This document shows, in pieces, positions 1-64,000 of a DNA stretch of 64,000 bases. The notes under the pieces are model-generated. The model made no database searches. It was not told the origin of the DNA and saw only the letters and a program-made list of their open reading frames with translations. Source of the stretch: a virus. The DNA is taken from IMG/VR virus record IMGVR_UViG_3300032236_001180, positions 60,556 to 124,555 of that record. One strand, given 5' to 3'. Position 1 is the stretch's first letter. Every line of letters starts with the position of its first letter. Position numbers and translations under genes: made by a program.

Positions 1-2
1 CA

Positions 3-3000
3 ATTTTAATTGGAATTGCTTCAACTGATCCAAGTGTCGTTGGAAGTGCCTCTACTTATTATGGAAATGTTGGTATAGGATCCACAATTCCGCAGCAAAA
101 ATTAGATATTGGCGGAAGTTTAAAAATAAGTAAAGATATTTACGATTCTTTAAATGCCCCAGGTTCTGTTGGATCATTTTTAACCAAAGATGCACAGGGA
201 ATTAAATGGACCCCAGTTCAGCCATCAATTACTCAAGGTATTTTTGTTTATAATGATGAAATATTAGTTGGGGTTCAATCATTTAGGGGTTTGAACTTCA
301 AAACTGGTCGTAGTTCTGGAGTTGGAACAGATCCAATACAAGCATATGTGGGTGCAGCAAATACCACTATTGCTGATGTGTATGTTTCTAGTTATTGGGA
401 TTATACGAATGGGACAAATAGTATTTACAGAATGTCTAATGTTGGTATTAATATAAACAATCCAACAGTAGCATTGGATATAGATGGGAGTGCTTCTATT
501 ACTCAAACTATGAGTGCCGCTTATGGAGAAATATCACAAACTTTAAACGCTCACGGTGCAGTTACATTTTATTCTACATTAGACACAAAAGGAATTACGA
601 CACTTGAAGATAAATTAAATGTTACCGGAGATACTACATTATATTCAACACTTAAAGTTGGTGCTGGTGGGACAGTCATTACCACAACAGGTATTGGTTC
701 TGTTGGTATTGGAACTATAAATCCATCAAGAGATATTGATTTAGCAAAAGATATTAGAATTCGTGAAGCAATATTTGATTCTAATAATAATGTTGGGTAT
801 GTTACAAACTTTTACCAAAATCCAAGAGCAGTATTGACTACTGTTGGTATTGGAAGTACCGGACAAATCATAGGGGGAAGATTCTTTGATGCTGCAAATA
901 TGATTCGTTTGAATCTTGATTTTATTGCAAATGAGGCAATCGGATTTCTTACGAGTACAGATTATAAAAATCCAGCATTTGTTGTTCCTGGCGTTGGTGG
1001 AGTTTCAACTTGTAGAAATGATATTAAGCAAATTTTAAAGGCAATCACTCTTGATATTACTAAAGGTGGAAATTCACAGTCTGTAGGTGCTGGTTTATCG
1101 TATTATAATGGACCATCACTTATTCATATTGCTGGAAATGATATAAATGGTTATTCAATTAAAGATGCTACGATTGTCGCAATTACAACGGCAGCTCAAC
1201 TTTCCAAGTATATTATCAACAATGCTTTATTGCCAAACTCATATCAAAGTGGCATAAGCAGTATTCGTCAAATTCGTGATTTGACTTTACAGGAAGATAA
1301 TGGAAGTAATGTTAGTCCAACGGGATGTTCTAATGTAGTTTCGGCAATTTATACTTGTGCCGGAATTGTAACTACAATTATTGGTGGAGGTCCAACATCT
1401 GCGCCAAATATTACTTATCCTGACGGCAAAGTAATTTGGGCACCAGCAGGAGCAGATTCTAGAAACTCAATTTGGGTTACGAAATATGGAAATGATGATA
1501 ATACTGGAAAAACTGAAGGTGATGCAAAACTAACAATTGCTGCCGCAGCAGCAATTGCAAAATCTGGCGATACTGTTGTTGTTCGTCCTGGTGTTTATTA
1601 TGAAAATAATCCAATTGGTTTAAGAACTGATGTTGCGATTAGCGGTCAAGATTTAAGACTTGTTACTGTGGTTCCTCAAAATTTAGGAAAAGATGTCTTT
1701 CACGTAAGAAGAGGATGTTTGATTGAAAACTTAAATTTTTCTTGTGATACTGGACAATCTAATTTAGGCGGTGGAGCTGTTGCATTTCCACCAACTGATG
1801 TATCTAAAATAGCAGTATCTGGTTATATTGCCCCCGGACCAGCAACCGAAGGACCATCAGGAAGATGGAGATCTCCGTATATAAGAAATTGCACCAATTT
1901 TATGCCAAAAAGTATTGGCATGAGAATTGATGGAAAGGATGCAACTGCTTCTACGATTGGAGCAGATCTTAAGTGTATGGTTTGTGATTCATTTACACAA
2001 TATAATGAAGCGGGTATTGGGGTTTCTGTTACGAATAATGGATATGCCCAATTGGTTTCTATTTTTACAATCAACTGTGATATTGCAATTTATGCAACAA
2101 GTGGTGGACAGTGCGATTTAACTAACTCAAACTCTTCGTTTGGAAACTATGGATTAGTTGCTGATGGTCTTGGTGCTTTAGAATTTACAGCAAATGTTGG
2201 TGTGGAATTCACTGGTGGTGGGGATACCATTGTCCTTAATAATGTGCAGGACACTTCTTTAAATTATCGTATTCCATATGATGGCCAAGCACTTTGGTTC
2301 CAAATTCCAGTAAATGGAACTTATATTACAAGTCCTATGCAACAATTAGGTAGTGTAACTGTACTTAATGGTGGTAGTGGTTATAGTGCAGCATCTCCAC
2401 CAAGCATAACTCTTGTTGATATTGGAAATAGCAATAGCCTATTGCCATTAGGACCAGAAGGAATTATTGCAGAAGTATCCCCAACTATAAATGATTCTGG
2501 TGCAATCACAGCAATTGATGTGGTTAATAGTGGAAGAAATTATCTTCCCACTCAAACGATGAGAATTGCGATTAATGGAGTGGTTCAAAGTACAAGCAAT
2601 TATGTTGCAAATATGTCTCCAATATATTACACAGTAAATTCTGCAACAGCAACTAATACTGGAATTTCAACAGTAGTATTCAATGAATTCGTTCCATTTA
2701 ATATTGGAATTGGAACAACAGTTAGAATGTATAGAATTAGTCGTATTCTTACTAGTGGTCATTCATTTGAATATATTGGTACTGGAACAGATATAAATAC
2801 AGCAACACCCCAAAAGGGTGGTGTTCCAATTACAGAAAATGAAGTTGTTGCTCGTAATGGTGCCCAAATACCATATACAAGCACCAATCAAAAAGGAAAT
2901 TTTGAAATTGGAAAGGGGATCATTATAGATCAAACTACCAATACAATTCGTGGTAGAGATTTTAGTAGAGCGATACAAGCAGAAGTTACACCTTTAATTC

Positions 3001-3014
3001 TTGCATTGAGATAA
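3..3014 (+). CDS. Virion structural/tail-fibre-associated protein with pectin-lyase-like beta-helix region (5' end lies upstream of the window)
   Basis: Frame is open from position 3 (ILIGIASTD...GNVGIGST), in frame with the 291 ORF. Motifs GNDDNTGK..AKLTI, PGVYYENNPI, SPYIRNCTNF and LTNSNSSFGNYGL. Paralogous to 20686-22542. Confidence 0.75.
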   Translation: MLIGIASTDPSVVGSASTYYGNVGIGSTIPQQKLDIGGSLKISKDIYDSLNAPGSVGSFLTKDAQGIKWTPVQPSITQGIFVYNDEILVGVQSFRGLNFKTGRSSGVGTDPIQAYVGAANTTIADVYVSSYWDYTNGTNSIYRMSNVGININNPTVALDIDGSASITQTMSAAYGEISQTLNAHGAVTFYSTLDTKGITTLEDKLNVTGDTTLYSTLKVGAGGTVITTTGIGSVGIGTINPSRDIDLAKDIRIREAIFDSNNNVGYVTNFYQNPRAVLTTVGIGSTGQIIGGRFFDAANMIRLNLDFIANEAIGFLTSTDYKNPAFVVPGVGGVSTCRNDIKQILKAITLDITKGGNSQSVGAGLSYYNGPSLIHIAGNDINGYSIKDATIVAITTAAQLSKYIINNALLPNSYQSGISSIRQIRDLTLQEDNGSNVSPTGCSNVVSAIYTCAGIVTTIIGGGPTSAPNITYPDGKVIWAPAGADSRNSIWVTKYGNDDNTGKTEGDAKLTIAAAAAIAKSGDTVVVRPGVYYENNPIGLRTDVAISGQDLRLVTVVPQNLGKDVFHVRRGCLIENLNFSCDTGQSNLGGGAVAFPPTDVSKIAVSGYIAPGPATEGPSGRWRSPYIRNCTNFMPKSIGMRIDGKDATASTIGADLKCMVCDSFTQYNEAGIGVSVTNNGYAQLVSIFTINCDIAIYATSGGQCDLTNSNSSFGNYGLVADGLGALEFTANVGVEFTGGGDTIVLNNVQDTSLNYRIPYDGQALWFQIPVNGTYITSPMQQLGSVTVLNGGSGYSAASPPSITLVDIGNSNSLLPLGPEGIIAEVSPTINDSGAITAIDVVNSGRNYLPTQTMRIAINGVVQSTSNYVANMSPIYYTVNSATATNTGISTVVFNEFVPFNIGIGTTVRMYRISRILTSGHSFEYIGTGTDINTATPQKGGVPITENEVVARNGAQIPYTSTNQKGNFEIGKGIIIDQTTNTIRGRDFSRAIQAEVTPLILALR

Positions 3015-3017
3015 GAA

Positions 3018-3680
3018 ATGGCAGTTGCACCACTTAATAAGTTCCTCACATTTGCAGTTCCAGTTGCGCCAGGAGAACAAGTAGTATATACAACTCCTGT
3101 GGGAGTATCGGCAATTTTACTTTATGCTCAGGCATCAAATGTTGCTGGAATTACAACTTATCCATCATTGACATTTACACATCGCAGAACAACAATTAAA
3201 ACTGGAAATGTAAGAAACAATAGAGTCATTAAAGGTGGAAAAATATTTCCAAATGATAGTTTAATTATTATTGATGGTAGATTGGTATTAGAAAGAACGG
3301 CTTTAATTTCAGATTCAATTGTAATTTCTGGAACTCAATCTGGTATTGTTTCAGTTACTGGTTGTAAGTATGATAACACAACAGGCATAACAACAGTTAC
3401 TACAATTAGTCCCCATAACTTTTCTGTTGGGGACGAAATTACAATGAGTGGTCTTGGATTTACTTGTAGTGGAAGCAGTGGAATTACTACTACCATATTT
3501 CCATCACCGCAAGCATCTTTTGTTGTAAGTGGAATCACTGGAAGCGTTGGAACTTCTCTTACCTTTACTACAACTAGTGGAGTAATTGCTGGAATAGCGC
3601 ACACTTATGTGAGTGGAGGAAAAGTAGCTCCACTTCAAATGGAATTTATTTGTAGTATTTTGGAAAATAGTACAGTATAA
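3018..3680 (+). CDS. Virion structural protein
   Basis: Tightly coupled to neighbours. MAVAPLNKF...YTTPVGVSAILLYAQ...SILEN is paralogous to 22546-22887, with an extra TGITTVTT..HNFSVG module. Confidence 0.7.
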   Translation: MAVAPLNKFLTFAVPVAPGEQVVYTTPVGVSAILLYAQASNVAGITTYPSLTFTHRRTTIKTGNVRNNRVIKGGKIFPNDSLIIIDGRLVLERTALISDSIVISGTQSGIVSVTGCKYDNTTGITTVTTISPHNFSVGDEITMSGLGFTCSGSSGITTTIFPSPQASFVVSGITGSVGTSLTFTTTSGVIAGIAHTYVSGGKVAPLQMEFICSILENSTV

Positions 3681-6600
3681 TGGCGAAGTATTTAAGTGGA
3701 AGAGTTCAAAGAACCCCACAATCTGGATTAACTTCTGACAGATATAGCTATTTGTCTTTGGATCAAGCAGAGCCAAATCTTGGCGATCCTGCGGTTCCTG
3801 GAGTAATACTACCTTCTGGAGTTCAATATCAACTAATATCAGTACTCAATCATCCAGGAGAAAGATATTGGATTCCTGTTGGTGGTGGTTTGATTCCAGG
3901 TTCTATTAGTGTTTATGATGAAGGATTGCTAGTTCCACCTGGAGGTGTAAGTAGCATTACTCAACTTAATTTTGTTGGTGCTGCTATTAGTGCTTCTGGG
4001 TATTTGGATTCTTATGGAAATCCAGGCACAATTTCAACGATTACAGTTTTTGCTCCGGGAAATAATAAAGAATTAATTTTTAATAGTAATAATGAGTTTT
4101 CATCCTCTGTTGATTTAACTTATGATACTAACACTGGTATCTTAACTGCAGCAAGAATATTAAATGTTGGTACTGGTGGTACAGTTTTTTCAACAACAGG
4201 CATTGGTTCTGTTGGTATTGGAACTACAAATCCAACCACAAAACTTCATATTGTTGGAGATTTGAGACTAACTGGAACCATTTACGATTATGCAAATAAT
4301 CCCGGAATAAGTCAACAAATATTAGTTAAAAACAATCTTGGTTCATTGGTATGGACTAGTCAAGGTTCAATTAAAGCAGGAGCAGGTGGAACTTTTAATC
4401 AAGTACAATATCATAATTCTGCTGGATTGGTAGATGGTGCTGCAAATTTTGTATATGATCCAATTACTGGTAATGTTGGTATTGGAAGTACTTTGCCAAC
4501 TTATCTTTTAGATGTTGCCGGAAATACTAGAATTACTGGAATTACTACATTAAATAAACTTTATGTAACTGGAATTTCCACTTTTAGTTCTTCTGCGGAT
4601 TCTACAAATACAACATCTGGAGCATTAATTATATCCGGTGGTGTTGGAATTGCCAAAAACTTAAATGTGGGGGCAGTAATATCCACACAAAGTTTAAATG
4701 TAACCGGCCAGACAACAACTCAAAATTTAAATGTTGTTGGTGTCTCTACTTTATTTGATATTACCGGAACAAGTGCCAATTTTACTGGTATTGTCACAGC
4801 ATCTACATTTAAAGGACAAATCAGTTCTGGTGTTGGAACAATTACCACATTTAATTCCACAACTGGAATAATAACCGCTTTAACTGGCACAGCAGTTACT
4901 TATACGACTGGAAATATTACTACTTTAAATGGTTCTAATCTTTATTATAATACCGGCATTATAACATCATTAACAAGTACGAATTCATCTCTTGCTAATA
5001 TTATTTCATCTGGAATTAGTACTCTTGGAATTACAACAACAACTCAATTAACTGCTAGAAATTTAAATGTTTCCGGAATTACGACAACTCAAACTTTAAA
5101 TGTTTCTGGCACTTCTACCTTTGGCGGTAGCATTATACCATCAGCAACTACAACTTATAATATTGGAAATATCAATTATAAGTGGAATAGTCTTTATGTT
5201 AGTACTATTGTTGCAGATCAAATTACAGGTAATACAACTACTGCAACAAGTGTGATAGGTGGTTATGCTGATATAACATCCTCAAATGTTTCTGGAATTT
5301 CCACTACTCAATATTTGGTAGTTTTAGGTAATAGTTCTTTAGGTATTGCTACTGCTACTAGTGTTACCGCAAATACATTTACTGGTTCTTTGAATGGTAA
5401 TGCCAATACTGCTACAAAATTAGCGACTGGTAGAACTATTGCTATTACTGGTGATTTGGCTTATACGAGTCCATCATTTGATGGTACTGTGAATGTGACT
5501 GGTATTGGCACTTTATCTAATACTGGCGTTACTAGTGCAACATATGGTTCTTCAACGACAGTTCCACAGATTGCGATTGATGCTAAAGGTAGAATTACTT
5601 CGGCATCTAATGTTGGTGTTAATTTTAGTGCTGCCACAGTAGCATCCGCAGATAAATTAACTACAGCAAGAACGATTGCTATTACTGGTGATTTGGCTTA
5701 TACGAGTCCGCCATTTGATGGTACTGCAAATGTGACTGGCATTAGTACTTTAGCGAATACTGGCGTTGTTGCAGCGACTTATGGGTCTTCTACAACAGTT
5801 CCGCAGATTGCGATTGATGCTAAAGGTAGAATTACTTCAGCATCCAATGTTGGTGTTAATTTTAGTGCTGCCACAGTGGCATCCGCAGATAAATTAACCA
5901 CAGGAAGAACAATTTCTATTACTGGGGACTTAGCTTATACAAGTCCATCATTTGATGGTACTGTAAATGTAACTGCAACTGGTACTTTAGCGAATACTGG
6001 TGTTGTTGCAGCCACTTATGGATCTTCAACAACAGTTCCACAAATTATAGTTGATTCTAAAGGCAGAATTACTTCGGCATCTAATGTTGGTGTTAATTTT
6101 AGTGCTGCCACAGTAGCATCAGCAGATAAATTGACTAATGGTAGAACAATTTCTATTACAGGAGATTTAACTTATACTAGTCCATCATTTGATGGTACTG
6201 TAAATGTAACTGCAACTGGTACTTTAGCATCTACTGGTGTTGTTGCAAATACTTATGGATCTGGTTCTCAAGTTCCTGTATTTACAGTAGATTCTAAAGG
6301 TAGAATTACTTCTGTTACAAATACAAGTATTACAGGAATCAATGCTTCTTCTGTTGCTGCTGCCGGTTCCAATACCCAAATACAGTTCAATGATAATAGC
6401 GTTTTTGCTGGAAATGCAAATCTTACTTTTAATAAATCTACAAATACATTTGCAACTTCAATAATATCTGCTAGTAACTCAATTACTGCTGGAACAAATA
6501 CTAGATATCAAATTGGAAATGCTTATCTATCTTCCGGTGGAGATTATGCACATTTAGCAACACACGAATGGTATAATGGTTCATCCTGGCAAACAGATTC

Positions 6601-8413
6601 AACTCCTGGTGGATTATTCCAAATTACAGGGCAATCTTTTAATTGGTATAAACATAACGGTACAGCAACTCATACATTATCACTCAATCTAGATTCTTCT
6701 GGAAATTTAGCTGCAACAGGTACAATCACAGGAACCCAATTAATCTCCACAGTTGCCTCCCCAACCGCACCACTATCAGTAACTTCAACCACTCAAGTTA
6801 CTAACTTAAATTCAAATTACCTGAATGGTCTTACTGCGACCCAGTTCTTCAATAATATGGGGAACAATCACGGCACCAGAACAGATTTTAATTCAATTAC
6901 TAATTTTGGATTTAATTATGTTCAAGGTTCTACAAATAGTCCTGGGATTCCTAGTGCTACTCAGTATTATAATGTTTCATTAGGTCTTGGCAATGATTAT
7001 GCATATTCACAATATGCAATGGAGTTTGCAATACCAAGAGCATCCATAGGCGGAAATCCATACCCTTCAGTAAGATTTAGAGAAGGTGGCACTTGGGGTT
7101 CTTGGAGTAAAATATATGCGGGTTATGCAGATAGTGCAGGATCTTCAACCAATTCAACCAATGCAATTACTGCAACCAACTTATCCGGGGGATCAGTCGC
7201 TGCAACTACTGGAACTTTCAGCAACTACTTAAGAACCCTAGGGCAAGTTCGTGCAACTGGTTGGTATGGAACTCCTACTGGAAGTTCTTATACTGGTCTT
7301 GCAGTTGAAATGGGAGTAAGTGGTGGTACTGGATATACTCTTTGTTATAACCGAGACACTAGTACTTATGGTAATTTTAATCTTGCTGGTGCGTCTACAA
7401 ATATTCTATTGCCATCCTCCGGTACTACTATTACTGTTACTGGTTCAATTAGTGCATCGGGTTCAGTTGCAGGAACCAACATAACATCAGGAGGAAATGT
7501 TACTGGTTCTTCTGTTTCTTGTTCTGGAAACGCAGCCACTGCAACCAACTTAAGCACAATAAGAACTAATTGGTATACAAATGGAACTATTTCTGCTGTT
7601 GTTGGGCAACTTTCCTGGAAATACTACCAAGACAACCACACAATCTTTGATGCTTCTGCTAGTACTTCTCCTGATGGTGGAGCAGTAAATAATACCAATT
7701 CTCAAGTTGCTTGGACTTCAACATATCCAACGTTAATGGGATGGAATGGCACAAATACTTTTGGTGTTCGTGTTGATTCTGCAAGAATTGCAGATACTAC
7801 AACTAGTCTTGCAAGTTTAACTGTAAATCAAACATCATATAGTTGCACAAATCCGATTACAACAGCAACTGGTAATACTATTAATATTGCATCTTCAAGT
7901 AATGCTTATGGAAGAAAATTTGTTCAATCTACAGCACCTACAAGTCCTTGCGATGGTGATGTTTGGTATGATACTAGCGGAGCTACTGCAACCGGATCAA
8001 TAGATGCTATAGGATTAGCAAATCAAGTTTTATATAAAAATGCATCCAATCTTACAACTGGTTCTAATAATTTGGTATTTGATGGAACAAATCTTTTTGT
8101 GGCAGGAGATATTACTGCATATTATACTTCAGATCAAAGATTAAAAAATAATATCACACCAATTTCAAATTCATTAGATAAAGTACTTTCAATTAGTGGA
8201 AATATATTTGATTGGGATAAAAAATCTGGCAAAACAGGAAGTGAAGCCGGAGTAATTGCACAAGAAATACAAAAAGTTCTTCCCCAAGCGGTCGTCACAA
8301 GAGATAATGGTTACCTTGCAGTAAAATATGACCAGATAATTCCTCTTTTGATTGAGGCAATTAAAGACCTCAAAGAAGAAATAAATGAACTAAAAAAAGA
8401 AAAAGACAATTAA
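3680..8413 (+). CDS. Long tail-fibre-like protein with C-terminal S74 intramolecular chaperone
   Basis: GIGTTNP motifs and internal 79-aa repeats. C-terminus YTSDQRLKNNI..GVIAQEIQ..VKYDQIIPLLIEAIK followed by a coiled coil. Confidence 0.85.
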   Translation: MAKYLSGRVQRTPQSGLTSDRYSYLSLDQAEPNLGDPAVPGVILPSGVQYQLISVLNHPGERYWIPVGGGLIPGSISVYDEGLLVPPGGVSSITQLNFVGAAISASGYLDSYGNPGTISTITVFAPGNNKELIFNSNNEFSSSVDLTYDTNTGILTAARILNVGTGGTVFSTTGIGSVGIGTTNPTTKLHIVGDLRLTGTIYDYANNPGISQQILVKNNLGSLVWTSQGSIKAGAGGTFNQVQYHNSAGLVDGAANFVYDPITGNVGIGSTLPTYLLDVAGNTRITGITTLNKLYVTGISTFSSSADSTNTTSGALIISGGVGIAKNLNVGAVISTQSLNVTGQTTTQNLNVVGVSTLFDITGTSANFTGIVTASTFKGQISSGVGTITTFNSTTGIITALTGTAVTYTTGNITTLNGSNLYYNTGIITSLTSTNSSLANIISSGISTLGITTTTQLTARNLNVSGITTTQTLNVSGTSTFGGSIIPSATTTYNIGNINYKWNSLYVSTIVADQITGNTTTATSVIGGYADITSSNVSGISTTQYLVVLGNSSLGIATATSVTANTFTGSLNGNANTATKLATGRTIAITGDLAYTSPSFDGTVNVTGIGTLSNTGVTSATYGSSTTVPQIAIDAKGRITSASNVGVNFSAATVASADKLTTARTIAITGDLAYTSPPFDGTANVTGISTLANTGVVAATYGSSTTVPQIAIDAKGRITSASNVGVNFSAATVASADKLTTGRTISITGDLAYTSPSFDGTVNVTATGTLANTGVVAATYGSSTTVPQIIVDSKGRITSASNVGVNFSAATVASADKLTNGRTISITGDLTYTSPSFDGTVNVTATGTLASTGVVANTYGSGSQVPVFTVDSKGRITSVTNTSITGINASSVAAAGSNTQIQFNDNSVFAGNANLTFNKSTNTFATSIISASNSITAGTNTRYQIGNAYLSSGGDYAHLATHEWYNGSSWQTDSTPGGLFQITGQSFNWYKHNGTATHTLSLNLDSSGNLAATGTITGTQLISTVASPTAPLSVTSTTQVTNLNSNYLNGLTATQFFNNMGNNHGTRTDFNSITNFGFNYVQGSTNSPGIPSATQYYNVSLGLGNDYAYSQYAMEFAIPRASIGGNPYPSVRFREGGTWGSWSKIYAGYADSAGSSTNSTNAITATNLSGGSVAATTGTFSNYLRTLGQVRATGWYGTPTGSSYTGLAVEMGVSGGTGYTLCYNRDTSTYGNFNLAGASTNILLPSSGTTITVTGSISASGSVAGTNITSGGNVTGSSVSCSGNAATATNLSTIRTNWYTNGTISAVVGQLSWKYYQDNHTIFDASASTSPDGGAVNNTNSQVAWTSTYPTLMGWNGTNTFGVRVDSARIADTTTSLASLTVNQTSYSCTNPITTATGNTINIASSSNAYGRKFVQSTAPTSPCDGDVWYDTSGATATGSIDAIGLANQVLYKNASNLTTGSNNLVFDGTNLFVAGDITAYYTSDQRLKNNITPISNSLDKVLSISGNIFDWDKKSGKTGSEAGVIAQEIQKVLPQAVVTRDNGYLAVKYDQIIPLLIEAIKDLKEEINELKKEKDN
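5417..6320 (+). repeat. About four tandem 237-nt (79-aa) repeats inside the fibre gene
   Basis: Unit KL.TGRTI.ITGDLAYTSPSFDGT.NVT..TL.NTGV.A.TYGSSTTVPQI..D.KGRITSA starts at 5417, 5654, 5891 and 6128. Confidence 0.9.
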
Positions 8414-8458
8414 TTGAATAACAATCTAAATATTTAAAAAATTAAAATTAAAATTAAT

Positions 8459-9166
8459 ATGCCAACTTATGTTAGAAGTTCTGGGCAGTGGTTGCCTGTA
8501 TCTGGTTCTGTTCCAGCAGACATTAATACTATAGCATCAGCAAATCAAGTTATATATAAAAATTCATCAAATATACCAACTGGTTCCGCTAATTTGACTT
8601 TTAGTGGTTCTAATTTGTCTTGTGGTGGTAATATATCTGCTACTGGAAATGTATCTGCTACTGGAAATGTATCTGCTAGTGGAAATGTGATTGCTTCTGG
8701 ATATGGATTTTTTACAACTCCAAACTTAGGAACAACCGGTGGTGTAAGAGTGGTTGCAAACGCAACCACTGGAAATGGATATTTGCAATTTACAAATAAC
8801 GCTCAGAATGCAGAATATTTTAATATTTTAGCAACTTCTGGTAGCGCAGTTTTTAGTGGTACAGTTGCAGCAAACTCCGATGTTAAGTTGAAAACTAATA
8901 TTAAAACAATTTCTAATGCTTTAGATAAAGTAACTAGACTTAGGGGGGTAGAGTATGATAGAATAGATTATAATAACCATGAAATTGGCGTCATTGCTCA
9001 GGAGGTTGAAAAAGTTGTTCCAGAAGTTATTAAAGAAAATAATGATATTAAATCAGTTGCTTATGGAAATCTAGTTGGATTGTTAATTGAAGCAATCAAG
9101 GAACAAAATCAAAAAATAGATAATCTCACAGAAGAAATAAATACTTTGAAAAATGGAGGTAAATAA
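8459..9166 (+). CDS. Short fibre protein with S74 intramolecular chaperone
   Basis: NSDVKLKTNIKTI..LRGVEY..IGVIAQEVE..VAYGNLVGLLIEAIK. TAAATA late-promoter-like motif near 8427. Confidence 0.85.
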   Translation: MPTYVRSSGQWLPVSGSVPADINTIASANQVIYKNSSNIPTGSANLTFSGSNLSCGGNISATGNVSATGNVSASGNVIASGYGFFTTPNLGTTGGVRVVANATTGNGYLQFTNNAQNAEYFNILATSGSAVFSGTVAANSDVKLKTNIKTISNALDKVTRLRGVEYDRIDYNNHEIGVIAQEVEKVVPEVIKENNDIKSVAYGNLVGLLIEAIKEQNQKIDNLTEEINTLKNGGK

Positions 9167-9373
9167 GTGGCTGCTGTATTATATGGAACTTATATGATGG
9201 ATAATGGAAATAGGGTATTGAGTTCAGTCGGAAATTGTAATTGTGCTATAGCAGATTGTGGTGATTTTCAGTGTTCTGCCTCAAATTGTTCTGGTTTAGG
9301 ACAATCCAATAATCAAGTATATATAGGAGGAACTGGATTTACCAGATACAATTGCAATTGTCAATGTGCATAA
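9167..9373 (+). CDS. Cys-rich 68-aa peptide, putative radical SAM substrate (RiPP-like precursor)
   Basis: GTG start immediately after the upstream TAA, SD GGAGG at about 9156. Eight Cys in the pattern CxC-x4-C-x4-C-x4-C...CxCxC. Lies two genes upstream of a radical SAM/SPASM gene. Confidence 0.75.
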   Translation: MAAVLYGTYMMDNGNRVLSSVGNCNCAIADCGDFQCSASNCSGLGQSNNQVYIGGTGFTRYNCNCQCA

Positions 9374-9375
9374 TT

Positions 9376-10143
9376 ATGTTAATTAAATCATCAACTAATA
9401 GAAAATGTGGTCCAACTCAATTTTTAGATACTATTAATATATCTAAAAATAATGAAGATTTTTTAATTGATTTTAATTTGAAAAAAAATGTAGTTTCTAT
9501 TGGTTCAACTTTTGAGAATACATCAATTTTAGAACAACATAATATATTAAAACAAATTGAAATTAAATATAGTGATATTCAAAATCTTTCTACAGATTAT
9601 GGAATTATATCTTTTTCATTAGATTATCAATATGAAAATTATATATTAGCATCAATTACACCAAAAACTTTAAACGAAAGGAAACATTTTGCAGATTATC
9701 ACAATGAAAAGAAAATTATACCCATAATTACATATTTTACTCCATATAAAGGATGTTCTTTTGATGAATGCAATATAGTAATAGAATGTTTAAATGAGGT
9801 AAAAACTGAAACTGATATTGTGTTTGATAGTAATATTCCATCTATCAGAAATTTTATTGATAATGAAAATTGCTGGGGCAATTTAACTAATTACCCATCA
9901 ATTATTTCCACAAATACTATAGATATTGGAAAAATATCTATATTTGAAGTAATTGTTCCGCCAAATACAACACTTTATTTGGAATCAAATATTGGAATTT
10001 TAAATAAAAGTAAAATCACACAAACTACTAATATTGAATTGGATTTAACATCTATAAAAGAAGTAACAGAAGATGTTGTTATAAAAATAAGTTCCAAATA
10101 TTGGTCTGGAATTGTTAAAAAAATAATCAAAATATCTAACTAA
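9376..10143 (+). CDS. Hypothetical protein in radical SAM cassette
   Basis: 255-aa ORF from ATG 9376, 2 nt after the peptide stop. Very AT-rich, no recognised motif. Confidence 0.7.
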   Translation: MLIKSSTNRKCGPTQFLDTINISKNNEDFLIDFNLKKNVVSIGSTFENTSILEQHNILKQIEIKYSDIQNLSTDYGIISFSLDYQYENYILASITPKTLNERKHFADYHNEKKIIPIITYFTPYKGCSFDECNIVIECLNEVKTETDIVFDSNIPSIRNFIDNENCWGNLTNYPSIISTNTIDIGKISIFEVIVPPNTTLYLESNIGILNKSKITQTTNIELDLTSIKEVTEDVVIKISSKYWSGIVKKIIKISN

Positions 10144-10165
10144 TTACTTATTAATTATTCAAATT

Positions 10166-11563
10166 ATGGCAAAATTTAATGTATATGCAGTGAATTCTGA
10201 AACAGAAGAAATTCACGAATTTCTTTACGATAATGATAAATCTTATTTATTTGACACTACAAAGGGAATTCAATATCCAAAAGAAAAACTAGAAAAAAAT
10301 GAAAATAATTATAATAATATTGCATTTCCATTAACAAAAGACAATCCAGTAAATAAAATTAGAGATTTCAGAAAGCTCAAAATTTCATTTGGATTAAAAT
10401 GTAATTATTCTTGCGAATATTGCTCTCAAAAATTTGTTCCTGGCGCAGAAGTAGATAATAAAACTTTTGATTTAGATGTATATCTGAAAAAACTTTATTC
10501 AACTTTCAATTTTGGTGAAGATGGTTTAGGAAAAACAATAGAATTTTGGGGAGGGGAACCACTTTTATATTGGAATAAAATTGTTCCTATTGCAGAAAGT
10601 ATTAAATTAAAATATCCAAAAATATCTTTTTCAATTATTACCAATGGCAGTTTAATCACAAAAGAAAAAGCAGATTGGTTATATGATATGGGATTTTATG
10701 TCGGAATTAGTCACGATGGGCCGGGGCAAAAAGTAAGAGGACCAAATCCATTTGATGTTCCCAAAATCAAAGAATCAATTTTATATCTTCATCGTAAATT
10801 TGCAGCAGAAGATAGAACCACATTCAATTCAATGCTGAATAAAGACAATACATCAAGAAAAGCGATTGCGGATTATTTCATTGAACTTACTGGAAATAAA
10901 GATGTGAAAATTGGAGAAGGTGGTTTTGTGGATGCTTATGATGAAGGTGGATTGGAAATGAGTTTAGGAAAAGAATATTTCAAAAAATATTCTAAAAATT
11001 CATTTAAACAAATTCGTCAACATCTTTGCACTAATTTTTCTTTGGTAAAAGTTAAAATCACAAATTTCTTTCAGACATTTCATTTTGGAACTTCATCAAA
11101 AGTTATTTCGCAAAAATGTGGAATGGATAAAGAATATAATATTGCTGTTGATTTAAGCGGAAATGTGATAACTTGCCAAAATGTTTCTGCTAACGCAATT
11201 GCCCCCAATGGCAATTCGCATAAAATAGGTCATATTGATGATTTTGATAGTATTAAATTAACTACTGCAACCCATTGGAGTCATAGAAAGGATTGTTCTA
11301 CTTGTCCTGTATTGCAACTTTGTCAAGGTTCTTGTATGTTTTTAGAAAGAGAATTGTGGGATGCCAGCTGTAATAATGCTTATTATGATAATATTCCTTA
11401 TTTTTGTTCAGTAATTGAGCATATGACTGGATGTATTCCTATTTACATTGATGGTGATTTGCCAGAAGAAAGAAAAGATATTTTTGGATTATTTGAAAAT
11501 GGGAGGTTTTCAGAAGAAAATTTTGATTCTAAAAAGTTTTATGAATTTTTGGAGACCCCTTGA
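10166..11563 (+). CDS. Radical SAM protein with C-terminal SPASM domain
   Basis: CxxxCxxC (CNYSCEYC), FWGGEPLL, TNG, ISHDG. SPASM cysteines CGMDK..GNVITC..CSTCPVLQLCQGSC..C. Confidence 0.93.
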   Translation: MAKFNVYAVNSETEEIHEFLYDNDKSYLFDTTKGIQYPKEKLEKNENNYNNIAFPLTKDNPVNKIRDFRKLKISFGLKCNYSCEYCSQKFVPGAEVDNKTFDLDVYLKKLYSTFNFGEDGLGKTIEFWGGEPLLYWNKIVPIAESIKLKYPKISFSIITNGSLITKEKADWLYDMGFYVGISHDGPGQKVRGPNPFDVPKIKESILYLHRKFAAEDRTTFNSMLNKDNTSRKAIADYFIELTGNKDVKIGEGGFVDAYDEGGLEMSLGKEYFKKYSKNSFKQIRQHLCTNFSLVKVKITNFFQTFHFGTSSKVISQKCGMDKEYNIAVDLSGNVITCQNVSANAIAPNGNSHKIGHIDDFDSIKLTTATHWSHRKDCSTCPVLQLCQGSCMFLERELWDASCNNAYYDNIPYFCSVIEHMTGCIPIYIDGDLPEERKDIFGLFENGRFSEENFDSKKFYEFLETP

Positions 11564-11588
11564 CAGGATCCAAAATGTGTGCTAGAAT
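11560..11588 (+). promoter_or_regulatory. Sigma70-like promoter
   Basis: TTGACA(11560)-17 nt-TAGAAT(11583), followed by SD GGAGG. Confidence 0.7.
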
Positions 11589-11603
11589 GAGGAGGACCAC
11601 TGT

Positions 11604-11786
11604 GTGCCCATAATGCAAATTGATCGTGAGACCCTTCAAGAACTTCGTGATTTACAAGAAGATATGTGTTGTCATTTTGTAGATGAAAATTTTCCAATTA
11701 GCGGAGAAACTTATTGGACCTGTGTAGAAGCATTTGCACAAGCAAAACTTGCTGAACTTCGCGGGGAATTAGTTTATGATAATTGA
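11604..11786 (+). CDS. Small hypothetical protein
   Basis: 60-aa ORF with SD and its own promoter. Alternative ATG at 11613. Confidence 0.7.
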   Translation: MPIMQIDRETLQELRDLQEDMCCHFVDENFPISGETYWTCVEAFAQAKLAELRGELVYDN

Positions 11787-11840
11787 TTGATAATTTATTA
11801 AGTGTCTAAATAAGACAGAAGAAATATCTGTGCTTATAAA

Positions 11841-14800
11841 ATGCCATTATCAAGGTTAGAAAATTTCCTAAAGAATGCTGAAGGTAACATTCTTTACGTT
11901 AATCCATCAGATTTTGATGCGACTGATAGTTACGAAAACAAGGGTAATAGTTTAGCTCGTCCTTTTAAATCTATCCAAAGGGCATTAATAGAAGCAGCAA
12001 GATTTTCATATCAGACAGGAAGAAATAACGATAGAATTGATAGAACGACTATACTTGTATATCCTGGAACTCATTATATTGATAATCGTCCAGGACTTGC
12101 AATTGATACCACTGGGACATTAAAACAGAGAACTGGTTCTGGCTCTGGTGTTTCTTGGGCAAGTGGTGTTTCAATTAATGAACTTGGAATAGCATTCAAT
12201 ACAGATATTTTTGACGCAAATAACGATTTATTTAAATTAAATTCGGTAGATGGTGGCGTAATCATTCCTCGTGGTGTTTCCATTATTGGTTATGATTTAA
12301 GAAAAACTAAAATTCGTCCATTATATGTTCCAGATCCATTAGATGATTATATTGGTGCCTCTTCTATCTTTAATGTAACCGGTACTTGTTATTTTAGTAT
12401 CTTTACGTTTTTGGATGCAGACACAACAAAATTTTCGTATAAAAATTACAACAACACCACAAATTTTCCAAATTATTCTCACCACAAACTAACTGCATTT
12501 GCTTATGCAGATGGTGTGAATAATGTAAAAGTCAGCAATGTAGATAGTGGATTGACTGATTTGCAGATGTATTATGATAAACTTACATTAGTTTATGGTA
12601 ATAGTTCTGGAAGACCACTTATAGATTATCCAGTCGGTGTTGATTTTGAACCAAACGTAGATGAATATCGTATTGTTGGAAATCTAACCGCAAATAATCT
12701 TGGTATTACAAGTATTCGTTCTGGTGATGGCGTAATCCCATCTTCTTCTATTACTGTAACTACCAACAAAACTCACAATCTTTTTGTTGATACTCCAATC
12801 TTAATGAAAGGTGTTGGTATTGATACCAGCATTTATAATGGTTCATTTGTCGTAAGTGGTATTGTAGGACTGACTACATTCACCTATACATCATTAGGAT
12901 CTCCCACAAATCCACTTCCTGATGCCGTAACCTATCTCCAAGATGCTCAAGTTGTTGTAGAAGCAGATAGTGTTTCTTCTGCGTCTCCATACATCTTCAA
13001 CTGCTCTTTAAGATCAGTTTATGGTATGTGTGGATTACACGCTGATGGAAGCAAATCCACTGGTTTTAAATCAATGGTTGTGGCACAATTTACTGGTGTG
13101 TCACTACAGAAAGATGATAATGCTTTTATTGAATATGATTCAACCAGCAAATCATTTAAAGATAATACTCAATCATCAAATTCTCCACTTCATACATATT
13201 CCGGATCCATCTACAAACCAGTATATGAAAATTATCACGTAAAAGTATCAAATGGTGGATTTGTTCAGTGTGTATCTATTTTTGCGATTGGTTATGCTAG
13301 ACAATTCTTGGCCGAAAGTGGTGGTGATATGTCTATCACTAACTCTAATAGTAATTTTGGTGCCGTAGCTCTTGAATCTATTGGTTTCAGAAAAGAAGCA
13401 TTTGATCGTGATAATACTGGATATATTACTCACATCATTCCACCAAGGGAAGTTACTACAAATGAAAATGAAGTAACTTGGTTATCATTAGATATTGCAA
13501 AAACAATTTCAGCGGCAACAGTTTCAAATTTATATCTTTATGGATACAATAGTTTAGATATAGCCCCACCACATCAAGTTGATAGTTATCGTATTGGGGC
13601 GAAGCAAAACGAACTGTTAAATCTAACAGTAACTATTGGAACAGCACAAACAACTTATACCGCACCAGTATTGATGCAGTCTCCTGGTGGTTCAATATAT
13701 TCCGCAAAGAAAGTATCTACTATTGGAAGATCCGCAGGAATTAATAGTATCAGCAATGATATCTTTACACTTACAGATGCCCACAACTTCTATAATGGAG
13801 AAAAAGTACGAGTATTCAGTGATACTGCCGAAGCACCAAATAATGTAGAATTGAATAAAGTTTATTATATTTCCACAACTGGGTCTTCAAATCAAGTTAA
13901 ACTTTCTCCAACATATAGTGATGCAATTGCTGCAACTCCAAGAACTATCACCGGAACGAATAATCTTGGTGGCATTCTTACTATTGTTAGTTCAGTAACT
14001 GATAAGCAACCAGGAGATCTTGGACATCCAATTCAATTTGATTCTACGCAATCAAATTGGTACATCACTTGTTCCAATTCCAATCAAGATAATAATATCT
14101 ACAATGCAATTGTAGGATTGGGAACAACCGGATTAGGTCTAGAATCTGGTTCCACTTTCGTAAAAAGAAAATTAGATAATCGTTCATTGAATGAAAGAAT
14201 TTATAAACTTCGTTATGTGATTCCAAAAGAAGCAACAAATGCACGACCACCAATTGCTGGTTATACGCTCCAAGAAAGTAGCACAACAACAATTGATAGT
14301 CCTGGAGTTTTGTCCGGAGATCTTTCTAATTCTATACAACTCAAAAATCCAAAAATCATTACTGGGGCATCATATTCTTCAAATGTAATTACTATTACGA
14401 CTGAACTTCCACATAATCTAAATTCTGGTGATGGAGTTAAAATTCAAAATGTACTAAGTTCAAATAATCCAACAGGTTCTGCATCTTCTGTATTCAATGG
14501 TTCTTTCACTATTGCATCAGTTCCAAGTAGTAAAACCTTTACTATTTCTGGTATTGCCACTAATCCTGGATCTTTTGCAAATATCACAAATCAAAGAACT
14601 ACATCACAACAAGTTGCAGCACTTCCAACTGTAACTAGGGAAAGATATTATGATACTTATTTCATTTATAGAATTGATGAAATTAAGAAGTTCATTCCTG
14701 GTTCTTCAACCACAGGACAAGATGGTATCTATCATCTTACAGTAATGTCTTCAAGTGAATCACCAACACTTAAAAATGTTGGGTATGGTATTAGTTATAA

Positions 14801-17800
14801 AAATTATAATCAAGATGTTCGTAATCTTTATCCACAATTAGATAGAGATAATTATAATTCAGATCCAAAAGCAACTACAACTTACGCAGATATTCAGCCA
14901 CTTGGAAAAGTTACAACAGATGACAAGAGAAATTCAGTCACAAAAGAATCTTTGGATTCGTTTGTAAAAGAAAATACAATTGGTTTTGGTATTACTTATG
15001 CTGCTGTAACTGGAACTGCTGTTACTTTCTATACTGATAGAGAGCATAATTTAAATGCAATTTCTGCACTTTCATTGACTGCTCCTGGTTCTGGTTATGG
15101 TTCAACGACTCTTTATTCTGCTGCTTTGGTGGGCGGAACTGGATCGGGAACTAATGCAACAGTTAAAGTTTCATTATCCGGTGGTGTTCCAACAGATGTA
15201 AGTATTGTAGATGGTGGTAGTGCTTATGGAGTAGGAAATACGATGAGCATTGCAGGTGGAGCAACACTTGCAACTGTACAAGTAACTTCTATTAATAATA
15301 ATGTTGGAGATGCAATTCAAGTTGTTGGATTTGCAAGTGAAGGTTATAATGGTCTATTTAAAATTACAGCAATTTCTGGACCAAAGCAATTTACAGTTTA
15401 CAATCCAAATAATGTTGGTGTTTATACATCTAGAACTGATGGTAAGGTGCCTTATGCTTTTATTTCAGCAGAAGGATCTTCAATTTTATCTTTAAACTTT
15501 ACAGATATTACAACTGGAATTGCAACAGTCACTACATCCACATCTCACGGATTGCTTGTTGGTAATAAGTTCACAATTTCTGGTACAGGACAGGCAATTT
15601 ATGATAGTTCATTTACAGTTAAGAATGTAGTTGGTCTTACCACATTTACTTTTAATGTTGGTGTTGTAACTACAACTCAACCTTATGTAAGTGGCGGTAC
15701 AGTCTTAAAACAAGGCATTGGTGCAAATGCTCTTCCAATTGGAGATGGAGAAAGCAATTTTGGTGGTCGTGCGTCTTACATTTATGGTGGAATTTCTGCA
15801 ACACTTGGAAGTTCTTTATCTTCTTCTGCAACTACGATTAATCTTTCAAGTCCAAATGGATTCAAAAAAGGTGATTTCATTCAAATCAATTCAGAAGTTC
15901 TTCGTATCTTAAATGATGCCTGCACAAGTGTAATTCGCGGACAATTTGGTACAATTTCAGCAGCAGCAGATAGTGGAACTCTTGTTAAGAAAATTCGTAT
16001 TATTCCAATCCAATTCCATCGTCCATCATATCTTCGTGGTTCTGGTCATACTTTTGAATATGTTGGATATGGTCCTGGTAACTATTCAACTGGTCTTCCA
16101 CAAAAACAAACTAAAATTTTATCTTCCGATGAAGTAATTGTTTCACAAGCAAAAGAACAAGATGGAGGAACAATCGTTTATTCTGGTATGAACGATTTGG
16201 GTGAGTTTTATTCTGGTTCAAAGAAACTTACTTCTATTACCGGAGAAGAAGAACTCTTTGATGCTCCAATATTCACTTATACTGGCGATGATGCAAATAC
16301 AGATTTAACTAAAAGATTAAGTGGATATTATGATGATATTGTAGTAAAAGAAAGAATTACAGTTGAAGGTGGTGAAAATAGCAATCAAACCTCACAATTC
16401 TATGGTCCTGTAAATTTCACACAGAAAATCACAAACACATCAGATAATGGAATTGAAACTAAAAACTTATACATCAAAGGAACTGCTTCTCAGGCAAAAT
16501 TAATTACAGTTGGAATTTCTACTCCAACTTCTGCAATAATTGCTGGTGCTCGTTCTGGTGATATTTCTGTAATTTCTAATCCAGTATCTGGTGGATATGT
16601 AGGTCACATTTATGCCGATAGTGATTGGAAGAGATTTGGAATGATTAGTATGGAGAAGGACTTGGATGTTCTTCGTTTGGATAGACTTGGAATTGGCCAA
16701 ACAAATACAACATTTCCATTCACAAATGAATTGGAAGTCAATGGAACTGCAAAATTCAAAAATCTATTTGTAACTGAATCTGTTACATTTAATACTCCAC
16801 AAACATTTAGTAGTGTTTCTTTTGATGGCATTACGATTTATAGTGGTGCAATTTTCCCAGGAACAAATTCAGTTGGAGCAATTACAACTGCATATACACA
16901 GAAACACACACAAGGCATTTCGCAACTTTATAATTTAGAAGTTACTGGTACTGGTGTCACTTTCTCCAACACTGCAAATATTAATGTTGGTGGTCCTTTT
17001 AATTCAACATATGCTGGTGTTTCCACATTTGCCGGAAAACTAAATGCTAGCTCTTCAAATATTAATGCATTAACTGGTACTGCTGTTACATATACTACTG
17101 GTAATATTACTACTTTAAGTGGAAGCAATGCTTATTATAATGCTGGTATTGTAACCACTATTTCTGGTTCTTCTGCAACATATGCCACTGGCAATATTAC
17201 CACTTTAAGTGGAAGTAATGCTTATTATAATGCTGGTATTGTAACCACTCTTTCTGGTTCTTCTGCAACATACACAAGTGCTACGATTACTAATTTAAAC
17301 AATACTGGAATTAGCACAGTTAGTACTTCTGGAATTGATTTTAAAGGTTCTACTGGCTCCACCAAAGTGGTAGCAGCATCAACTGCAAGTGGAACTCTTA
17401 CATTACCAGCAGCAACAGATACACTAGTTGGCAAAAATACAACTGACACTTTAACTAATAAAACAATTGCCGCTGGTTCAAATACCATTACTGGATTGAC
17501 AAATACCAATCTTTCTGGTTCTGCTGCAATTTCAAATGCAAATCTAGCAAATAGTACAATTTCTGGTGTTTCTCTTGGAAGCAATCTTGGGGACTTAACA
17601 TTAGGTACTCATTTAAGTTATACAAGTGGAACCACATATAATGGAAGTGCTGCAAGGGCACTTAATGTTGATGCAAAATCAACTTGGACTCTTGGTGACA
17701 ATAGCGCAAGTATTGTTTCTAGGGATGTAAATGGTGATTTTACTGCCCGTGATATTACAAGTAGAACCATTACTTCAAATATTACAACAGGAAATGCTCC

Positions 17801-18578
17801 ATTTGTGGTATCTTCCACCACACAAGTTAGTAATTTAAATGTTTCTTATCTGCAAGGTTATCAAGCAGCAACTTCGGGAACAAGTAATATTGTTCTTCGT
17901 GATGGTTCTGGTAACTTTAGTGCTGGAACAATCAATGCTACTAATTTAAATGGAATTCTTCAATATAGCATTTCTACTGGAACTCATTTATCTGGTTCCT
18001 TTAATAACTCGGCATCTGCATCCATTACAATAGATGCTACAGATGCAAATACTCCCAGTACAGTAGTTTCTCGTGATGGTTCTGGTAACTTTAGTGCTGG
18101 AACAATCACTGCAACTTTGAGTGGTACAGCAAGTGCTCTTGTAACTGGAAATAACTATCAGGTCAATTCCTTTGGTGTTGGGACTGCTGCTTCAGGTACT
18201 GCTGGTGAAATTCGTGCCACAAATGACATTACAGCATTCTATTCTGATTTAAGATTGAAAGAAAACATCAATCCAATTGCGAATGCTCTTTCTAAAGTAT
18301 GTTCTCTTCGTGGTGTTACTTATAATGCAAACGATGTTGCTGCATCATTTGGTTATACAAAAGAAGAACAAGTTGGTGTTATTGCACAGGAAGTAGAAAA
18401 AATACTTCCACAAGTTGTGAAGGCAGCACCATTTGATATTGATGTGGACGATGATGGAAATGAATATTCCAGAAGTGGTGAAAACTATAAGACGGTTAAG
18501 TATGAAAAACTTGTTCCACTTCTAATTGAAGCAATTAAGGAATTGAAAGTTGAAATTGAAGAACTTAAGAAAAGATAA
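11841..18578 (+). CDS. Very large virion structural/tail protein with C-terminal S74 chaperone
   Basis: N-terminus MPLSRLENFLKN..NILYV typical of cyanomyovirus structural proteins. Beta-helix region SASPYIFNCSLRSVYGMCG. C-terminus FYSDLRLKENI..GVIAQEVE..VKYEKLVPLLIEAIK. TAAATA near 11807. Confidence 0.85.
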   Translation: MPLSRLENFLKNAEGNILYVNPSDFDATDSYENKGNSLARPFKSIQRALIEAARFSYQTGRNNDRIDRTTILVYPGTHYIDNRPGLAIDTTGTLKQRTGSGSGVSWASGVSINELGIAFNTDIFDANNDLFKLNSVDGGVIIPRGVSIIGYDLRKTKIRPLYVPDPLDDYIGASSIFNVTGTCYFSIFTFLDADTTKFSYKNYNNTTNFPNYSHHKLTAFAYADGVNNVKVSNVDSGLTDLQMYYDKLTLVYGNSSGRPLIDYPVGVDFEPNVDEYRIVGNLTANNLGITSIRSGDGVIPSSSITVTTNKTHNLFVDTPILMKGVGIDTSIYNGSFVVSGIVGLTTFTYTSLGSPTNPLPDAVTYLQDAQVVVEADSVSSASPYIFNCSLRSVYGMCGLHADGSKSTGFKSMVVAQFTGVSLQKDDNAFIEYDSTSKSFKDNTQSSNSPLHTYSGSIYKPVYENYHVKVSNGGFVQCVSIFAIGYARQFLAESGGDMSITNSNSNFGAVALESIGFRKEAFDRDNTGYITHIIPPREVTTNENEVTWLSLDIAKTISAATVSNLYLYGYNSLDIAPPHQVDSYRIGAKQNELLNLTVTIGTAQTTYTAPVLMQSPGGSIYSAKKVSTIGRSAGINSISNDIFTLTDAHNFYNGEKVRVFSDTAEAPNNVELNKVYYISTTGSSNQVKLSPTYSDAIAATPRTITGTNNLGGILTIVSSVTDKQPGDLGHPIQFDSTQSNWYITCSNSNQDNNIYNAIVGLGTTGLGLESGSTFVKRKLDNRSLNERIYKLRYVIPKEATNARPPIAGYTLQESSTTTIDSPGVLSGDLSNSIQLKNPKIITGASYSSNVITITTELPHNLNSGDGVKIQNVLSSNNPTGSASSVFNGSFTIASVPSSKTFTISGIATNPGSFANITNQRTTSQQVAALPTVTRERYYDTYFIYRIDEIKKFIPGSSTTGQDGIYHLTVMSSSESPTLKNVGYGISYKNYNQDVRNLYPQLDRDNYNSDPKATTTYADIQPLGKVTTDDKRNSVTKESLDSFVKENTIGFGITYAAVTGTAVTFYTDREHNLNAISALSLTAPGSGYGSTTLYSAALVGGTGSGTNATVKVSLSGGVPTDVSIVDGGSAYGVGNTMSIAGGATLATVQVTSINNNVGDAIQVVGFASEGYNGLFKITAISGPKQFTVYNPNNVGVYTSRTDGKVPYAFISAEGSSILSLNFTDITTGIATVTTSTSHGLLVGNKFTISGTGQAIYDSSFTVKNVVGLTTFTFNVGVVTTTQPYVSGGTVLKQGIGANALPIGDGESNFGGRASYIYGGISATLGSSLSSSATTINLSSPNGFKKGDFIQINSEVLRILNDACTSVIRGQFGTISAAADSGTLVKKIRIIPIQFHRPSYLRGSGHTFEYVGYGPGNYSTGLPQKQTKILSSDEVIVSQAKEQDGGTIVYSGMNDLGEFYSGSKKLTSITGEEELFDAPIFTYTGDDANTDLTKRLSGYYDDIVVKERITVEGGENSNQTSQFYGPVNFTQKITNTSDNGIETKNLYIKGTASQAKLITVGISTPTSAIIAGARSGDISVISNPVSGGYVGHIYADSDWKRFGMISMEKDLDVLRLDRLGIGQTNTTFPFTNELEVNGTAKFKNLFVTESVTFNTPQTFSSVSFDGITIYSGAIFPGTNSVGAITTAYTQKHTQGISQLYNLEVTGTGVTFSNTANINVGGPFNSTYAGVSTFAGKLNASSSNINALTGTAVTYTTGNITTLSGSNAYYNAGIVTTISGSSATYATGNITTLSGSNAYYNAGIVTTLSGSSATYTSATITNLNNTGISTVSTSGIDFKGSTGSTKVVAASTASGTLTLPAATDTLVGKNTTDTLTNKTIAAGSNTITGLTNTNLSGSAAISNANLANSTISGVSLGSNLGDLTLGTHLSYTSGTTYNGSAARALNVDAKSTWTLGDNSASIVSRDVNGDFTARDITSRTITSNITTGNAPFVVSSTTQVSNLNVSYLQGYQAATSGTSNIVLRDGSGNFSAGTINATNLNGILQYSISTGTHLSGSFNNSASASITIDATDANTPSTVVSRDGSGNFSAGTITATLSGTASALVTGNNYQVNSFGVGTAASGTAGEIRATNDITAFYSDLRLKENINPIANALSKVCSLRGVTYNANDVAASFGYTKEEQVGVIAQEVEKILPQVVKAAPFDIDVDDDGNEYSRSGENYKTVKYEKLVPLLIEAIKELKVEIEELKKR

Positions 18579-18580
18579 AA

Positions 18581-19699
18581 TCAAACATAAGTAACTGAAT
18601 TTGGAAATAATGACCCAGCACTTACAGTAACATTGACAGTAAGTGTTGGATCATTATTTGTTCTTACTCCATATATTCCAAGTCCATTTCCTCCTCCAGT
18701 TCCTCCGAGTGAATCTCCTCTAGCACCTTCACCACCACCATTAATTGTTCCATTTGCTCCTATTCCCCAAGTACTTGTACCTCTGCAACCATTACTTGAA
18801 CCTGCAGGGTTTCCGCCACCACCTCCACCACCTCCCCCAACATTGTTGGCTCCTTGGTTTGGACCACCATTGCATCCTGGTTGTCCTCCATTGCCTCCAG
18901 AAGTTTTAGAACCATCGGAACCCGCAGTCCCAAACTGAGGATAATTAATTCCACCAACATATCCAGTCATTGTGTGTCCTCCTGTTCCTCCAGGATTTCC
19001 CTGTCCTCCCCCACCGCCGCCTCCCCCAGCAGTGGGGTCAAATGGTCCAGTATCGGGGTTGGAATAAGTATATCCACCTCCACCGCCACCACCAAATCCA
19101 CAAAAAACACCACCAGATTTTATAGTTACATTTGCACTATAACTAAATCCAAAAGCATTTCCTCCATTTCCTCCATTTGTTCCAGACCAATTAAAAGGTC
19201 CAGAAGCATTCCCATATAATGCGCCATCACCTCCTGCCCCACCAAAACCTTGCACATAGGAATTATTGGTAATGAATACATTTAATGAAGAACCAGATGG
19301 CCAACTTCCCGATAATGCACTATTTCCTGTTTTTGATGAATCTCCGATAGATTTCCTTATGTAAAAATAATATTTCTTAGGTCCAATTTGAGATAAATTT
19401 AAATTAGATAAATTTTGATAACCAACAGAATACCAAGTATTTTTAGTCTTGTCGGTTAATATAAGTCCGTCACTAATATCAGCACCAGTTCCAGTATCTA
19501 CAATTACATTTAAAGTCTTTCCCCTAAGTTGACCAAAACTAATAGCACTGGATGAACTAGAAGGAACGCCAGTATCAAGAGGATATACATCACCATCAAT
19601 AGTTTGTGACGTTCTATATGCCCCTAAATTTTTTCCAGGAGGTGTGCCAAACTCCGCAGCAATATCTGAAAATTTTATTGCTCCTGTTGGTGTTGTCAT
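18581..19699 (-). CDS. Gly-rich putative fibre adhesin (gp38-like architecture)
   Basis: N-terminal TPTGAIKFSDIAAEFG..SSAISFGQLRGK followed by multiple polyglycine tracts (GFGGGGGGG, AGGGGGGGGQG). Confidence 0.6.
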   Translation of the reverse strand: MTTPTGAIKFSDIAAEFGTPPGKNLGAYRTSQTIDGDVYPLDTGVPSSSSSAISFGQLRGKTLNVIVDTGTGADISDGLILTDKTKNTWYSVGYQNLSNLNLSQIGPKKYYFYIRKSIGDSSKTGNSALSGSWPSGSSLNVFITNNSYVQGFGGAGGDGALYGNASGPFNWSGTNGGNGGNAFGFSYSANVTIKSGGVFCGFGGGGGGGYTYSNPDTGPFDPTAGGGGGGGGQGNPGGTGGHTMTGYVGGINYPQFGTAGSDGSKTSGGNGGQPGCNGGPNQGANNVGGGGGGGGGNPAGSSNGCRGTSTWGIGANGTINGGGEGARGDSLGGTGGGNGLGIYGVRTNNDPTLTVNVTVSAGSLFPNSVTYV

Positions 19700-19727
19700 C
19701 TATATTATTTTATTATCTATTTTATAT

Positions 19728-20513
19728 TTATTTGAATAGTTTTCCAATGTAACGTCTAAATTCATTATATTTTGAATTTCCCAACCAATCATGACTAAAA
19801 TATGATGTCTTTGGTTTTAAAAATCTATCCATTTGATTTTCAGAAATATAATTTATTTTCATATCAAATTTTTTTCTAACAAAAGGAATAATCAATATCA
19901 AAGGTGTTTCTTTTTCTATTATTTGTTCTCTTTTTATATTATTAAGGGTCATATCATTATTGATAGTTGTATTCCATTCAAAGAACCATTTTAATGGCAT
20001 AGGAACTTTATCCGTATGCATAACTCCACTTGCTGATGTAAATCTATTTTCTCTGTGCCACATTGGATGAGTAATTAAGCAAGATACTCCTGGACTAGTT
20101 TTTATATACCAGGGAGTTGATATTTTATGAAATCCTTCATACATTGGTTCAGTTTCACCTAATAATCCTGATGCTTGATTTTCTGTTTTATGTAACATGT
20201 AATCTTCACACATTACATGTTCCCAATTAATATAAAGTTTTCCGTTGTCATTTCTAATTAAAAAATTATTCCAACTTGGAACAATATATCCAGTAGAAAA
20301 ATAATCAATAAGACCTGGACACCCCTTAGCATTTGTTTTTTTTCCAATTTCTAATAAATTATTATTAGTAAATCCAAAAGGACATTTTGATTTTTTTGAT
20401 AAAATAGGAGTATCGGCAAACCATTTTGGAATATTTTTATATGCTGGATATGGTGTTGAAATCATTCCTTCATAATTTTCATAAGTAAAAAATTCAATAA
20501 GATTGCTTTTCAT
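19728..20513 (-). CDS. Conserved-type phage hypothetical protein
   Basis: Likely start MKSNLIEFF at 20513. Motifs KGCPGLIDYFSTGYIVPSW, PWYIKTSPGVSCLITHP and TPLILIIPF. Confidence 0.7.
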   Translation of the reverse strand: MKSNLIEFFTYENYEGMISTPYPAYKNIPKWFADTPILSKKSKCPFGFTNNNLLEIGKKTNAKGCPGLIDYFSTGYIVPSWNNFLIRNDNGKLYINWEHVMCEDYMLHKTENQASGLLGETEPMYEGFHKISTPWYIKTSPGVSCLITHPMWHRENRFTSASGVMHTDKVPMPLKWFFEWNTTINNDMTLNNIKREQIIEKETPLILIIPFVRKKFDMKINYISENQMDRFLKPKTSYFSHDWLGNSKYNEFRRYIGKLFK

Positions 20514-20636
20514 TTTAAATAAATCTAGTTTGTATATTGTAGCATATGTTTTGCATTTTAGCAATTTGTATATCTATGCCCCCAACATAAATTACAATAA
20601 CATAACAAAAACCTACTTTAAAATATAATACTAAAT

Positions 20637-20664
20637 AAAAGAGGGGTATATATCCCTCTTTTTT
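20637..20664. terminator. Hairpin in divergent intergenic region
   Basis: AAAAGAGGGG-TATATA-TCCCTCTTTTTT, flanked by TAAATA motifs. Confidence 0.4.
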
Positions 20665-20685
20665 GGTAAATACCGAAATCTATAA

Positions 20686-22542
20686 ATGAGCACACCGATT
20701 AGGATAAAAAGATCTTCTGTGCCCGGAAAACCTCCGGGTCTTACGGATATACAACTAGGAGAATTAGGTCTTAATACATATGATGCTGAACTTTATACCA
20801 GACGAGAAAGAGCTGGTATAGGAACAGATATCGTAAGATTGGGTGCTGGGGCCACTGTTACTAATATTTTATATGTCACAAGAGACGGAAACGACGCAAA
20901 CACAGGAAGAAAACTTGGAGATGCAAAAGCAACAATTGCAGGAGCAGTTGCAGTTGCAACAACAAGCACAATTATTAGGGTTGCTCCTGGATCTTATGTA
21001 GAAAATAATCCAATTATTTTACCAGATCAGGTAAGTATTGTAGGAGATAGTTTAAGAGAAGTCTCCATTACTCCACAAAATCAAGGGGACTTATTTTATG
21101 TTGGAAATGGAAATTATGTTTCCAATATGTCTTTCGTGGGTGCAGCAAATACTGGTGCTATTTTTTCTTTTAGTCCAACTGCGTCAAGATATATTAATCA
21201 ATCTCCATATGTTCAGAACTGCACTAACTTCATTCCAAATAGTATTGGTCTGAAAATTGACGGAAAAAATGCAATAGGACCATTAAAATCAATGGTCCTT
21301 GATAGTTACACTCAATACAATCAAGGAGGTATTGGTGTTTCAATTACCAATGAAGGGTATGCACAGTTAGTATCACTTTTTACAATTTGTAATGATGTCG
21401 CTGTATATTGCGGAAGCGGTGGTGCTTGCGATTTAACAAACTCAAACTCTTCATTTGGAAATTATGGATTAGTTGGTGATGGTGTGGGTCCCAAAAAATA
21501 TACTGGTATCATAACTTCTTATGCAAGTGCGAATAGCGATACATTTGTATTAAATGTATCGACACCTACACTTAATGTATCAAATGCGGTTTATACGAAT
21601 ACAACTGGCGTAACAACAATTACAACATCATCTTCCCATAATTTGAATGTTGGAATGAGTGTTTTGGTTTCTGGACTTCAATTTACTTGCACTGGTCCTG
21701 GTGGATCTGCAACATATCCAAGTGGAAATAAGGGATACGTTTTTGAAGTTACTAGCACTCCAACTTCCAATTCTTTTTCAATTAATGTTGGAGTTTCTAC
21801 TACACCAAATCAAGTTTATGTTTCGGGTGGAACAGTTACTAATAATATAGTTCGTCCTTATGATGGGCAAGCCGTTTATTTGGATAGTCTTTATTATACC
21901 GTAAATAAGGTTATAGTTGGTTCTGGGGGAACTGGTTATACTTCAACACCAACAGTGACTATTAGTCCTCCAAGTACATCCTGGGGTGTTCAGGCGCAGG
22001 CAGTTGCCGTAGTTTCCAATGGAAGTGTGACTGGGTTTGAAATTGTATCCAATGGTCGTGGTTATACTTCAACACCAACAGTTACAATTGGTTCTCCAAA
22101 TAGTGGAATAAATACTGCTATAGCATCCATTCAATTATTACCGACTTATTATACAATTAAGAATTCTACTCCGATTTCTTCTGGAATTTGTACAATTACC
22201 TTGAATGATAATGTTCCTTATGCGGTTGGTGTTGGAACAACAGTTCCATTTTTCAAACAAAGTAGAGTATTAGCATCTGGTCATTCTTTTGAATACATTG
22301 GTTCTGGGGTTACAATTTCATCTGCTCTTCCTTCTACTGGTGGTGTCCCAATACAAGACAATGAAACTGATGCCCGCAATGGCGGAATTGTAATTTATAC
22401 CAGCACTGATCAATCTGGAAATTTTAGAATTGGCGATGGTGTTGCAATTAATCAAAATACTGGAACTATATCTGGTATTTTCTATTCCAAGAGTTTATTT
22501 TCAACAATGACACCATTTATTTTAGCACTCGGAGGACCATAA
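20686..22542 (+). CDS. Virion structural protein, paralog of 3-3014
   Basis: IRIKRSSVPGKPP..GELGLNTYD N-terminus. SPYVQNCTNF, LTNSNSSFGNYGL and SGHSFEYIGSG shared with the first gene. Confidence 0.75.
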   Translation: MSTPIRIKRSSVPGKPPGLTDIQLGELGLNTYDAELYTRRERAGIGTDIVRLGAGATVTNILYVTRDGNDANTGRKLGDAKATIAGAVAVATTSTIIRVAPGSYVENNPIILPDQVSIVGDSLREVSITPQNQGDLFYVGNGNYVSNMSFVGAANTGAIFSFSPTASRYINQSPYVQNCTNFIPNSIGLKIDGKNAIGPLKSMVLDSYTQYNQGGIGVSITNEGYAQLVSLFTICNDVAVYCGSGGACDLTNSNSSFGNYGLVGDGVGPKKYTGIITSYASANSDTFVLNVSTPTLNVSNAVYTNTTGVTTITTSSSHNLNVGMSVLVSGLQFTCTGPGGSATYPSGNKGYVFEVTSTPTSNSFSINVGVSTTPNQVYVSGGTVTNNIVRPYDGQAVYLDSLYYTVNKVIVGSGGTGYTSTPTVTISPPSTSWGVQAQAVAVVSNGSVTGFEIVSNGRGYTSTPTVTIGSPNSGINTAIASIQLLPTYYTIKNSTPISSGICTITLNDNVPYAVGVGTTVPFFKQSRVLASGHSFEYIGSGVTISSALPSTGGVPIQDNETDARNGGIVIYTSTDQSGNFRIGDGVAINQNTGTISGIFYSKSLFSTMTPFILALGGP

Positions 22543-22545
22543 AAA

Positions 22546-22887
22546 ATGTCATTAGCACTTAATGTATTTAAAACGGTAACGCAAATTGCACCAACAAGTC
22601 CAGTTGGAATTTACACTGCCCCTGTTGGTTATACTGGAGTTGTTTTATTAGCACAAGCGGCAAATATTAGTTCATCTACTTATACGATTAACTTTTATCA
22701 CCAAAGAACGGTTAGTGGTATTGCGGTGACGACTGAAATTGTAAAAAGTTTTCCAATTTCTGGTAATGATACTACTTCACTTTTATCTGGTAAATTGATT
22801 TTACAATCTGGTGATTCTTTGATTTTATCGGCAAGTGATCCAAATAATATTAAGTTTATTGGTAGCATTTTAGAAACACTTAACTAG
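22546..22887 (+). CDS. Small virion structural protein, paralog of 3018-3680
   Basis: MSLALNVFK..YTAPVGYTGVVLLAQ..SILET. Confidence 0.7.
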   Translation: MSLALNVFKTVTQIAPTSPVGIYTAPVGYTGVVLLAQAANISSSTYTINFYHQRTVSGIAVTTEIVKSFPISGNDTTSLLSGKLILQSGDSLILSASDPNNIKFIGSILETLN

Positions 22888-22896
22888 TAAGAGAAA

Positions 22897-25800
22897 ATGG
22901 CACAGTTCCTTAGCGGCAGACAAAGAAATCTTAAAGTTGGTATTTCTTCTTTCAGTGAGAATACGACTTCATTACAGGTAACTGGAAATGTCGGTATTGG
23001 AACAACATTTGCTGGGTCATCTTTATATGTAATTGGAGATGGTGGATTTACTGGTGTTGTGACGGCGGTTACATTTAACGGACAGATTAATTCTGGCGTT
23101 GCAACAATTACTACAATTGCAGGTACAGCAGCGACTTATAGTATTGGAAATATCACCACACTTTCTGGTACTTATGAGTATTATAATGTAGGAGTTGTGA
23201 CTGCACTTGCTGGTACAGCAATCACTTATACTACTGGTAACATTACGACTTTAAGTGGAAGTAATGCTTATTATAATACGGGTATTGTAACAACTTTAAG
23301 TGGCACTTATGGTTATCATAATGTAGGTGTCGTAACTGCACTTGCTGGTACTGCTTTAACATATACTACTGGCAATATCACCACTTTAAGTGGTACTTAT
23401 GGGTATCACAATGTAGGTATTATAACTGCACTTGCTGGTACTGCTTTAACATATACTACTGGTAACATTGCTACTTTAAGCGGAAGTAATGCTTATTATA
23501 ATGCTGGTATTATTACGACTTTAAGTGGTACTAATTTAACTTATACGAATGGAACCGTAACTGCATTAACTGGAACAGCAGCTACCATCACTACGGGTAA
23601 TATTGCTACTTTAAGTGGTACTTATGGTTATCATAATGTAGGAATTATAACTGCACTAGCAGGTACTGCTGTTACATATACTACTGGAAATATCACCACA
23701 TTATCGGGAAGTAATGTTTATTATAATACTGGTATCGTAACAACTTTAAGTGGCACTTATGGTTATCAAAATGTAGGTATTATTACAGCACTAGCAGGTA
23801 CTGCTTTAACATTCACTACCGGTAATATTACGACTTTAAGCGGAAGTAATGCTTATTATAATACGGGTATTGTTACAACTTTAAGTGGTACTAATCTAAC
23901 TTATACCAACGGAACTATAAATGCCTTAACCGGAACAGCAGCAACAATAACGACTGGTAACATTACGACTTTAAGTGGATCTAATGCTTACTATAATACT
24001 GGTATTGTTACCACACTTTCTGGTACAAATCTAACTTATACGAATAGGACTATAAATGCCTTAACCGGAACAGCAGCCACAATCACCACAGGTAATATAA
24101 CAACATTATCTGGTTCCAATGCTTATTACAATGTAGGAATTATAACTGCCCTTACCGGTACTGCTGTCACATTTACTACTGGTAACATCACTACTTTAAG
24201 CGGAAGTAATGCTTATTATAATACTGGTATTGTTACCACACTTTCTGGTACAAACTTAACTTATACCAACGGCTCGTTAACTTCTCTTACCGGTACTGCT
24301 GCTACATTTACTACTGGTAATATCACTACTTTAAGTGGAAGCAATGCTTATTATAATGTGGGCGTTTTAACTGCACTATCAGGAACAGCAGTTACTTATA
24401 CTACCGGAAATATAACAACATTATCGGGTTCTAATGCTTATTATAATACTGGTATTGTCACTACACTTTCTGGCACTAATCTAACTTATGTTAATGGTTC
24501 TCTAACTTCTCTTACTGGTACTGCTGCTACATTTACTACTGGTAACATTACGACTTTAAGCGGAAGTAATGCTTATTATAATACAGGAATTATAACCACA
24601 CTTTCTGGCACTTATGGTTACCATAATGTAGGTATTATTACAGCACTTGCTGGTACTGCTTTAACATATACTACTGGAAATATTACTACGCTATCGGGAT
24701 CTAATGCTTATTACAATACAGGAATTGTAACAACTTTAAGTGGTACTAATCTAACTTATACCAATACGACATTAACTTCTCTTACCGGTACTGCTGCTAC
24801 ATTTACTACTGGTAATATTACGACTTTAAGTGGAAGTAATGCCTACTATAATACCGGAATTGTCACTACACTTTCTGGTACTAACTTAACTTATACAAAT
24901 GGTAACGTAAATTATTTTGTTGGTGCTGCTGCCACAATCACTACTGGAAATATTACTACATTATCAGGTTCTAATGCTTATTATAATACTGGAATTGTAA
25001 CAACTTTAAGTGGTACTAATTTAACTTATTCTAATGGTTCTCTAACCTCTCTTACTGGTACTGCTGCTACTATTACGTCTGCTAACATCAATACATTAAG
25101 TGGCACTTATGCTTATCAAAATGTAGGATTAATTACAGCACTAGCAGGTACAGCAGTTACTTATTCTAATGGTTCTCTAACCTCTCTTACTGGTACTGCC
25201 GCTACATTCACTGCCGGTAATATCAATACTTTAACTGGAACTTATGCTTATCAAAATGTAGGTATTATTACAGCACTTGCTGGTACTGCTTTAACATATA
25301 CTACTGGTAACATTGCCACTCTAAGTGGAAGTAATGCTTATTATAATGTTGGTATTATAACCGATATCAAAGGAACTAATCTAAACTATACTGGTGTTGG
25401 TACAATCAATACCCTGAATAGTTTTACTGGAAACATCACAAACCTCAATACAAATGCAGGTATTGTAACTGATATTAAAGGAACTAATCTAAACTATACT
25501 GGTGTTGGTACAATTAATACATTTTATAGTAATAGTGGTATTATTACAACTTTATCTGCTACTAATGCAACTATTGCAAATCTTAATATTACAAATAATA
25601 TTAATACTTCCGGCGTAGTCACTGCTTATAGATTTGTTTCTACTGCTGGAATTGGAACAGCTCCAATTTCTGTTGCTTCTTCTACATTAGTTACAAATCT
25701 AAATGTTCAGTACTTGAATAGCCAGCCAGGTTCTTTCTATCAAAATGCTGATAATTTAAATTCCGGTACTGTTGCTGCAAATAGACTAGCAACTTCAAAT

Positions 25801-28800
25801 AGTTTTAGTATTTTTGGTGACTTATCTGTTACTGGAAATTTAAGTATCGGTGGAACTAATGTTGTTATTAGTGCTAATACTTTATCAATTGGAGATAGAG
25901 ATATTGTTGTTGGTATTGTAACTACTAATTACGGAGGACCTGCTGACTTAGCAAATGACAATACCGCAAATCACGGTGGTATAGCAGTCGCAAGTACTGT
26001 TGGAAGTCCATTGATTTCTATGGCGGTTGTAGGAATTAACAGCCTTCCAGATACCTACAAGCAAATAATGTGGGTAAAATCTGGAACATTTAGTGGACTT
26101 AATACTGATGTCTTTATGTTTAATTATGGTGTAGGTATTGGTTCTACACAAGTTCCTAATGGTGTTCGTTTGGCAGTTGGCGGGGTACAGATTACTGATA
26201 GCACGGTTAATTCTCTTATTGGTAATATCAATTACCTTAATGGCACTACTGTAACTTATACTACTGGAAATATAAACACTTTAAGTGGCACTTATGGTTA
26301 TCAAAATATAGGACTAATCACAGCACTTTCTGGTACTGGAATTACATATACAAATGGTAATATCAATACTTTAACTGGTACTTATGCTTATCAAAATGTA
26401 GGTATCATTACTGCTCTTGCCGGTACTGCTGTTACTTATGCCTTTGGAAATGTAGGCACACTTTCCGGTCAAAGTGCTTATTATAATACTGGAATTGTTA
26501 CCACATTAACTGGTACTGCCGCTACATTCACTACCGGAAACATCACTACTTTAAGTGGAAGTAATGCTTATTATAATACTGGTATTGTTACCACACTTTC
26601 TGGTACTAATTTAACTTATACTAACGGTTCTCTAACTTCTCTTACTGGTACTGCCGCTACATTTACTACCGGTAACATCACTACTTTAAGCGGAAGTAAT
26701 GCTTATTATAATACTGGTATTGTTACTGCACTTTCTGGTACAAACCTAACTTATACTAACGGTTCTCTAACTTCTCTTACTGGTACTGCTGCCACAATCA
26801 CTACTGCAAATATAACAACTCTTGCTGGTAGCAATGCTTATTATAATACTGGTATCGTAACAACTTTAAGTGGTACAACAGTAACTTATAATACTGGTAT
26901 CGTTACCACACTTTCTGCTACTTATGGTTACCAAAATATAGGTATTGCAACGGCACTTGCTGGTACGGCACTTACTTACACTTCTGGTAATATTGCTACA
27001 TTATCAGGTTCTAATGCTTACTATAATACTGGTATTGTCACTACACTTTCTGGTACTAATTTAACTTATACTAACGGTTCTCTAACTTCTCTTACTGGAA
27101 CAGCAGCAACAATCACCACAGGTAATATTACAACTTTAAGTGGTTCCAATGCTTATTATAATACTGGTATCGTAACAACTTTAAGTGGTACTAATCTAAC
27201 TTATACAAATGGTAATGTAAATTATTTTGTTGGTGCTGCTGCTACTATCACTACCGGTAACATTACGACTTTAAGTGGAAGCAATGCTTATTATAATACT
27301 GGTATTGTAACATCTTTAAGTGGTACTAATTTAACTTATACCAACTCAACATTAACTTCTCTTACTGGTACTGCCGCTACTATTACATCTGCTAACATCA
27401 CTACATTAAGTGGTACTTATGCTTATCAAAATGTAGGTATTATAACTGCTCTTTCCGGTACTGCTGTTACATATACTACTGGAAATATCACTACTTTAAG
27501 TGGTAGTAATGTTTACTATAATACTGGTATTGTTACTACACTTTCTGGTACAAACCTAACTTATACTAACGGAACTATAAATGCCTTAACAGGAACAGCA
27601 GCCACAATAACAACTGGAAACATTACGACTTTAAATGGTTCCAATGCTTATTACAATGTAGGAATTATAACTTCACTTACTTCTAATACTCTCAATATAT
27701 TGGGTGTTTCTACACTTACTACTCTTTCTGTTGGTGGAACTACTGGAACTAGTGGTCAATATTTAAAATCAACTGGAACAGGACTTGTTTGGTCTAGTTT
27801 TACTTCATTAAGAAGTGTCTATAACTATACTGCGACAGAAGGTCAAAAACAATTTGTTGCTTCTGGAATTAATACTGGATATGTAGATGTATTCTTAAAT
27901 GGAATTCGTTTAGACGATACAAATTATTCTATTATTGGAACCGGTGTTAGTTTAGGTGTTGGTGCTTTTGGTAATGATGAAATTACAATTGTTGGATTCA
28001 ATACTGTAAATGCTGGAAGTGGTGGTAGTGGGTCAAGTTCTCAAACATTAGATCAAACATTAGCATTTGGAAATTCTTCTAGTCTTGGAATGTCGGTTGG
28101 TGTAATAACCGCAACTAACTTCTTTGGAAATGGATCTGGTCTTACTGGTATTATTGCGGCAGGAACTGGAATTGTCATCAAAGATGATGGCATTTTAGTT
28201 GGAACTGCATCTACCATAGATTTTGGTGCTAATCTATCAGTATCGCCAGTATCTGCTGGTGTTGTTACTATAACTGCATCTGGTGGCAATTCTGGTATTG
28301 CTACATATGCATCAATTGCTGGTATAGCAACTTATTCTACAACAGCAGGAATTGCTACTTACGCTACTTCTAGTGGTATAGCAACTTATGCTACTTCTAG
28401 TGGTATATCAACCTATGCTACAACCGCAGGAATTGCTACTTATTCTGGAACTTCTGGTATAGCAACTTATGCAGCATCGGCAGGAATTGCTACTTATTCT
28501 GGAACTTCTGGTATAGCAACAATTGCAGGGTATGCATCAACAGCAGGAATTTCAACAGTAGCACAAAATCTTACAGGTTCTCCAAATATTACAGTTTCTT
28601 CTGTAAATTCGTCTGGTGTTGTTACTGCAACATCATTCTCTGGTTCTAATACACTTAAATCCAGAACAACTGTAATTGGTGTTACTACATCTATTGTAAA
28701 TAATGGAATTGGCAATACTGATATTACCGGATTCAAATCTTATGCTTTGATGAAGATTGGATTATCTACATCAGGTTGGTTAAGACTATATACTGATAGC

Positions 28801-29037
28801 ACATCAAGAACAAATGATGTAAGTAGAAGTGTTGGAATTGACCCTACACCTGGAAGTGGAGTGATTGCAGAAATTGTAACTACTGGTATTTCAACTACTC
28901 AAATTATTTCTCCTTTTGTAATGGGTGGAAACTTAAACAATCCTGCTGATACTACAATATATGCAGCAATCACAAATCTATCTGGTATTACAACCAGTAT
29001 TTCAGCACAACTCACAATTCTTCAAATGGAGGTATAA
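22897..29037 (+). CDS. Repeat-rich long fibre-like protein
   Basis: N-terminus MAQFLSGR is paralogous to MAKYLSGR of the 3680 gene. Dozens of Thr/Gly-rich repeats. Confidence 0.8.
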   Translation: MAQFLSGRQRNLKVGISSFSENTTSLQVTGNVGIGTTFAGSSLYVIGDGGFTGVVTAVTFNGQINSGVATITTIAGTAATYSIGNITTLSGTYEYYNVGVVTALAGTAITYTTGNITTLSGSNAYYNTGIVTTLSGTYGYHNVGVVTALAGTALTYTTGNITTLSGTYGYHNVGIITALAGTALTYTTGNIATLSGSNAYYNAGIITTLSGTNLTYTNGTVTALTGTAATITTGNIATLSGTYGYHNVGIITALAGTAVTYTTGNITTLSGSNVYYNTGIVTTLSGTYGYQNVGIITALAGTALTFTTGNITTLSGSNAYYNTGIVTTLSGTNLTYTNGTINALTGTAATITTGNITTLSGSNAYYNTGIVTTLSGTNLTYTNRTINALTGTAATITTGNITTLSGSNAYYNVGIITALTGTAVTFTTGNITTLSGSNAYYNTGIVTTLSGTNLTYTNGSLTSLTGTAATFTTGNITTLSGSNAYYNVGVLTALSGTAVTYTTGNITTLSGSNAYYNTGIVTTLSGTNLTYVNGSLTSLTGTAATFTTGNITTLSGSNAYYNTGIITTLSGTYGYHNVGIITALAGTALTYTTGNITTLSGSNAYYNTGIVTTLSGTNLTYTNTTLTSLTGTAATFTTGNITTLSGSNAYYNTGIVTTLSGTNLTYTNGNVNYFVGAAATITTGNITTLSGSNAYYNTGIVTTLSGTNLTYSNGSLTSLTGTAATITSANINTLSGTYAYQNVGLITALAGTAVTYSNGSLTSLTGTAATFTAGNINTLTGTYAYQNVGIITALAGTALTYTTGNIATLSGSNAYYNVGIITDIKGTNLNYTGVGTINTLNSFTGNITNLNTNAGIVTDIKGTNLNYTGVGTINTFYSNSGIITTLSATNATIANLNITNNINTSGVVTAYRFVSTAGIGTAPISVASSTLVTNLNVQYLNSQPGSFYQNADNLNSGTVAANRLATSNSFSIFGDLSVTGNLSIGGTNVVISANTLSIGDRDIVVGIVTTNYGGPADLANDNTANHGGIAVASTVGSPLISMAVVGINSLPDTYKQIMWVKSGTFSGLNTDVFMFNYGVGIGSTQVPNGVRLAVGGVQITDSTVNSLIGNINYLNGTTVTYTTGNINTLSGTYGYQNIGLITALSGTGITYTNGNINTLTGTYAYQNVGIITALAGTAVTYAFGNVGTLSGQSAYYNTGIVTTLTGTAATFTTGNITTLSGSNAYYNTGIVTTLSGTNLTYTNGSLTSLTGTAATFTTGNITTLSGSNAYYNTGIVTALSGTNLTYTNGSLTSLTGTAATITTANITTLAGSNAYYNTGIVTTLSGTTVTYNTGIVTTLSATYGYQNIGIATALAGTALTYTSGNIATLSGSNAYYNTGIVTTLSGTNLTYTNGSLTSLTGTAATITTGNITTLSGSNAYYNTGIVTTLSGTNLTYTNGNVNYFVGAAATITTGNITTLSGSNAYYNTGIVTSLSGTNLTYTNSTLTSLTGTAATITSANITTLSGTYAYQNVGIITALSGTAVTYTTGNITTLSGSNVYYNTGIVTTLSGTNLTYTNGTINALTGTAATITTGNITTLNGSNAYYNVGIITSLTSNTLNILGVSTLTTLSVGGTTGTSGQYLKSTGTGLVWSSFTSLRSVYNYTATEGQKQFVASGINTGYVDVFLNGIRLDDTNYSIIGTGVSLGVGAFGNDEITIVGFNTVNAGSGGSGSSSQTLDQTLAFGNSSSLGMSVGVITATNFFGNGSGLTGIIAAGTGIVIKDDGILVGTASTIDFGANLSVSPVSAGVVTITASGGNSGIATYASIAGIATYSTTAGIATYATSSGIATYATSSGISTYATTAGIATYSGTSGIATYAASAGIATYSGTSGIATIAGYASTAGISTVAQNLTGSPNITVSSVNSSGVVTATSFSGSNTLKSRTTVIGVTTSIVNNGIGNTDITGFKSYALMKIGLSTSGWLRLYTDSTSRTNDVSRSVGIDPTPGSGVIAEIVTTGISTTQIISPFVMGGNLNNPADTTIYAAITNLSGITTSISAQLTILQMEV
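23110..27670 (+). repeat. Two arrays (about 23110-25520 and 26220-27670) of 15-aa/45-nt degenerate coding repeats
   Basis: Recurrent units TTGNITTLSGSNAYY, NTGIVTTLSGTNLTY and NVGIITALAGTALTY. Confidence 0.9.
28291..28560 (+). repeat. 27-nt (9-aa) coding repeat
   Basis: GIATYA/GIATYS..S/A units repeated about 10 times. Confidence 0.85.
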
Positions 29038-29043
29038 AGACTA

Positions 29044-30666
29044 ATGGCAATCACAACGACAACAATTCAGGTAGCAGCAGGAACAACTCAATGGTTGCCA
29101 AGTGATGTAATTGTGGGTATTGAAAGTGCCTTCACTTGGTTAGGATGGCACAATGGAACTTCAATAACTGGTATTGTTACTGGTATTAGTGCTGTTTCTG
29201 GTGGGGGAACTATTACTGGAAGTAATTATATCTATGAAAATAACGGGCAGGGGTCAACTTTTTATTATAATGATATTCCACAATCTTCTACTTCTGGTAT
29301 TGGAACTGGGGCAACTTTTGATATTCGTCGCGTTAATGGAATATTTTATGATATTCGTGTGAATCGTCCCGGTTATGGTTATACCACAGGGGAAGTAGTT
29401 CAAATTTCCTCAGAAACTATTGGAACCGCTGCAAAAGGCGCCGCAGGAATTGCAGTAACTGTTTATGCCTCTGCTGTTGGTTATGGAACTACAAATGCAT
29501 TCTTCGCCAAAGATTTAGGTGGTGGGATAAATGGAACTCCTTGGGGTGTTTTAAAACTTCAACAGCAGGCAGGCAAGAAATATGGAAATACTTATTATGG
29601 ATTTCAGGTAGTCAATTATAATAATAGTTATACCTCAAATGGACAACCAACACCATTTGCATTAAAATTTGCTTCTGGTTCAGATTTTCATCCTTATTCA
29701 GTAACTAATACTCAAAATTTAGGAATTGGATATTCAAGTCGTTTTTGTGGAAGTGGATTAGATGATGGTGTAGGGGGAATAACTTCACCTTTATCATATA
29801 CACAAAATGTTCAATTAAATTCAAATGATGGTGATTCTGCTAGTGGTAGGTCGTATAAATTCAAAAGCAAGTTTGCATCATCATTAAATTATCCATTAAA
29901 TATTAATGTCTATCGTTCTGCAATTGATACGAACTTTGCAGTTATTTCTTTTGCTCAACCAGGAATAACTGCCGCACAATTATCCAGTAATTCATTCTGC
30001 ACATTCTTTATTCACAAATATTCATCCACACTTTGGGATTTGGATAATGTATTTTTAGAAGGTATTACACAAATTGTAGGGGAAACTGGAAATTCATCTT
30101 ATCCAGCAATTCGCTTTACTTCTTGGATTGGTGGTAATTCAACTTATGGTGATTATAATGGCACCCAAAAAACTGCTTGGAGAGCAGCAGAAGCAGGATA
30201 TATGATTCCAGGTTCATATTCTACAAAAGAATATCAATTAACTTCCAGATATGCTTCTGCAACTTATAATATGCCATATACCAATGTTATAGAATCTTTT
30301 AATAATGCAACATCTTCCAATATAAGAATCTATAATCGCAATAGTTCTGATATTAATCAAACTGTAAAATTAGGAACTGCAATTAATTATAGTAGCGATC
30401 AAGGATATAATCAAAGTGTAACTTCTAGTGCAAATTATAATGCAGTTATCAAAGGTATTCCACTTTCTACTGTAATGGTTCCTTGTCCTTATTATCTACC
30501 TGACGATTTTGTTTTAATTGATTTTGATTCCGGAACAGATCAACAAATCATTCAACAAGGTGATACTGTTACAATCAGTGGTGGTGAAGTTTATACTGTT
30601 ATCACTGGTGCATATAATCAAACTGGAAGAACTCGTGGCATTCTATTCTGTGCGAGGAAGGTTTGA
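29044..30666 (+). CDS. Putative virion structural protein
   Basis: 540-aa ORF in the structural operon. C-terminal PCPYYLPDDFVLI..GDTVTISGGEVYTVI. Confidence 0.65.
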   Translation: MAITTTTIQVAAGTTQWLPSDVIVGIESAFTWLGWHNGTSITGIVTGISAVSGGGTITGSNYIYENNGQGSTFYYNDIPQSSTSGIGTGATFDIRRVNGIFYDIRVNRPGYGYTTGEVVQISSETIGTAAKGAAGIAVTVYASAVGYGTTNAFFAKDLGGGINGTPWGVLKLQQQAGKKYGNTYYGFQVVNYNNSYTSNGQPTPFALKFASGSDFHPYSVTNTQNLGIGYSSRFCGSGLDDGVGGITSPLSYTQNVQLNSNDGDSASGRSYKFKSKFASSLNYPLNINVYRSAIDTNFAVISFAQPGITAAQLSSNSFCTFFIHKYSSTLWDLDNVFLEGITQIVGETGNSSYPAIRFTSWIGGNSTYGDYNGTQKTAWRAAEAGYMIPGSYSTKEYQLTSRYASATYNMPYTNVIESFNNATSSNIRIYNRNSSDINQTVKLGTAINYSSDQGYNQSVTSSANYNAVIKGIPLSTVMVPCPYYLPDDFVLIDFDSGTDQQIIQQGDTVTISGGEVYTVITGAYNQTGRTRGILFCARKV

Positions 30667-30878
30667 TGGCAGACTTTAATTTCTCACTTAGCACGGCAGT
30701 TTCTGGTGTAACTACTTCTGTTGCTTATAAAGTCCAAGCAACAAATTTTACAATTAATTTTATCCAAAATCAAAATAGAAATTGGAATTTTAATTTAGGT
30801 GCTGCATCTCCTGGATGGTTGACAGGTAGAAGACCCCAATTAGGACAATTGTATCCTCGTGGTGTTTATAATAAATAA
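30666..30878 (+). CDS. Small structural-region protein
   Basis: TGATG stop/start overlap. C-terminal GWLTGRRPQLGQLYPRGVYNK. Confidence 0.6.
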   Translation: MADFNFSLSTAVSGVTTSVAYKVQATNFTINFIQNQNRNWNFNLGAASPGWLTGRRPQLGQLYPRGVYNK

Positions 30879-30901
30879 TACTATAAGAAAAAAAGTAAGA
30901 A

Positions 30902-33268
30902 ATGTCTAATAGTAGGGAGATTTCGCAGTTAGCATCATTCATTACAGTTGATGATGCCACAAAAAATATTGGAATAACTAGCGGAACTACTCCCTATGTT
31001 GGTGTTGGTTCTACATCACCTAAGGCAAAACTTGATGTTTTAGGTGATGTAAAAATTTCTGGTGTAGCAACTGCTACATCTTTTAATGGAAACATATATT
31101 CAAATATTGGTTCAGTTACTACTTTAAGTGGAAATAATGCTTATTATAATTCTGGTATTGTTACTACACTTTCTGGAACAAATATTAATTATTCTGGTAT
31201 TGCCACATTAGGAAGTGTTTTAATCAAATCTGGTATTATCAGTGCAACAAGTCCATCGGGTATTGTAACTTATTATGGAGATGGAAGAAACCTAACCGGA
31301 GTAAATGCTTTTAATGTTATTAATCAAACATTAAGTTCTTCGGCAGTATATCCAACGTTCGCAAATAGTGTTGGTGTAACTTCTATTGGTATTTCCACAA
31401 CACAAGTTGTATTCATTCCAAGCACAGGAAATTTTGGAATTGGAATTAACAATCCACAAACAAAATTAGAAATTAATGGGGTACTAGGATTTACTGGTGG
31501 AAATGTAAAAATTGGTAGTCAATACACTGGTTCTTCTATTACTTTTGGATTCAATAATAACTTTTTAGGTGATAGTGCTGGATTTTGCAACACTAGTGGA
31601 TATGATAATAACTTCTTTGGTTATTCCGCAGGATACAATAATACTACTGGAACTGATAATAACTTCTTTGGTTTTTCTGGTTATTCAAATACAACTGGAA
31701 GTCATAATAACTTCTTAGGATTTAATGCGGGAAGATATAATACCACTGGAAATAATAATAACTTCTTTGGACAAAATTCAGGATACAGCAATACTACCGG
31801 AAGTGAAAATGTTTTTCTTGGAACTTCTTCTGGTAGTGGAATTCTTGATGGATCTTATAATATTTTTATCGGTTCTGGATCTGGTTCATATTCAAATTCT
31901 GATGGAAATGAAAATATCTATATTGGTCGTGATGTCCAAACAAGTGGAGGAGGGTCTCAAAATATTGTTATTGGACCAGGAAGATCACTTCCATCAGATG
32001 GAAATAATCAATTAGTCATTGGTGCAGGAAGTACAAATTGGATTTATGGTAATAGTTCTTATAATATTGGCATTGGAACTACAAATCCCACATCAAAACT
32101 TTCTGTTTATGGTGATGGTTATTTCTTCAATGGAACTATCACAAATTTCGATATTGGTGGATATTCATCTTTACAACCTAGTGCCAGTAGTATTGCTGTT
32201 TTAAATTTTAGGAGAACAAATGGAGGAAGTCCAGCACTCATAACAAGCACCAATCAATCATTAGTGATTTCTGGTAATGAGTCTGGAACTATAATTGATA
32301 TTAACTCTTACATTATTGGAGCAGTTCGTCCAAATGATACTAGATTTAGAATTGAAGGAACACAAGGAGATGTTCAAATTCTGAATACTACAAATACATC
32401 TTCTCCCACAACTGGAGCTTTACAAGTTAGTGGTGGTGTAGGTATTGCAAGTGATTTGTATGTTGGTCAAAAAAGTTATTTAATTGGCAATGTTGGTATC
32501 GGAACCACAAATCCCACATCAAAACTTACTGTTTCTGGTGATGTGTCATTTTCTGGTGTTTCTACAATTAGTGGAATAAAAATTTCTGCTGGTATTATTA
32601 CTGCTTCTGGTATTGGAACTGTTGTTTATTATGGTGATGGTTCTCACTTGATTGGTGTAAATGCTTTTAATGTTATTCAACAAAACATTTCATCATCACC
32701 AGTATATCCAACTCTTGCTTCCAATACTGGTGTAAGTTCTGTTGGTATTTCTTCTACTGGTTTGATATTTATTCCGGTCTCTAATTCGCTTGGTATTGGA
32801 ACCACAAATCCAAGTGCTAGTTTGCACGTTGTTGGAAATGCTCGTATTACTGGTGGAATTTATGATAGCACAAATGCGATTGGAAATTCTGGTTATGTTT
32901 TAACTTCCAATGGTTCAAGTATTGTTTGGCAAAGTGCTGGTGGTGTTGGTATTGTTACTAGTGCTGGGGGTATTGATAAACAGTTACAATATAATAGATC
33001 CGGTATTTTCTCCGGAACAAATCAAGTTTATTATGATTATAATACTGGTTATCTTGGAATTAGTACTTCCACTCCAAGATATAATTTAGAAGTTGTTGGT
33101 ACTGTTGGTGTTACTTCCCTAACAGTTTCCGGCAATGCTGGTATTGGAACCACAAGTCCTTCTTATAAACTTGATGTCGTGGGAGATATAAATAGTTCCA
33201 CAGCAATTAAAGTCAAAGGGGTAAATATACTTGATGAAGCACTCCGTCTTTCAATAGCATTTGGATGA
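30902..33268 (+). CDS. Tail-fibre-like protein with NNFFG beta-roll repeats
   Basis: GIGTTNP motifs and 14-aa NNFFG..AG..NTTG repeats (about 31555-31870). Confidence 0.75.
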   Translation: MSNSREISQLASFITVDDATKNIGITSGTTPYVGVGSTSPKAKLDVLGDVKISGVATATSFNGNIYSNIGSVTTLSGNNAYYNSGIVTTLSGTNINYSGIATLGSVLIKSGIISATSPSGIVTYYGDGRNLTGVNAFNVINQTLSSSAVYPTFANSVGVTSIGISTTQVVFIPSTGNFGIGINNPQTKLEINGVLGFTGGNVKIGSQYTGSSITFGFNNNFLGDSAGFCNTSGYDNNFFGYSAGYNNTTGTDNNFFGFSGYSNTTGSHNNFLGFNAGRYNTTGNNNNFFGQNSGYSNTTGSENVFLGTSSGSGILDGSYNIFIGSGSGSYSNSDGNENIYIGRDVQTSGGGSQNIVIGPGRSLPSDGNNQLVIGAGSTNWIYGNSSYNIGIGTTNPTSKLSVYGDGYFFNGTITNFDIGGYSSLQPSASSIAVLNFRRTNGGSPALITSTNQSLVISGNESGTIIDINSYIIGAVRPNDTRFRIEGTQGDVQILNTTNTSSPTTGALQVSGGVGIASDLYVGQKSYLIGNVGIGTTNPTSKLTVSGDVSFSGVSTISGIKISAGIITASGIGTVVYYGDGSHLIGVNAFNVIQQNISSSPVYPTLASNTGVSSVGISSTGLIFIPVSNSLGIGTTNPSASLHVVGNARITGGIYDSTNAIGNSGYVLTSNGSSIVWQSAGGVGIVTSAGGIDKQLQYNRSGIFSGTNQVYYDYNTGYLGISTSTPRYNLEVVGTVGVTSLTVSGNAGIGTTSPSYKLDVVGDINSSTAIKVKGVNILDEALRLSIAFG

Positions 33269-33273
33269 TATAA

Positions 33274-33600
33274 ATGGCAAATACATTCCGCTTAAAGACT
33301 AAAAATAATATTGGTGTTAGTACCGTAGGAATTTATACTGTTCCTTCATCCACTACAACTACAATCATTGGACTTACTCTTGCAAATACTTCTGGTGGTG
33401 GTATTAATGTAGGAGTGGGAATTACAAGAAGTGGTGCAGATAATGTAAGTATTATCAAAAATGTTCCAATTCCCCAAGGTTCTACATTGGAAGTAATGCA
33501 GGGAAATAAGATTATAATGGAAACAACTGATACTTTAACAATAGTTAGTGATACAAATAATAGTTTAGACGCATCAGCAAGTATTTTAGAGATGACCTGA
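33274..33600 (+). CDS. Small virion structural protein
   Basis: MANTFR..IYTVPSSTTTTIIGLTLAN..IPQGSTL..GNKII..ASILE. Same broad family as 22546-22887. Confidence 0.7.
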   Translation: MANTFRLKTKNNIGVSTVGIYTVPSSTTTTIIGLTLANTSGGGINVGVGITRSGADNVSIIKNVPIPQGSTLEVMQGNKIIMETTDTLTIVSDTNNSLDASASILEMT

Positions 33601-33601
33601 T

Positions 33602-36184
33602 ATGGCACTTACTAAGGTTACCGGTAATGAGATTGACAGTACAGCAGCAATTTCAGCACAATCTTTTATTGTATCTGGTGTAAGTACTGTTGGTTCTTTA
33701 AGTATTGGAAATACAAGTGTTATTAATAGTGCATTTCAGTTGCAGAACATTGCTTCATTAGATGCTACAACGACAGCAACTATTGAAAGTGCCATATCAA
33801 ATGCACCGAATACTTTTAGTGATTTGAGTGTTTCTGGTATTACTACATTAGGTGTTACAAGTGCTACCAACTTAACAATACAACAATTAAATGCTAGTGG
33901 TGTTGGAACTATTGTTACCGGCAACATAACAACTTTAAGTGGAAATAACACTTATTATAATGTTGGTGTTATAACTTCTTTAACAGGAACCAATTTAAAC
34001 TATTCTGGTGTTTCTACATTTACCAATGGTCCAGTATTGATTGGTGGTGGAACTTCTACTGGAACCGCATCACAACCACTACAAGTCACTGGTGGTGCTT
34101 ATGTTTCTGGAAACCTTGGAGTTGGTATTACGAGTCCAACTCAACAATTGCAAGTAGTTGGAAATGAAGTATTTCCTTCTAAGATTAATGCCGTTGGAAC
34201 TGTGTATAAATCTGGTAGTTTTCTTAACGCTTTTACAACTGCTGGAAGTAATGATTTAGGGTTTTCTGGATTTATAGCATCACAATCACTACAAACAAAT
34301 CGTCTTTATATGGGAGTACATTCTCCTAGCGGCGTCAATCAATCATTTATCGGTACACCTGATAGTAATCCACTTACTTTTTGGACAGCAGCAACAGAAA
34401 GAGTAAGAATAGATAGTAGCGGAAATCTTGGAATTGGTATCGCCCCAAGTTATAAACTTCACGTATCTGGAAATGCATCTTTTAATGGTAGTCAATCTTC
34501 TCCTGCATACATCTATGCAAATGGTGGTGGAGATGATTCTTCATTATTCATAAAAGGAGGTAGTACTGCTGGTGTATGGAGTCAAATTGAAGTTACTGGA
34601 AACTGGAATGGAAGTTCCCAAACTGGTGGTAAAGTAGCATTTTATACTGCCGGAACAGAAAGAGTAAGAATTGATAGTTCTGGACGTGTGGGTATAGGAA
34701 CTATTGCCCCCAATCAATCCCTTGATGTTCGTGGAAATATTCAAGTTGGTCAAACCGGAGAAAACTTCTTAAATATTAGATCATCGCCTGGTAATGCTCA
34801 ATATTTATTTTTGACGGAATCTGGTGTGGCAGACAGGTGGCTTATTGGAAGTGCTGGCGGTAATGGTGATCTTGTTTTCCGTTCTGGTGCTTATAATTTT
34901 TCCACTGGAACTGAGAGAATGAGAATTGATAGTTCTGGAAATCTTGGAATTGGGGTGACGCCGAGTGCTTGGAAATCCGGTGCACGCGCAATTCAGTTTG
35001 GACCAGGGGCGGCAGATGGTGTATTGCAGGCTTGGGGTGGTGAAACATATTTGGCAACAAATGCGTACTATGGTGCGTCTAATCAATGGATATATCAAAC
35101 CAGTGGATCATCCGCTATTTCTTATCAGCAAACAGCAGGGGCGCACCGTTGGTATATAGCCCCTTTCGGCACCGCAGGTGCTGCTGTAACTTTTACGCAG
35201 GCGATGACGTTGGATGCTAGTGGTTTTCTTGGACTTGGGATTACTCCTTCCGCACGAATGGACATAAAAATGTCTGGATCATCCAGAACCGATGGATTAA
35301 TTATTCGTCGCAGTAGTGATAATAACCACCAACTGGGATTATGGACAACCTCTGGTGAATTTTATTTTGATGCTGTTACTGGTAATCCCGTAGCTGCTGG
35401 TCAAATTGTATTCAGAAGATCTCTTGATTCTGGATCTTCTTTTAGTGAATCGATGCGAATTGATAGTAGTGGAAATATAAAATCTAGTTGGTTAGATGGT
35501 GGTTTCTTAGGTTCTTATTATAGTTCTACTTATTATCAAGGATTTACTTTTGGGGCAACTGCAAGAACATTATATATTGACAACTGTGCAAATGATACAA
35601 GAGCAGATATTGTTTTTAGAAATGGTGCGGCAGGTACTGTAACTGAAAAGATGAGAATTGATTATAATGGAAATATTGGAATTGGAGTTGCCCCATCAAC
35701 AACCACAGCAAATGCCGCAAGATTGAATGTTGTGTCTTCTAATAATTCTGCCGCCGTGATCGAACAAGTCGGAGGATATTATTTTGCAATGCGAGGTAAG
35801 ATAGTTCAATCATTTAGTAATGCTACTGCAACACCACTATTTACTGCTAGTGGTATTTCCGGTAATTGTGGAATGATGGTGGAAGTTGTTTGTAGAGGAG
35901 TTAGTGCAGTTTCTGCTTCAATGTGGAAAGATACATTTACTGCTTGGAGACTTCAAGTTAGTGGAACTTACAGCAATTCTGGCGTAAGTATAGCAACTCA
36001 ACTTAATGCCGCAGGTACTCATACATCAGGAACATTAAGTTGGACAAATGTAAGCACTAGCACACCTACTTTAAATTATACACAAGGAAATAATGGTTAT
36101 ATTTTGGAGTCAATAGATGTATATGTGACTGCTAGGGATGGTGCAGCTATTACATTCAATACTTCTTTCCAATCGTTTGGATAA
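33602..36184 (+). CDS. Mosaic tail-fibre protein
   Basis: Repeated ER(V/M)RIDSSGN(L/I)GIG junction motifs separating distinct modules. Confidence 0.8.
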   Translation: MALTKVTGNEIDSTAAISAQSFIVSGVSTVGSLSIGNTSVINSAFQLQNIASLDATTTATIESAISNAPNTFSDLSVSGITTLGVTSATNLTIQQLNASGVGTIVTGNITTLSGNNTYYNVGVITSLTGTNLNYSGVSTFTNGPVLIGGGTSTGTASQPLQVTGGAYVSGNLGVGITSPTQQLQVVGNEVFPSKINAVGTVYKSGSFLNAFTTAGSNDLGFSGFIASQSLQTNRLYMGVHSPSGVNQSFIGTPDSNPLTFWTAATERVRIDSSGNLGIGIAPSYKLHVSGNASFNGSQSSPAYIYANGGGDDSSLFIKGGSTAGVWSQIEVTGNWNGSSQTGGKVAFYTAGTERVRIDSSGRVGIGTIAPNQSLDVRGNIQVGQTGENFLNIRSSPGNAQYLFLTESGVADRWLIGSAGGNGDLVFRSGAYNFSTGTERMRIDSSGNLGIGVTPSAWKSGARAIQFGPGAADGVLQAWGGETYLATNAYYGASNQWIYQTSGSSAISYQQTAGAHRWYIAPFGTAGAAVTFTQAMTLDASGFLGLGITPSARMDIKMSGSSRTDGLIIRRSSDNNHQLGLWTTSGEFYFDAVTGNPVAAGQIVFRRSLDSGSSFSESMRIDSSGNIKSSWLDGGFLGSYYSSTYYQGFTFGATARTLYIDNCANDTRADIVFRNGAAGTVTEKMRIDYNGNIGIGVAPSTTTANAARLNVVSSNNSAAVIEQVGGYYFAMRGKIVQSFSNATATPLFTASGISGNCGMMVEVVCRGVSAVSASMWKDTFTAWRLQVSGTYSNSGVSIATQLNAAGTHTSGTLSWTNVSTSTPTLNYTQGNNGYILESIDVYVTARDGAAITFNTSFQSFG

Positions 36185-36209
36185 TGGAATAAATAAATAA
36201 AAAACTATA

Positions 36210-39203
36210 ATGTCATATTTGGGAAATTATCCGGTAACCGGAGATAACAGTTTTAGAATATTAGACTCAATCTCATCATACACACAAACATTTGATGGGT
36301 CATCTTCTTCTGTTGTTTCCACTACAAACTCCACTCTTACCTTTACCGGACATCGTTTCATTACGGGTCAAAGAGTAACTTATTCAACCACAGGAACTAC
36401 AATTGGTGGTTTAAGTTCTGGTTCTGTTTATTATATTATCAAGACAGATCAAAATACATTAAAGTTAGCAAGTTCATATGCAAATGCTCTTGCAAATACA
36501 TCAATCACTCTCACATCACTTGGTACAGGTTCCACACACACTTTAAATGTTGCCTTTGATGGAATCAATACAAAGTTCAAGGCAACTTATAATAATGGAA
36601 CCAAAGGTCTTATCACCCGTGCGGCACAACTTCAACTTTCAATCAATGGTGTTATACAGCAACCACAAGACACCACAACACCGGTAAATGGTTTTGGTAT
36701 AGAAGCAGACAGCACCATTATCTTCTCCACTCCTCCGGCGGTTACAGATGTCTTCTGGGGAAGTTTAGTCGCAACTAACTTCGCAACCTTTGATATTAGT
36801 GATAATACTGTTGATAGTTTTACTGGTACTGGTTCTCAAACAAACTTTTCATTATCCAAGACACCAGCAAACAATCAAAATGTATTAGTTACAATCAATG
36901 GTGTTGTTCAGTATCCAAGTGATGCAACAACTACTCGTGCTTATAGTATTACTGGCAATGTTTTGATTTTTGTTTCGGCACCAGGAAATGGAAGTTTAAT
37001 ACAAGCAAGACATATTGGTTTTGCAGGTGCTACAAGTAGTAGTGTAACTGGATTTTATGGAAGAACTGGTAATGTTGGATTAACAACTGCTGATACTGTA
37101 AGTATTGGAAGTGCTTATATTTCCGGCAATATTGGTATTGGAACTACAAATCCTACCACAAAACTTACTATCAGTGGAACCACCGGAATCAGTTTTGCCG
37201 ATACTAATATTAGACTTGGCGATGCAACTACTGGTTCTTCTATTACTTCTGCAACTCATAACTTCTTTGGTGGTGTTGGTGCAGGTAAATCTACTACCAC
37301 TGGATGTCATAATAATTTCCTGGGTTATTTTTCAGGATTAAAAAATACCACTGGAAATTATAATAATTTCTTTGGTAAGTGTTCTGGATACTGCAATACT
37401 ACCGGAGGTTATAATAACTTCTTTGGTTATCAAGCAGGATACTCAAATGTCAATGGAAATTATAATAATTTCTTTGGGCAAAATGCAGGAGTATCTAATA
37501 CTAGCGGAAGTTATAATAACTTTTTTGGTAAGTATGCGGGAAGATTAAACACTACTGGATATTATAATAACTTTTTCGGCAAATGTGCAGGAGTTGGAAA
37601 TACTTCTGGAAACGGAAATAACTTTTTTGGACATTATGTGGGAAAATCAAATACCAGTGGAAATTATAACACATTCTTTGGTTTTTTATCAGGATGTAGA
37701 AACACCACCGGATCTTTTAATAATTTCTTTGGTATCCAAGCCGGATGCAACAATATAACTGGTTCCCAAAACGTAGTCATTGGTTATAATCAACAAACTC
37801 CTATTACTTCTGGTGATAACCAACTAGTCATTGGTTCTGGTAATACTTCTTGGATTGTTGGCAATAGTTCTTATAATGTAGGATTTGGAACTACAAATCC
37901 AACTACAAAAATCAGCATTGCAGGAACCACTGGAATCAGTTTTGCTGATAATAATATAAGAATCGGTGATGTATCTACTGGTTCTTCTATTACTACTGGA
38001 ACCAATAATTTCTTTGCCGGTGCTGGTGCTGGTAAATCTACTACTACTGGGCAGAATAATAACTTCTTTGGTTCTTGTGCAGGATGTAGCAATACCTCCG
38101 GAACTTCTAATAACTTCTTTGGTCAATTAGCAGGAAGATGTAACACTACTGGAAATTCTAATAACTTCTTTGGTCAAAGTGCGGGAAGATATAATATCTC
38201 CGGAGGTTTTAATAACTTCTTTGGTGTCAATGCAGGATGCTCAAACACCACTGGATGTTACAATAACTTCTTTGGTCGTCAAGCAGGATACTTCAACGCC
38301 ACTGGATCTCATAATAACTTCTTTGGAGTTTCGGCAGGAGGTGGAACATTAAATGCAAGTGGATGTCACAATAACTTCTTAGGTAATCTAGCGGGTAGAT
38401 TCAATAGCACTGGAAGTTATAATAACTTTTTTGGTAGATATGCAGGATATTGCAATAGTACTGGAAATAATAATATTGCAATTGGTCAATCAGCAGGATG
38501 CTGTAACACCACTGGATCTTATAATAATTTCTTTGGTAGAAATGCTGGTTGCACTAATGTAACTGGATCTCAAAACGTTGTTATTGGTTACAATCAACAA
38601 ACTCCAATAACTTCTGGTGATAACCAACTAGTGATTGGTGCTGGTAGCACTGCTTGGATTTATGGTAATAGTTCTTATAATATTGGTATAGGAACCACAA
38701 ATCCACTTCAAAAATTACACATTGTTGGTAATACTTTGATTTCTGGTATTACAACAATCACTGGAAACCTGAATGCTGCTGGAAATTCTTATGTAAAACT
38801 TGCAAGACTTACAGATCAAACTATAACTACTGGTACTGATACTTTAATTGGATTTTCCGTAATTAGTGATTCAAATAACTGGTATAGTGGAATTACGACT
38901 CGTACTACACCAACTGTTGCAGGAACTTATAATGTAACTGTAATGATGAACTGGTATGCAGGATCTACTACAAATGTCAATCAAACAAATATTCAATTGA
39001 GAAAAAATGGAAATACATTTGCATTAAGTCAGGTTGGTATACAGACTTATGCATATAGCATGAATGCCTGTGGAATCGTGACAATGAACGGAACAACAGA
39101 TTATATTGATTTTACCGTTTATACATCAAATTCACCCAATCAACTTGTTAAAGGAACTTCTGATGGTGCCTGGACAAAGATGGAAATATTTAAAATTAAC
39201 TAA
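36210..39203 (+). CDS. Tail-fibre-like protein with two NNFFG repeat arrays
   Basis: MSYLGNYP start and INGVIQQP/INGVVQYP modules. 42-nt repeats at about 37258-37740 and 38003-38545. Confidence 0.78.
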   Translation: MSYLGNYPVTGDNSFRILDSISSYTQTFDGSSSSVVSTTNSTLTFTGHRFITGQRVTYSTTGTTIGGLSSGSVYYIIKTDQNTLKLASSYANALANTSITLTSLGTGSTHTLNVAFDGINTKFKATYNNGTKGLITRAAQLQLSINGVIQQPQDTTTPVNGFGIEADSTIIFSTPPAVTDVFWGSLVATNFATFDISDNTVDSFTGTGSQTNFSLSKTPANNQNVLVTINGVVQYPSDATTTRAYSITGNVLIFVSAPGNGSLIQARHIGFAGATSSSVTGFYGRTGNVGLTTADTVSIGSAYISGNIGIGTTNPTTKLTISGTTGISFADTNIRLGDATTGSSITSATHNFFGGVGAGKSTTTGCHNNFLGYFSGLKNTTGNYNNFFGKCSGYCNTTGGYNNFFGYQAGYSNVNGNYNNFFGQNAGVSNTSGSYNNFFGKYAGRLNTTGYYNNFFGKCAGVGNTSGNGNNFFGHYVGKSNTSGNYNTFFGFLSGCRNTTGSFNNFFGIQAGCNNITGSQNVVIGYNQQTPITSGDNQLVIGSGNTSWIVGNSSYNVGFGTTNPTTKISIAGTTGISFADNNIRIGDVSTGSSITTGTNNFFAGAGAGKSTTTGQNNNFFGSCAGCSNTSGTSNNFFGQLAGRCNTTGNSNNFFGQSAGRYNISGGFNNFFGVNAGCSNTTGCYNNFFGRQAGYFNATGSHNNFFGVSAGGGTLNASGCHNNFLGNLAGRFNSTGSYNNFFGRYAGYCNSTGNNNIAIGQSAGCCNTTGSYNNFFGRNAGCTNVTGSQNVVIGYNQQTPITSGDNQLVIGAGSTAWIYGNSSYNIGIGTTNPLQKLHIVGNTLISGITTITGNLNAAGNSYVKLARLTDQTITTGTDTLIGFSVISDSNNWYSGITTRTTPTVAGTYNVTVMMNWYAGSTTNVNQTNIQLRKNGNTFALSQVGIQTYAYSMNACGIVTMNGTTDYIDFTVYTSNSPNQLVKGTSDGAWTKMEIFKIN

Positions 39204-39248
39204 ATGAATCATTATTTTAAATTGAGAATAAATAACTAAAAAACTGCT

Positions 39249-41108
39249 ATGTATCTTGGAAGAGCACTGACTGCCGGAAATTATCAGAAGTTAGATGATA
39301 TTTCTGCGTCATTTAATAATACAGCAAAAACTTTCAATCTTACATTAGGCGGACAACCTTTTTATCCTGGTTCTGTTTTTTCTATTTTAGTTTCTGTTGC
39401 AAATGTTATTCAAAATCCAGGTACAGCATATACAATAGACCAAGCAACGATTACCTTTGCTTCTGCACCTACCACTGGAAGTTCATTTTTCTGTATCGTA
39501 TTAGGAACTTCTTTGGGTGTTGGAGTTCCTGCGGATGGAACAATCACTGGCGTAAAACTTTCGCCTTCTTTTAGTTATAATTCCGGATTATTATATCTTG
39601 ATAGTATTAATAATCGTGTAGGTATTGGAAGCACAATTCCCACTTTTACATTAGATGTTTCCGGAAATAGTAGAGTATCAGGAACAACAAATGTTAATAG
39701 TTTAAGTGTAACTGGAATTGCAACTTTAAGTGGAACTACAATCTTCAATCCAGGTCCAGTATTAGTAGGAACTGCAACTTCCACAGGAACTGCAAAATTA
39801 CAAGTTTCTGGAAATGCTTATGTTTCTTCTAGTTTGGGTATTGGCACTGCAAGTCCAAGTGGTTCATTAGATGTAAGCGGTGGCACAATTAGAGTTCGCA
39901 ATAATGGAACTTATTCAGAACCAAATGATAATGCTGGTGTTCTTGCTTATGATAGCACTTTATCAGAATTTACAGTATCATCTCGTTCTTCAAGTGCAAG
40001 TACTTATTTAAGATTTTTAACTAGTATTTCTGGTACAAGTAATGAAAGACTTCGTATCAATACTTCTGGAAATATATTAATCAATACTACATCAGATACA
40101 GGAACTTCATCACAACCACTTCAAGTATCTGGTGGTGCTTATGTTTCTGGCAACTTTGGCGTAGGTAGGGCAAATCCAACTTATAAGATTGATGCTTATG
40201 GTGGTAGTGGTTTAAGAGTTGGTGGTGTATCCGGTGATGGATATCTTCTTGCTTATGATAGTTCTACTGGTAGTAATGTTGCATTAGAAGCAACTGATTT
40301 TGCAAATAGTGTAAAAAGAAATCTTACATTACAACCAAACGGTGGAAATGTTTTAATTGGTAGTGCCACAAGCACTGGAACAGTATCACAACCACTTCAA
40401 GTATCTGGTGGTGCTTATGTTTCTGGTAATGTTGGTATTGGAACTGCAACTCCATCTCAAAATTTACAAGTTCAAGGTAATGCAAGAATTACTGGTGGAC
40501 TTTATGATAGTAATAATAATGTAGGAACTGCTGGTTCTGTTCTTTCTTCTACTGGTTCTGGTCTTTCTTGGATTGCTCCTCCTTCTAGTGGAATTTCTAG
40601 TATTTCTATTTCTACTAATACTGCCAACCAATCACAATATCTAACTTATGTAACTGGAACTGGAAATACAACTGGACTTGGTGTAACCACTAGTCTTGTA
40701 TTTAATCCTTCAACTGGTAATCTTGGTATTGGAACTACAAGTCCCACACAAAAATTACAAGTTCAAGGTAATATATCAATTAACGGAACAGTATCCTATG
40801 GTTCCACTAGTGCAACAACTGCAACAGTATCTCAAACTGGTATTCATTCTGGACTTTCTACATCCACATATCGTTCAGTGGAATATATGATTCAGGCGAC
40901 ACAAGGAACTAATTATCATGCAACTAAAATACTTTCGATTCATAACGGAACTACCGCATACAACTCAGAATATGGTACAATATATAATAACACAACAGTC
41001 GGTGTATTTGATGTAGATGTATCTGGTGGAAATATGAGACTACTTGTAACTCCATCAAGTGCTTCAACAACAAATTATAACATCAATTTTGTCGCAACAG
41101 TCATTTAA
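39249..41108 (+). CDS. Tail-fibre-like protein
   Basis: MYLGR..LDDISASFN start, SQPLQVSGGAYVSGN repeats, C-terminal YRSVEYMIQ..HNGT..EYG domain. Confidence 0.75.
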   Translation: MYLGRALTAGNYQKLDDISASFNNTAKTFNLTLGGQPFYPGSVFSILVSVANVIQNPGTAYTIDQATITFASAPTTGSSFFCIVLGTSLGVGVPADGTITGVKLSPSFSYNSGLLYLDSINNRVGIGSTIPTFTLDVSGNSRVSGTTNVNSLSVTGIATLSGTTIFNPGPVLVGTATSTGTAKLQVSGNAYVSSSLGIGTASPSGSLDVSGGTIRVRNNGTYSEPNDNAGVLAYDSTLSEFTVSSRSSSASTYLRFLTSISGTSNERLRINTSGNILINTTSDTGTSSQPLQVSGGAYVSGNFGVGRANPTYKIDAYGGSGLRVGGVSGDGYLLAYDSSTGSNVALEATDFANSVKRNLTLQPNGGNVLIGSATSTGTVSQPLQVSGGAYVSGNVGIGTATPSQNLQVQGNARITGGLYDSNNNVGTAGSVLSSTGSGLSWIAPPSSGISSISISTNTANQSQYLTYVTGTGNTTGLGVTTSLVFNPSTGNLGIGTTSPTQKLQVQGNISINGTVSYGSTSATTATVSQTGIHSGLSTSTYRSVEYMIQATQGTNYHATKILSIHNGTTAYNSEYGTIYNNTTVGVFDVDVSGGNMRLLVTPSSASTTNYNINFVATVI

Positions 41109-41122
41109 TTTATGAGGACTAT

Positions 41123-42040
41123 ATGATTCAAGGTGGTTTCTTTTCACAAACAAATACAAGTAAAAACTTTTATTTTATGGCGGGTCTTCCAAGAGCAGGA
41201 AGTACTTTGCTGTCTTCAATTTTAAATCAAAATCCAAGATTTTATTCTGGTCCATCAAGTCCAGTTCTTTCTACAATGTATGCCGTAGAAAATCATCTTC
41301 AAAATGATGAACTGTATCACGGATATCCAAAACCAGAACAAGCATCTTTGATTATTTCAAATATCATTCGTCAATTTTATAGTGATGTTGATAAAGAAGT
41401 GATTATTGATAAGAATCGTGCCTGGACTGCACGAGTTCCTTATATTGAAGGATATATTGGACAGAAAGCAAAGATCATTGTTCCCGTTCGGGATATTGAT
41501 GAAATTCTAACTTCAATGATTATGATGATTCGTAGAAATCCGTATAAAGAAGGAAATCCTAGAATTAATTTTATTGATGAGCAACTTGTTAAATTAAATA
41601 TTCCAATCAATGATGATAATCGTTGTGAGTATATTGCAGGACCTGATGGAATTTTAGGACAATCATTGAATGCAATTATGGAGGGATTTAATCAAGAATT
41701 TGGTGACAGAATGCATTTTGTAGAATATCAAGATATTATTAGGAAACCAAAAGAGACAATTCAAAAATTGTATGAGTTTCTTGGTGAAGAATATTATGAG
41801 CACAATTTTGATAATTTACAAAATCAAAATCGTGAACAAGATATGAATACTTATGGACTTGCAGATATGCACGAAGTTCGCAAAGAACTTAAAAATACTG
41901 CACCAAAACCAATTGATATTCTTTCTTCTTATGTTTTAGAAAAATGCAATGGAATGGATTTTTGGAGAACCAAACCATACGTTCAAGAGATTCCTAAATA
42001 CATCAGGACAACAAAAAATCAAATTCAAATCGTAAAATAA
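41123..42040 (+). CDS. PAPS-dependent sulfotransferase family protein
   Basis: 5'-PSB loop GLPRAGSTLL, IIDKNR, 3'-PB VRDIDEILTS and YQDIIRKP..LYEFLG. Confidence 0.85.
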   Translation: MIQGGFFSQTNTSKNFYFMAGLPRAGSTLLSSILNQNPRFYSGPSSPVLSTMYAVENHLQNDELYHGYPKPEQASLIISNIIRQFYSDVDKEVIIDKNRAWTARVPYIEGYIGQKAKIIVPVRDIDEILTSMIMMIRRNPYKEGNPRINFIDEQLVKLNIPINDDNRCEYIAGPDGILGQSLNAIMEGFNQEFGDRMHFVEYQDIIRKPKETIQKLYEFLGEEYYEHNFDNLQNQNREQDMNTYGLADMHEVRKELKNTAPKPIDILSSYVLEKCNGMDFWRTKPYVQEIPKYIRTTKNQIQIVK

Positions 42041-42041
42041 A

Positions 42042-42362
42042 ATGGCAATCACACATACTTGGTCAATTCGTGAAATGGAACAATTGAATGATGGATCTGG
42101 AACTGTCATTCGTGTTGGTTATAATGTAAATAGCACTGATGGAACTGTTTCCACACAATCTGGTGCCGGAGTAGAACTACAAACCGAAAATATTGAGAAC
42201 TTTATTGCATATGAAGATTTAACAGAAGAACTGGTTCTTGGTTGGGTAAAAGAAAAACTAGGACCAAATTTTGGAAATCACGAAATCAATAATGCTGCTT
42301 GGATTGATTCTGTTGTAAATCCACCAGCACCTAGAACAATTAGAACTGAACTTCCTTGGTAA
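42042..42362 (+). CDS. Small acidic fibre-associated protein (paralog of 47957-48325)
   Basis: THTWSI..FIAYEDLTEELVLGWV..LPW. Confidence 0.7.
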   Translation: MAITHTWSIREMEQLNDGSGTVIRVGYNVNSTDGTVSTQSGAGVELQTENIENFIAYEDLTEELVLGWVKEKLGPNFGNHEINNAAWIDSVVNPPAPRTIRTELPW

Positions 42363-42378
42363 TCATTGAGATTTTATA

Positions 42379-43068
42379 ATGAAAGAAAAATTTAGTATTT
42401 TTCAAGATTTAGATGGATTGCAAAATTCATATATCTACAAAATTAATTTTGTAGATGGTTATTATTATATCGGTAAAAGATTGTTGAAAGGTGATGATCC
42501 ATTAACGGATGGATATTATGGAACTCCAATTACTCATAAAGAGAAATGGAGTACCACTATGTTCTGGAAAGAAATAATTGAGGAATATGACGATTGGATT
42601 GAATGCTCTAAAAAAGAAATTGAATTAATCCGTCCAGTTTTAAATGATCCAATGTGTCTTAATGAGAACTGTGGTGGATACAGTTCTCTTGAAGTTTTGA
42701 AAAGAAATGGAAAAAGATCTGGAACTATTCAAAAATTAGAAGTTAAAAGGGCAAATGGATGTAAAGCAAGAGACCAAAAACTTGGTATGTTTTCTATGTC
42801 TCCGGAAAAAAGAGCGGATGTTTCTAGATTATCAGGATTAGACCAATTAGAAAGAGGTGTAGGAATTCATACGCAGTCTATTGAAGATAGGAAAAGAATG
42901 GGTGAGTATTGTAGAGATAATAAGATTGGATTTCATTCTTTAAGCAAAGAAGAAAGATTTGCAAAATGGAAATGTACTATTACTGGTTTTGTGAGTACCA
43001 AACAAGGTTTAACAAAATATCAAAAAAATAGAAATATTGATAAAATAAATCGCATTAAAATTAGTTAA
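42379..43068 (+). CDS. Putative GIY-YIG (Seg-like) homing endonuclease
   Basis: YIYKINF..YYYIGKR..YYGT..KEIELI..CLNENCGG. Basic repeated C-terminus. Confidence 0.65.
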   Translation: MKEKFSIFQDLDGLQNSYIYKINFVDGYYYIGKRLLKGDDPLTDGYYGTPITHKEKWSTTMFWKEIIEEYDDWIECSKKEIELIRPVLNDPMCLNENCGGYSSLEVLKRNGKRSGTIQKLEVKRANGCKARDQKLGMFSMSPEKRADVSRLSGLDQLERGVGIHTQSIEDRKRMGEYCRDNKIGFHSLSKEERFAKWKCTITGFVSTKQGLTKYQKNRNIDKINRIKIS

Positions 43069-43076
43069 GAATTATT

Positions 43077-43982
43077 ATGGCAAAAGAAAAATATAGTATT
43101 TTCCACATCCAGGGCGGATTAGGAAAAATAATTGCATCTACCGCAGTAGCAAAATGTATCAAAAATAATCATCCACATAGGAAATTGATTATTGTATGTC
43201 CATATCCAGATGCATATTTAAATCTTCCCTTTGTGGATAGAGTGTATCAATTAAATAACACAAATTATTTCTATCAAAATTATATTGAAAATCAAGACTC
43301 ATTGATTTTTCATAATGAACCTTATTTTACAACGGATCATATTCACAAAAAACTTCCATTAATTCAAACTTGGTGTAAGATGTATGGATTGAATTATAAT
43401 GGCGAAACTCCCGAATTAATTTTTAATCCATTACAGAAAAAACTTTCAAAGGAAGTTTGGGTCAAGGATAAAAAACCAACAATGGTGATTCATACGAATG
43501 GTGGATTGATTACTCTCGATTCAAAACCTTATATGTGGGCACGGGATATGCCTTTTGATATTGCTCAACAAATTGTAGATAAGTATCATAAGAAATATAC
43601 AATTTATCAGGCAACAAAGATGAATTCTCCGAAACTGATAAATGCAACTCCAATTCAATATGATGAACAAACACAACTTTCTACATTGGAATTTTTAAGT
43701 TTGATTCTTCATAGCGATAAAAGAATTTTGATTGATAGTTGTTTGCAACACGCAGCAGCGGCACTTAAACTTCCTTCTGTTGTATTGTGGAACGGAACAA
43801 GTCCCAAAGTATTTGGATATGATATGCATACAAATATTGAAACAGTAAAACCACATAACTTTAAGTTGCCTGGTTCTTATTTGTTTGACTTTGATTTTAA
43901 TGGATCGGAGCACGAATATCCATTTAATGAGAACGAAGATTTATTCAATATTGATAAAATCTTTGAAGCAATTGAAAAGTGA
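43077..43982 (+). CDS. Glycosyltransferase family 9-like protein
   Basis: HIQGGLGKII.ST and IDSCLQHAAAALKLPSVVLW match GT9 (heptosyltransferase-like) motifs. Confidence 0.7.
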   Translation: MAKEKYSIFHIQGGLGKIIASTAVAKCIKNNHPHRKLIIVCPYPDAYLNLPFVDRVYQLNNTNYFYQNYIENQDSLIFHNEPYFTTDHIHKKLPLIQTWCKMYGLNYNGETPELIFNPLQKKLSKEVWVKDKKPTMVIHTNGGLITLDSKPYMWARDMPFDIAQQIVDKYHKKYTIYQATKMNSPKLINATPIQYDEQTQLSTLEFLSLILHSDKRILIDSCLQHAAAALKLPSVVLWNGTSPKVFGYDMHTNIETVKPHNFKLPGSYLFDFDFNGSEHEYPFNENEDLFNIDKIFEAIEK

Positions 43983-43989
43983 TAATGAT

Positions 43990-44019
43990 AAGTCCCGAAA
44001 GGGACTTTTTATATAAATA
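43990..44019 (+). terminator. Intrinsic terminator followed by T4-type late promoter
   Basis: AAGTCCC-GAAA-GGGACTT-TTT, then TATAAATA at 44012-44019. Confidence 0.75.
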
Positions 44020-44050
44020 CCTAAAATAAAACCAATGGGGATATTGAACC

Positions 44051-47000
44051 TTGGCAAACCAGAATTTTAGAGTAAAGAACGGATTAGAAGTAGGTATTGG
44101 TGGTACTATAATTACTGCTTCAAGTGGTGGTTTAGTTGGAATTGGAACCACTAATCCAGGAAATCTTATTGATGTTTTAAGTACAACATCAGGAGCAACT
44201 GTTAGAATAAAATCAACATCAAGTAGTGCTGGATTATCATTAGATGCTCCAACTTCTTTGTCGGCATCTCCGCAAATAGTTTATCTTGTAAATGGTGTTA
44301 ATAAATGGGCTTTGGGTGGAGCAAATATTGGTGCCGCTTCGTCAACTTCCTTTTCTCTTTATAATTATACAGCAGGAAATAATCCATTCACTATTGATTC
44401 TGATAGTAATTTTCTCATAGTAACTGCATCATCAACAGGAACCTCATCACAAGCACTTCAAGTTAATAGTGGTGCTTATGTTTCCGGTAAGTTGGGTGTT
44501 GGTGTCACAAATCCAGCAACAAATACTCAAATTTCAGTTGCTGGAACTTTTGGAATTAGTGAATCTGGGGGAACTGGAAATAGAACTTTCTTCTCAACAA
44601 GTGCTGCTGGATTTGTATTAAATCATAATGACAATTCACCAATTACATTCCAAGTTTTGGGATCTGAAAAATTTAGATGGGATTATACTGCGGCGGCATT
44701 GCTTATTGGAAACACAGCAGCATCAGGAACCGCATCACAACCACTTCAAGTTACTGGTGGTGCTTATGTAAGTGGAAATCTTGGAGTTGGTGTTGCTAAT
44801 CCATCTTATAATTTAGATATTAATGGTCCTATAAGATATACTAATGGTCAAATAAATTCAACTTTTACTTGTGAAAGAACATTTGACACTTCTTCAATAA
44901 GTGCATTTGCAAATGGTGTTGCAAATCAAGCATTTGATGTAAGAATTGGTAATATTTCGGTTTGGGGGTATATTGAAATTGAAATTACTGGAACTTTTGC
45001 ATATCAAAATACTGCTGGTATTTTAAGAAAAATATTTTCTGTTGGAACTAATCCAACAAATCTTATCTATCTAAATCAATCCCGAGTTTCGGAAGCAATG
45101 GGTGCGATTGTAGATAATATTTCAATTGGGGAGTTTCAATGGGATGCTACCAATTCTACCTATAAAATTCCAATTTCACATATTTTATCTAGTGGAAATA
45201 CTTATGTTGTTAAAGTAAAAGCATTTACTTATGGACAATCAAGAACTTTGTATGATAATCTTTCATTAGGTAGTGTTTATACTTTAACTGCTTTATCTCC
45301 AAATGATGTAACATATCCAACTAGAAATGTTCTGATCGGAACTCAAACTGCAACAGGAACCGCATCACAACCACTTCAAGTTACTGGTGGTGCCTATGTT
45401 TCTGGTCCTGTTGGTATTGGAAGTGCAGTGCCATCAGGTAAATTTGATATCGCATCTTCTGCACAAAATTATTCCACATCTCCTGCAATTACCTTTACTG
45501 ACACCTCAGGAAATGCCTCGGCAAATAGATGGATTATTGGTAATATTGCCACTCAATATGGATATTTTAATATTGCATCTGCTCCATCTCCTAGTTCCAC
45601 TACATATACTCCAAGACTTACGATTGATAATAATGGTAATGTTTTAATAAACAATTCATCATCACCAACAGGAACCTCATCACAACCACTACAAGTTACT
45701 GGTGGTGCCTCATTTGTAGGAACTGGTTCGAGTATTGGTATTGGAATCACTAATCCATCATCATCTTTACATATCGCCAAATCAACAGGAGCAGTACTAA
45801 GAGTTACTACTTTAACTGGCGGTGGTGGCGGAAATTCCAGTATTTTGATGGGAAATCAAGATTCTGCTGGAACAAATGCGCCTGCTGTTATTCGTTCTGC
45901 AAATACTGTTATTCAATTTGGTGTGGGTAATTCTTGGTCTGATGAATATGGCGGAACATTTACTGAAAGAATGAGAATTGATGGAAACGTTGGAATCAAT
46001 ACTACATCTACCAGACAACGTTTAACAATAGGTTCTTTAACTGCAACTTCAACTGCAACTCCGGAATCTATTGATTTAGGAGGAACTTATAGCAATAGTG
46101 CGGGAACAAACTTAAAATTAAAACTATACAATGATGGAACATTAGTACACGGTTTGGGTGTTTCTAATGCAAGTACTGATTATGTGACAGTTTCATCAGG
46201 CAGTCATACTTTTTATCGTGGAAGTACACAAGTAGTTCAAATTAATTCAAGTGGTAATCTTGGCATAAACACCACAACACCACTACAAAAACTACACGTT
46301 CTTGGAAATCTTTTAGTTGCTGCTGGTTCTTCCACTGGACAACATATTACACAAAAAGCATATGAACTGAATAGTGGAACTCTTTCTTGGGAAGGTAGTG
46401 CAGGTCAGTTATTCTCTATTACCAACAACTTAACTTCTGGTAGTATTTTTAGTGTTAATGATGTTTCTGGTATTCCAAGTATTGATGTGAATGCTAATGG
46501 CACTATAAGTATGGCACCTTATGGTGGTAATATTGGTTTTGGAATCACCAATCCAACTACAAGAATCGGCATTGGGGGAACCACAGGAATTAGTTTTTCT
46601 GATACTAATATTAGACTTGGTGATGCAACTACTGGTCGTTCTATTACTAGTGGAATTTATAATAACTTTATGGGTGTTGGTGCTGGCAAATCCACTACTA
46701 CCGGAAATGCTAATAACTTTTTTGGATATGGCGCGGGATGTTCTAATATAAGTGGAATTAGCAATAACTTCTTTGGTGCTTATGCGGGAAAATCCAACAC
46801 AATCGGAAATACCAATAACTTCTTTGGTCCTTATGCTGGGGCATTTAATACTACTGGATCTAATAATAATTTCTTTGGTTTTTATGCAGGAAAATGCAAC
46901 ACAACTGGATCTTATAATAATATATTTGGTTGTGGTGCAGGTGGATCTTTTGGTGCTAATATTACTGGATCTAATAATAACTTCTTCGGTGCTCTTACAG

Positions 47001-47917
47001 GATCTATAAATACTTCTGGATCTAGTAATAACTTCTTTGGATCACAAGCAGGAAAATGCAACACCACTGGAAGTTATAATAACTTTTTGGGTTCTTTTGC
47101 AGGATGTAGGAACAGCACTGGAAATAATAATAATTTCTTTGGTTATCAAGCAGGAATTTATAACGGCAGTGGAGGTTATAATAACTTCTTTGGTAGATAT
47201 GCAGGAGCATACAGCAACACTGCATGTTATAATAACTTCTTAGGCAGTAATGCAGGAAGAAATAACAACAGTGGAAGTTGTAATAACTTTTTAGGCCTTG
47301 GTGCAGGAAACAATAATAGTACAGGAAACAATAATAACTTCTTTGGTCTATTTGCAGGATATACAAACACAACTGGATCTGATAATATCGCAATTGGTAG
47401 GTCTGCATTATATCCAGCAACTGCTCCTGGAAGTAATAATATTGCAATTGGATCTTCTGCTGGTAGTAGTGCAACTCCTGGTCTTGTTTCTCTTGGATCT
47501 AGTAACAATACTATTGTTATGGGTAACTTTAACCATACAAATGCTTATATTAAAATTGCCTGGACTGTTACTTCTGATGAAAGAGATAAGGGTAATATCA
47601 CACCAGTTCCACTTGGTTTAAGTTTTGTTCAGAAATTAGTGCCAATTGAATATAATTGGATTGATAGAAATACAAAAGAAAATACAGATGGAACTCGTAG
47701 ATATGGATTTAGTGCTCAAAATATCTTAGAAAATGAAACAAATCCTTCAATTCTTGTTGATACTCGTGATCCCGATCATCTTAAACTTCGTGAATCAATG
47801 ATGATTCCAGTTCTTGTAAATGCAATTAAAGAACTCAGTGAAGAAAATCAATCACTAAAACAAGAAGTTATAATCATTAAAGATCTATTAACTCGTGCTG
47901 GAATTGGTAGTCTTTAA
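44051..47917 (+). CDS. Tail-fibre protein with NNFFG repeats and S74 chaperone
   Basis: TTG start MANQNFRVKNGLEVG. NNFFG array at about 46660-47350. WTVTSDERDK..YGFSAQ..IPVLVNAIKEL. Confidence 0.85.
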   Translation: MANQNFRVKNGLEVGIGGTIITASSGGLVGIGTTNPGNLIDVLSTTSGATVRIKSTSSSAGLSLDAPTSLSASPQIVYLVNGVNKWALGGANIGAASSTSFSLYNYTAGNNPFTIDSDSNFLIVTASSTGTSSQALQVNSGAYVSGKLGVGVTNPATNTQISVAGTFGISESGGTGNRTFFSTSAAGFVLNHNDNSPITFQVLGSEKFRWDYTAAALLIGNTAASGTASQPLQVTGGAYVSGNLGVGVANPSYNLDINGPIRYTNGQINSTFTCERTFDTSSISAFANGVANQAFDVRIGNISVWGYIEIEITGTFAYQNTAGILRKIFSVGTNPTNLIYLNQSRVSEAMGAIVDNISIGEFQWDATNSTYKIPISHILSSGNTYVVKVKAFTYGQSRTLYDNLSLGSVYTLTALSPNDVTYPTRNVLIGTQTATGTASQPLQVTGGAYVSGPVGIGSAVPSGKFDIASSAQNYSTSPAITFTDTSGNASANRWIIGNIATQYGYFNIASAPSPSSTTYTPRLTIDNNGNVLINNSSSPTGTSSQPLQVTGGASFVGTGSSIGIGITNPSSSLHIAKSTGAVLRVTTLTGGGGGNSSILMGNQDSAGTNAPAVIRSANTVIQFGVGNSWSDEYGGTFTERMRIDGNVGINTTSTRQRLTIGSLTATSTATPESIDLGGTYSNSAGTNLKLKLYNDGTLVHGLGVSNASTDYVTVSSGSHTFYRGSTQVVQINSSGNLGINTTTPLQKLHVLGNLLVAAGSSTGQHITQKAYELNSGTLSWEGSAGQLFSITNNLTSGSIFSVNDVSGIPSIDVNANGTISMAPYGGNIGFGITNPTTRIGIGGTTGISFSDTNIRLGDATTGRSITSGIYNNFMGVGAGKSTTTGNANNFFGYGAGCSNISGISNNFFGAYAGKSNTIGNTNNFFGPYAGAFNTTGSNNNFFGFYAGKCNTTGSYNNIFGCGAGGSFGANITGSNNNFFGALTGSINTSGSSNNFFGSQAGKCNTTGSYNNFLGSFAGCRNSTGNNNNFFGYQAGIYNGSGGYNNFFGRYAGAYSNTACYNNFLGSNAGRNNNSGSCNNFLGLGAGNNNSTGNNNNFFGLFAGYTNTTGSDNIAIGRSALYPATAPGSNNIAIGSSAGSSATPGLVSLGSSNNTIVMGNFNHTNAYIKIAWTVTSDERDKGNITPVPLGLSFVQKLVPIEYNWIDRNTKENTDGTRRYGFSAQNILENETNPSILVDTRDPDHLKLRESMMIPVLVNAIKELSEENQSLKQEVIIIKDLLTRAGIGSL

Positions 47918-47956
47918 AAATAATCTCACAGAACAATAAATAACTAAAAAACTATT

Positions 47957-48325
47957 ATGACTGTTACTTTTACTTGGACTATTTCACAATTGGAATGTGC
48001 TCCAACAGAAAATGAATTAATTAATGTAATCAAAACGATTCATTGGAGATATAGAGCACAAGATGCAGAAGGACTCACAGCAGAATCTTATGGTTCAATT
48101 GGACTAGGAGAACCAGATCCAATCACCTTCACAAAATATGAAGATATCACCAAAGAACTTGTAATTTCTTGGTTAGAAAGTAATTTAAATGTTATAGAAG
48201 ATGGTGAAGAACTTTCAACTTTACAGAAATCTCTTATACAAAATATTGAATTACAACGTAATCCTCCTATTGTGAATCTTGGTCTTCCTTGGGAGAATGT
48301 TTCATCCGATTTTGTTTCTGTTTAA
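47957..48325 (+). CDS. Small acidic fibre-associated protein
   Basis: TFTWTISQLE..FTKYEDITKELVISWL..LPW. Paralog of 42042-42362. Confidence 0.7.
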   Translation: MTVTFTWTISQLECAPTENELINVIKTIHWRYRAQDAEGLTAESYGSIGLGEPDPITFTKYEDITKELVISWLESNLNVIEDGEELSTLQKSLIQNIELQRNPPIVNLGLPWENVSSDFVSV

Positions 48326-48372
48326 TCTTTAATAATTATTAGATACAACTTATCTTCAACCCTAACAGAGTG

Positions 48373-48433
48373 ATTTTAGGAAGATTTGAGCACTTTGTCA
48401 AGTCTTGACATCTTATTGTAGATGCCTTATAAT
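48373..48433. promoter_or_regulatory. Back-to-back sigma70-like promoters
   Basis: Plus strand: TTGACA(48405)-17-TATAAT(48428). Minus strand: TTGACA(48401-48396)-17-TAAAAT(48378-48373). Confidence 0.75.
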
Positions 48434-48437
48434 ATAA

Positions 48438-48535
48438 AGGTCTTCACAACTTTGTATCTTTGAGTTGTAAGACCTGTCTGTGGTGGTGGACAGTTCGTAA
48501 ACTGGATGAAGGGGAGGTGGTGCTCCCCTTTTTTT
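48438..48535 (+). ncRNA. Candidate structured small RNA
   Basis: Consensus promoter upstream, stems AGGTCTT-c-ACAACT..AGTTGT-AAGACCT and CTGTC..GACAG, terminator AAGGGGAG-GTGGTG-CTCCCCTT-T5. No convincing ORF. Confidence 0.55.
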
Positions 48536-48539
48536 CTGG

Positions 48540-48636
48540 TATAAATACTTGTACCTGTGGTCTGCAAACTTACAGGAGGAGGGTGAAAGTCCCTCCTTTA
48601 TCTTATAAATAGATATGCAGACCACAGAGTATAATT
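48540..48636 (+). promoter_or_regulatory. Endonuclease leader: nested hairpin with late promoters
   Basis: TATAAATA at 48540 and 48604. 12-bp inverted repeat 48555-48566/48616-48627 with inner hairpin AGGAGGG/CCCTCCT. Confidence 0.7.
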
Positions 48637-49503
48637 ATGAATTATTTAAAGACTTATTGTAATCTTATTAGGAAAGCAGAGAATAGAACTCCTCCTAAAA
48701 GTTATACAGAAAAGCATCATATATTTCCTAAAAGCATTTATGGAAATAATAATAAAATTGTAGTGCTTACTGCAAGAGAACATTATATTGCTCACGCATT
48801 ATTAGAAAAAGCACTAATAAAAAGATATGGAATAAATGATGACAGAACCAAAAAAATGATTATTGCTTTTTGGTGTATGAATAATCAAAAAACTAAAAAT
48901 GAATATTCAAATTCTCATCTTTATGAAGCATCAAGGATAAGATTTGTTAATACAATAAAAGGAAAACCATTAACTAAAAGCCATCGGCAAAGAATGAGTG
49001 AAACTAATAAAGGTAAAATATGGTGGACCGATGGAGTAAACACAAAACATTCAAAATATTGTCCTGGTGATGAATGGTATAGAGGCAGACCCAATATCAA
49101 TATTGGACGAGTATTAAGTAAAGAAACAAAACAAAAAATAGCAGAAAAAAATAGTGGCAGAAAATTGACAAAAGAACATAAAGAAATAATTTCTAAACAA
49201 GTATCACAAAGAAGATGGTGGAATGATGGTATTCAGGACAAACATTGTATTGAGTGCCCTGGTGATGGATGGGTTCTTGGTAGATTATTTACTGCTAAAA
49301 GTGAAAAATATAAAACCGAAAGTTATAGAAGAAAAATAAGTGAAAAAAATTTAGGTAAAATTGTTAGTGATAAAACTAGAAAAAAACAAAGTGAGATGAG
49401 AAAAGGAAAACGATGGTGGACTGATGGGAAAAATAATATAATGAGTTTTGATTGCCCTGGTGGTGAGTGGAATATTGGGAGGACACTTAAAAAAGTGTCC
49501 TAG
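48637..49503 (+). CDS. HNH (Mob-like) homing endonuclease
   Basis: EKHHIFPKS..VLTAREHYIAHALL. NUMOD3-like basic segments and three WW(T/N)DG repeats. Confidence 0.85.
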   Translation: MNYLKTYCNLIRKAENRTPPKSYTEKHHIFPKSIYGNNNKIVVLTAREHYIAHALLEKALIKRYGINDDRTKKMIIAFWCMNNQKTKNEYSNSHLYEASRIRFVNTIKGKPLTKSHRQRMSETNKGKIWWTDGVNTKHSKYCPGDEWYRGRPNINIGRVLSKETKQKIAEKNSGRKLTKEHKEIISKQVSQRRWWNDGIQDKHCIECPGDGWVLGRLFTAKSEKYKTESYRRKISEKNLGKIVSDKTRKKQSEMRKGKRWWTDGKNNIMSFDCPGGEWNIGRTLKKVS

Positions 49504-49561
49504 AATCCTTTTAAGAGTACCTGATGCGTGTTATGATACTGAAAGTTCAAAAGCAAACCAA

Positions 49562-51814
49562 ATGCCTGTAAATCGTGAAGTCAAAGGGATGCTGGCTAGA
49601 TGCCTCTCCCAAGAAAATTTGATTGTGGAATATAGGAATGTTCCTACTGCTTCTTTTGATGTAGAACGTAGATTACTTGTTTTGCCGAATTGGGAAAAGG
49701 CAAGTGATACGGTATTTACTATGTTAACACAGCATGAGTCATCCCATGCGATTTTTTCTCCGTCAGGAGAAGATTTTGATTATCACAAAAAATACCCAGA
49801 AGTTCCTCATGATATAGTAAATGTACTAGAAGATGTGCGTGTAGAAAAACTCTGCAAAAAGAAATATCCAGGAAGCGCAAGGCACTTCTTCAATGGTTAT
49901 CAAGAACTTCACAATGAAGATTTCTTCTGTACCAAAGATGAAGATTTGAATAAACTTTCATTCATTGACCGTATGAATCTTTATTTTAAAGTCGGTGCTT
50001 TTCTTTGTATTGATTTCACAGATGAAGAAAATGAGTATCTAACTCGTGCTTCACTCACAGAAACTTTTGATGATGTGTTGAAACTTGCTCGTGATATTGT
50101 AGAGTTTGTTCAATACAAACGAAAGAAAGTAGCAGAAATGCCTTCACAAGGAAATTCTGATGAAGATATGTCTGGTTCTGGTGAAGAAGTAGAAACACCG
50201 AATAACTCACAAAATCAAGAAGGTGAAGGTGAAAATAAGGATGGAGAAGGTCAAGAAGGTCAAGGTGACAATCAACTTGATCAACAATCACAAAGTCAAT
50301 CTTCTTCAAACGAAGAATCTTTCGGTGATGAAGTTTCTAAATCCCTAGAAGCACCAAAAGGTAGTGGTTCAAATGGAAAACCAAGTGATAAGCACGGTGA
50401 TTCTGATGTAGATGAGTTGAAATCCAAAACTTCCAAGTCTTTTGAAGAAAAAACAAAAAATCTTGTGGATAAGTTTGCGAAAGAGACTACTTATGTTGAA
50501 CTTCCAGAGTTCAATCTTGAAAATCTCATTATTCCAAATGAGTATATTCACAAAAAAGCAAAAGAATACATCAATGTAACTGATTATAACCGTAATCTTT
50601 TTAATGATTCTGTTATTCGTTATAAACAATACAAGAAATCTGCTGAAAAAGAAGTTTCTTATCTGGTAAAAGAGTTTGAATGTAAGAAATCGGCAGATCA
50701 ATATGCTCGTTCTTCTACTGCCCGCACAGGGATTCTAGACACTGCTAAACTTCATACCTATAAGTTCAACGAGGACTTGTTTAAGAAGGTCTCTGTGGTC
50801 CCTGACGGCAAGAATCACGGTCTTATCTTTGTTTTTGACTGGTCTGGTTCAATGGCAAATTTCATTCTGGATGCTTATAAGCAACTTCTCAATCTGGTTT
50901 GGTTCTGCCGTAAGGTAAATATTCCATTTGAAGTGTATGCTTTCACGTTGGATTGTAATTCTTATATTGACATTCAACCAAATCATCCTTCTACTTATAA
51001 GAAAGTTTCTGGTGTGATTGCTCCCGAACACGGATTTAGAATGTTGAATCTTCTTACCAGCAAAGTGAATAATAATGTTCTGGAAGAACAACTCAAACAC
51101 ATTTGGACTGTGTGTTCTGCGAATCAAGGTCAAGGTGGTGTTTATCTTCGTCACTTGGATCTTTCTGGTTCTCCAATTGGTGAATCTATTTTAAGTCTTC
51201 ACGCAATCATTCCACAGTTTCAGCAAAAGAATAAACTTCAAAAAGTCAATGTAATCTTTTTGACTGATGGTGAAGGGTATGTGAATGCTGTAACGACAGA
51301 AAAACAAGGTAATGGTTCAAATACCTATATGGGAACTAAAAAGAATTACAGTACTTCTATTCGTGATCGCAAAAGTGGTAGAGTTTATCGTTCCTTTGGG
51401 TATGATAATTTTGCTGAGTATGCTAAAATTCTTTTAGAAACTGTAAAAGACAAATACCCTTGGGTAAATCTAATCAACTTCCGTATTACTCCTGCTCGTG
51501 ATTTTTGGACTTGTTATAATTGGTATGGAAAGAAAAAAGGAGAAACTGGATTGCGATATTATGAACCATTGGTTGAGTCTGAAAACTACAAAAAAGTAAA
51601 GTCTTTGTTTAATAAAAACAACTTCGTTACTTTTGAAGGAACAGGATTTGACCAATTTAATGTGATTGGTTCCAGTTCTCTTTCCGTGAGTGCTGATTTT
51701 AATGTTCCTGATGATGCGACTACAACACAAATCAAAACAGCATTTTCAAAACTCTTGAACAAAAAGAAGACCAACAGGAAACTTCTTTCTAACTTTGTGA
51801 CTCTTATCTCCTGA
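49562..51814 (+). CDS. Metallopeptidase-motif/VWA protein (CobT-like partner of the AAA+ ATPase)
   Basis: ATG 49562 after promoter. HESSH (HExxH), NVLEDVRVE, acidic linker, MIDAS DWSGS and FLTDG. Confidence 0.85.
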   Translation: MPVNREVKGMLARCLSQENLIVEYRNVPTASFDVERRLLVLPNWEKASDTVFTMLTQHESSHAIFSPSGEDFDYHKKYPEVPHDIVNVLEDVRVEKLCKKKYPGSARHFFNGYQELHNEDFFCTKDEDLNKLSFIDRMNLYFKVGAFLCIDFTDEENEYLTRASLTETFDDVLKLARDIVEFVQYKRKKVAEMPSQGNSDEDMSGSGEEVETPNNSQNQEGEGENKDGEGQEGQGDNQLDQQSQSQSSSNEESFGDEVSKSLEAPKGSGSNGKPSDKHGDSDVDELKSKTSKSFEEKTKNLVDKFAKETTYVELPEFNLENLIIPNEYIHKKAKEYINVTDYNRNLFNDSVIRYKQYKKSAEKEVSYLVKEFECKKSADQYARSSTARTGILDTAKLHTYKFNEDLFKKVSVVPDGKNHGLIFVFDWSGSMANFILDAYKQLLNLVWFCRKVNIPFEVYAFTLDCNSYIDIQPNHPSTYKKVSGVIAPEHGFRMLNLLTSKVNNNVLEEQLKHIWTVCSANQGQGGVYLRHLDLSGSPIGESILSLHAIIPQFQQKNKLQKVNVIFLTDGEGYVNAVTTEKQGNGSNTYMGTKKNYSTSIRDRKSGRVYRSFGYDNFAEYAKILLETVKDKYPWVNLINFRITPARDFWTCYNWYGKKKGETGLRYYEPLVESENYKKVKSLFNKNNFVTFEGTGFDQFNVIGSSSLSVSADFNVPDDATTTQIKTAFSKLLNKKKTNRKLLSNFVTLIS

Positions 51815-51893
51815 ACCACTTTCGGAAGTGTCCCAAGGGCACTTCCGACCCTCCCCATCTCTGCTATAATTACAGAGTAATCAACCAAACCCG

Positions 51894-52472
51894 ATGTCTT
51901 CTAAAACTAAAATTATGTCTACCCAAGCAATTGAACTTTTGAAAGAAAAATACGGCACCGAGTTTGGTGCTGATGCCGTAAAACAAGTAGCAGCAGAACT
52001 GAATACTACTTACACTACACTCTCCAAATATCTTCAACCCCATAAAGTGGGAAGGGGCAAATGGAATCTTGAAGTGACGCAAGATAAAATTGATGAACTT
52101 GAAGATGCTTACATCTCTCCTTCTGTTGAACCAATTTCAACTATGAACTCTGTAATCCAAAATCTTATTCCTGAAAAAGATGATACCTTCGTCAGCTTTG
52201 GTAACTTTACTGATGTTAAGAAAGTTATTTCTTCTGGTCTCTTTTACCCTACCTTTATTACTGGTCTCTCTGGTAATGGAAAAACTTTCTCTATTGAACA
52301 AGCTTGTGCTGCTCTGAAACGAGAACTCATTCGTGTCAATATCACAGTTGAGACTGATGAGGATGATTTAATTGGCGGATTCAGGTTAGTCTCTTCAAAA
52401 AAACACACAATCAATTGTAATGATTATATGACCTTGAAGTATAAAGAATGGAAAAAAATTCATAATAAATAA
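51894..52472 (+). CDS. cobS: CobS/MoxR-like AAA+ ATPase, N-terminal half
   Basis: Walker A GLSGNGKT and RVNITVETDEDDLIGGFRLV, then a non-homologous 26-aa tail and stop. Confidence 0.85.
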   Translation: MSSKTKIMSTQAIELLKEKYGTEFGADAVKQVAAELNTTYTTLSKYLQPHKVGRGKWNLEVTQDKIDELEDAYISPSVEPISTMNSVIQNLIPEKDDTFVSFGNFTDVKKVISSGLFYPTFITGLSGNGKTFSIEQACAALKRELIRVNITVETDEDDLIGGFRLVSSKKHTINCNDYMTLKYKEWKKIHNK

Positions 52473-52475
52473 CAG

Positions 52476-52557
52476 TGCTTGTCTGTGGTTATTCAAGCAG
52501 AAAAGGGGCATTTTGCCCCTTTTCTTGTATAAATAGATATAACCACAGTCAAGGCAG
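52476..52557 (+). promoter_or_regulatory. Endonuclease leader: nested hairpin with late promoter
   Basis: CTGTGGTTAT(52483)/ATAACCACAG(52539) arms, inner AAAAGGGGCA-TTT-TGCCCCTTTT hairpin, TATAAATA at 52528. Confidence 0.7.
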
Positions 52558-53562
52558 ATGAATTACTACACTTACGCATTCTTGCGTAAAGACAGAACAC
52601 CTTATTACATAGGAAAAGGAAAAGGTAATAGGGCATATAGAAGAAGATATAAAGGTGAAGTAAGAGCACCAAAAGATAAGTCGAGAATTATTATCCTAAA
52701 ACAAAACTTAACCGAAGAAGAAGCATTTAAGCACGAAATCTATATGATTGCCGTGTTCGGTAGGATAGATTTGGGAACAGGTATTTTGAGAAACAGAACT
52801 AATGGTGGTGAAGGTAGTTCTGGTGTTGTGAGAAGTGATGAATATAGAAAAAATATAAGCAAAATACAAAAAGAACATCATAAAAATAACCCACACAAAA
52901 ACCCAATGTTTAACGCAGATGTTAAATTTAAATGGGAAAAAATCATTCAAAGTGATGAATATAAAAATAAACAATTACAATCTTCATTTAAACGGATAGA
53001 AGTATTTGTTGATGATATTTTATATTTAAGTATCAATGATGCTGTTAAAAAAACTGGTATAAAATATTGGTATTTTGAAGAAAAATTAAAATATACTAAT
53101 AAAATTTACTCTAATGAATATGATGAATGGAATAAAAATAAAAATTCAACAAAACCTTTATGTCTAAAAATAGACGGAAAAGAATATGACTCATTTGGTG
53201 AAGCAATAAAAATAACTAATATTTCTAGAACTTATATAAAAAAGTGTATTGAAAAAAATATTTCAATCACAAAAGAAGGATATGAACATTATAAAAAAAT
53301 ACATAGTCCTAAAAAAATTGAAATAAATGGAAGAACTTTTAATAGTTTAAAAGAAGCTTCCAAATTTACTGGACATAGCACAAAATATTTAAAAAAAAAT
53401 TATTTGGATAAGATACCTAAAAAAAAAAATATTAAAGTAGTCATAATAGAAGGAATAGAGTATTCTAGTATAAGAGAAGCATCAAGAAAAACTAATCTTT
53501 CACGAAGTTTCATAACTAAAAATTATGTCCAGTCGCAGACCACTTCCAGAACTGACCACTAA
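52558..53562 (+). CDS. GIY-YIG-type homing endonuclease inserted in cobS
   Basis: YYTYAFLR..PYYIGKG..R..EAFKHE..LRNRTNGGEG. Four NUMOD1-like repeats (I.G..Y.S..EA...TG/TN). Confidence 0.85.
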   Translation: MNYYTYAFLRKDRTPYYIGKGKGNRAYRRRYKGEVRAPKDKSRIIILKQNLTEEEAFKHEIYMIAVFGRIDLGTGILRNRTNGGEGSSGVVRSDEYRKNISKIQKEHHKNNPHKNPMFNADVKFKWEKIIQSDEYKNKQLQSSFKRIEVFVDDILYLSINDAVKKTGIKYWYFEEKLKYTNKIYSNEYDEWNKNKNSTKPLCLKIDGKEYDSFGEAIKITNISRTYIKKCIEKNISITKEGYEHYKKIHSPKKIEINGRTFNSLKEASKFTGHSTKYLKKNYLDKIPKKKNIKVVIIEGIEYSSIREASRKTNLSRSFITKNYVQSQTTSRTDH

Positions 53563-53619
53563 CCACTCTTTTGCCCCCCAATCCCTGCTATACTTACGAA
53601 GTAAGCAAAAAAGAAACAG

Positions 53620-54354
53620 ATGAACACTATTGCCATTGATGAAGTTGATTTTCATAATTTTCTTGAATGGTCAAGAATTAATGAATATATTCAAGATTAT
53701 GAATATGATATTGTAAATATTGACAATTCCAGTGAAACTGTATGGCACAATGGTCCTGTTGTAGAAGCAATGCAACGTGGTGCGATTCTTCTCTTGGATG
53801 AAATTGACTTGGCATCCAATAAGATTATGTGTCTTCAATCTGTTCTGGAAGGTAAAGGTGTATTCCTGAAAAAAATCGGCACAAATATTACTCCAAAAGC
53901 AGGATTTAATATCTTTGCGACTGCGAATACCAAAGGTAAAGGTAGTGATGATGGTCGTTTTATTGGAACTAATGTCTTGAACGAAGCATTCCTAGAACGT
54001 TTCCCGATTACTTTTGAGCAACAGTATCCTACTATTGCTTATGAAACCAAGATCTTGACGAAAGTTGCGGAGTCTCTTAAAATTCCTATGGTCGGTGAGC
54101 ACACCGATTTCATCAAGCACCTTTGTTCTTGGAGTGATATTATTCGTAAGACCTTCAATGATGGTGGTATTGATGAAGTTATCTCTACTCGTCGTTTGGT
54201 TCATATTATCAAATCTTATTCTATCTTTGGTAAGAAAGATAAAGCAATTAAAGTTTGCTTGAATCGTTTTGATGATGAAACAAAACAAACTTTTATTGAA
54301 TTGTATGACAAAATTGACGCAGAATTTGACCAAACCAAAACAGAAGAAGGTTAA
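53620..54354 (+). CDS. cobS: CobS/MoxR-like AAA+ ATPase, C-terminal half
   Basis: 38-aa novel head, then ETVWHNGPVVEAM, Walker B LLLDEID, sensor TAN, AFLERF and ISTRRL. Confidence 0.85.
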   Translation: MNTIAIDEVDFHNFLEWSRINEYIQDYEYDIVNIDNSSETVWHNGPVVEAMQRGAILLLDEIDLASNKIMCLQSVLEGKGVFLKKIGTNITPKAGFNIFATANTKGKGSDDGRFIGTNVLNEAFLERFPITFEQQYPTIAYETKILTKVAESLKIPMVGEHTDFIKHLCSWSDIIRKTFNDGGIDEVISTRRLVHIIKSYSIFGKKDKAIKVCLNRFDDETKQTFIELYDKIDAEFDQTKTEEG

Positions 54355-54401
54355 TTCCTTTTTCTCTGCTATATACACATAACCCCTTGTAAATTCTTCT
54401 T

Positions 54402-54542
54402 ATGACTTCACTTTTTGTAGAAATGGACCAAGACGCAATCTATGAATTTTTGGAGGAAAATCAGTTTGATGACATTGAGGATGAATATCCCGAATATCGG
54501 GAAGATAGAATGGAACAAATGATCTCACGTCACGGGTATTGA
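54402..54542 (+). CDS. Small acidic hypothetical protein
   Basis: 46-aa ORF MTSLFVEMDQDAIYEFLEE..., read directly (below track cutoff). Confidence 0.5.
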   Translation: MTSLFVEMDQDAIYEFLEENQFDDIEDEYPEYREDRMEQMISRHGY

Positions 54543-54543
54543 T

Positions 54544-54699
54544 ATGAAAGACATCAAACTTACAAAAGAACAAGAACCAAAGGGACTTAGAAGAAAAGAA
54601 GATATGGAGCAATTCGCAAAGTATCTTGGAATTGATTACGATGACTTTTTGGATTTTACAAACGAAAAGGACATTGACTTTGACGATTATTCGTCATAA
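54544..54699 (+). CDS. Small hypothetical protein
   Basis: 51-aa ORF MKDIKLTKEQ..FAKYLGIDYDDF, 1 nt after the previous stop. Confidence 0.55.
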   Translation: MKDIKLTKEQEPKGLRRKEDMEQFAKYLGIDYDDFLDFTNEKDIDFDDYSS

Positions 54700-54702
54700 A
54701 AT
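54674..54702 (+). promoter_or_regulatory. Sigma70-like promoter upstream of tRNA
   Basis: TTGACT-17 nt-TAAAAT. Confidence 0.55.
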
Positions 54703-54726
54703 TTGGGGGAGTTTCTCCTCTTTTAT

Positions 54727-54798
54727 GGGCACGTAACTCAGTGGAAGAGTATCCGCCTTCTAAGCGGTTTGTCGGGGGTTCAAATCCCTCCGTGCCTG
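54727..54798 (+). tRNA. tRNA-Arg(TCT)
   Basis: Acceptor GGGCACG/CGTGCCT, D arm ACTC/GAGT, anticodon arm CCGC-CT-TCT-AA-GCGG, T arm GGGGG-TTCAAAT-CCCTC. No encoded CCA. Confidence 0.93.
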
Positions 54799-54815
54799 CT
54801 TCCCACATAATTATT

Positions 54816-54974
54816 ATGAACACAGATTCCTATGTAAGTCCAGACCGTATGTGGGCAGTAATTCCATATGGTAAAAAGTTTATGTCCATATATAATGGAC
54901 AGCAAATGAATGTTCACACTTCAATTGAAACAGCAAAAAAATTTATTCAAAAGGAACTTCGTAAACCAAAATGA
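54816..54974 (+). CDS. Small hypothetical protein
   Basis: MNTDSYVSPDRMWAVIPYG. Start placed downstream of the tRNA. Confidence 0.6.
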   Translation: MNTDSYVSPDRMWAVIPYGKKFMSIYNGQQMNVHTSIETAKKFIQKELRKPK

Positions 54975-55219
54975 TTAGTCTAATTGAAACTGTTCAGGTG
55001 AACAAAAATACAGTTTTTGTTCGTGCTGTTGTAGAAGATATGCTGGAAATTTATCCAGCAACACAATATGACCCACCAGAATATGGACCTGCCGTATGTG
55101 AAACTGAATTTGAATTAAATGAAGATGAAGTTCTTCCAGAAAATGAAGAAGAACTAATTGACTATTTGAATGAACTTTCCTTAGATTGGTTAGTTCTGGA
55201 CAAAGATTGGAACTACTAG
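54971..55219 (+). CDS. Acidic hypothetical protein
   Basis: ATGA overlap. AVVED..PATQYDPPEYGPAVC motif. Confidence 0.7.
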   Translation: MISLIETVQVNKNTVFVRAVVEDMLEIYPATQYDPPEYGPAVCETEFELNEDEVLPENEEELIDYLNELSLDWLVLDKDWNY

Positions 55220-55384
55220 GAGAAAAACATTGACAAACAAACTGGAACAGGCAATTGATTTAATGCTAGAAGATTTACACACAAAACATCACGAAATACG
55301 AGTTCGTGCTTTGGAACTTGGATGTAATGAAGAATTAGAAGACATCAAATTTCAGTTAGTGAATTATCTTTATGGATTAAAAGA

Positions 55385-55621
55385 ATGAATCCATATTATG
55401 CTTGGTTGATTATATTTGGAATCTTCGCATACTTTATTGCGATAGACCAGAGTATTGCGACTTATGTGGTATTATTATGGAAACAAACTAGATTGAAATA
55501 CGAAAAGTATAAGTGGTGGTTGATGAATAATCCTCGCAATCCCATAGTTAAATATATGTTAGATAGAAAGTATTTGAAACTTGCCAAAGAACTTGAAAAA
55601 GAAATGGAACGTAAATCCTGA
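55385..55621 (+). CDS. Small membrane protein
   Basis: N-terminal hydrophobic helix, WWLMNNPRNPIV. Confidence 0.65.
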   Translation: MNPYYAWLIIFGIFAYFIAIDQSIATYVVLLWKQTRLKYEKYKWWLMNNPRNPIVKYMLDRKYLKLAKELEKEMERKS

Positions 55622-55798
55622 ATCATCCACAACAATTGCTAGACTTTTAAGTGAATTGGAAGGATGCTCTTATATTTTGGATTGTATTGATGAACAAGAC
55701 CATCAAATTATTCGTGATATGATTTCCAAGTATTATAAGATTTACTTTGAACAAAAGAAAATAGAATCATCCAAAGATAAATAATCAAAAAGTTTCAA

Positions 55799-55981
55799 AT
55801 GAAAAGTTTTAAAGAATTTCAAGAACAAGTTGAAACCGCACAGGAAATACAAAAAAGTAAAGTAGAAAGAAATACACAATATATTAAAGCACAAATTCAA
55901 GCAGGAAAAGCACACAGAAAACACGTTCACAATGAACTTGCTTCCAAAGCAAGAGAGGAAAGACAAGACCTTTACAAATAA
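55799..55981 (+). CDS. Small protein with MKSFKEF N-terminus
   Basis: MK(S/T)FxxF start, common in T4-like head-packaged late proteins. TAAATA at about 55778. Confidence 0.6.
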   Translation: MKSFKEFQEQVETAQEIQKSKVERNTQYIKAQIQAGKAHRKHVHNELASKAREERQDLYK

Positions 55982-56074
55982 ATGTGAGACCACTTCTTCA
56001 ACTGGCACAAGACTCCTTGCGTCCAGACCTTAAATGCCTTATACTAACCTTGTACTAAACAAAAACACTTCATT

Positions 56075-56425
56075 ATGGGTACTACTGCTTCTCTTTCTAC
56101 GATTGAAATCAATGGTGTGACTTATGCCCCCGTTGGTTCTGGTTCTAATAACACTCTTCCTACTGGAAATCGTCACGTCGTTGTGATTGACCGAGGATGG
56201 ATTGTTGCTGGTGATGTTTCCACTGACGAAGAATCAGAATCTTTGAGTGATATTATCGTCTCCAACGCAGTTCATGTCTTCCGTTGGGAATCCATTGGAT
56301 TTGCCGGTGTTCTAAAAGACCCCAAGAGTTCCAAAGTCACTTTGATGGATTTGCCTTATCCCGTAAAAGTTCCTGCTGGTTCCGTAATCTTCCAAGTTCC
56401 TGTTCCTGCTGACTGGGGCAAGTGA
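56075..56425 (+). CDS. Hypothetical protein, possibly DUF6948-like beta-barrel
   Basis: IEINGVTYAP..HVVVIDRGWIVAG..NAVHVFRW..GF. Follows a palindrome promoter. Confidence 0.65.
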   Translation: MGTTASLSTIEINGVTYAPVGSGSNNTLPTGNRHVVVIDRGWIVAGDVSTDEESESLSDIIVSNAVHVFRWESIGFAGVLKDPKSSKVTLMDLPYPVKVPAGSVIFQVPVPADWGK

Positions 56426-56445
56426 TTTATCTTTAATTCTTTTTC

Positions 56446-56475
56446 GGGGAGGGGGGAAACTCCTCCCCTTTTTCT
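56446..56475 (+). terminator. Intrinsic terminator-like hairpin
   Basis: GGGGAGGGG-GGAA-ACTCCTCCCC followed by TTTTTCTTT. Confidence 0.6.
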
Positions 56476-56490
56476 TTATGGAGAACTAAA

Positions 56491-56792
56491 ATGACTGAAT
56501 TCCTTTATCCCGTTGGTAATGGTTATGGTGATGGATATGGTATTGGTTATGGTAATGGGTATGGTGGTGGATGTGGTGATGGTAATGGTTATGGATATGG
56601 TAATGGTTATGGTTATGGTTCTGGATATGGATATGGTTATGGTAATGGACGTGGTACTGGATATGGTTATGATAATGGTGATGGTTATGGTTATGTTGTG
56701 ATGGATATGTTAATGGTAATGGATGTGGATATGGTGATGGATATGGTTGTGCCACAATATCCACATCAACAACAACTCGTAGGAGGCACTAA
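56491..56792 (+). pseudogene. Gly-Tyr repeat gene copy 1, frameshifted near 56697
   Basis: MTEFLYPVGNGYG start. The homologous C-terminus (GCATISTSTTTRRRH*) lies in another frame. Confidence 0.6.
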
Positions 56793-56794
56793 AA

Positions 56795-57034
56795 ATGACT
56801 GAATACTATTATCCTGTTGGTAATGGTTATGATGATGGATATGGTGATGGATATGATTATGGATATGGTTATGGTAATGGACGTGGTAATGGTTATTGTT
56901 ATGGTTATAGATATGGTGATGAATATAGTGGTGGATATGGTGATGGATATGGGTATGGTGATGGTTATGGTTATGGTGATGGATATGGTTATGGTGGTGG
57001 TACAATATCCACAAGAACTCGTAGGAGGCACTAG
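56795..57034 (+). CDS. Gly-Tyr repeat protein copy 2
   Basis: MTEYYYPVG-(G[Y/D/N])n-TISTRTRRRH with SD AGGAGG. Confidence 0.7.
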   Translation: MTEYYYPVGNGYDDGYGDGYDYGYGYGNGRGNGYCYGYRYGDEYSGGYGDGYGYGDGYGYGDGYGYGGGTISTRTRRRH

Positions 57035-57036
57035 AA

Positions 57037-57327
57037 ATGACTGAATTCTTTTATCCCGTTGGTTGTGGTAATGGTAATGGATTTGGTAATGGTGATGATG
57101 TGTATGGATATGGTGGTGGATATGGTGATGGGTATAGTAATGGATATGGTGATGGATATGGTAATGGATTTGGTGATGGTGATGAATATGGAGGTGGTGG
57201 TGGTGATGGGTCTGGTGCTGGACGTTGTTATGGGTCTGGTAATGGATATGGATATGGATATGGCAATGGTAATGGATTTGGTGGTGGCAGTGCTACAATA
57301 TCCACAAGAACTCGTAGGAGGTGCTAA
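57037..57327 (+). CDS. Gly-Tyr repeat protein copy 3
   Basis: MTEFFYPVG-(Gx)n-ATISTRTRRRC with SD AGGAGG. Confidence 0.7.
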   Translation: MTEFFYPVGCGNGNGFGNGDDVYGYGGGYGDGYSNGYGDGYGNGFGDGDEYGGGGGDGSGAGRCYGSGNGYGYGYGNGNGFGGGSATISTRTRRRC

Positions 57328-57329
57328 AA

Positions 57330-57491
57330 ATGTATAACAAATATGCCGTAGTCCTCTCTTCAATCGTAGATGGTGCGACTGTAAGCATCCAATTCTTAGT
57401 CAATAGTGATATGACTGCGAAACAATTGCGTTCTTTTTATTTGTGTAAAGGTAGTGTTTCTGTGAGTGATGTTTATGTGGAAAAAGTATGA
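57330..57491 (+). CDS. Small hypothetical protein
   Basis: 53-aa ORF MYNKYAVVLSSIVDG... with SD AGGAGG. ATGA overlap with the next gene. Confidence 0.55.
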   Translation: MYNKYAVVLSSIVDGATVSIQFLVNSDMTAKQLRSFYLCKGSVSVSDVYVEKV

Positions 57492-57724
57492 GAACACTAA
57501 ATGAATTGAAAGTAGGTGAAACTTCAAAAATTCGTGGATGGATTTATGATAATGATGTATTATATGATTCAGTGACAAGAAGAATGAATGCTCTTGGATT
57601 GGATGTTGATAACGAAGTAAAAGTTCTTCGTAAAGGTTGGTTTCGTCCCATACATTTACAAGTAGGAATGACTGAAATCTTTATTCGTACAAAAGATGCT
57701 AAAAACATTTTGGTAGATTGGTGA
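57488..57724 (+). CDS. feoA: FeoA family (SH3-like) protein
   Basis: MRTLNELKVGE...RRMNALGL....VKVLRK...PIHLQV...I.IR..DAKNILV matches the FeoA pattern. Confidence 0.75.
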   Translation: MRTLNELKVGETSKIRGWIYDNDVLYDSVTRRMNALGLDVDNEVKVLRKGWFRPIHLQVGMTEIFIRTKDAKNILVDW

Positions 57725-57800
57725 CACTTGACGAACTGGCACAAGAGAACTGCCAATCCCCCGAAAATGCCCTATAATATGTAAGTTACTTGATGGACTG

Positions 57801-58121
57801 ATGAACAGATTTAGTTCCACTATCGGCACAGTTTCCGCACTATTAACCATTGGTGTGACAGTCGCAACTGTGTATTATAATATTGAAAACAAAAAACACG
57901 AAGACCAATCACAACAACAACAAATTGAACAACTTCAACGAAAACTGAATGAGAAACCAGCAGTAGTGGTAGAACCTTCTGTTCCTGCTCCTGTTGTTCC
58001 TACTGAACCTGCTACTCCTCCTGCTCCGGTTCTTCCCCCATCAAATACCCCTGCCCCTCCTGTGGTTCCTGTGGTTCCAGTGGCACCTACATTACCCTCA
58101 CAAAATGGAGAAATTAAATGA
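57801..58121 (+). CDS. Membrane-anchored Pro-rich protein
   Basis: N-terminal TM helix, Gln-rich coil, Pro/Val-rich tail. Confidence 0.6.
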   Translation: MNRFSSTIGTVSALLTIGVTVATVYYNIENKKHEDQSQQQQIEQLQRKLNEKPAVVVEPSVPAPVVPTEPATPPAPVLPPSNTPAPPVVPVVPVAPTLPSQNGEIK

Positions 58122-61088
58122 TTTACCTTGATAGTTTTGGTGGCAAGATTGGAAACATTATGTGGCAAAACACTTGGAATGAACTATGGGGACACACTGG
58201 ATTTTGGGAAAAAAATCCAGGAGAAAAAGGTCGTTTCACTCTTTGGGGTATTCGTCCTCGTCACAAAAACAATGGAGAAACTAAATGACTGAATATGAAA
58301 AAGACGGTTTTAATGCTCTTGCTATTGTGCTTGCGTTTGTCTTTTTTACTGGTATTATGTTTATAGGGGCAGGAAGGTCGGACTACACACTAAGAACCAA
58401 TAACTATCAAACTGCCCTAAAAATGATTACAGAGTGTAGAGTTCAGGCAAAACTAAATCCTGATAAGATTTGTGGTAAAATTCCTACCTGGGAGCAATAC
58501 AAATGATTTTTTCAAGGGCACTATTAGGAACTGATAAAAAGAAAACTAAACTTTCTTGGGTTGAATATATTTGGTTTTCTTGTATATGTCAGGGGTGGGC
58601 AAACTGTTGGTATGCCTTTCAGAATTGGGTAGATTTGATGAAGGACGACTACCAGGAATACGCACTTCTTGTATCTGATGACCCTTTGGAGCAGTGTATT
58701 TTATACTTCTGGGATAGTTTAGAGGATGATATTTATCCCAAAGAGTTCCTTGAATATCTGATGGGAATGGCAGACGAAGTTATGAGTGGAAAGGTGAAAA
58801 CTTATCCAATAGATGAAGTTTTTGATAGAGTTAAAAAAGAACTTACTGATTATGAATAAATTAAAATTAACCGAAGAACAACAAAAATTCCTTAAAAATA
58901 ATTTCAATAATTTTTCAGAAGAACTTATAAATTCCACTTTTCAATCTGTGATTGGTGGGGAACGGGAGTTAAAAGATTTTTGTACTATGGAAGGCATTGA
59001 GAGGCAACTCACAAGAGCAAATGATTATAATATGAATAGTTCTTTAATATTTTATGCTCATATGTATTATCCAGCAAAATGGAGAATTGAAAAAATGATA
59101 GTAACTAAACCTACCGCAGATGATGAACAAACCTGAATTTCCAAAACCAAGACTAATTCGTGAGGACTTTATGCCAGAAAAAGACATTACAACAGAATAC
59201 CGCATCAAAAAAATCACAAAAGGTGATATGATATATTTCCGTGCTCAAAGAGAATTTCTTTGGTGGTGGATTGATATTTATTATGAGACTGAATGGTATG
59301 AATTGGTAGTTCAATATATCAACGAAGATATTGTCAAGAGGACAAAACCTGTAATAGAATATCTTGATGTGACACCTGACGAACTGGCACCAAGAACTCC
59401 CAATCCCCCACCAAAGAACCCATAATACTCTTATAAGAAACCAAACCGATGAAATTTGAATTCAACTTTGTAAAAAAAGGGGTGTTTAACCTACCAAAAA
59501 CTGATTGGTGGGATTTTGACCCAAACGACCACATAGAAATTCAACCACATTGGACTATGGCACATTTGGCAGTAGAAATGGAATTATTCCCATCAGTTTC
59601 TATCGCAAGAAAAAACGGTTGGAATGAACCAATACCAAGAGGATACACAGAGAAAAGGAACATTGGCAAAATGAAAAAGTCTATGTTTATTCACAATCCA
59701 TCTGATGAATTTATTAACAATCCTGAATGGGGTAAAGACTAATGCGTCCAAATACCTATGTAATTCTTCAACGAGCAGTAGAAGAAGGAGCACTTCTTGG
59801 ATACCGAAAGGCATTCAAACGAGTTGAGAATCCAACAGAAGAACAAATTGTAGAAGCACTTACAGACGCAATAATGCTGACTGTAAGTGAAGTATTTGAT
59901 TTCCCCCATCAATCAGGAGATAGTTATTTGTGATGACTGAACTTTATATTTTGAAATGTGAAATTGAAGAAACCAAAATAGAACTTCAACAGAGCATTGA
60001 AAGAACGGAAAGAATTAAAAAACGACTTACGGTTCTGAAAGAAAAACTTTTAGAAATGGTTGGATCTGATGACCACAAAAATAGAGTATAAAAAATGAAA
60101 AAGTGTAAGACCTGTAAGCACTGGGATTATCAGGGTTTTAGAATGGGTAAGTGTTCTGGTATTCTGGCAAGTGCTCTGTTGATTGCAATTCCCAACCAAC
60201 CAAAAGGCAAACCCGATGGTAAAATGATTATGAGAGAAGGCATCACCACCAATTCAGATTTTGTGATAACAACTGAAAACTGGAACTGTAAAAATTGGAG
60301 TATGAAATGATTGATTTAAGTATCCTTGAACGACAATCAAATCTAAAATGTTGGTGTCAGGAATGTTGTAAAAAAGAAACAGGGGAATATAATGCTATTC
60401 GTGTAGTTGTATGTCCTGATTGTGGAAACAAACGATGCCCCCGAGCAACAAATCACGAGTTAGAATGTACAAATAGTAATGAACCGGGTCAAGAAGGGAG
60501 TATTTATTGAGGTATTATGAAATTTTATTACGACCGAGATTCACTTGAACTTATACATAATTTCATTTTTAGTTTAACTGAAAATGAAATCCGAAAAGTT
60601 TATCATAAGCACGGAGCATCTTATAATGATAGAGTATTTTTAGACCCATTAACATCAGAAACCTATAAAATCGGTCATTCTATCAGACTAATTCATGATA
60701 CTTTTACTGATGATGGTAAAGTTTATTTGGGTATTGATTACAAAAAAAAGTATGAGGAACTTGTAGAACTTCTAAAACCTTATAAACTTGAAGATGATAT
60801 GTCTCCTTCAACAACTCTCAAAATGATTTTGAAGTATCAGGTAAAATAATTATGATGGAATTTTTTGTTATCATGGTAAAAAGGCAAGATTGTAAAGTAT
60901 ATGCTGACTTACATAAAGCAACTGAAAAAATCTATCTTACTTATGAGGATGCCGAAAAAGAACTAAACGAATGTGGATTATATGGAGACTACTTCTATAA
61001 AAATTACTTCCATATTGTAAGACTTATTGCTTGTTTGCCAGAGACACTTGACGAACTGGCACAAGAGCACTCCCCAGATGCCCCTTGA
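58118..61088 (+). other. Cluster of small translationally coupled hypothetical ORFs
   Basis: ORFs at 58118, 58285, 58503, 58852, 59120, 59449, 59742, 59933, 60095, 60307, 60517 and 60852, mostly with overlapping or near-adjacent stop/start codons. 60307-60510 has Zn-binding CWCxxC..CPDCGNKRCPRATNH. Confidence 0.65.
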
Positions 61089-61122
61089 TGGGTTATAATA
61101 TTCTTATACGCACAAACGACTG

Positions 61123-61512
61123 ATGATTTACTTTATTAGTGGGCACTTATCTCTTACACAGGAGGAGTTTGATACGCATTATAAACCTTTAATTGATGAG
61201 GCACTTTCTCATAATTATTCTTTTGTAGTTGGTGATGCGAAAGGTGCTGATACATTAGCACAAAACTACTTATTTGGTAAAACTGATAGAGTAGTTGTGT
61301 ATCATATGTTTGAAACTCCAAGATATAATGCTGGATTTCCTACCGAAGGTGGATTTCAAAGTGATGAAGAAAGAGATGTTGCTATGACTAATAATAGTGA
61401 TAGAGATATTGCTTGGGTGAGAAAAGGTAGGGAAAAATCTGGAACTCAAAAGAACCTTGATAGGAGAGAAACTCTAGAATATCATTTTCTTAACTTGGGT
61501 GGTGATAGGTAG
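61123..61512 (+). CDS. SLOG/YspA-like Rossmann-fold protein
   Basis: FISGH...FVVGDAKGADTLAQ.Y...RD..M...SD..IA.....SGT..N. Confidence 0.65.
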   Translation: MIYFISGHLSLTQEEFDTHYKPLIDEALSHNYSFVVGDAKGADTLAQNYLFGKTDRVVVYHMFETPRYNAGFPTEGGFQSDEERDVAMTNNSDRDIAWVRKGREKSGTQKNLDRRETLEYHFLNLGGDR

Positions 61513-61596
61513 GACACTTGACGAACTGGCACAAGACCCCACCAATCCCCCTGTGGATGCCTTATAATACACTCATACGCAATTCGAAAACAGCAA

Positions 61597-63902
61597 ATGA
61601 CATTTTCTATTGATGAACTCTTTGAGATTGTAACCAAAGTTATTGCTTTACCTAACACCACAATCACCGAGCAAGATAAAAGAAAGGCAATTCGGGTATT
61701 TCTTGGATTTGATGATTACCTGATTGATGCTCTGCCTGGTTATTGTGAGGAAGGTTGCGAGATTGACTTTGGTGGTTATGCTGCGGAACAACTTGATATT
61801 CTTGAAGGAAAATGACTGACACAGAAAGAGCACAAACAATCTGGAAAGCATTCAAAGGAGAACTTACACAACCAGCAACAGATGATATGAAAGAAGCACT
61901 TGCTACTGCTATTAAAGAACTTGTATCCCAACTTCAATATGATAATTGTGACTGGCAAGCACCTGACGAGCAGATGATTATGGATGTAGAGCAGGTTATG
62001 TTAGTTGTTAATCAATTGGAGGCATTATGACTAACCAACAAATAGCACAAAAAGTTCTTTATGCTTATATGGATGTGGAGAAGGATTTATCGCAACCTAA
62101 AATCCTTATTCATACACTCAAAGAACTACGGAAACTTATTTCTGGAACAAATGAGAATGTGGATTGGCAAGATGAATTGAATGTGATGTATGTGAATGGT
62201 TGGGACGATGCTATCCACCAGATTGATGCTATTTGTGAGGAATTGGAGGTATTATGACTAACGAACAACTACTTGAAGAATACAGCAAAGAAATTCATAA
62301 AGAACACTATAATTCATCACATAACCTGAATGTTGCCAAATTAATTGAAAGTCATAGGCATTTGAGAAATTTAAATAGAGAATGGCACGGAGCATTCCGT
62401 GAGGCACAAAAAGAAGGATATGATTTTGGATACAAACAAGGATTAAGAAATGTACAAGAAAATACCATTATGCTTGAAGACCTTCGTAAAATGACTCTAC
62501 AAGAAATTGCTAATTTGATTGGAACTGATGATTACTGAAATTACGGAGAACTTGAAATGAAAAAGTGGTTTGAAAATGCTTGGTGGTCTTGGGGTAATTG
62601 TATCAGTTTTCGTTTTGTTGATTATAATGACAACATAGACCGTTGCTGTTTTTTTGAAGAATTAAATCTCGGGTATTATCAAATGGAATATGAGTATCAT
62701 ATGTCTCAACCAGGATTTGACTTTTGGAATTTGGGAGGCAGAGATCTTTATTATTCTTATGTGATGAAAACCAAATGACTTATAAACTTGACCCAGAAAA
62801 ACCTTATACACTTGAAGACATTATCTTTGAAAAGATAGCATCAGAAATTAAAGCAGATATGGATAAACATCTACTTGATGTACTTTATAATAATACACAG
62901 GAGAACTCACAATGATTACTGACGAACAAATTTTTCAAATTGCCAGAGAACATCTTTATGTTCTTACCTCTGTGAATGAGTGGTGTGGAGAGGATGAAGA
63001 CATCTTGAAGTTTGCCAGAGCAATGTACGAAGAAGGTTATGATGATGGTTGCTACCAAGCAACTAATTCAACTGGACTTGTATGAGACCCACAAAGGACT
63101 GATGGAATCCGATGACTGACTTTTTTATTACTTTCCTTACAATATTTTTTACGGTTGGTGTTATTAAACTTACCAATAAACTATTTGGGAACAAAAACAC
63201 CAAAACCACCAAATCATACGACGATGGTTTTATTGATGGATTTATTCTTGGAGAAATTCTTGAAGATGACTGACGAAGAAGATTGGAAGAAGATGTTTGA
63301 GAATCCAGAGAAAATCTTGGTTTCTGCCGAGAATTATGATAAATTTGTAGAAATGTTAGAACTACCAAGTGAAGCAACAATGGAATCAATCAAAAGACTT
63401 ATGAACCGCAAAACACCTTGGGATGAACCAAATGACTGATTTCATTACTCTTTGTATGAATGGTGGTATTGTGGGTGATATTATTTTGTTTGCTCTATCA
63501 GTCATCATTATGATTCCTTTTTGCCTTTTATTCAACTCTATATTAAGTGGAAAATGACTGAACAACAAGAACTTCTAAACTCTTATCAAAAAGAACTTGA
63601 AAAGTGCTCTGAAATAGCACAGATACTTGATGCTCTCAATCCTGACCTTATTGGTTCTTTTACTGGAACTCCAAGTGAAAGAATTGAACGACAACTTTAT
63701 GCTCTTGGTATTCTAAATGACTAACAAATTAAAATTCGCACAAGTATCACGAGTAATCTGCCCGAAGACAGGCATCCATTATTTGGACAGTATTTCGGAA
63801 GATGGCACTCATTGGATGGCACAAATGCAACACAATACTGAACCACACCTGTGCTATGATAGAGTATGGTATCAAGACCCCCAACAACCAGTAAAATTAT
63901 GA
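61597..63902 (+). other. Cluster of small hypothetical ORFs
   Basis: ORFs at 61597, 61812, 62027, 62254, 62557, 62775, 62912, 63112, 63266, 63432, 63554 and 63717, chained by ATGA-type overlaps. Confidence 0.6.
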
Positions 63903-64000
63903 CTGAAAAAGAACAAGACGAAAATCTCAAAAATTGTTTAAACCTTATTGAGAAGTGGGGTGAAGAAAATAAATCACCAACACTCTGGGAAATTATACGA

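What the first reader, a model, noticed from the sequence alone, without database searches (positions are those of the whole stretch)
9167..11563. Phage-encoded RiPP-like cassette: Cys-rich peptide + unknown protein + radical SAM/SPASM enzyme inside the tail-fibre region
Seen: three tightly coupled genes. The 68-aa peptide has a Cys-free first 23 aa and 8 Cys, each preceded by N, D or Q (N23C, N25C, D30C, Q35C, N40C, N62C, N64C, Q66C). It contains three tandem Cx3[D/Q/N] units (C26-D30, C31-Q35, C36-N40) and a terminal YNCNCQC. The enzyme has CxxxCxxC plus SPASM cysteines. Established: SPASM radical SAM enzymes such as PapB (Cx3D motifs, freyrasin) and other ranthi-/sactipeptide maturases install Cys-thioether crosslinks in short Cys-rich precursors. 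Inference: this lytic phage makes its own thioether-crosslinked or otherwise modified peptide. No protease or exporter is adjacent, so the product may not be a secreted bacteriocin.
Basis: partly seen in the sequence, partly recalled or inferred. Interest (0 to 1): 0.9.

Follow-up and report, generated by a model that had tools for sequence, protein, structure and literature searches.

The report
Radical-SAM enzyme with Asn-Cys fibre-tip protein
A cyanophage-like virus carries, among its tail-fibre genes, a small protein full of asparagine-cysteine pairs, a conserved partner protein and an iron-sulfur "radical SAM" enzyme, a trio that recurs beside or inside tail-fibre genes of many other phages and so probably modifies a host-binding virion part, not an antibiotic.

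Summary
Window 9167-11563 holds three tightly packed + strand genes. The first is a 68-aa protein with 8 Cys, each preceded by N, D or Q. The second is a 255-aa protein with no Pfam family. The third is a 465-aa radical SAM enzyme with a complete SPASM cysteine set.

The enzyme-substrate pairing is strongly conserved. In loci with at least 2.5 kb upstream, a same-strand ORF ending in an (X-Cys)n tail of 3 or more units lies upstream of the enzyme in 32 of 37 viral and 54 of 59 bacterial-contig loci. The 255-aa protein's family lies upstream in 22 of 37 and 46 of 59.

In many relatives the Cys tail is the C-terminus of a real tail-fibre protein, or it sits directly before a self-cleaving Hint domain. 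So the product is more likely a modified fibre-tip component than a free RiPP. Thioether crosslinking is the likeliest chemistry but is not shown.

The conserved features are the Asn-Cys dipeptide and the C-terminal NCNC tail.

This window shows the minimal three-gene form, without the 2OG oxygenases found in its closest relatives. This scan's follow-ups already reached the same reading on other genomes. My paper searches found no description of it.

The parts
8459..9166 (+). Short (235 aa) tail-fibre paralogue with a C-terminal Peptidase_S74 intramolecular-chaperone domain. Context gene, translationally abutted to the Cys-rich gene.
   Evidence: Pfam PF13884 at 1.7e-15, residues 140-191. PHROG tail-fibre families down to 1.5e-37. 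35% identical over about 200 aa to the end of the 1577-aa fibre at 3680-8413. Its TAA is followed at once by GTG 9167. The same stop-then-GTG abutment is seen in L127.
9155..9160 (+). Shine-Dalgarno GGAGGT for the 68-aa gene
   Evidence: Read directly in the sequence, 6 nt before GTG 9167.
9167..9373 (+). 68-aa Asn-Cys-rich protein, the predicted substrate. It has a conserved N-terminal 20 aa, a variable middle with N/D/Q-Cys pairs, and a conserved C-terminal Y-NCNCQC-A tail.
   Evidence: Translation. Four homologues of 66-87 aa share the N-terminus and the tail but not the middle. No Pfam or PHROG family. It is the only such tail in the 124.5-kb record.
9376..10143 (+). 255-aa conserved partner of unknown function (the 'c4/c48' family). 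An N-terminal domain with no fold match, plus a C-terminal Ig-like beta-sandwich.
   Evidence: hhalign against the c4 family: probability 91.6%, E 8e-7, 174 columns. The A1 profile finds a member upstream of the enzyme in 22 of 37 viral and 46 of 59 bacterial loci, and never downstream. AF2 model pLDDT 86.9. Residues 173-255 are Ig-like, Z 8-9. Full-length matches only to uncharacterised phage proteins, TM 0.6-0.7.
10166..11563 (+). 465-aa radical SAM enzyme with a full SPASM domain (three predicted [4Fe-4S] sites) and a short N-terminal beta-strand domain.
   Evidence: Pfam and NCBIfam. phrog_1802 at 9.4e-59. Invariant CX3CX2C, WGGEP and 7-Cys SPASM motif. AF2 model pLDDT 82.5. Nearest solved structures are CteB, anSME, TigE and ChlB.

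Best explanation
This is the minimal three-gene form of a widespread phage module.

Proposed mechanism:
- The 68-aa protein is made together with the fibre genes. Its GTG start abuts the stop of a short S74-chaperone fibre gene.
- The rSAM/SPASM enzyme recognises the C-terminal Asn-Cys tail, which is the only feature shared by all predicted substrates.
- Using SAM-derived radical chemistry and its auxiliary clusters, the enzyme modifies the cysteines. The most likely product is a set of thioether (ranthionine or sactionine type) links to neighbouring Asn, Asp, Gln or Ala residues.
- The result would be a redox-inert, rigid, crosslinked tip.
- The mature product is most likely a virion-associated fibre-tip or adhesin-like piece, not an exported peptide.
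- The 255-aa Ig-domain protein is a conserved third partner, either a presenter/chaperone or a co-assembled structural part.

What is shown: the gene anatomy, the enzyme class, and the conserved linkage of tail, partner and enzyme.

What is inferred, with my odds:
- The 68-aa protein is the enzyme's substrate: about 0.85.
- The chemistry is thioether formation: about 0.55.
- The product is located in the virion: about 0.6.

The confidence given for this explanation (0.5) is for the statement as a whole.
For: 1. Linkage.
- A C-terminal (X-Cys) tail of 3 or more units lies upstream of the enzyme in 32 of 37 viral/phage loci and 54 of 59 bacterial-contig loci with at least 2.5 kb upstream.
- Counted by enzyme cluster at 70% identity, the figure is 30 of 37.
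- Controls: 1 of 1982 downstream ORFs and 7 of 4792 opposite-strand ORFs carry such a tail.

2. Asn-Cys as the unit.
- In 89 distinct tail proteins, 65% of 1034 Cys follow Asn.
- Outside the terminal run, 72% follow Asn. N+D+Q together precede 75% of Cys, against an N+D+Q composition of 19%.
- In 369 other proteins of the same loci, N, D or Q precedes only 13% of Cys.

3. Fibre identity of substrates.
- L009's 404-aa tail protein and 7 of 10 sampled large tail proteins hit PHROG tail-fibre families.
- RSP15's protein annotated 'side tail fiber' ends in an NC...NCQCGN tail.
- In JWF gp028, L065 and L066 the run is followed at once by a Hint domain. Self-cleavage would leave the run as the C-terminus.

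4. Enzyme phylogeny. On the enzyme tree, small and fibre-sized substrates are interleaved: 8 changes for 11 'small' rows. W+L004 sit next to the Hint-capped fibre group, with SH-aLRT 80 (quick tree).

5. Enzyme class.
- All three cluster motifs are invariant.
- The closest solved structures are Cys-acting SPASM enzymes: CteB 9.6e-12 and anSME 3.7e-11.

6. Chemical precedent.
[quoted passage not shown] These are the residues that alternate with Cys here.
- CrpC installs ranthionine links on a whole Cys-rich protein (abstract and sections 8 and 12 of PMC13692751).

7. Local context.
- Fibre genes lie on both sides.
- There is a strong SD and a stop-start abutment to an S74 fibre, repeated in L127.
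- An S74-type fibre gene lies within about 1 kb upstream in 4 of 5 members of this subfamily.
Against: - No chemistry is shown. anSME, which oxidises Cys to formylglycine, is as close structurally as the thioether enzyme CteB.
- The 68-aa protein itself hits no tail or structural family.
- It has a RiPP-like layout: a conserved 20-aa N-terminus, a variable core and a Cys tail.
- In L128 no fibre gene lies within 3.8 kb upstream.
- One bacterial homologue (L120) sits beside a C39-peptidase ABC exporter and a HlyD protein, which is a classic bacteriocin context.
- Ten of 96 loci with enough upstream DNA lack a terminal tail. L001 has only two X-Cys units. L002, L003, L065 and L066 carry the run internally. 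L092's run ends 18 residues from the end. L005, L040, L046 and L120 have none.
- There is no virion proteomics or expression evidence.
- Many loci are related to one another, so raw counts overstate independence. The cluster-level counts are given for that reason.
Confidence: 0.5

Rival explanations
1. A free RiPP-like peptide. The 68-aa product is a leader-core precursor. After modification it acts as a soluble peptide inside the infected cell or after lysis, for example in host take-over, anti-defence, signalling or killing competitors. It is not part of the virion.
For: - Small size, with a conserved 20-aa N-terminus, a variable core and a Cys-rich end.
- No structural-family hit.
- L128 has no fibre gene within 3.8 kb upstream.
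- L120's enzyme homologue sits beside a C39-ABC exporter and HlyD.
- Tandem multi-copy substrates in L024 and L025 resemble multi-precursor RiPP clusters.
- A cyanophage paper lists a phage rSAM maturase under 'antibiotic synthesis genes' by annotation only (passages of PMC12801897).
Against: - No protease or exporter lies in the window cassette or in 4 of 4 close relatives' cassettes.
- The same tail ends bona fide fibre proteins of up to 616 aa.
- N-terminal regions of substrates are unrelated across subfamilies while the enzymes stay 36-50% identical. Recognition therefore seems to be of the tail, not a leader.
- No PqqD/RRE Pfam hit. The model's N-terminus is four short strands without the wHTH helices.
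Confidence: 0.2
2. Same enzyme-substrate pair, different chemistry. The enzyme oxidises Cys as anSME does (Cys to formylglycine), or performs another radical transformation such as epimerisation or C-C/C-O coupling, rather than thioether formation.
For: - anSME aligns over nearly the whole enzyme: profile E 1.4e-14 at positions 70-377, and Foldseek 3.7e-11 with TM 0.49/0.61. This equals CteB.
- The best sequence hit, TigE (8VPO), is a cyclopropyl synthase.
- All named NCBIfam families score far below their cut-offs. No family assignment fixes the reaction.
Against: - The anSME substrate motif (C/S-x-P/A-x-R, recalled) is absent from the 68-aa protein.
- The residues that partner Cys (N 65%, A 12%, D 5%) match the acceptor set reported for the thioether enzyme NxxcB.
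- Many closely spaced Cys are typical of thioether substrates.
Confidence: 0.15
3. The alternating Cys tail is a metal- or iron-sulfur-binding motif, like the C-x-C motifs of metallothioneins or the metal-binding fibre tips of T4-type phages (both recalled). The neighbouring enzyme does not covalently modify it.
For: Alternating Cys would line one face of a beta-strand. In a trimeric fibre they could face the axis. This is inference only; no call supports it directly.
Against: It gives no reason for the near-obligate linkage to a SPASM enzyme or for the strong Asn preference before Cys.
Confidence: 0.06

Closest known systems
NxxcB/NxxcA (streptococcal RaS-RiPP, Cys-Asn beta-thioether)
   Same: An rSAM enzyme acts on Cys with Asn as acceptor. 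The reported tolerance of Ala, Gln and Asp as acceptor (passages of PMC9389541) matches the residues alternating with Cys here.
   Different: The substrate motif there is N-x-x-C in a short exported peptide of a quorum-regulated bacterial cluster. Here Asn-Cys are adjacent, in runs, at the C-terminus of phage proteins of 66-616 aa. No sequence comparison with NxxcB was possible, because no sequence of it was at hand.
CrpC/CrpA of Methanococcus voltae (TIGR04463 family)
   Same: An rSAM/SPASM enzyme with three clusters installs ranthionine links on a whole Cys-rich protein with C-terminal Cys repeats (abstract and sections 8 and 12 of PMC13692751). It is a precedent for protein-sized rather than peptide-sized substrates.
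   Different: The window enzyme scores 28.7 bits against TIGR04463's cut-off of 525. CrpA motifs are C-x-x-Q/D in 17-residue repeats. CrpC has a predicted RRE. The system is archaeal and cellular, not viral.
CteB (SCIFF maturase, PDB 5WGG/5WHY) and anSME (PDB 4K36-4K39)
   Same: Nearest solved structures, with the same rSAM core plus a two-cluster SPASM domain: Foldseek E 9.6e-12 and 3.7e-11, and profile E 1.6e-15 and 1.4e-14. Both act on Cys-containing peptides.
   Different: 14-20% identity. CteB has an N-terminal RRE, and here residues 1-37 form a four-strand unit. Their substrates are a 45-residue peptide and sulfatases (recalled).
   Same: A SPASM thioether enzyme. C-x3-D units exist in the window's protein (C26-D30).
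   Different: NF047865 scores 61.1 bits against a cut-off of 340, and only the N-terminal rSAM part matches. The Cx3D period is not conserved in the closest homologues.
Adhesins encoded after S74-chaperone fibres in T2/S16-type phages
   Same: A small gene sits directly after a fibre gene that ends in a self-cleaving chaperone domain. Its middle region is hypervariable between relatives.
   Different: No sequence or fold comparison with gp38 was made. gp38 needs no dedicated modifying enzyme (recalled).

Membership tests
Radical SAM superfamily (PF04055) | CX3CX2C cluster motif and a Pfam score over the gathering cut-off | tested here: met
   C79-x3-C83-x2-C86 is invariant in 13 of 13 sequences. 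PF04055 scores 45.8 bits against 29.5.
SPASM subfamily (TIGR04085) | C-terminal 7-Cys motif for two auxiliary [4Fe-4S] clusters | tested here: met
   TIGR04085 scores 32.1 bits against a cut-off of 27, residues 318-394. C318, C337 (after G-x4), C377-x2-C380-x5-C386-x3-C390 and C402 are invariant.
PapB-family ranthipeptide maturase (NF047865) | Score over the family cut-off | tested here: not met
   61.1 bits against a cut-off of 340. The best stretch covers only residues 78-187.
PapB-family ranthipeptide maturase (NF047865) | Conserved C-x3-D/E units in the substrate | tested here: not met
   Present in the window protein. The counterparts of C26 and C31 are missing in L004, and the spacing differs in L127, L128 and L130.
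CcpM (TIGR04068), CrpC-type (TIGR04463), anSME (TIGR03942) | Score over each family's cut-off | tested here: not met
   65 against 500, 28.7 against 525, and 49.3 against 349.45.
RiPP biosynthetic cluster (generic) | RiPP recognition element (PqqD-like wHTH) on the enzyme or a partner | tested here: inconclusive
   No PqqD-type Pfam hit at E up to 0.1. The AF2 model shows four strands at residues 3-37 and one short helix at 46-51, not a three-strand, three-helix wHTH. The 255-aa partner's N-domain has no fold match.
RiPP biosynthetic cluster (generic) | Leader peptidase and/or exporter in the cluster | tested here: not met
   The flanks are fibre genes. None is present in the cassettes of L004, L127, L128 or L130. 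The exception in the wider family is L120, with C39-ABC plus HlyD.
Phage tail-fibre / adhesin protein | Sequence match of the 68-aa protein to a structural family | tested here: not met
   0 Pfam and 0 PHROG families. The fibre link rests on context and on larger relatives carrying the same tail.
Phage tail-fibre / adhesin protein | Presence in purified virions | not testable with these tools
   This needs proteomics of cultured carriers such as RSP15 or JWF.
Phage 'Asn-Cys tail + rSAM' module (unnamed; defined in this scan) | Same-strand upstream ORF ending in a run of 3 or more X-Cys units, a c4-family partner, and an enzyme of the A2 family | tested here: met
   Tail NCNCQC lies 1 residue from the end. 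Partner: hhalign 91.6% and profile E 1.1e-87. The enzyme is 36-69% identical to 41 viral homologues.

The most novel reading that the evidence does not exclude
Phages use a dedicated radical-SAM enzyme to staple the host-binding end of their fibres. A ladder of Asn-Cys pairs is converted into thioether crosslinks, possibly between the chains of the fibre trimer. This would be an enzymatic, RiPP-type covalent maturation of a virion protein. The 68-aa protein would be a detachable, hypervariable, crosslinked tip that docks on the S74-processed short fibre. The 255-aa Ig-domain protein would be its dedicated presenter.
Probability: 0.4. Interest if true: 0.85.

Novelty: new variant of a known kind. 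Interest (0 to 1): 0.72.

Why it matters
Radical-SAM thioether chemistry is known from small secreted peptides. One paper read here (PMC13692751) reports it for a cellular protein. A phage-encoded version aimed at tail-fibre ends would be a new kind of virion maturation.

The enzyme family is large. There are 610 representatives at 50% identity with E of 1e-30 or better, and 2892 clusters at 90% identity. None has a source name beyond 'uncharacterized' or 'SPASM domain-containing' among the best 120 listed.

If the tails are crosslinked, that would bear on fibre stability in oxic water, on host-range evolution (the region between leader and tail is hypervariable), and on the engineering of stable receptor-binding proteins.

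This window gives the simplest test set: three genes and no oxygenases.

Tried and rejected
- **Complex prediction** on the 255-aa protein (A3) with the 68-aa protein (A4): 'no answer', scores 0.21 and 0.00 against a mark of 0.32. I draw nothing from it.
- **The look-up of sequencing runs**: no RNA holder listed. One full DNA holder may be the source sample.
- **The search for homologous proteins** with the 68-aa protein returned only itself.
- **Single-sequence scan of genome contigs** found no relative. The alignment-based scan then found 212.
- **Viral-contig scan with the partner alignment** found only L004's contig again.
- **Fold searches of the partner model.** They matched only its Ig-like C-domain, with ordinary Z of 7-9. 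The ESM Atlas gave the same.
- **hhalign runs involving the c1 alignment** (pairs 48-1 and 24-1) printed the previous pair's output and are not used. c48 against c10 and against c27 gave no relation. c4 against c10 was weak (41%).
- **The tree** is the quick search, not the finished careful one. 74 representatives at 85% identity were used, out of 120 enzymes of at least 380 aa.
- **T4-type late promoter TATAAATA:** 7 matches against 10.6 expected, none inside the cassette. The sigma-70 and terminator scans were at chance level.
- **Stop-codon read-through** from the S74 fibre gene (same frame) was considered. I set it aside because a GGAGGT lies 6 nt before the GTG.
- **Paper searches** with 'radical SAM' plus tail fiber/fibre, SPASM, thioether, phage and Asn-Cys found no description of this module. 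PMC7029224 (passages) only mentions radical-SAM cassettes in pelagimyophage host-recognition clusters.
- **QhpD/QhpC**, named by earlier notes, was not examined.
- **In the counts:** L007 was dropped as the same record as L002. For the window, only its first 20,000 bases were scanned.
Full report
**What is there.**
- Window 8459-11563 carries four co-directional, tightly packed genes:
  - a 235-aa short fibre ending in a Peptidase_S74 chaperone domain (8459-9166);
  - a 68-aa Cys-rich protein (9167-9373);
  - a 255-aa protein with no Pfam or PHROG family at E up to 0.1 (ATG 9376 to 10143; only chance-level NCBIfam hits far below cut-off);
  - a 465-aa radical SAM/SPASM enzyme (10166-11563).
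- The 68-aa gene has a GGAGGT 6 nt before its GTG, and the GTG follows the fibre gene's TAA directly. The next two gaps are 2 and 22 nt.
- The enzyme has the CX3CX2C motif, a WGGEP motif and the full seven-Cys SPASM pattern. All are invariant in 13 aligned homologues.
- Giant fibre genes flank the cassette (1577 aa upstream, 2245 aa downstream).
- The cassette's G+C is about 0.29, against about 0.35 around it.
- The host record is a 124,555-bp IMG/VR virus fragment estimated 59% complete. Its few DNA matches are mostly to T4-like Synechococcus phages (121 of 156 records, each covering 4% or less). 'Cyanomyovirus-like' is therefore an inference.

**Is the pairing real?**
- The enzyme belongs to phrog_1802. 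It has 45-49% identical homologues in Ralstonia phage RSP15 and Achromobacter phages JWF and 2-1, all in tail-fibre regions.
- Reading those loci showed two things:
  - RSP15's protein annotated 'side tail fiber' ends in an NC...NCQCGN tail.
  - JWF gp028 carries an NCNCDCNCNCSC run whose last Cys is the first residue of a Hint domain. Pfam Hom_end_hint scores 3e-12 starting at residue 308.
- I then fetched 41 viral loci and the 80 best of 212 bacterial-contig loci.
- Among loci with at least 2.5 kb upstream, a same-strand ORF ending in 3 or more X-Cys units, within 12 residues of its end, lies upstream of the enzyme in 32 of 37 viral/phage loci and 54 of 59 bacterial loci.
- Per ORF, that is 98 of 1808 upstream, against 1 of 1982 downstream and 7 of 4792 on the other strand.
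- Many loci are near-copies, so I also counted enzyme clusters: 68 of 77 at 90% identity, 30 of 37 at 70%, and 16 of 20 at 55%.
- The misses were as follows:
  - L001 has only two X-Cys units.
  - L002, L003, L065 and L066 have an internal run before a Hint domain.
  - L092's run ends 18 residues from the end.
  - L005, L040, L046 and L120 have none.

**What the substrates share.**
- The tail proteins range from 66 to 616 aa.
- Their N-terminal parts are unrelated between subfamilies. The common feature is the tail, often preceded by an aromatic or Arg-Tyr residue.
  - In 89 distinct tail proteins, 65% of 1034 Cys follow Asn.
  - Outside the terminal run, 72% follow Asn. N+D+Q together precede 75% of Cys, against a composition of 19%.
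  - In 369 other proteins of the loci the figure is 13%.
- The Cx3[D/Q/N] period is not conserved. Four close homologues of the 68-aa protein (66-87 aa, from L004, L127, L128 and L130) share the first 20 residues and the Y-NCNC tail. They differ in the length, sequence and Cys spacing of the middle.

**Fibre or free peptide?**
- For a virion role:
  - L009's 404-aa tail protein and 7 of 10 sampled large tail proteins from bacterial contigs hit PHROG tail-fibre families. The other 3 of 10 hit nothing.
  - The Hint-capped forms would expose the run as a C-terminus after self-cleavage. That follows from established Hint chemistry and was not tested here.
  - Small and large substrates interleave on the enzyme tree, and W+L004 sit beside the Hint-capped group (SH-aLRT 80, quick tree).
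  - An S74-type fibre gene precedes the small gene within about 1 kb in W, L004, L127 and L130, with the same stop-then-GTG abutment in W and L127.
- Against a virion role:
  - The 68-aa protein has no structural-family hit.
  - Its layout looks like leader plus core.
  - L128 has no fibre gene within 3.8 kb upstream.
  - L120's homologue lies beside a C39-ABC exporter and HlyD.
- I put the virion reading at about 0.6 and a free peptide at about 0.2.

**The middle gene.**
- It is homologous to a family ('c4') that follows the tail gene in many loci, including RSP15 ORF047. hhalign gives probability 91.6%, E 8e-7.
- A profile finds a member upstream of the enzyme in 22 of 37 viral and 46 of 59 bacterial loci, and never downstream. 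The profile's own members are among the viral hits.
- Other loci carry unrelated proteins in that slot: c10 in 11 of 37 viral loci, and c27 (the JWF type) in 2 of 37 viral and 6 of 59 bacterial loci.
- The AF2 model is confident (pLDDT 86.9).
- Its C-terminal 80 residues are an Ig-like sandwich with ordinary scores (Z 8-9).
- The whole protein matches only uncharacterised phage proteins (TM 0.6-0.7).
- Its role as presenter, chaperone or structural partner is open.

**The enzyme.**
- All named NCBIfam maturase families score far below their cut-offs: CcpM 65/500, PapB 61/340, anSME 49/349 and TIGR04463 29/525.
- The nearest solved structures are CteB (a thioether-forming enzyme), anSME (Cys oxidation), TigE and ChlB.
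- The model (pLDDT 82.5) has a four-strand N-terminal unit instead of a recognisable wHTH RRE.
- So the class, a Cys/peptide-modifying SPASM enzyme, is firm. The reaction is not.
- Thioether formation is favoured by two precedents:
  - NxxcB links Cys to Asn and accepts Ala, Gln and Asp (passages of PMC9389541), which is the same residue set that alternates with Cys here.
  - CrpC crosslinks a whole Cys-rich protein (PMC13692751: abstract and sections 8 and 12).

**What is particular to this window.**
- The four closest cassettes (L004, L127, L128, L130) have a 2OG-Fe(II) oxygenase between partner and enzyme. L004 has a second one after the enzyme.
- The c1 oxygenase profile is upstream of the enzyme in 17 of 37 viral and 17 of 59 bacterial loci.
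- This window has none. PF13759 and PF13640 are absent from the whole 124.5-kb record, and the intergenic gaps leave no room for one.
- It therefore shows the minimal core of three genes.

**Prior knowledge.**
- My searches found no paper describing the module.
- One paper notes radical-SAM cassettes in pelagimyophage host-recognition clusters.
- Another lists a cyanophage rSAM under 'antibiotic synthesis' by annotation alone.
- Earlier follow-ups of this scan reached the same 'rSAM-matured Asn-Cys fibre tip' reading on other genomes. I reached it before reading them. Afterwards I used their paper leads.
- The enzyme family is large: 2892 clusters at 90% identity with E of 1e-30 or better among 6803 candidates, and 610 representatives at 50% identity.

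**Verdict.**
The enzyme-substrate cassette is real, but it is not PapB-like in detail, and the product is probably a virion part rather than a free peptide.
- It is a new variant of rSAM/SPASM Cys-modifying systems, undescribed in the searched literature but already seen repeatedly in this scan.

Noticed in passing
window 8001-12000: The cassette region has G+C of 0.29-0.30, against about 0.35 in the flanking fibre genes. That would fit a swappable or recently acquired module.
   Followed up: no
window 11604-11786: A 60-aa ORF lies directly after the enzyme. It is conserved in L004 (63 aa, same position) and about 75% identical at DNA level to a hypothetical gene of Synechococcus phages B3 and B23. 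An 11-of-12 sigma-70-like site with a TG extension lies at 11560-11588, and a terminator-like hairpin at 11748-11765.
   Followed up: partly
L120:1422-7182: A Sulfuritalea MAG contig has an enzyme homologue directly after a C39-peptidase ABC transporter and a HlyD protein. No X-Cys tail ORF lies in the 6 kb upstream. It may be a bacterial, exported-peptide branch of the family.
   Followed up: partly
L040:5579-11376 and L039: A variant without any X-Cys tail. A conserved 55-70-aa protein with two Cys precedes the enzyme. Two P4H-type oxygenases and a second rSAM paralogue follow.
   Followed up: no
L024:1-1887; L025:2621-3979: Three or four tandem paralogous tail proteins (100-176 aa) carry many N-C-T-N-H-type repeats, all ending in ACACNC-type tails. 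They are followed by up to five tandem 2OG oxygenase genes.
   Followed up: no
window 8459-9166 vs 3680-8413: The 235-aa S74 fibre gene is a short paralogue of the last 200 residues or so of the 1577-aa fibre: 35% identity, plus a 50%-identical 52-residue module.
   Followed up: yes
window, whole: All seven TATAAATA (T4-type late promoter) matches lie on the + strand, though their number is not above chance. The nearest one upstream of the cassette is at 2792.
   Followed up: no
L005:3923-4651: A His-rich membrane protein that looks like a fatty-acid-desaturase-type di-iron enzyme (by eye, not tested) sits between the c4/c24 genes and the enzyme, in a locus that lacks a clear tail ORF.
   Followed up: no

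Follow-up and report, generated by a model that had tools for sequence, protein, structure and literature searches.

The 64,000-nucleotide stretch of viral DNA that we analysed (hereafter the window) contains a cobS gene, encoding a MoxR-type AAA+ ATPase of a T4-like cyanophage, which is interrupted between GGFRLV and ETVWHNG, at a two-residue turn, by an insert of 1342 nt that includes an endonuclease gene of NUMOD and probably GIY-YIG type. The features of the locus are as follows, where L092 denotes a counterpart from a second phage lineage.

51806..51893, + strand: cobS upstream region, with a dyad, a -10-like TATAAT and a CTGCTATA motif
51822-51848, + strand: dyad before the N-half, TCGGAAGTGTCC/GGGCACTTCCGA, from the inverted-repeat search
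51865-51870, + strand: -10-like TATAAT before the N-half
51894-52472, + strand: ORF of the cobS N-half, 192 aa, with Walker A GLSGNGKT
51894..52391, + strand: N-half body (N-terminal domain, strand 1, Walker A, through the first hairpin strand GGFRLV)
52392..52472, + strand: N-tail, C-terminal on the N-half, 26 codons plus stop; net charge +5, pI 9.7, 21% GC
52478..52553, + strand: leader of the endonuclease gene, nested stems with TATAAATA within the loop
52478-52492/52539-52553, + strand: outer stem of the leader
52499-52525, + strand: inner GC hairpin of the leader
52528-52535, + strand: TATAAATA of the leader, conserved in the alignment of the window with L092
52558-53562 (52558..53562), + strand: endonuclease ORF, 334 aa, a free-standing homing endonuclease gene (candidate GIY-YIG-type N-terminus, NUMOD1, I-TevI-like DNA-binding repeats), 26.7% GC
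53532..53619, + strand: copy of the cobS upstream region before the C-half, ACCACTT-N46-CTGCTATA, no dyad
53589-53594, + strand: -10-like TATACT before the C-half
53620-54354, + strand: ORF of the cobS C-half, 244 aa, with Walker B LLLDE and the remainder of the AAA+ module
53620..53733, + strand: C-tail, N-terminal on the C-half, start codon plus 38 codons; net charge -8, pI 4.1, 24.6% GC
53734..54354, + strand: C-half body (second hairpin strand ETVWHNG, Walker B, sensor, lid domain)

When joined, the two halves form a complete MoxR-class module with Walker A, Walker B, lid and helix-2 insert hairpin. The N-half body is identical to residues 1-166 of the intact protein P0005 at 158 of 166 positions, and the C-half body shows 91% identity to the same protein from residue 169 onwards. 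Pfam AAA_5 is matched over profile positions 2-49 by the N-half and 47-138 by the C-half, and PHROG 249 over positions 8-177 and 177-364, respectively; the latter coverage indicates that the halves abut and that no cobS sequence has been lost. A locus search that used residues 1-50 of the C-half as query found 80 loci, all of them intact cobS; they served as the intact set, 65 of them with full ORFs. At the break site intact relatives read GGFRL[VIDN]-[NDA]G-[ESNDA]TVWHNG, the region spanning the break in intact cobS being GGFRLVNGETVW, and the turn consists of exactly two residues in all 69 intact cobS genes examined, each of which is contiguous there. These results bear out what a sequence-only reading of the window had claimed, namely, that Walker A and Walker B lie on separate ORFs with the above coordinates, that the break falls between GGFRLV and ETVWHNG where about two residues normally stand, and that the gene was split by a homing endonuclease, the insert matching NUMOD1, I-TevI_DNA-bd and PHROG 314. 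We place the break in what we take to be the helix-2 insert, on the basis of the alignment and the known architecture of the family rather than a structure superposition. Among solved structures, midasin AAA domains (E 3e-50) and CobS (9ujv, E 5e-21) come closest. All solved members of the MoxR/CbbQ/NorQ/CobS/midasin class are single chains, unlike the split cobS, and the loop at the break varies in length among midasin domains, which may be why the insertion is tolerated.

The endonuclease matches the Pfam families NUMOD1 (1.4e-7) and I-TevI_DNA-bd (9.5e-6) as well as PHROG 314, 'homing endonuclease' (5e-11), and its relatives found by tblastn are annotated as intron-associated or Seg-like endonucleases. 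Its candidate GIY-YIG domain has no significant Pfam model, the match to PF22945 LEM-3_GIY-YIG being weak (E 0.014), and the motif YTY...YYIGKG can be read in the translation. The nested stems of the leader recur in L092 with a different sequence, an outer stem is present in L088, and TATAAATA is what we take to be the T4 late-promoter consensus. This structured leader with its late-promoter-like element probably restricts expression of the endonuclease.

The upstream regions of the two halves are identical at 55 of 90 positions (z 6.8), and that of the C-half also resembles its L092 counterpart (z 9.5). Within the 64-kb window, ACCACTT and CTGCTATA occur at the 54-nt spacing only at 51815 and 53539. 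The earlier proposal of a dyad promoter for the C-half (53538-53594) did not hold, as the inverted-repeat search found no dyad in 53500-53630, the sole dyad being the one that precedes the N-half; instead, a paralogue of the upstream region with a -10-like TATACT lies there. A sigma-70 scan did not list a promoter before the C-half, and from its resemblance to the region before the N-half we regard the copy as promoter-like, that is, as a putative promoter. A look for RNA runs containing the stretch listed none.

The N-tail lies outside the family profiles (Pfam AAA_5 and PHROG 249). It carries 7 Lys and 2 acidic residues and the C-tail 9 acidic residues and 1 Arg, which are the counts on which their charge complementarity had been proposed. 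Among the tabulated variants, the N-tail is 26 aa long in 15 of 16 and basic in all 16 (net +2 to +6, pI 8.9-10.0), and the C-tail is both 38 aa long and acidic in 10 of 10 (net -4 to -8, pI 4.1-4.3); an eleventh C-tail, that of P0241, was read beyond the 10 tabulated. We found the N-tail in 17 of 30 retrieved proteins; the C-tail is carried by eight retrieved C-halves, L092 and P0241. In base composition, the tails (21.0% and 24.6% GC) are AT-rich like the endonuclease gene (26.7%) and unlike the cobS bodies (36-37%).

Between the window and L092, the two tails differ by 13.5 synonymous and 15.5 non-synonymous changes, corresponding to a dN/dS of 0.157, whereas the two wrong frames give 1.78 and 0.57. 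The N-tail gives values of 0.09-0.42 across 6 pairs and the C-tail 0.18, the latter resting on two independent full-length DNA copies (window and L092/L094), whereas the cobS bodies give 0.09-0.20, with 0.09 for the C-half body versus L092. The low dN/dS in frame compared with the wrong frames, together with the conservation of length and charge, shows that the tails are genuinely coding and under purifying selection. Comparison of sequences likewise supports purifying selection on both halves and both tails in many relatives, and pseudogene-like decay of the halves, which had been named beforehand as refuting a functional split, left no sign in the relatives by either dN/dS or the comparison of variants.

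AlphaFold2 predicts helices at residues 177-190 of the N-half, in the N-tail, and at residues 8-20 of the C-half, in the C-tail, with pLDDT of about 50-65; its single-chain models of the two halves are poor (mean pLDDT 46 and 54). The TI-x11-EW spacing pointed out earlier is indeed present in both tails, but its significance is weak, with p = 0.05 in a single-sequence shuffle and P = 0.003 over 23 columns in a profile-profile comparison of tail with tail. The likeness to a ribbon-helix-helix that had been drawn from it is unsupported, neither tail matching a Pfam family, and we dropped this identity. As for homologues of the tails outside cobS, tblastn against 50,697 phage records gave one chance match at E = 5 for one tail and none for the other, a profile search with the C-tail among 1.84 billion representatives matched solely another split C-half, and a search of the ESM Atlas with the tails returned nothing usable. 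When cobS carrying the same insert, whether fused or split, was sought elsewhere, as the sequence-only reading had suggested, the split form was found (17 N-tail proteins and L092/L094), but no fused cobS with both tails appeared among proteins of 428-2000 aa that have words in common with the C-tail, which is weak evidence.

The four-part arrangement is also present in the second phage lineage (L092/L094), and the tail together with the endonuclease start in L088 and L089. These four are the true matches among the 18 stretches returned by a pattern scan of metagenomes, the other 14 being due to chance. A first pattern scan of IMG/VR returned 0 stretches with a pattern that was too strict and would miss the tail of L092, and a second one returned 4, every one a chance match. 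On a tree of 93 cobS N-parts, accounting for the 17 split rows takes 14 changes, 9 of which are forced by starred branches, compared with a mean of 15.6 changes when the split labels are shuffled. The insert is thus scattered on the cobS tree as if at random, and therefore the cassette as a whole is mobile. The N-part in the window is closest to the intact gene P0005 (95%), and dS is 0.66 in the tails and 0.55 in the endonuclease gene but 1.2-1.5, about twice as high, in the flanks. An intact GGFRLVDGETVW allele is present on one contig from a run of the same study, a weak observation in that its short side has 27 letters. As judged from sequence, the tails, the leader, the endonuclease gene and the upstream copy are one mobile unit.

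We propose that a mobile cassette has split cobS and that the halves, with their tails, reassemble as one AAA+ module, an explanation to which we assign a probability of roughly 0.6. A homing endonuclease cassette would have entered the two-residue turn of the helix-2-insert hairpin and made cobS into two genes, bringing with it, in this order, a 26-codon basic tail with its stop, a structured leader with TATAAATA, the endonuclease gene, a copy of the upstream region, and an ATG followed by a 38-codon acidic tail in frame. The N-half and the C-half would be made as separate polypeptides and would reassemble without covalent joining into a single AAA+ module, in which strand 1 of the N-half must insert itself among the strands of the C-half. 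The tails, with their opposite charges and partly helical character, may aid either the assembly of the halves or the next step, ring formation, and if assembly is aided in this way, the insertion would be nearly neutral for the phage. Given these oppositely charged tails and a second promoter-like region in the cassette, cobS probably works as two assembled pieces; the separate expression of the halves, their reassembly and the role of the tails are proposed by analogy with NrdA of phage Aeh1.

In Aeh1, the order nrdA-a / mobE / nrdA-b was reportedly described by Friedrich et al. in 2007. According to Crona et al. (2011; PMC3045599), the tails that came with the mobE insertion, basic on NrdA-a and acidic on NrdA-b, are essential for the split Aeh1 NrdA, being needed for the dimerisation of heterodimers and not for the joining of fragments, and these authors predicted overlooked tail-like sequences on other endonuclease-fractured genes. 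The split cobS shares with Aeh1 a free-standing homing endonuclease gene that splits a conserved phage enzyme between adjacent beta-strands, a basic tail on the first fragment (pI 10.4 in Aeh1 and 9.7 in cobS), an acidic tail on the second (pI 3.8 and 4.1), tails that are AT-rich relative to the host gene and without database matches, and an RNA structure that keeps the endonuclease in check, the last being a prediction for the cobS cassette. On the other hand, the endonuclease is the HNH enzyme MobE there and of NUMOD and probably GIY-YIG type in cobS, and the host protein is an RNR barrel there and an AAA+ ATPase here. Furthermore, Aeh1 is described as an isolated case, found in one phage and served by one operon promoter, whereas the cobS cassette is polymorphic across many cobS lineages and the second half of cobS is preceded by a copy of the upstream region. 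The function of the tails is proven in Aeh1 and proposed in cobS. That they clasp the two halves together is plausible; however, since the Aeh1 tails are dispensable for fragment pairing, 'clasp' may name the wrong step.

Of the alternatives, the one that survives best, and that we consider unlikely, is that the split is tolerated or cobS dispensable, and that the tails play no part in assembly and are side products of the insertion, arising from read-through to the first stop and from the first usable upstream ATG. Such an origin would fit the absence of detectable homologues of the tails elsewhere, and interdigitated alpha/beta halves may pair unaided, as the Aeh1 fragments did without tails (PMC3045599). 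It is at odds with a dN/dS of 0.16, with a fixed length and an opposite charge conserved across the tabulated variants, and with a pattern equal to that of the experimentally essential Aeh1 tails (PMC3045599); recent spread of the cassette could partly explain the conservation, yet synonymous changes dominate per site. An origin of the tails as diverged duplicates of the cobS segments flanking the break, through partial duplication, is improbable. An anchored, ungapped comparison of the C-tail with the 38 residues upstream of the break beats 98.7% of shuffles (p = 0.013), MAFFT and BLASTP alignments run through the C-tail, P0015 has TFSL where cobS has TFSI, and the promoter region is itself a duplicate. 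However, profile-profile comparison gave no match, the unanchored local test gave p = 0.14, the N-tail does not resemble the downstream segment (p = 0.47), and a GC content of 21-25% fits the endonuclease gene and not cobS (36-37%), and we rejected duplication as leaving a weak anchored signal that neither profile nor GC supports.

We give very little credence to the insert being a group I intron with an endonuclease ORF, in which case the tails would be intron sequence open by chance and splicing would restore cobS. It is true that GIY-YIG endonucleases are often intron-encoded and that the relatives of this one are so annotated, that about 340 nt of the insert are non-ORF sequence, which matches an intron core in size, that the U ending GGTTAGT and the G before TGAAACT permit an in-frame join, and that a genuine group I intron exists elsewhere in this phage. 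The Rfam model does detect that other intron, with 50.6 bits, but Rfam gave no Intron_gpI match in the window region (E <= 1) or in L092 (E <= 10), with a sensitivity lowered by the 1-kb ORF in a loop. Moreover, the purifying selection on the tails is confined to the reading frame, with invariant length, stop and start positions, the spacer 3' of the N-half stop is indel-rich between the window and L092, and the C-half possesses a promoter-like region and an ATG of its own. We therefore rejected the intron on the negative covariance searches with their positive control and on the in-frame selection of the tails.

The C-tail is of C-intein size and has what may be a DxxHNF-like stretch, and the two tails together have 26 + 38 = 64 residues, about half of the smallest HINT domain, the halves of a split HINT domain being of about 100 + 35 aa. 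That the tails are parts of a split intein, or its still active relic, and that protein trans-splicing joins the halves is scarcely credible, even though cyanophage-like fractured genes that combine a split intein with a free-standing endonuclease are known (PMC2677866), relatives have cobS split at Walker B by a true split intein, and the complementary charges are as in split inteins. Neither tail matches a Pfam intein family even at E <= 10, while the N-inteins of P0147 and P0149 were found. Where an intein would end in Asn, the 11 C-tails have N in 7 cases, S in 3 and F in 1. At the position expected for the first nucleophile, 1 of 18 N-tails has Y, and V follows it in 2 of 18; the H and N of HNF are replaced by YS or RD in 3 variants. 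This reading was accordingly rejected on the missing intein match, the unconserved splice residues and the size, in agreement with the earlier claim of a non-intein split.

The preferred reading, a mobile cassette whose separated halves would reassemble without splicing, has further parallels. Like the fractured genes that Dassa et al. (2009; PMC2677866) described from metagenomic loci, the locus consists of an N-half with an extension, a hairpin-preceded endonuclease gene (GIY-YIG/Vsr-like in those loci) and a C-half with an extension, and it shares with them a cyanomyovirus-like source and electrostatically complementary extensions; unlike theirs, the cobS extensions are not intein halves, as shown by their size, the absent HINT signature and the unconserved splice residues. 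Nor does cobS figure among the genes of that paper (PMC2677866), whose main text nowhere contains 'cobS', 'cobalt chelatase', 'AAA' or 'porphyrin'. T4 gene 39 / mobA / gene 60 is likewise a T4-type enzyme gene whose split is associated with an endonuclease, and Crona et al. noted charged tail-like extensions in it (PMC3045599). The T4 topoisomerase split differs in enzyme and endonuclease, and the role of the tails is putative in both. The bypass of T4 gene 60 has no counterpart in the split cobS.

The split cobS thus joins a known class of endonuclease-fractured genes with charged tails and does not constitute a new category, and the sequence-only reading overstated its novelty, given the Aeh1 precedent with essential basic and acidic tails (PMC3045599). 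Within the literature searched, it is the second independent case, with the same charge polarity, another fold and another endonuclease family. Unlike Aeh1, it offers natural variation, with about 17 N-tail and 11 C-tail variants and with intact and split alleles interleaved on the tree, so that one can measure how selection acts on the tails, how mobile the cassette is and whether the tails co-vary. The natural peptide pair (26 and 38 aa) may drive the reassembly of a split AAA+ domain. More tentatively, and at somewhat less than even odds, the insert might be a self-sufficient split-and-reassemble homing cassette, comprising the endonuclease, a timing switch, a promoter for the downstream half and co-evolved, weakly homologous, charge-complementary strand-helix tails, which would spread among cobS alleles as one unit and, without splicing, do the work of a split intein. 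In that case, such tail pairs would be a general portable device that makes free-standing endonuclease insertions in conserved genes harmless.

As a separate observation, in 5 of the 30 retrieved proteins a true split intein breaks cobS elsewhere, at Walker B (Intein_splicing, E 1e-8 to 7e-8), which makes cobS a hotspot for two kinds of gene-fracturing elements.

The window is part of the genome of a T4-like cyanomyovirus, the record containing it being a 124.6-kb IMG/VR virus fragment; in a blastn search, 51700-54500 matched 462 phage records, nearly all of them from Synechococcus or Prochlorococcus phages. The region contains the following features, of which the three ORFs are co-directional:

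51822-51848, dyad ahead of the N-half (inverted-repeat search)
51894-52472, cobS N-half, 192 aa
52478-52492 and 52539-52553, 15-nt arms of an outer stem before the endonuclease gene, the 3' arm ending 4 nt ahead of the ATG
52499-52525, GC hairpin before the endonuclease gene, perfect, 12 bp (inverted-repeat search)
52528-52535, TATAAATA, within the loop of the outer stem, ahead of the endonuclease gene (read from the sequence)
52558-53562, endonuclease gene, 334 aa
53589-53594, -10-like TATACT ahead of the C-half (motif likeness)
53620-54354, cobS C-half, 244 aa

By sequence comparison, the first and third ORFs are two parts of cobS, which encodes a MoxR-class AAA+ ATPase. Pfam AAA_5 matches the N-half at profile positions 2-49 and the C-half at 47-138, PHROG 249 ('porphyrin biosynthesis') matches them at positions 8-177 and 177-364, respectively, and P0005, an intact CobS allele, is identical to the N-half at 158 of residues 1-166 and shares 91% identity with the C-half from its residue 39 onward. 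Among solved structures, midasin AAA domains and CobS come closest to the intact form. The break site reads GGFRLV-NG-ETVWHNG in the intact S-PM2 and Sf-FS3 genes, and the turn has exactly two residues in all 69 intact genes extracted, so the insert (the cassette) spans 52392-53733 (1342 nt), with 6 nt replaced. Thus, the sequence-only reading of a split cobS that gained 26 residues on the N-half and 38 on the C-half (N-tail and C-tail) is borne out by the ORFs, Pfam, PHROG 249 and the intact relatives.

According to the substitution patterns, both tails are translated and under selection. Between the window and L092, a metagenome locus with the same arrangement, dN/dS of the two tails is 0.157 in the reading frame (13.5 synonymous and 15.5 non-synonymous changes) versus 1.78 and 0.57 in the wrong frames +1 and +2; the cobS bodies give 0.09-0.20, the endonuclease gene 0.28, and six N-tail pairs 0.09-0.42. 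The N-tail has 26 aa in 15 of 16 cases, the remaining one carrying an extra final Tyr, and is always basic (16/16; net +2 to +6, pI 8.9-10.0), while all 10 tabulated C-tails have 38 aa and are acidic (net -4 to -8, pI 4.1-4.3). With a GC content of 21.0% and 24.6%, the N-tail and C-tail share the AT-richness of the endonuclease gene (26.7%), which the cobS bodies lack (37.3% and 36.4%), indicating that they belong to the imported DNA. The TI-x11-EW spacing noted earlier in both tails is real and is kept across variants, with T and W invariant. Aligning the profiles of the N-tail and C-tail families gave P = 0.003 over 23 columns at a probability of just 10%, and a single-sequence shuffle test p = 0.05. 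AlphaFold2 models of each half alone place a helix at the same position of this register (N-tail 177-190, C-tail 8-20), in models that are poor overall (pLDDT 54 and 46) and confident only in the N-terminal domain; the poor cores would fit half-domains unable to fold alone, and shallow alignments explain them equally well. The N-terminal domain itself (51894-52100, N-half residues 1-70) is a confident stand-alone fold (pLDDT 81-87), a helix-strand-helix-helix-strand-strand unit of winged-helix-like appearance.

The 88 nt ahead of the C-half ATG resemble both the 88 nt ahead of the window's N-half ATG (55/90 identical, z 6.8) and the L092 counterpart (64/91, z 9.5), and ACCACTT-N46-CTGCTATA occurs at just two places in the 64-kb window, ahead of each half; the region upstream of the L092 N-half is unrelated to these. 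We infer from these homologies and the shared motif that the cassette carries a copy of the window-type cobS upstream region. Since a generic sigma-70 scan listed neither site, its activity as a promoter of the C-half is only putative. CTGCTATA is found six times in the window versus 1.8 expected, including a copy at 54366-54373, just past the C-half stop and ahead of the next small gene.

Several other origins of this arrangement were considered. That the tails are duplicated cobS segments receives some support from an anchored test of the C-tail against the segment next to the break (p = 0.013), but the profile comparison was empty, the N-tail gave p = 0.47, and the composition differs. A group I intron is disfavored because Intron_gpI matched neither the window region (E <= 1) nor L092 (E <= 10), though the model recovered another intron of this phage outside the window with 50.6 bits, above the Rfam cut-off (G000:C1:30844-31055); moreover, selection on the tails is frame-specific, the spacer past the N-half stop is indel-rich, and the C-half has a conserved start codon preceded by the promoter copy. 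A split intein is likewise opposed by the lack of any intein profile match in the tails at E <= 10, where the true N-inteins of the relatives P0147 and P0149 were found, by the mere 64 residues of both tails, and by variable would-be splice residues (terminal Asn of the C-tail: N 7/11, S 3/11, F 1/11; the first residue also varies). Decay, raised in the sequence-only reading, was not seen, all halves including those of relatives being open with intact motifs.

Most likely, two separate polypeptides are made, each from one of two paralogous promoter-like regions, and would co-fold into one AAA+ module, with the oppositely charged tails helping assembly. In the AAA+ sheet order, strand 1, here supplied by the N-half, is flanked by C-half strands. 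The earlier interpretation is supported in part; the observations behind it stand, except for the dyad ahead of the C-half, of which just the right half, CACTTCC, is left, and the ribbon-helix-helix analogy of the tails.

As described by Crona et al. 2011 (PMC3045599), phage Aeh1 nrdA, split by mobE, is a precedent exact in kind: its tails are AT-rich, match nothing in databases, remain part of the mature proteins, and have pI values of 10.4 (NrdA-a) and 3.8 (NrdA-b). Their deletion lowers activity about 2000-fold, and they serve in dimerising heterodimers and are unnecessary for fragment pairing; by analogy, the step served by the cobS tails may be assembly of the ring, and not a simple clasping of the halves. 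These authors predicted such tails on further fractured genes. The split cobS joins an already known kind, its natural diversity making it more useful. By title and abstract opening, none of the papers found on cobS, cyanophages and homing endonucleases deals with a split cobS, the main text of Dassa et al. 2009 (PMC2677866) has no mention of cobS, and a literature search found no link of cobS to split inteins. In the relatives P0147, P0149, P0154, P0161 and P0222, a true split intein fractures cobS at a second site, directly past Walker B (LLLDE|C); the two tested match Pfam Intein_splicing at E 1e-8 to 7e-8.

As the sequence-only reading proposed looking for, other phages have split cobS with the same insert. 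Protein searches returned N-halves of 177-210 aa that end in the N-tail and C-halves of 244-250 aa that begin with the C-tail, with P0004 called longer, at 268 aa; eight fetched C-half clusters are 80-95% identical overall, and P0241 is a further tail-bearing C-half. Among 30 N-fragment proteins fetched, 17 have the N-tail, five a true N-intein, and eight are truncated or odd. Scanning metagenomes with a degenerate N-tail DNA pattern gave 18 stretches, four of them true loci: L092 and the near-identical L094 have the full order (cobT-like gene, tailed N-half, endonuclease gene, tailed C-half) in a different phage lineage, and L088 and L089 show the N-tail followed by the start of the endonuclease gene. 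Pattern scans of IMG/VR and BLAST searches of 50,697 phage records found no such loci. Short N-fragments (P0137, P0166, P0184, P0191, P0200, P0213, P0223) end a few residues past TVWHNG or PVIEA with unrelated endings, several being ...CIAP, and some lie on 75-200 kb contigs; they are probably frameshift errors, a third break site being conceivable.

The cassette is mobile, to judge from its distribution. When 93 N-parts without tails were placed on a maximum-likelihood tree, 14 state changes were required to explain the 17 split rows, nine of them imposed by well-supported branches; the mean for shuffled labels is 15.6, with 80 of 500 shuffles as low as observed. The nearest relatives of the window's N-part are intact genes, P0005 (95%) and next P0018. 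Between the window and L092, the tails (dS 0.66) and endonuclease gene (dS 0.55) have diverged at synonymous sites about half as much as the cobS flanks (1.2-1.5); given saturation and composition, this is only a hint. In a different run from the same study, a contig links 52375 with 53732 through 20 other letters and, read with its flanks, encodes intact GGFRLVDGETVW; since its shorter side has only 27 letters, we counted it as weak evidence that the same habitat holds a related intact allele. The intein-split alleles P0149, P0147 and P0161 have a longer turn at the insertion site (e.g. GGFRL-ASKGNSS-ETVFHKG) that looks like the first N-tail residues joined to the last C-tail residues; such a turn may be what a deletion of the cassette left behind, or else the ancestral target.

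The middle gene contains NUMOD1 and I-TevI-type DNA-binding modules (Pfam), matches PHROG 314 'homing endonuclease', and encodes an N-terminal YTY...YYIGKG motif. The first ~100 residues match other cyanophages' endonucleases annotated as intron-associated or Seg-like; the only GIY-YIG trace is LEM-3_GIY-YIG (E 0.014), no Pfam GIY-YIG model being significant. Its leader stems and TATAAATA presumably form the classical T4 device by which an endonuclease stays untranslated on read-through transcripts but can be translated once a late transcript is made. Stems nested in this way, though of other sequence, precede the L092 gene, and L088 has an outer stem. Figure 5 of PMC3045599 is a second source for this silencing. 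A paralogue of the endonuclease gene lies elsewhere in this phage, and a weak group I intron match (17.7 bits, G000:C1:45641-45893) lies ~1.5 kb from the paralogous GIY-YIG gene (C1:47408-47683). In the run covering the stretch best, summed contig depth over the catalytic-domain part (52546-52827) is 10-18x that of the flanks; many related endonuclease copies of other genomes appear to pile up over this part.
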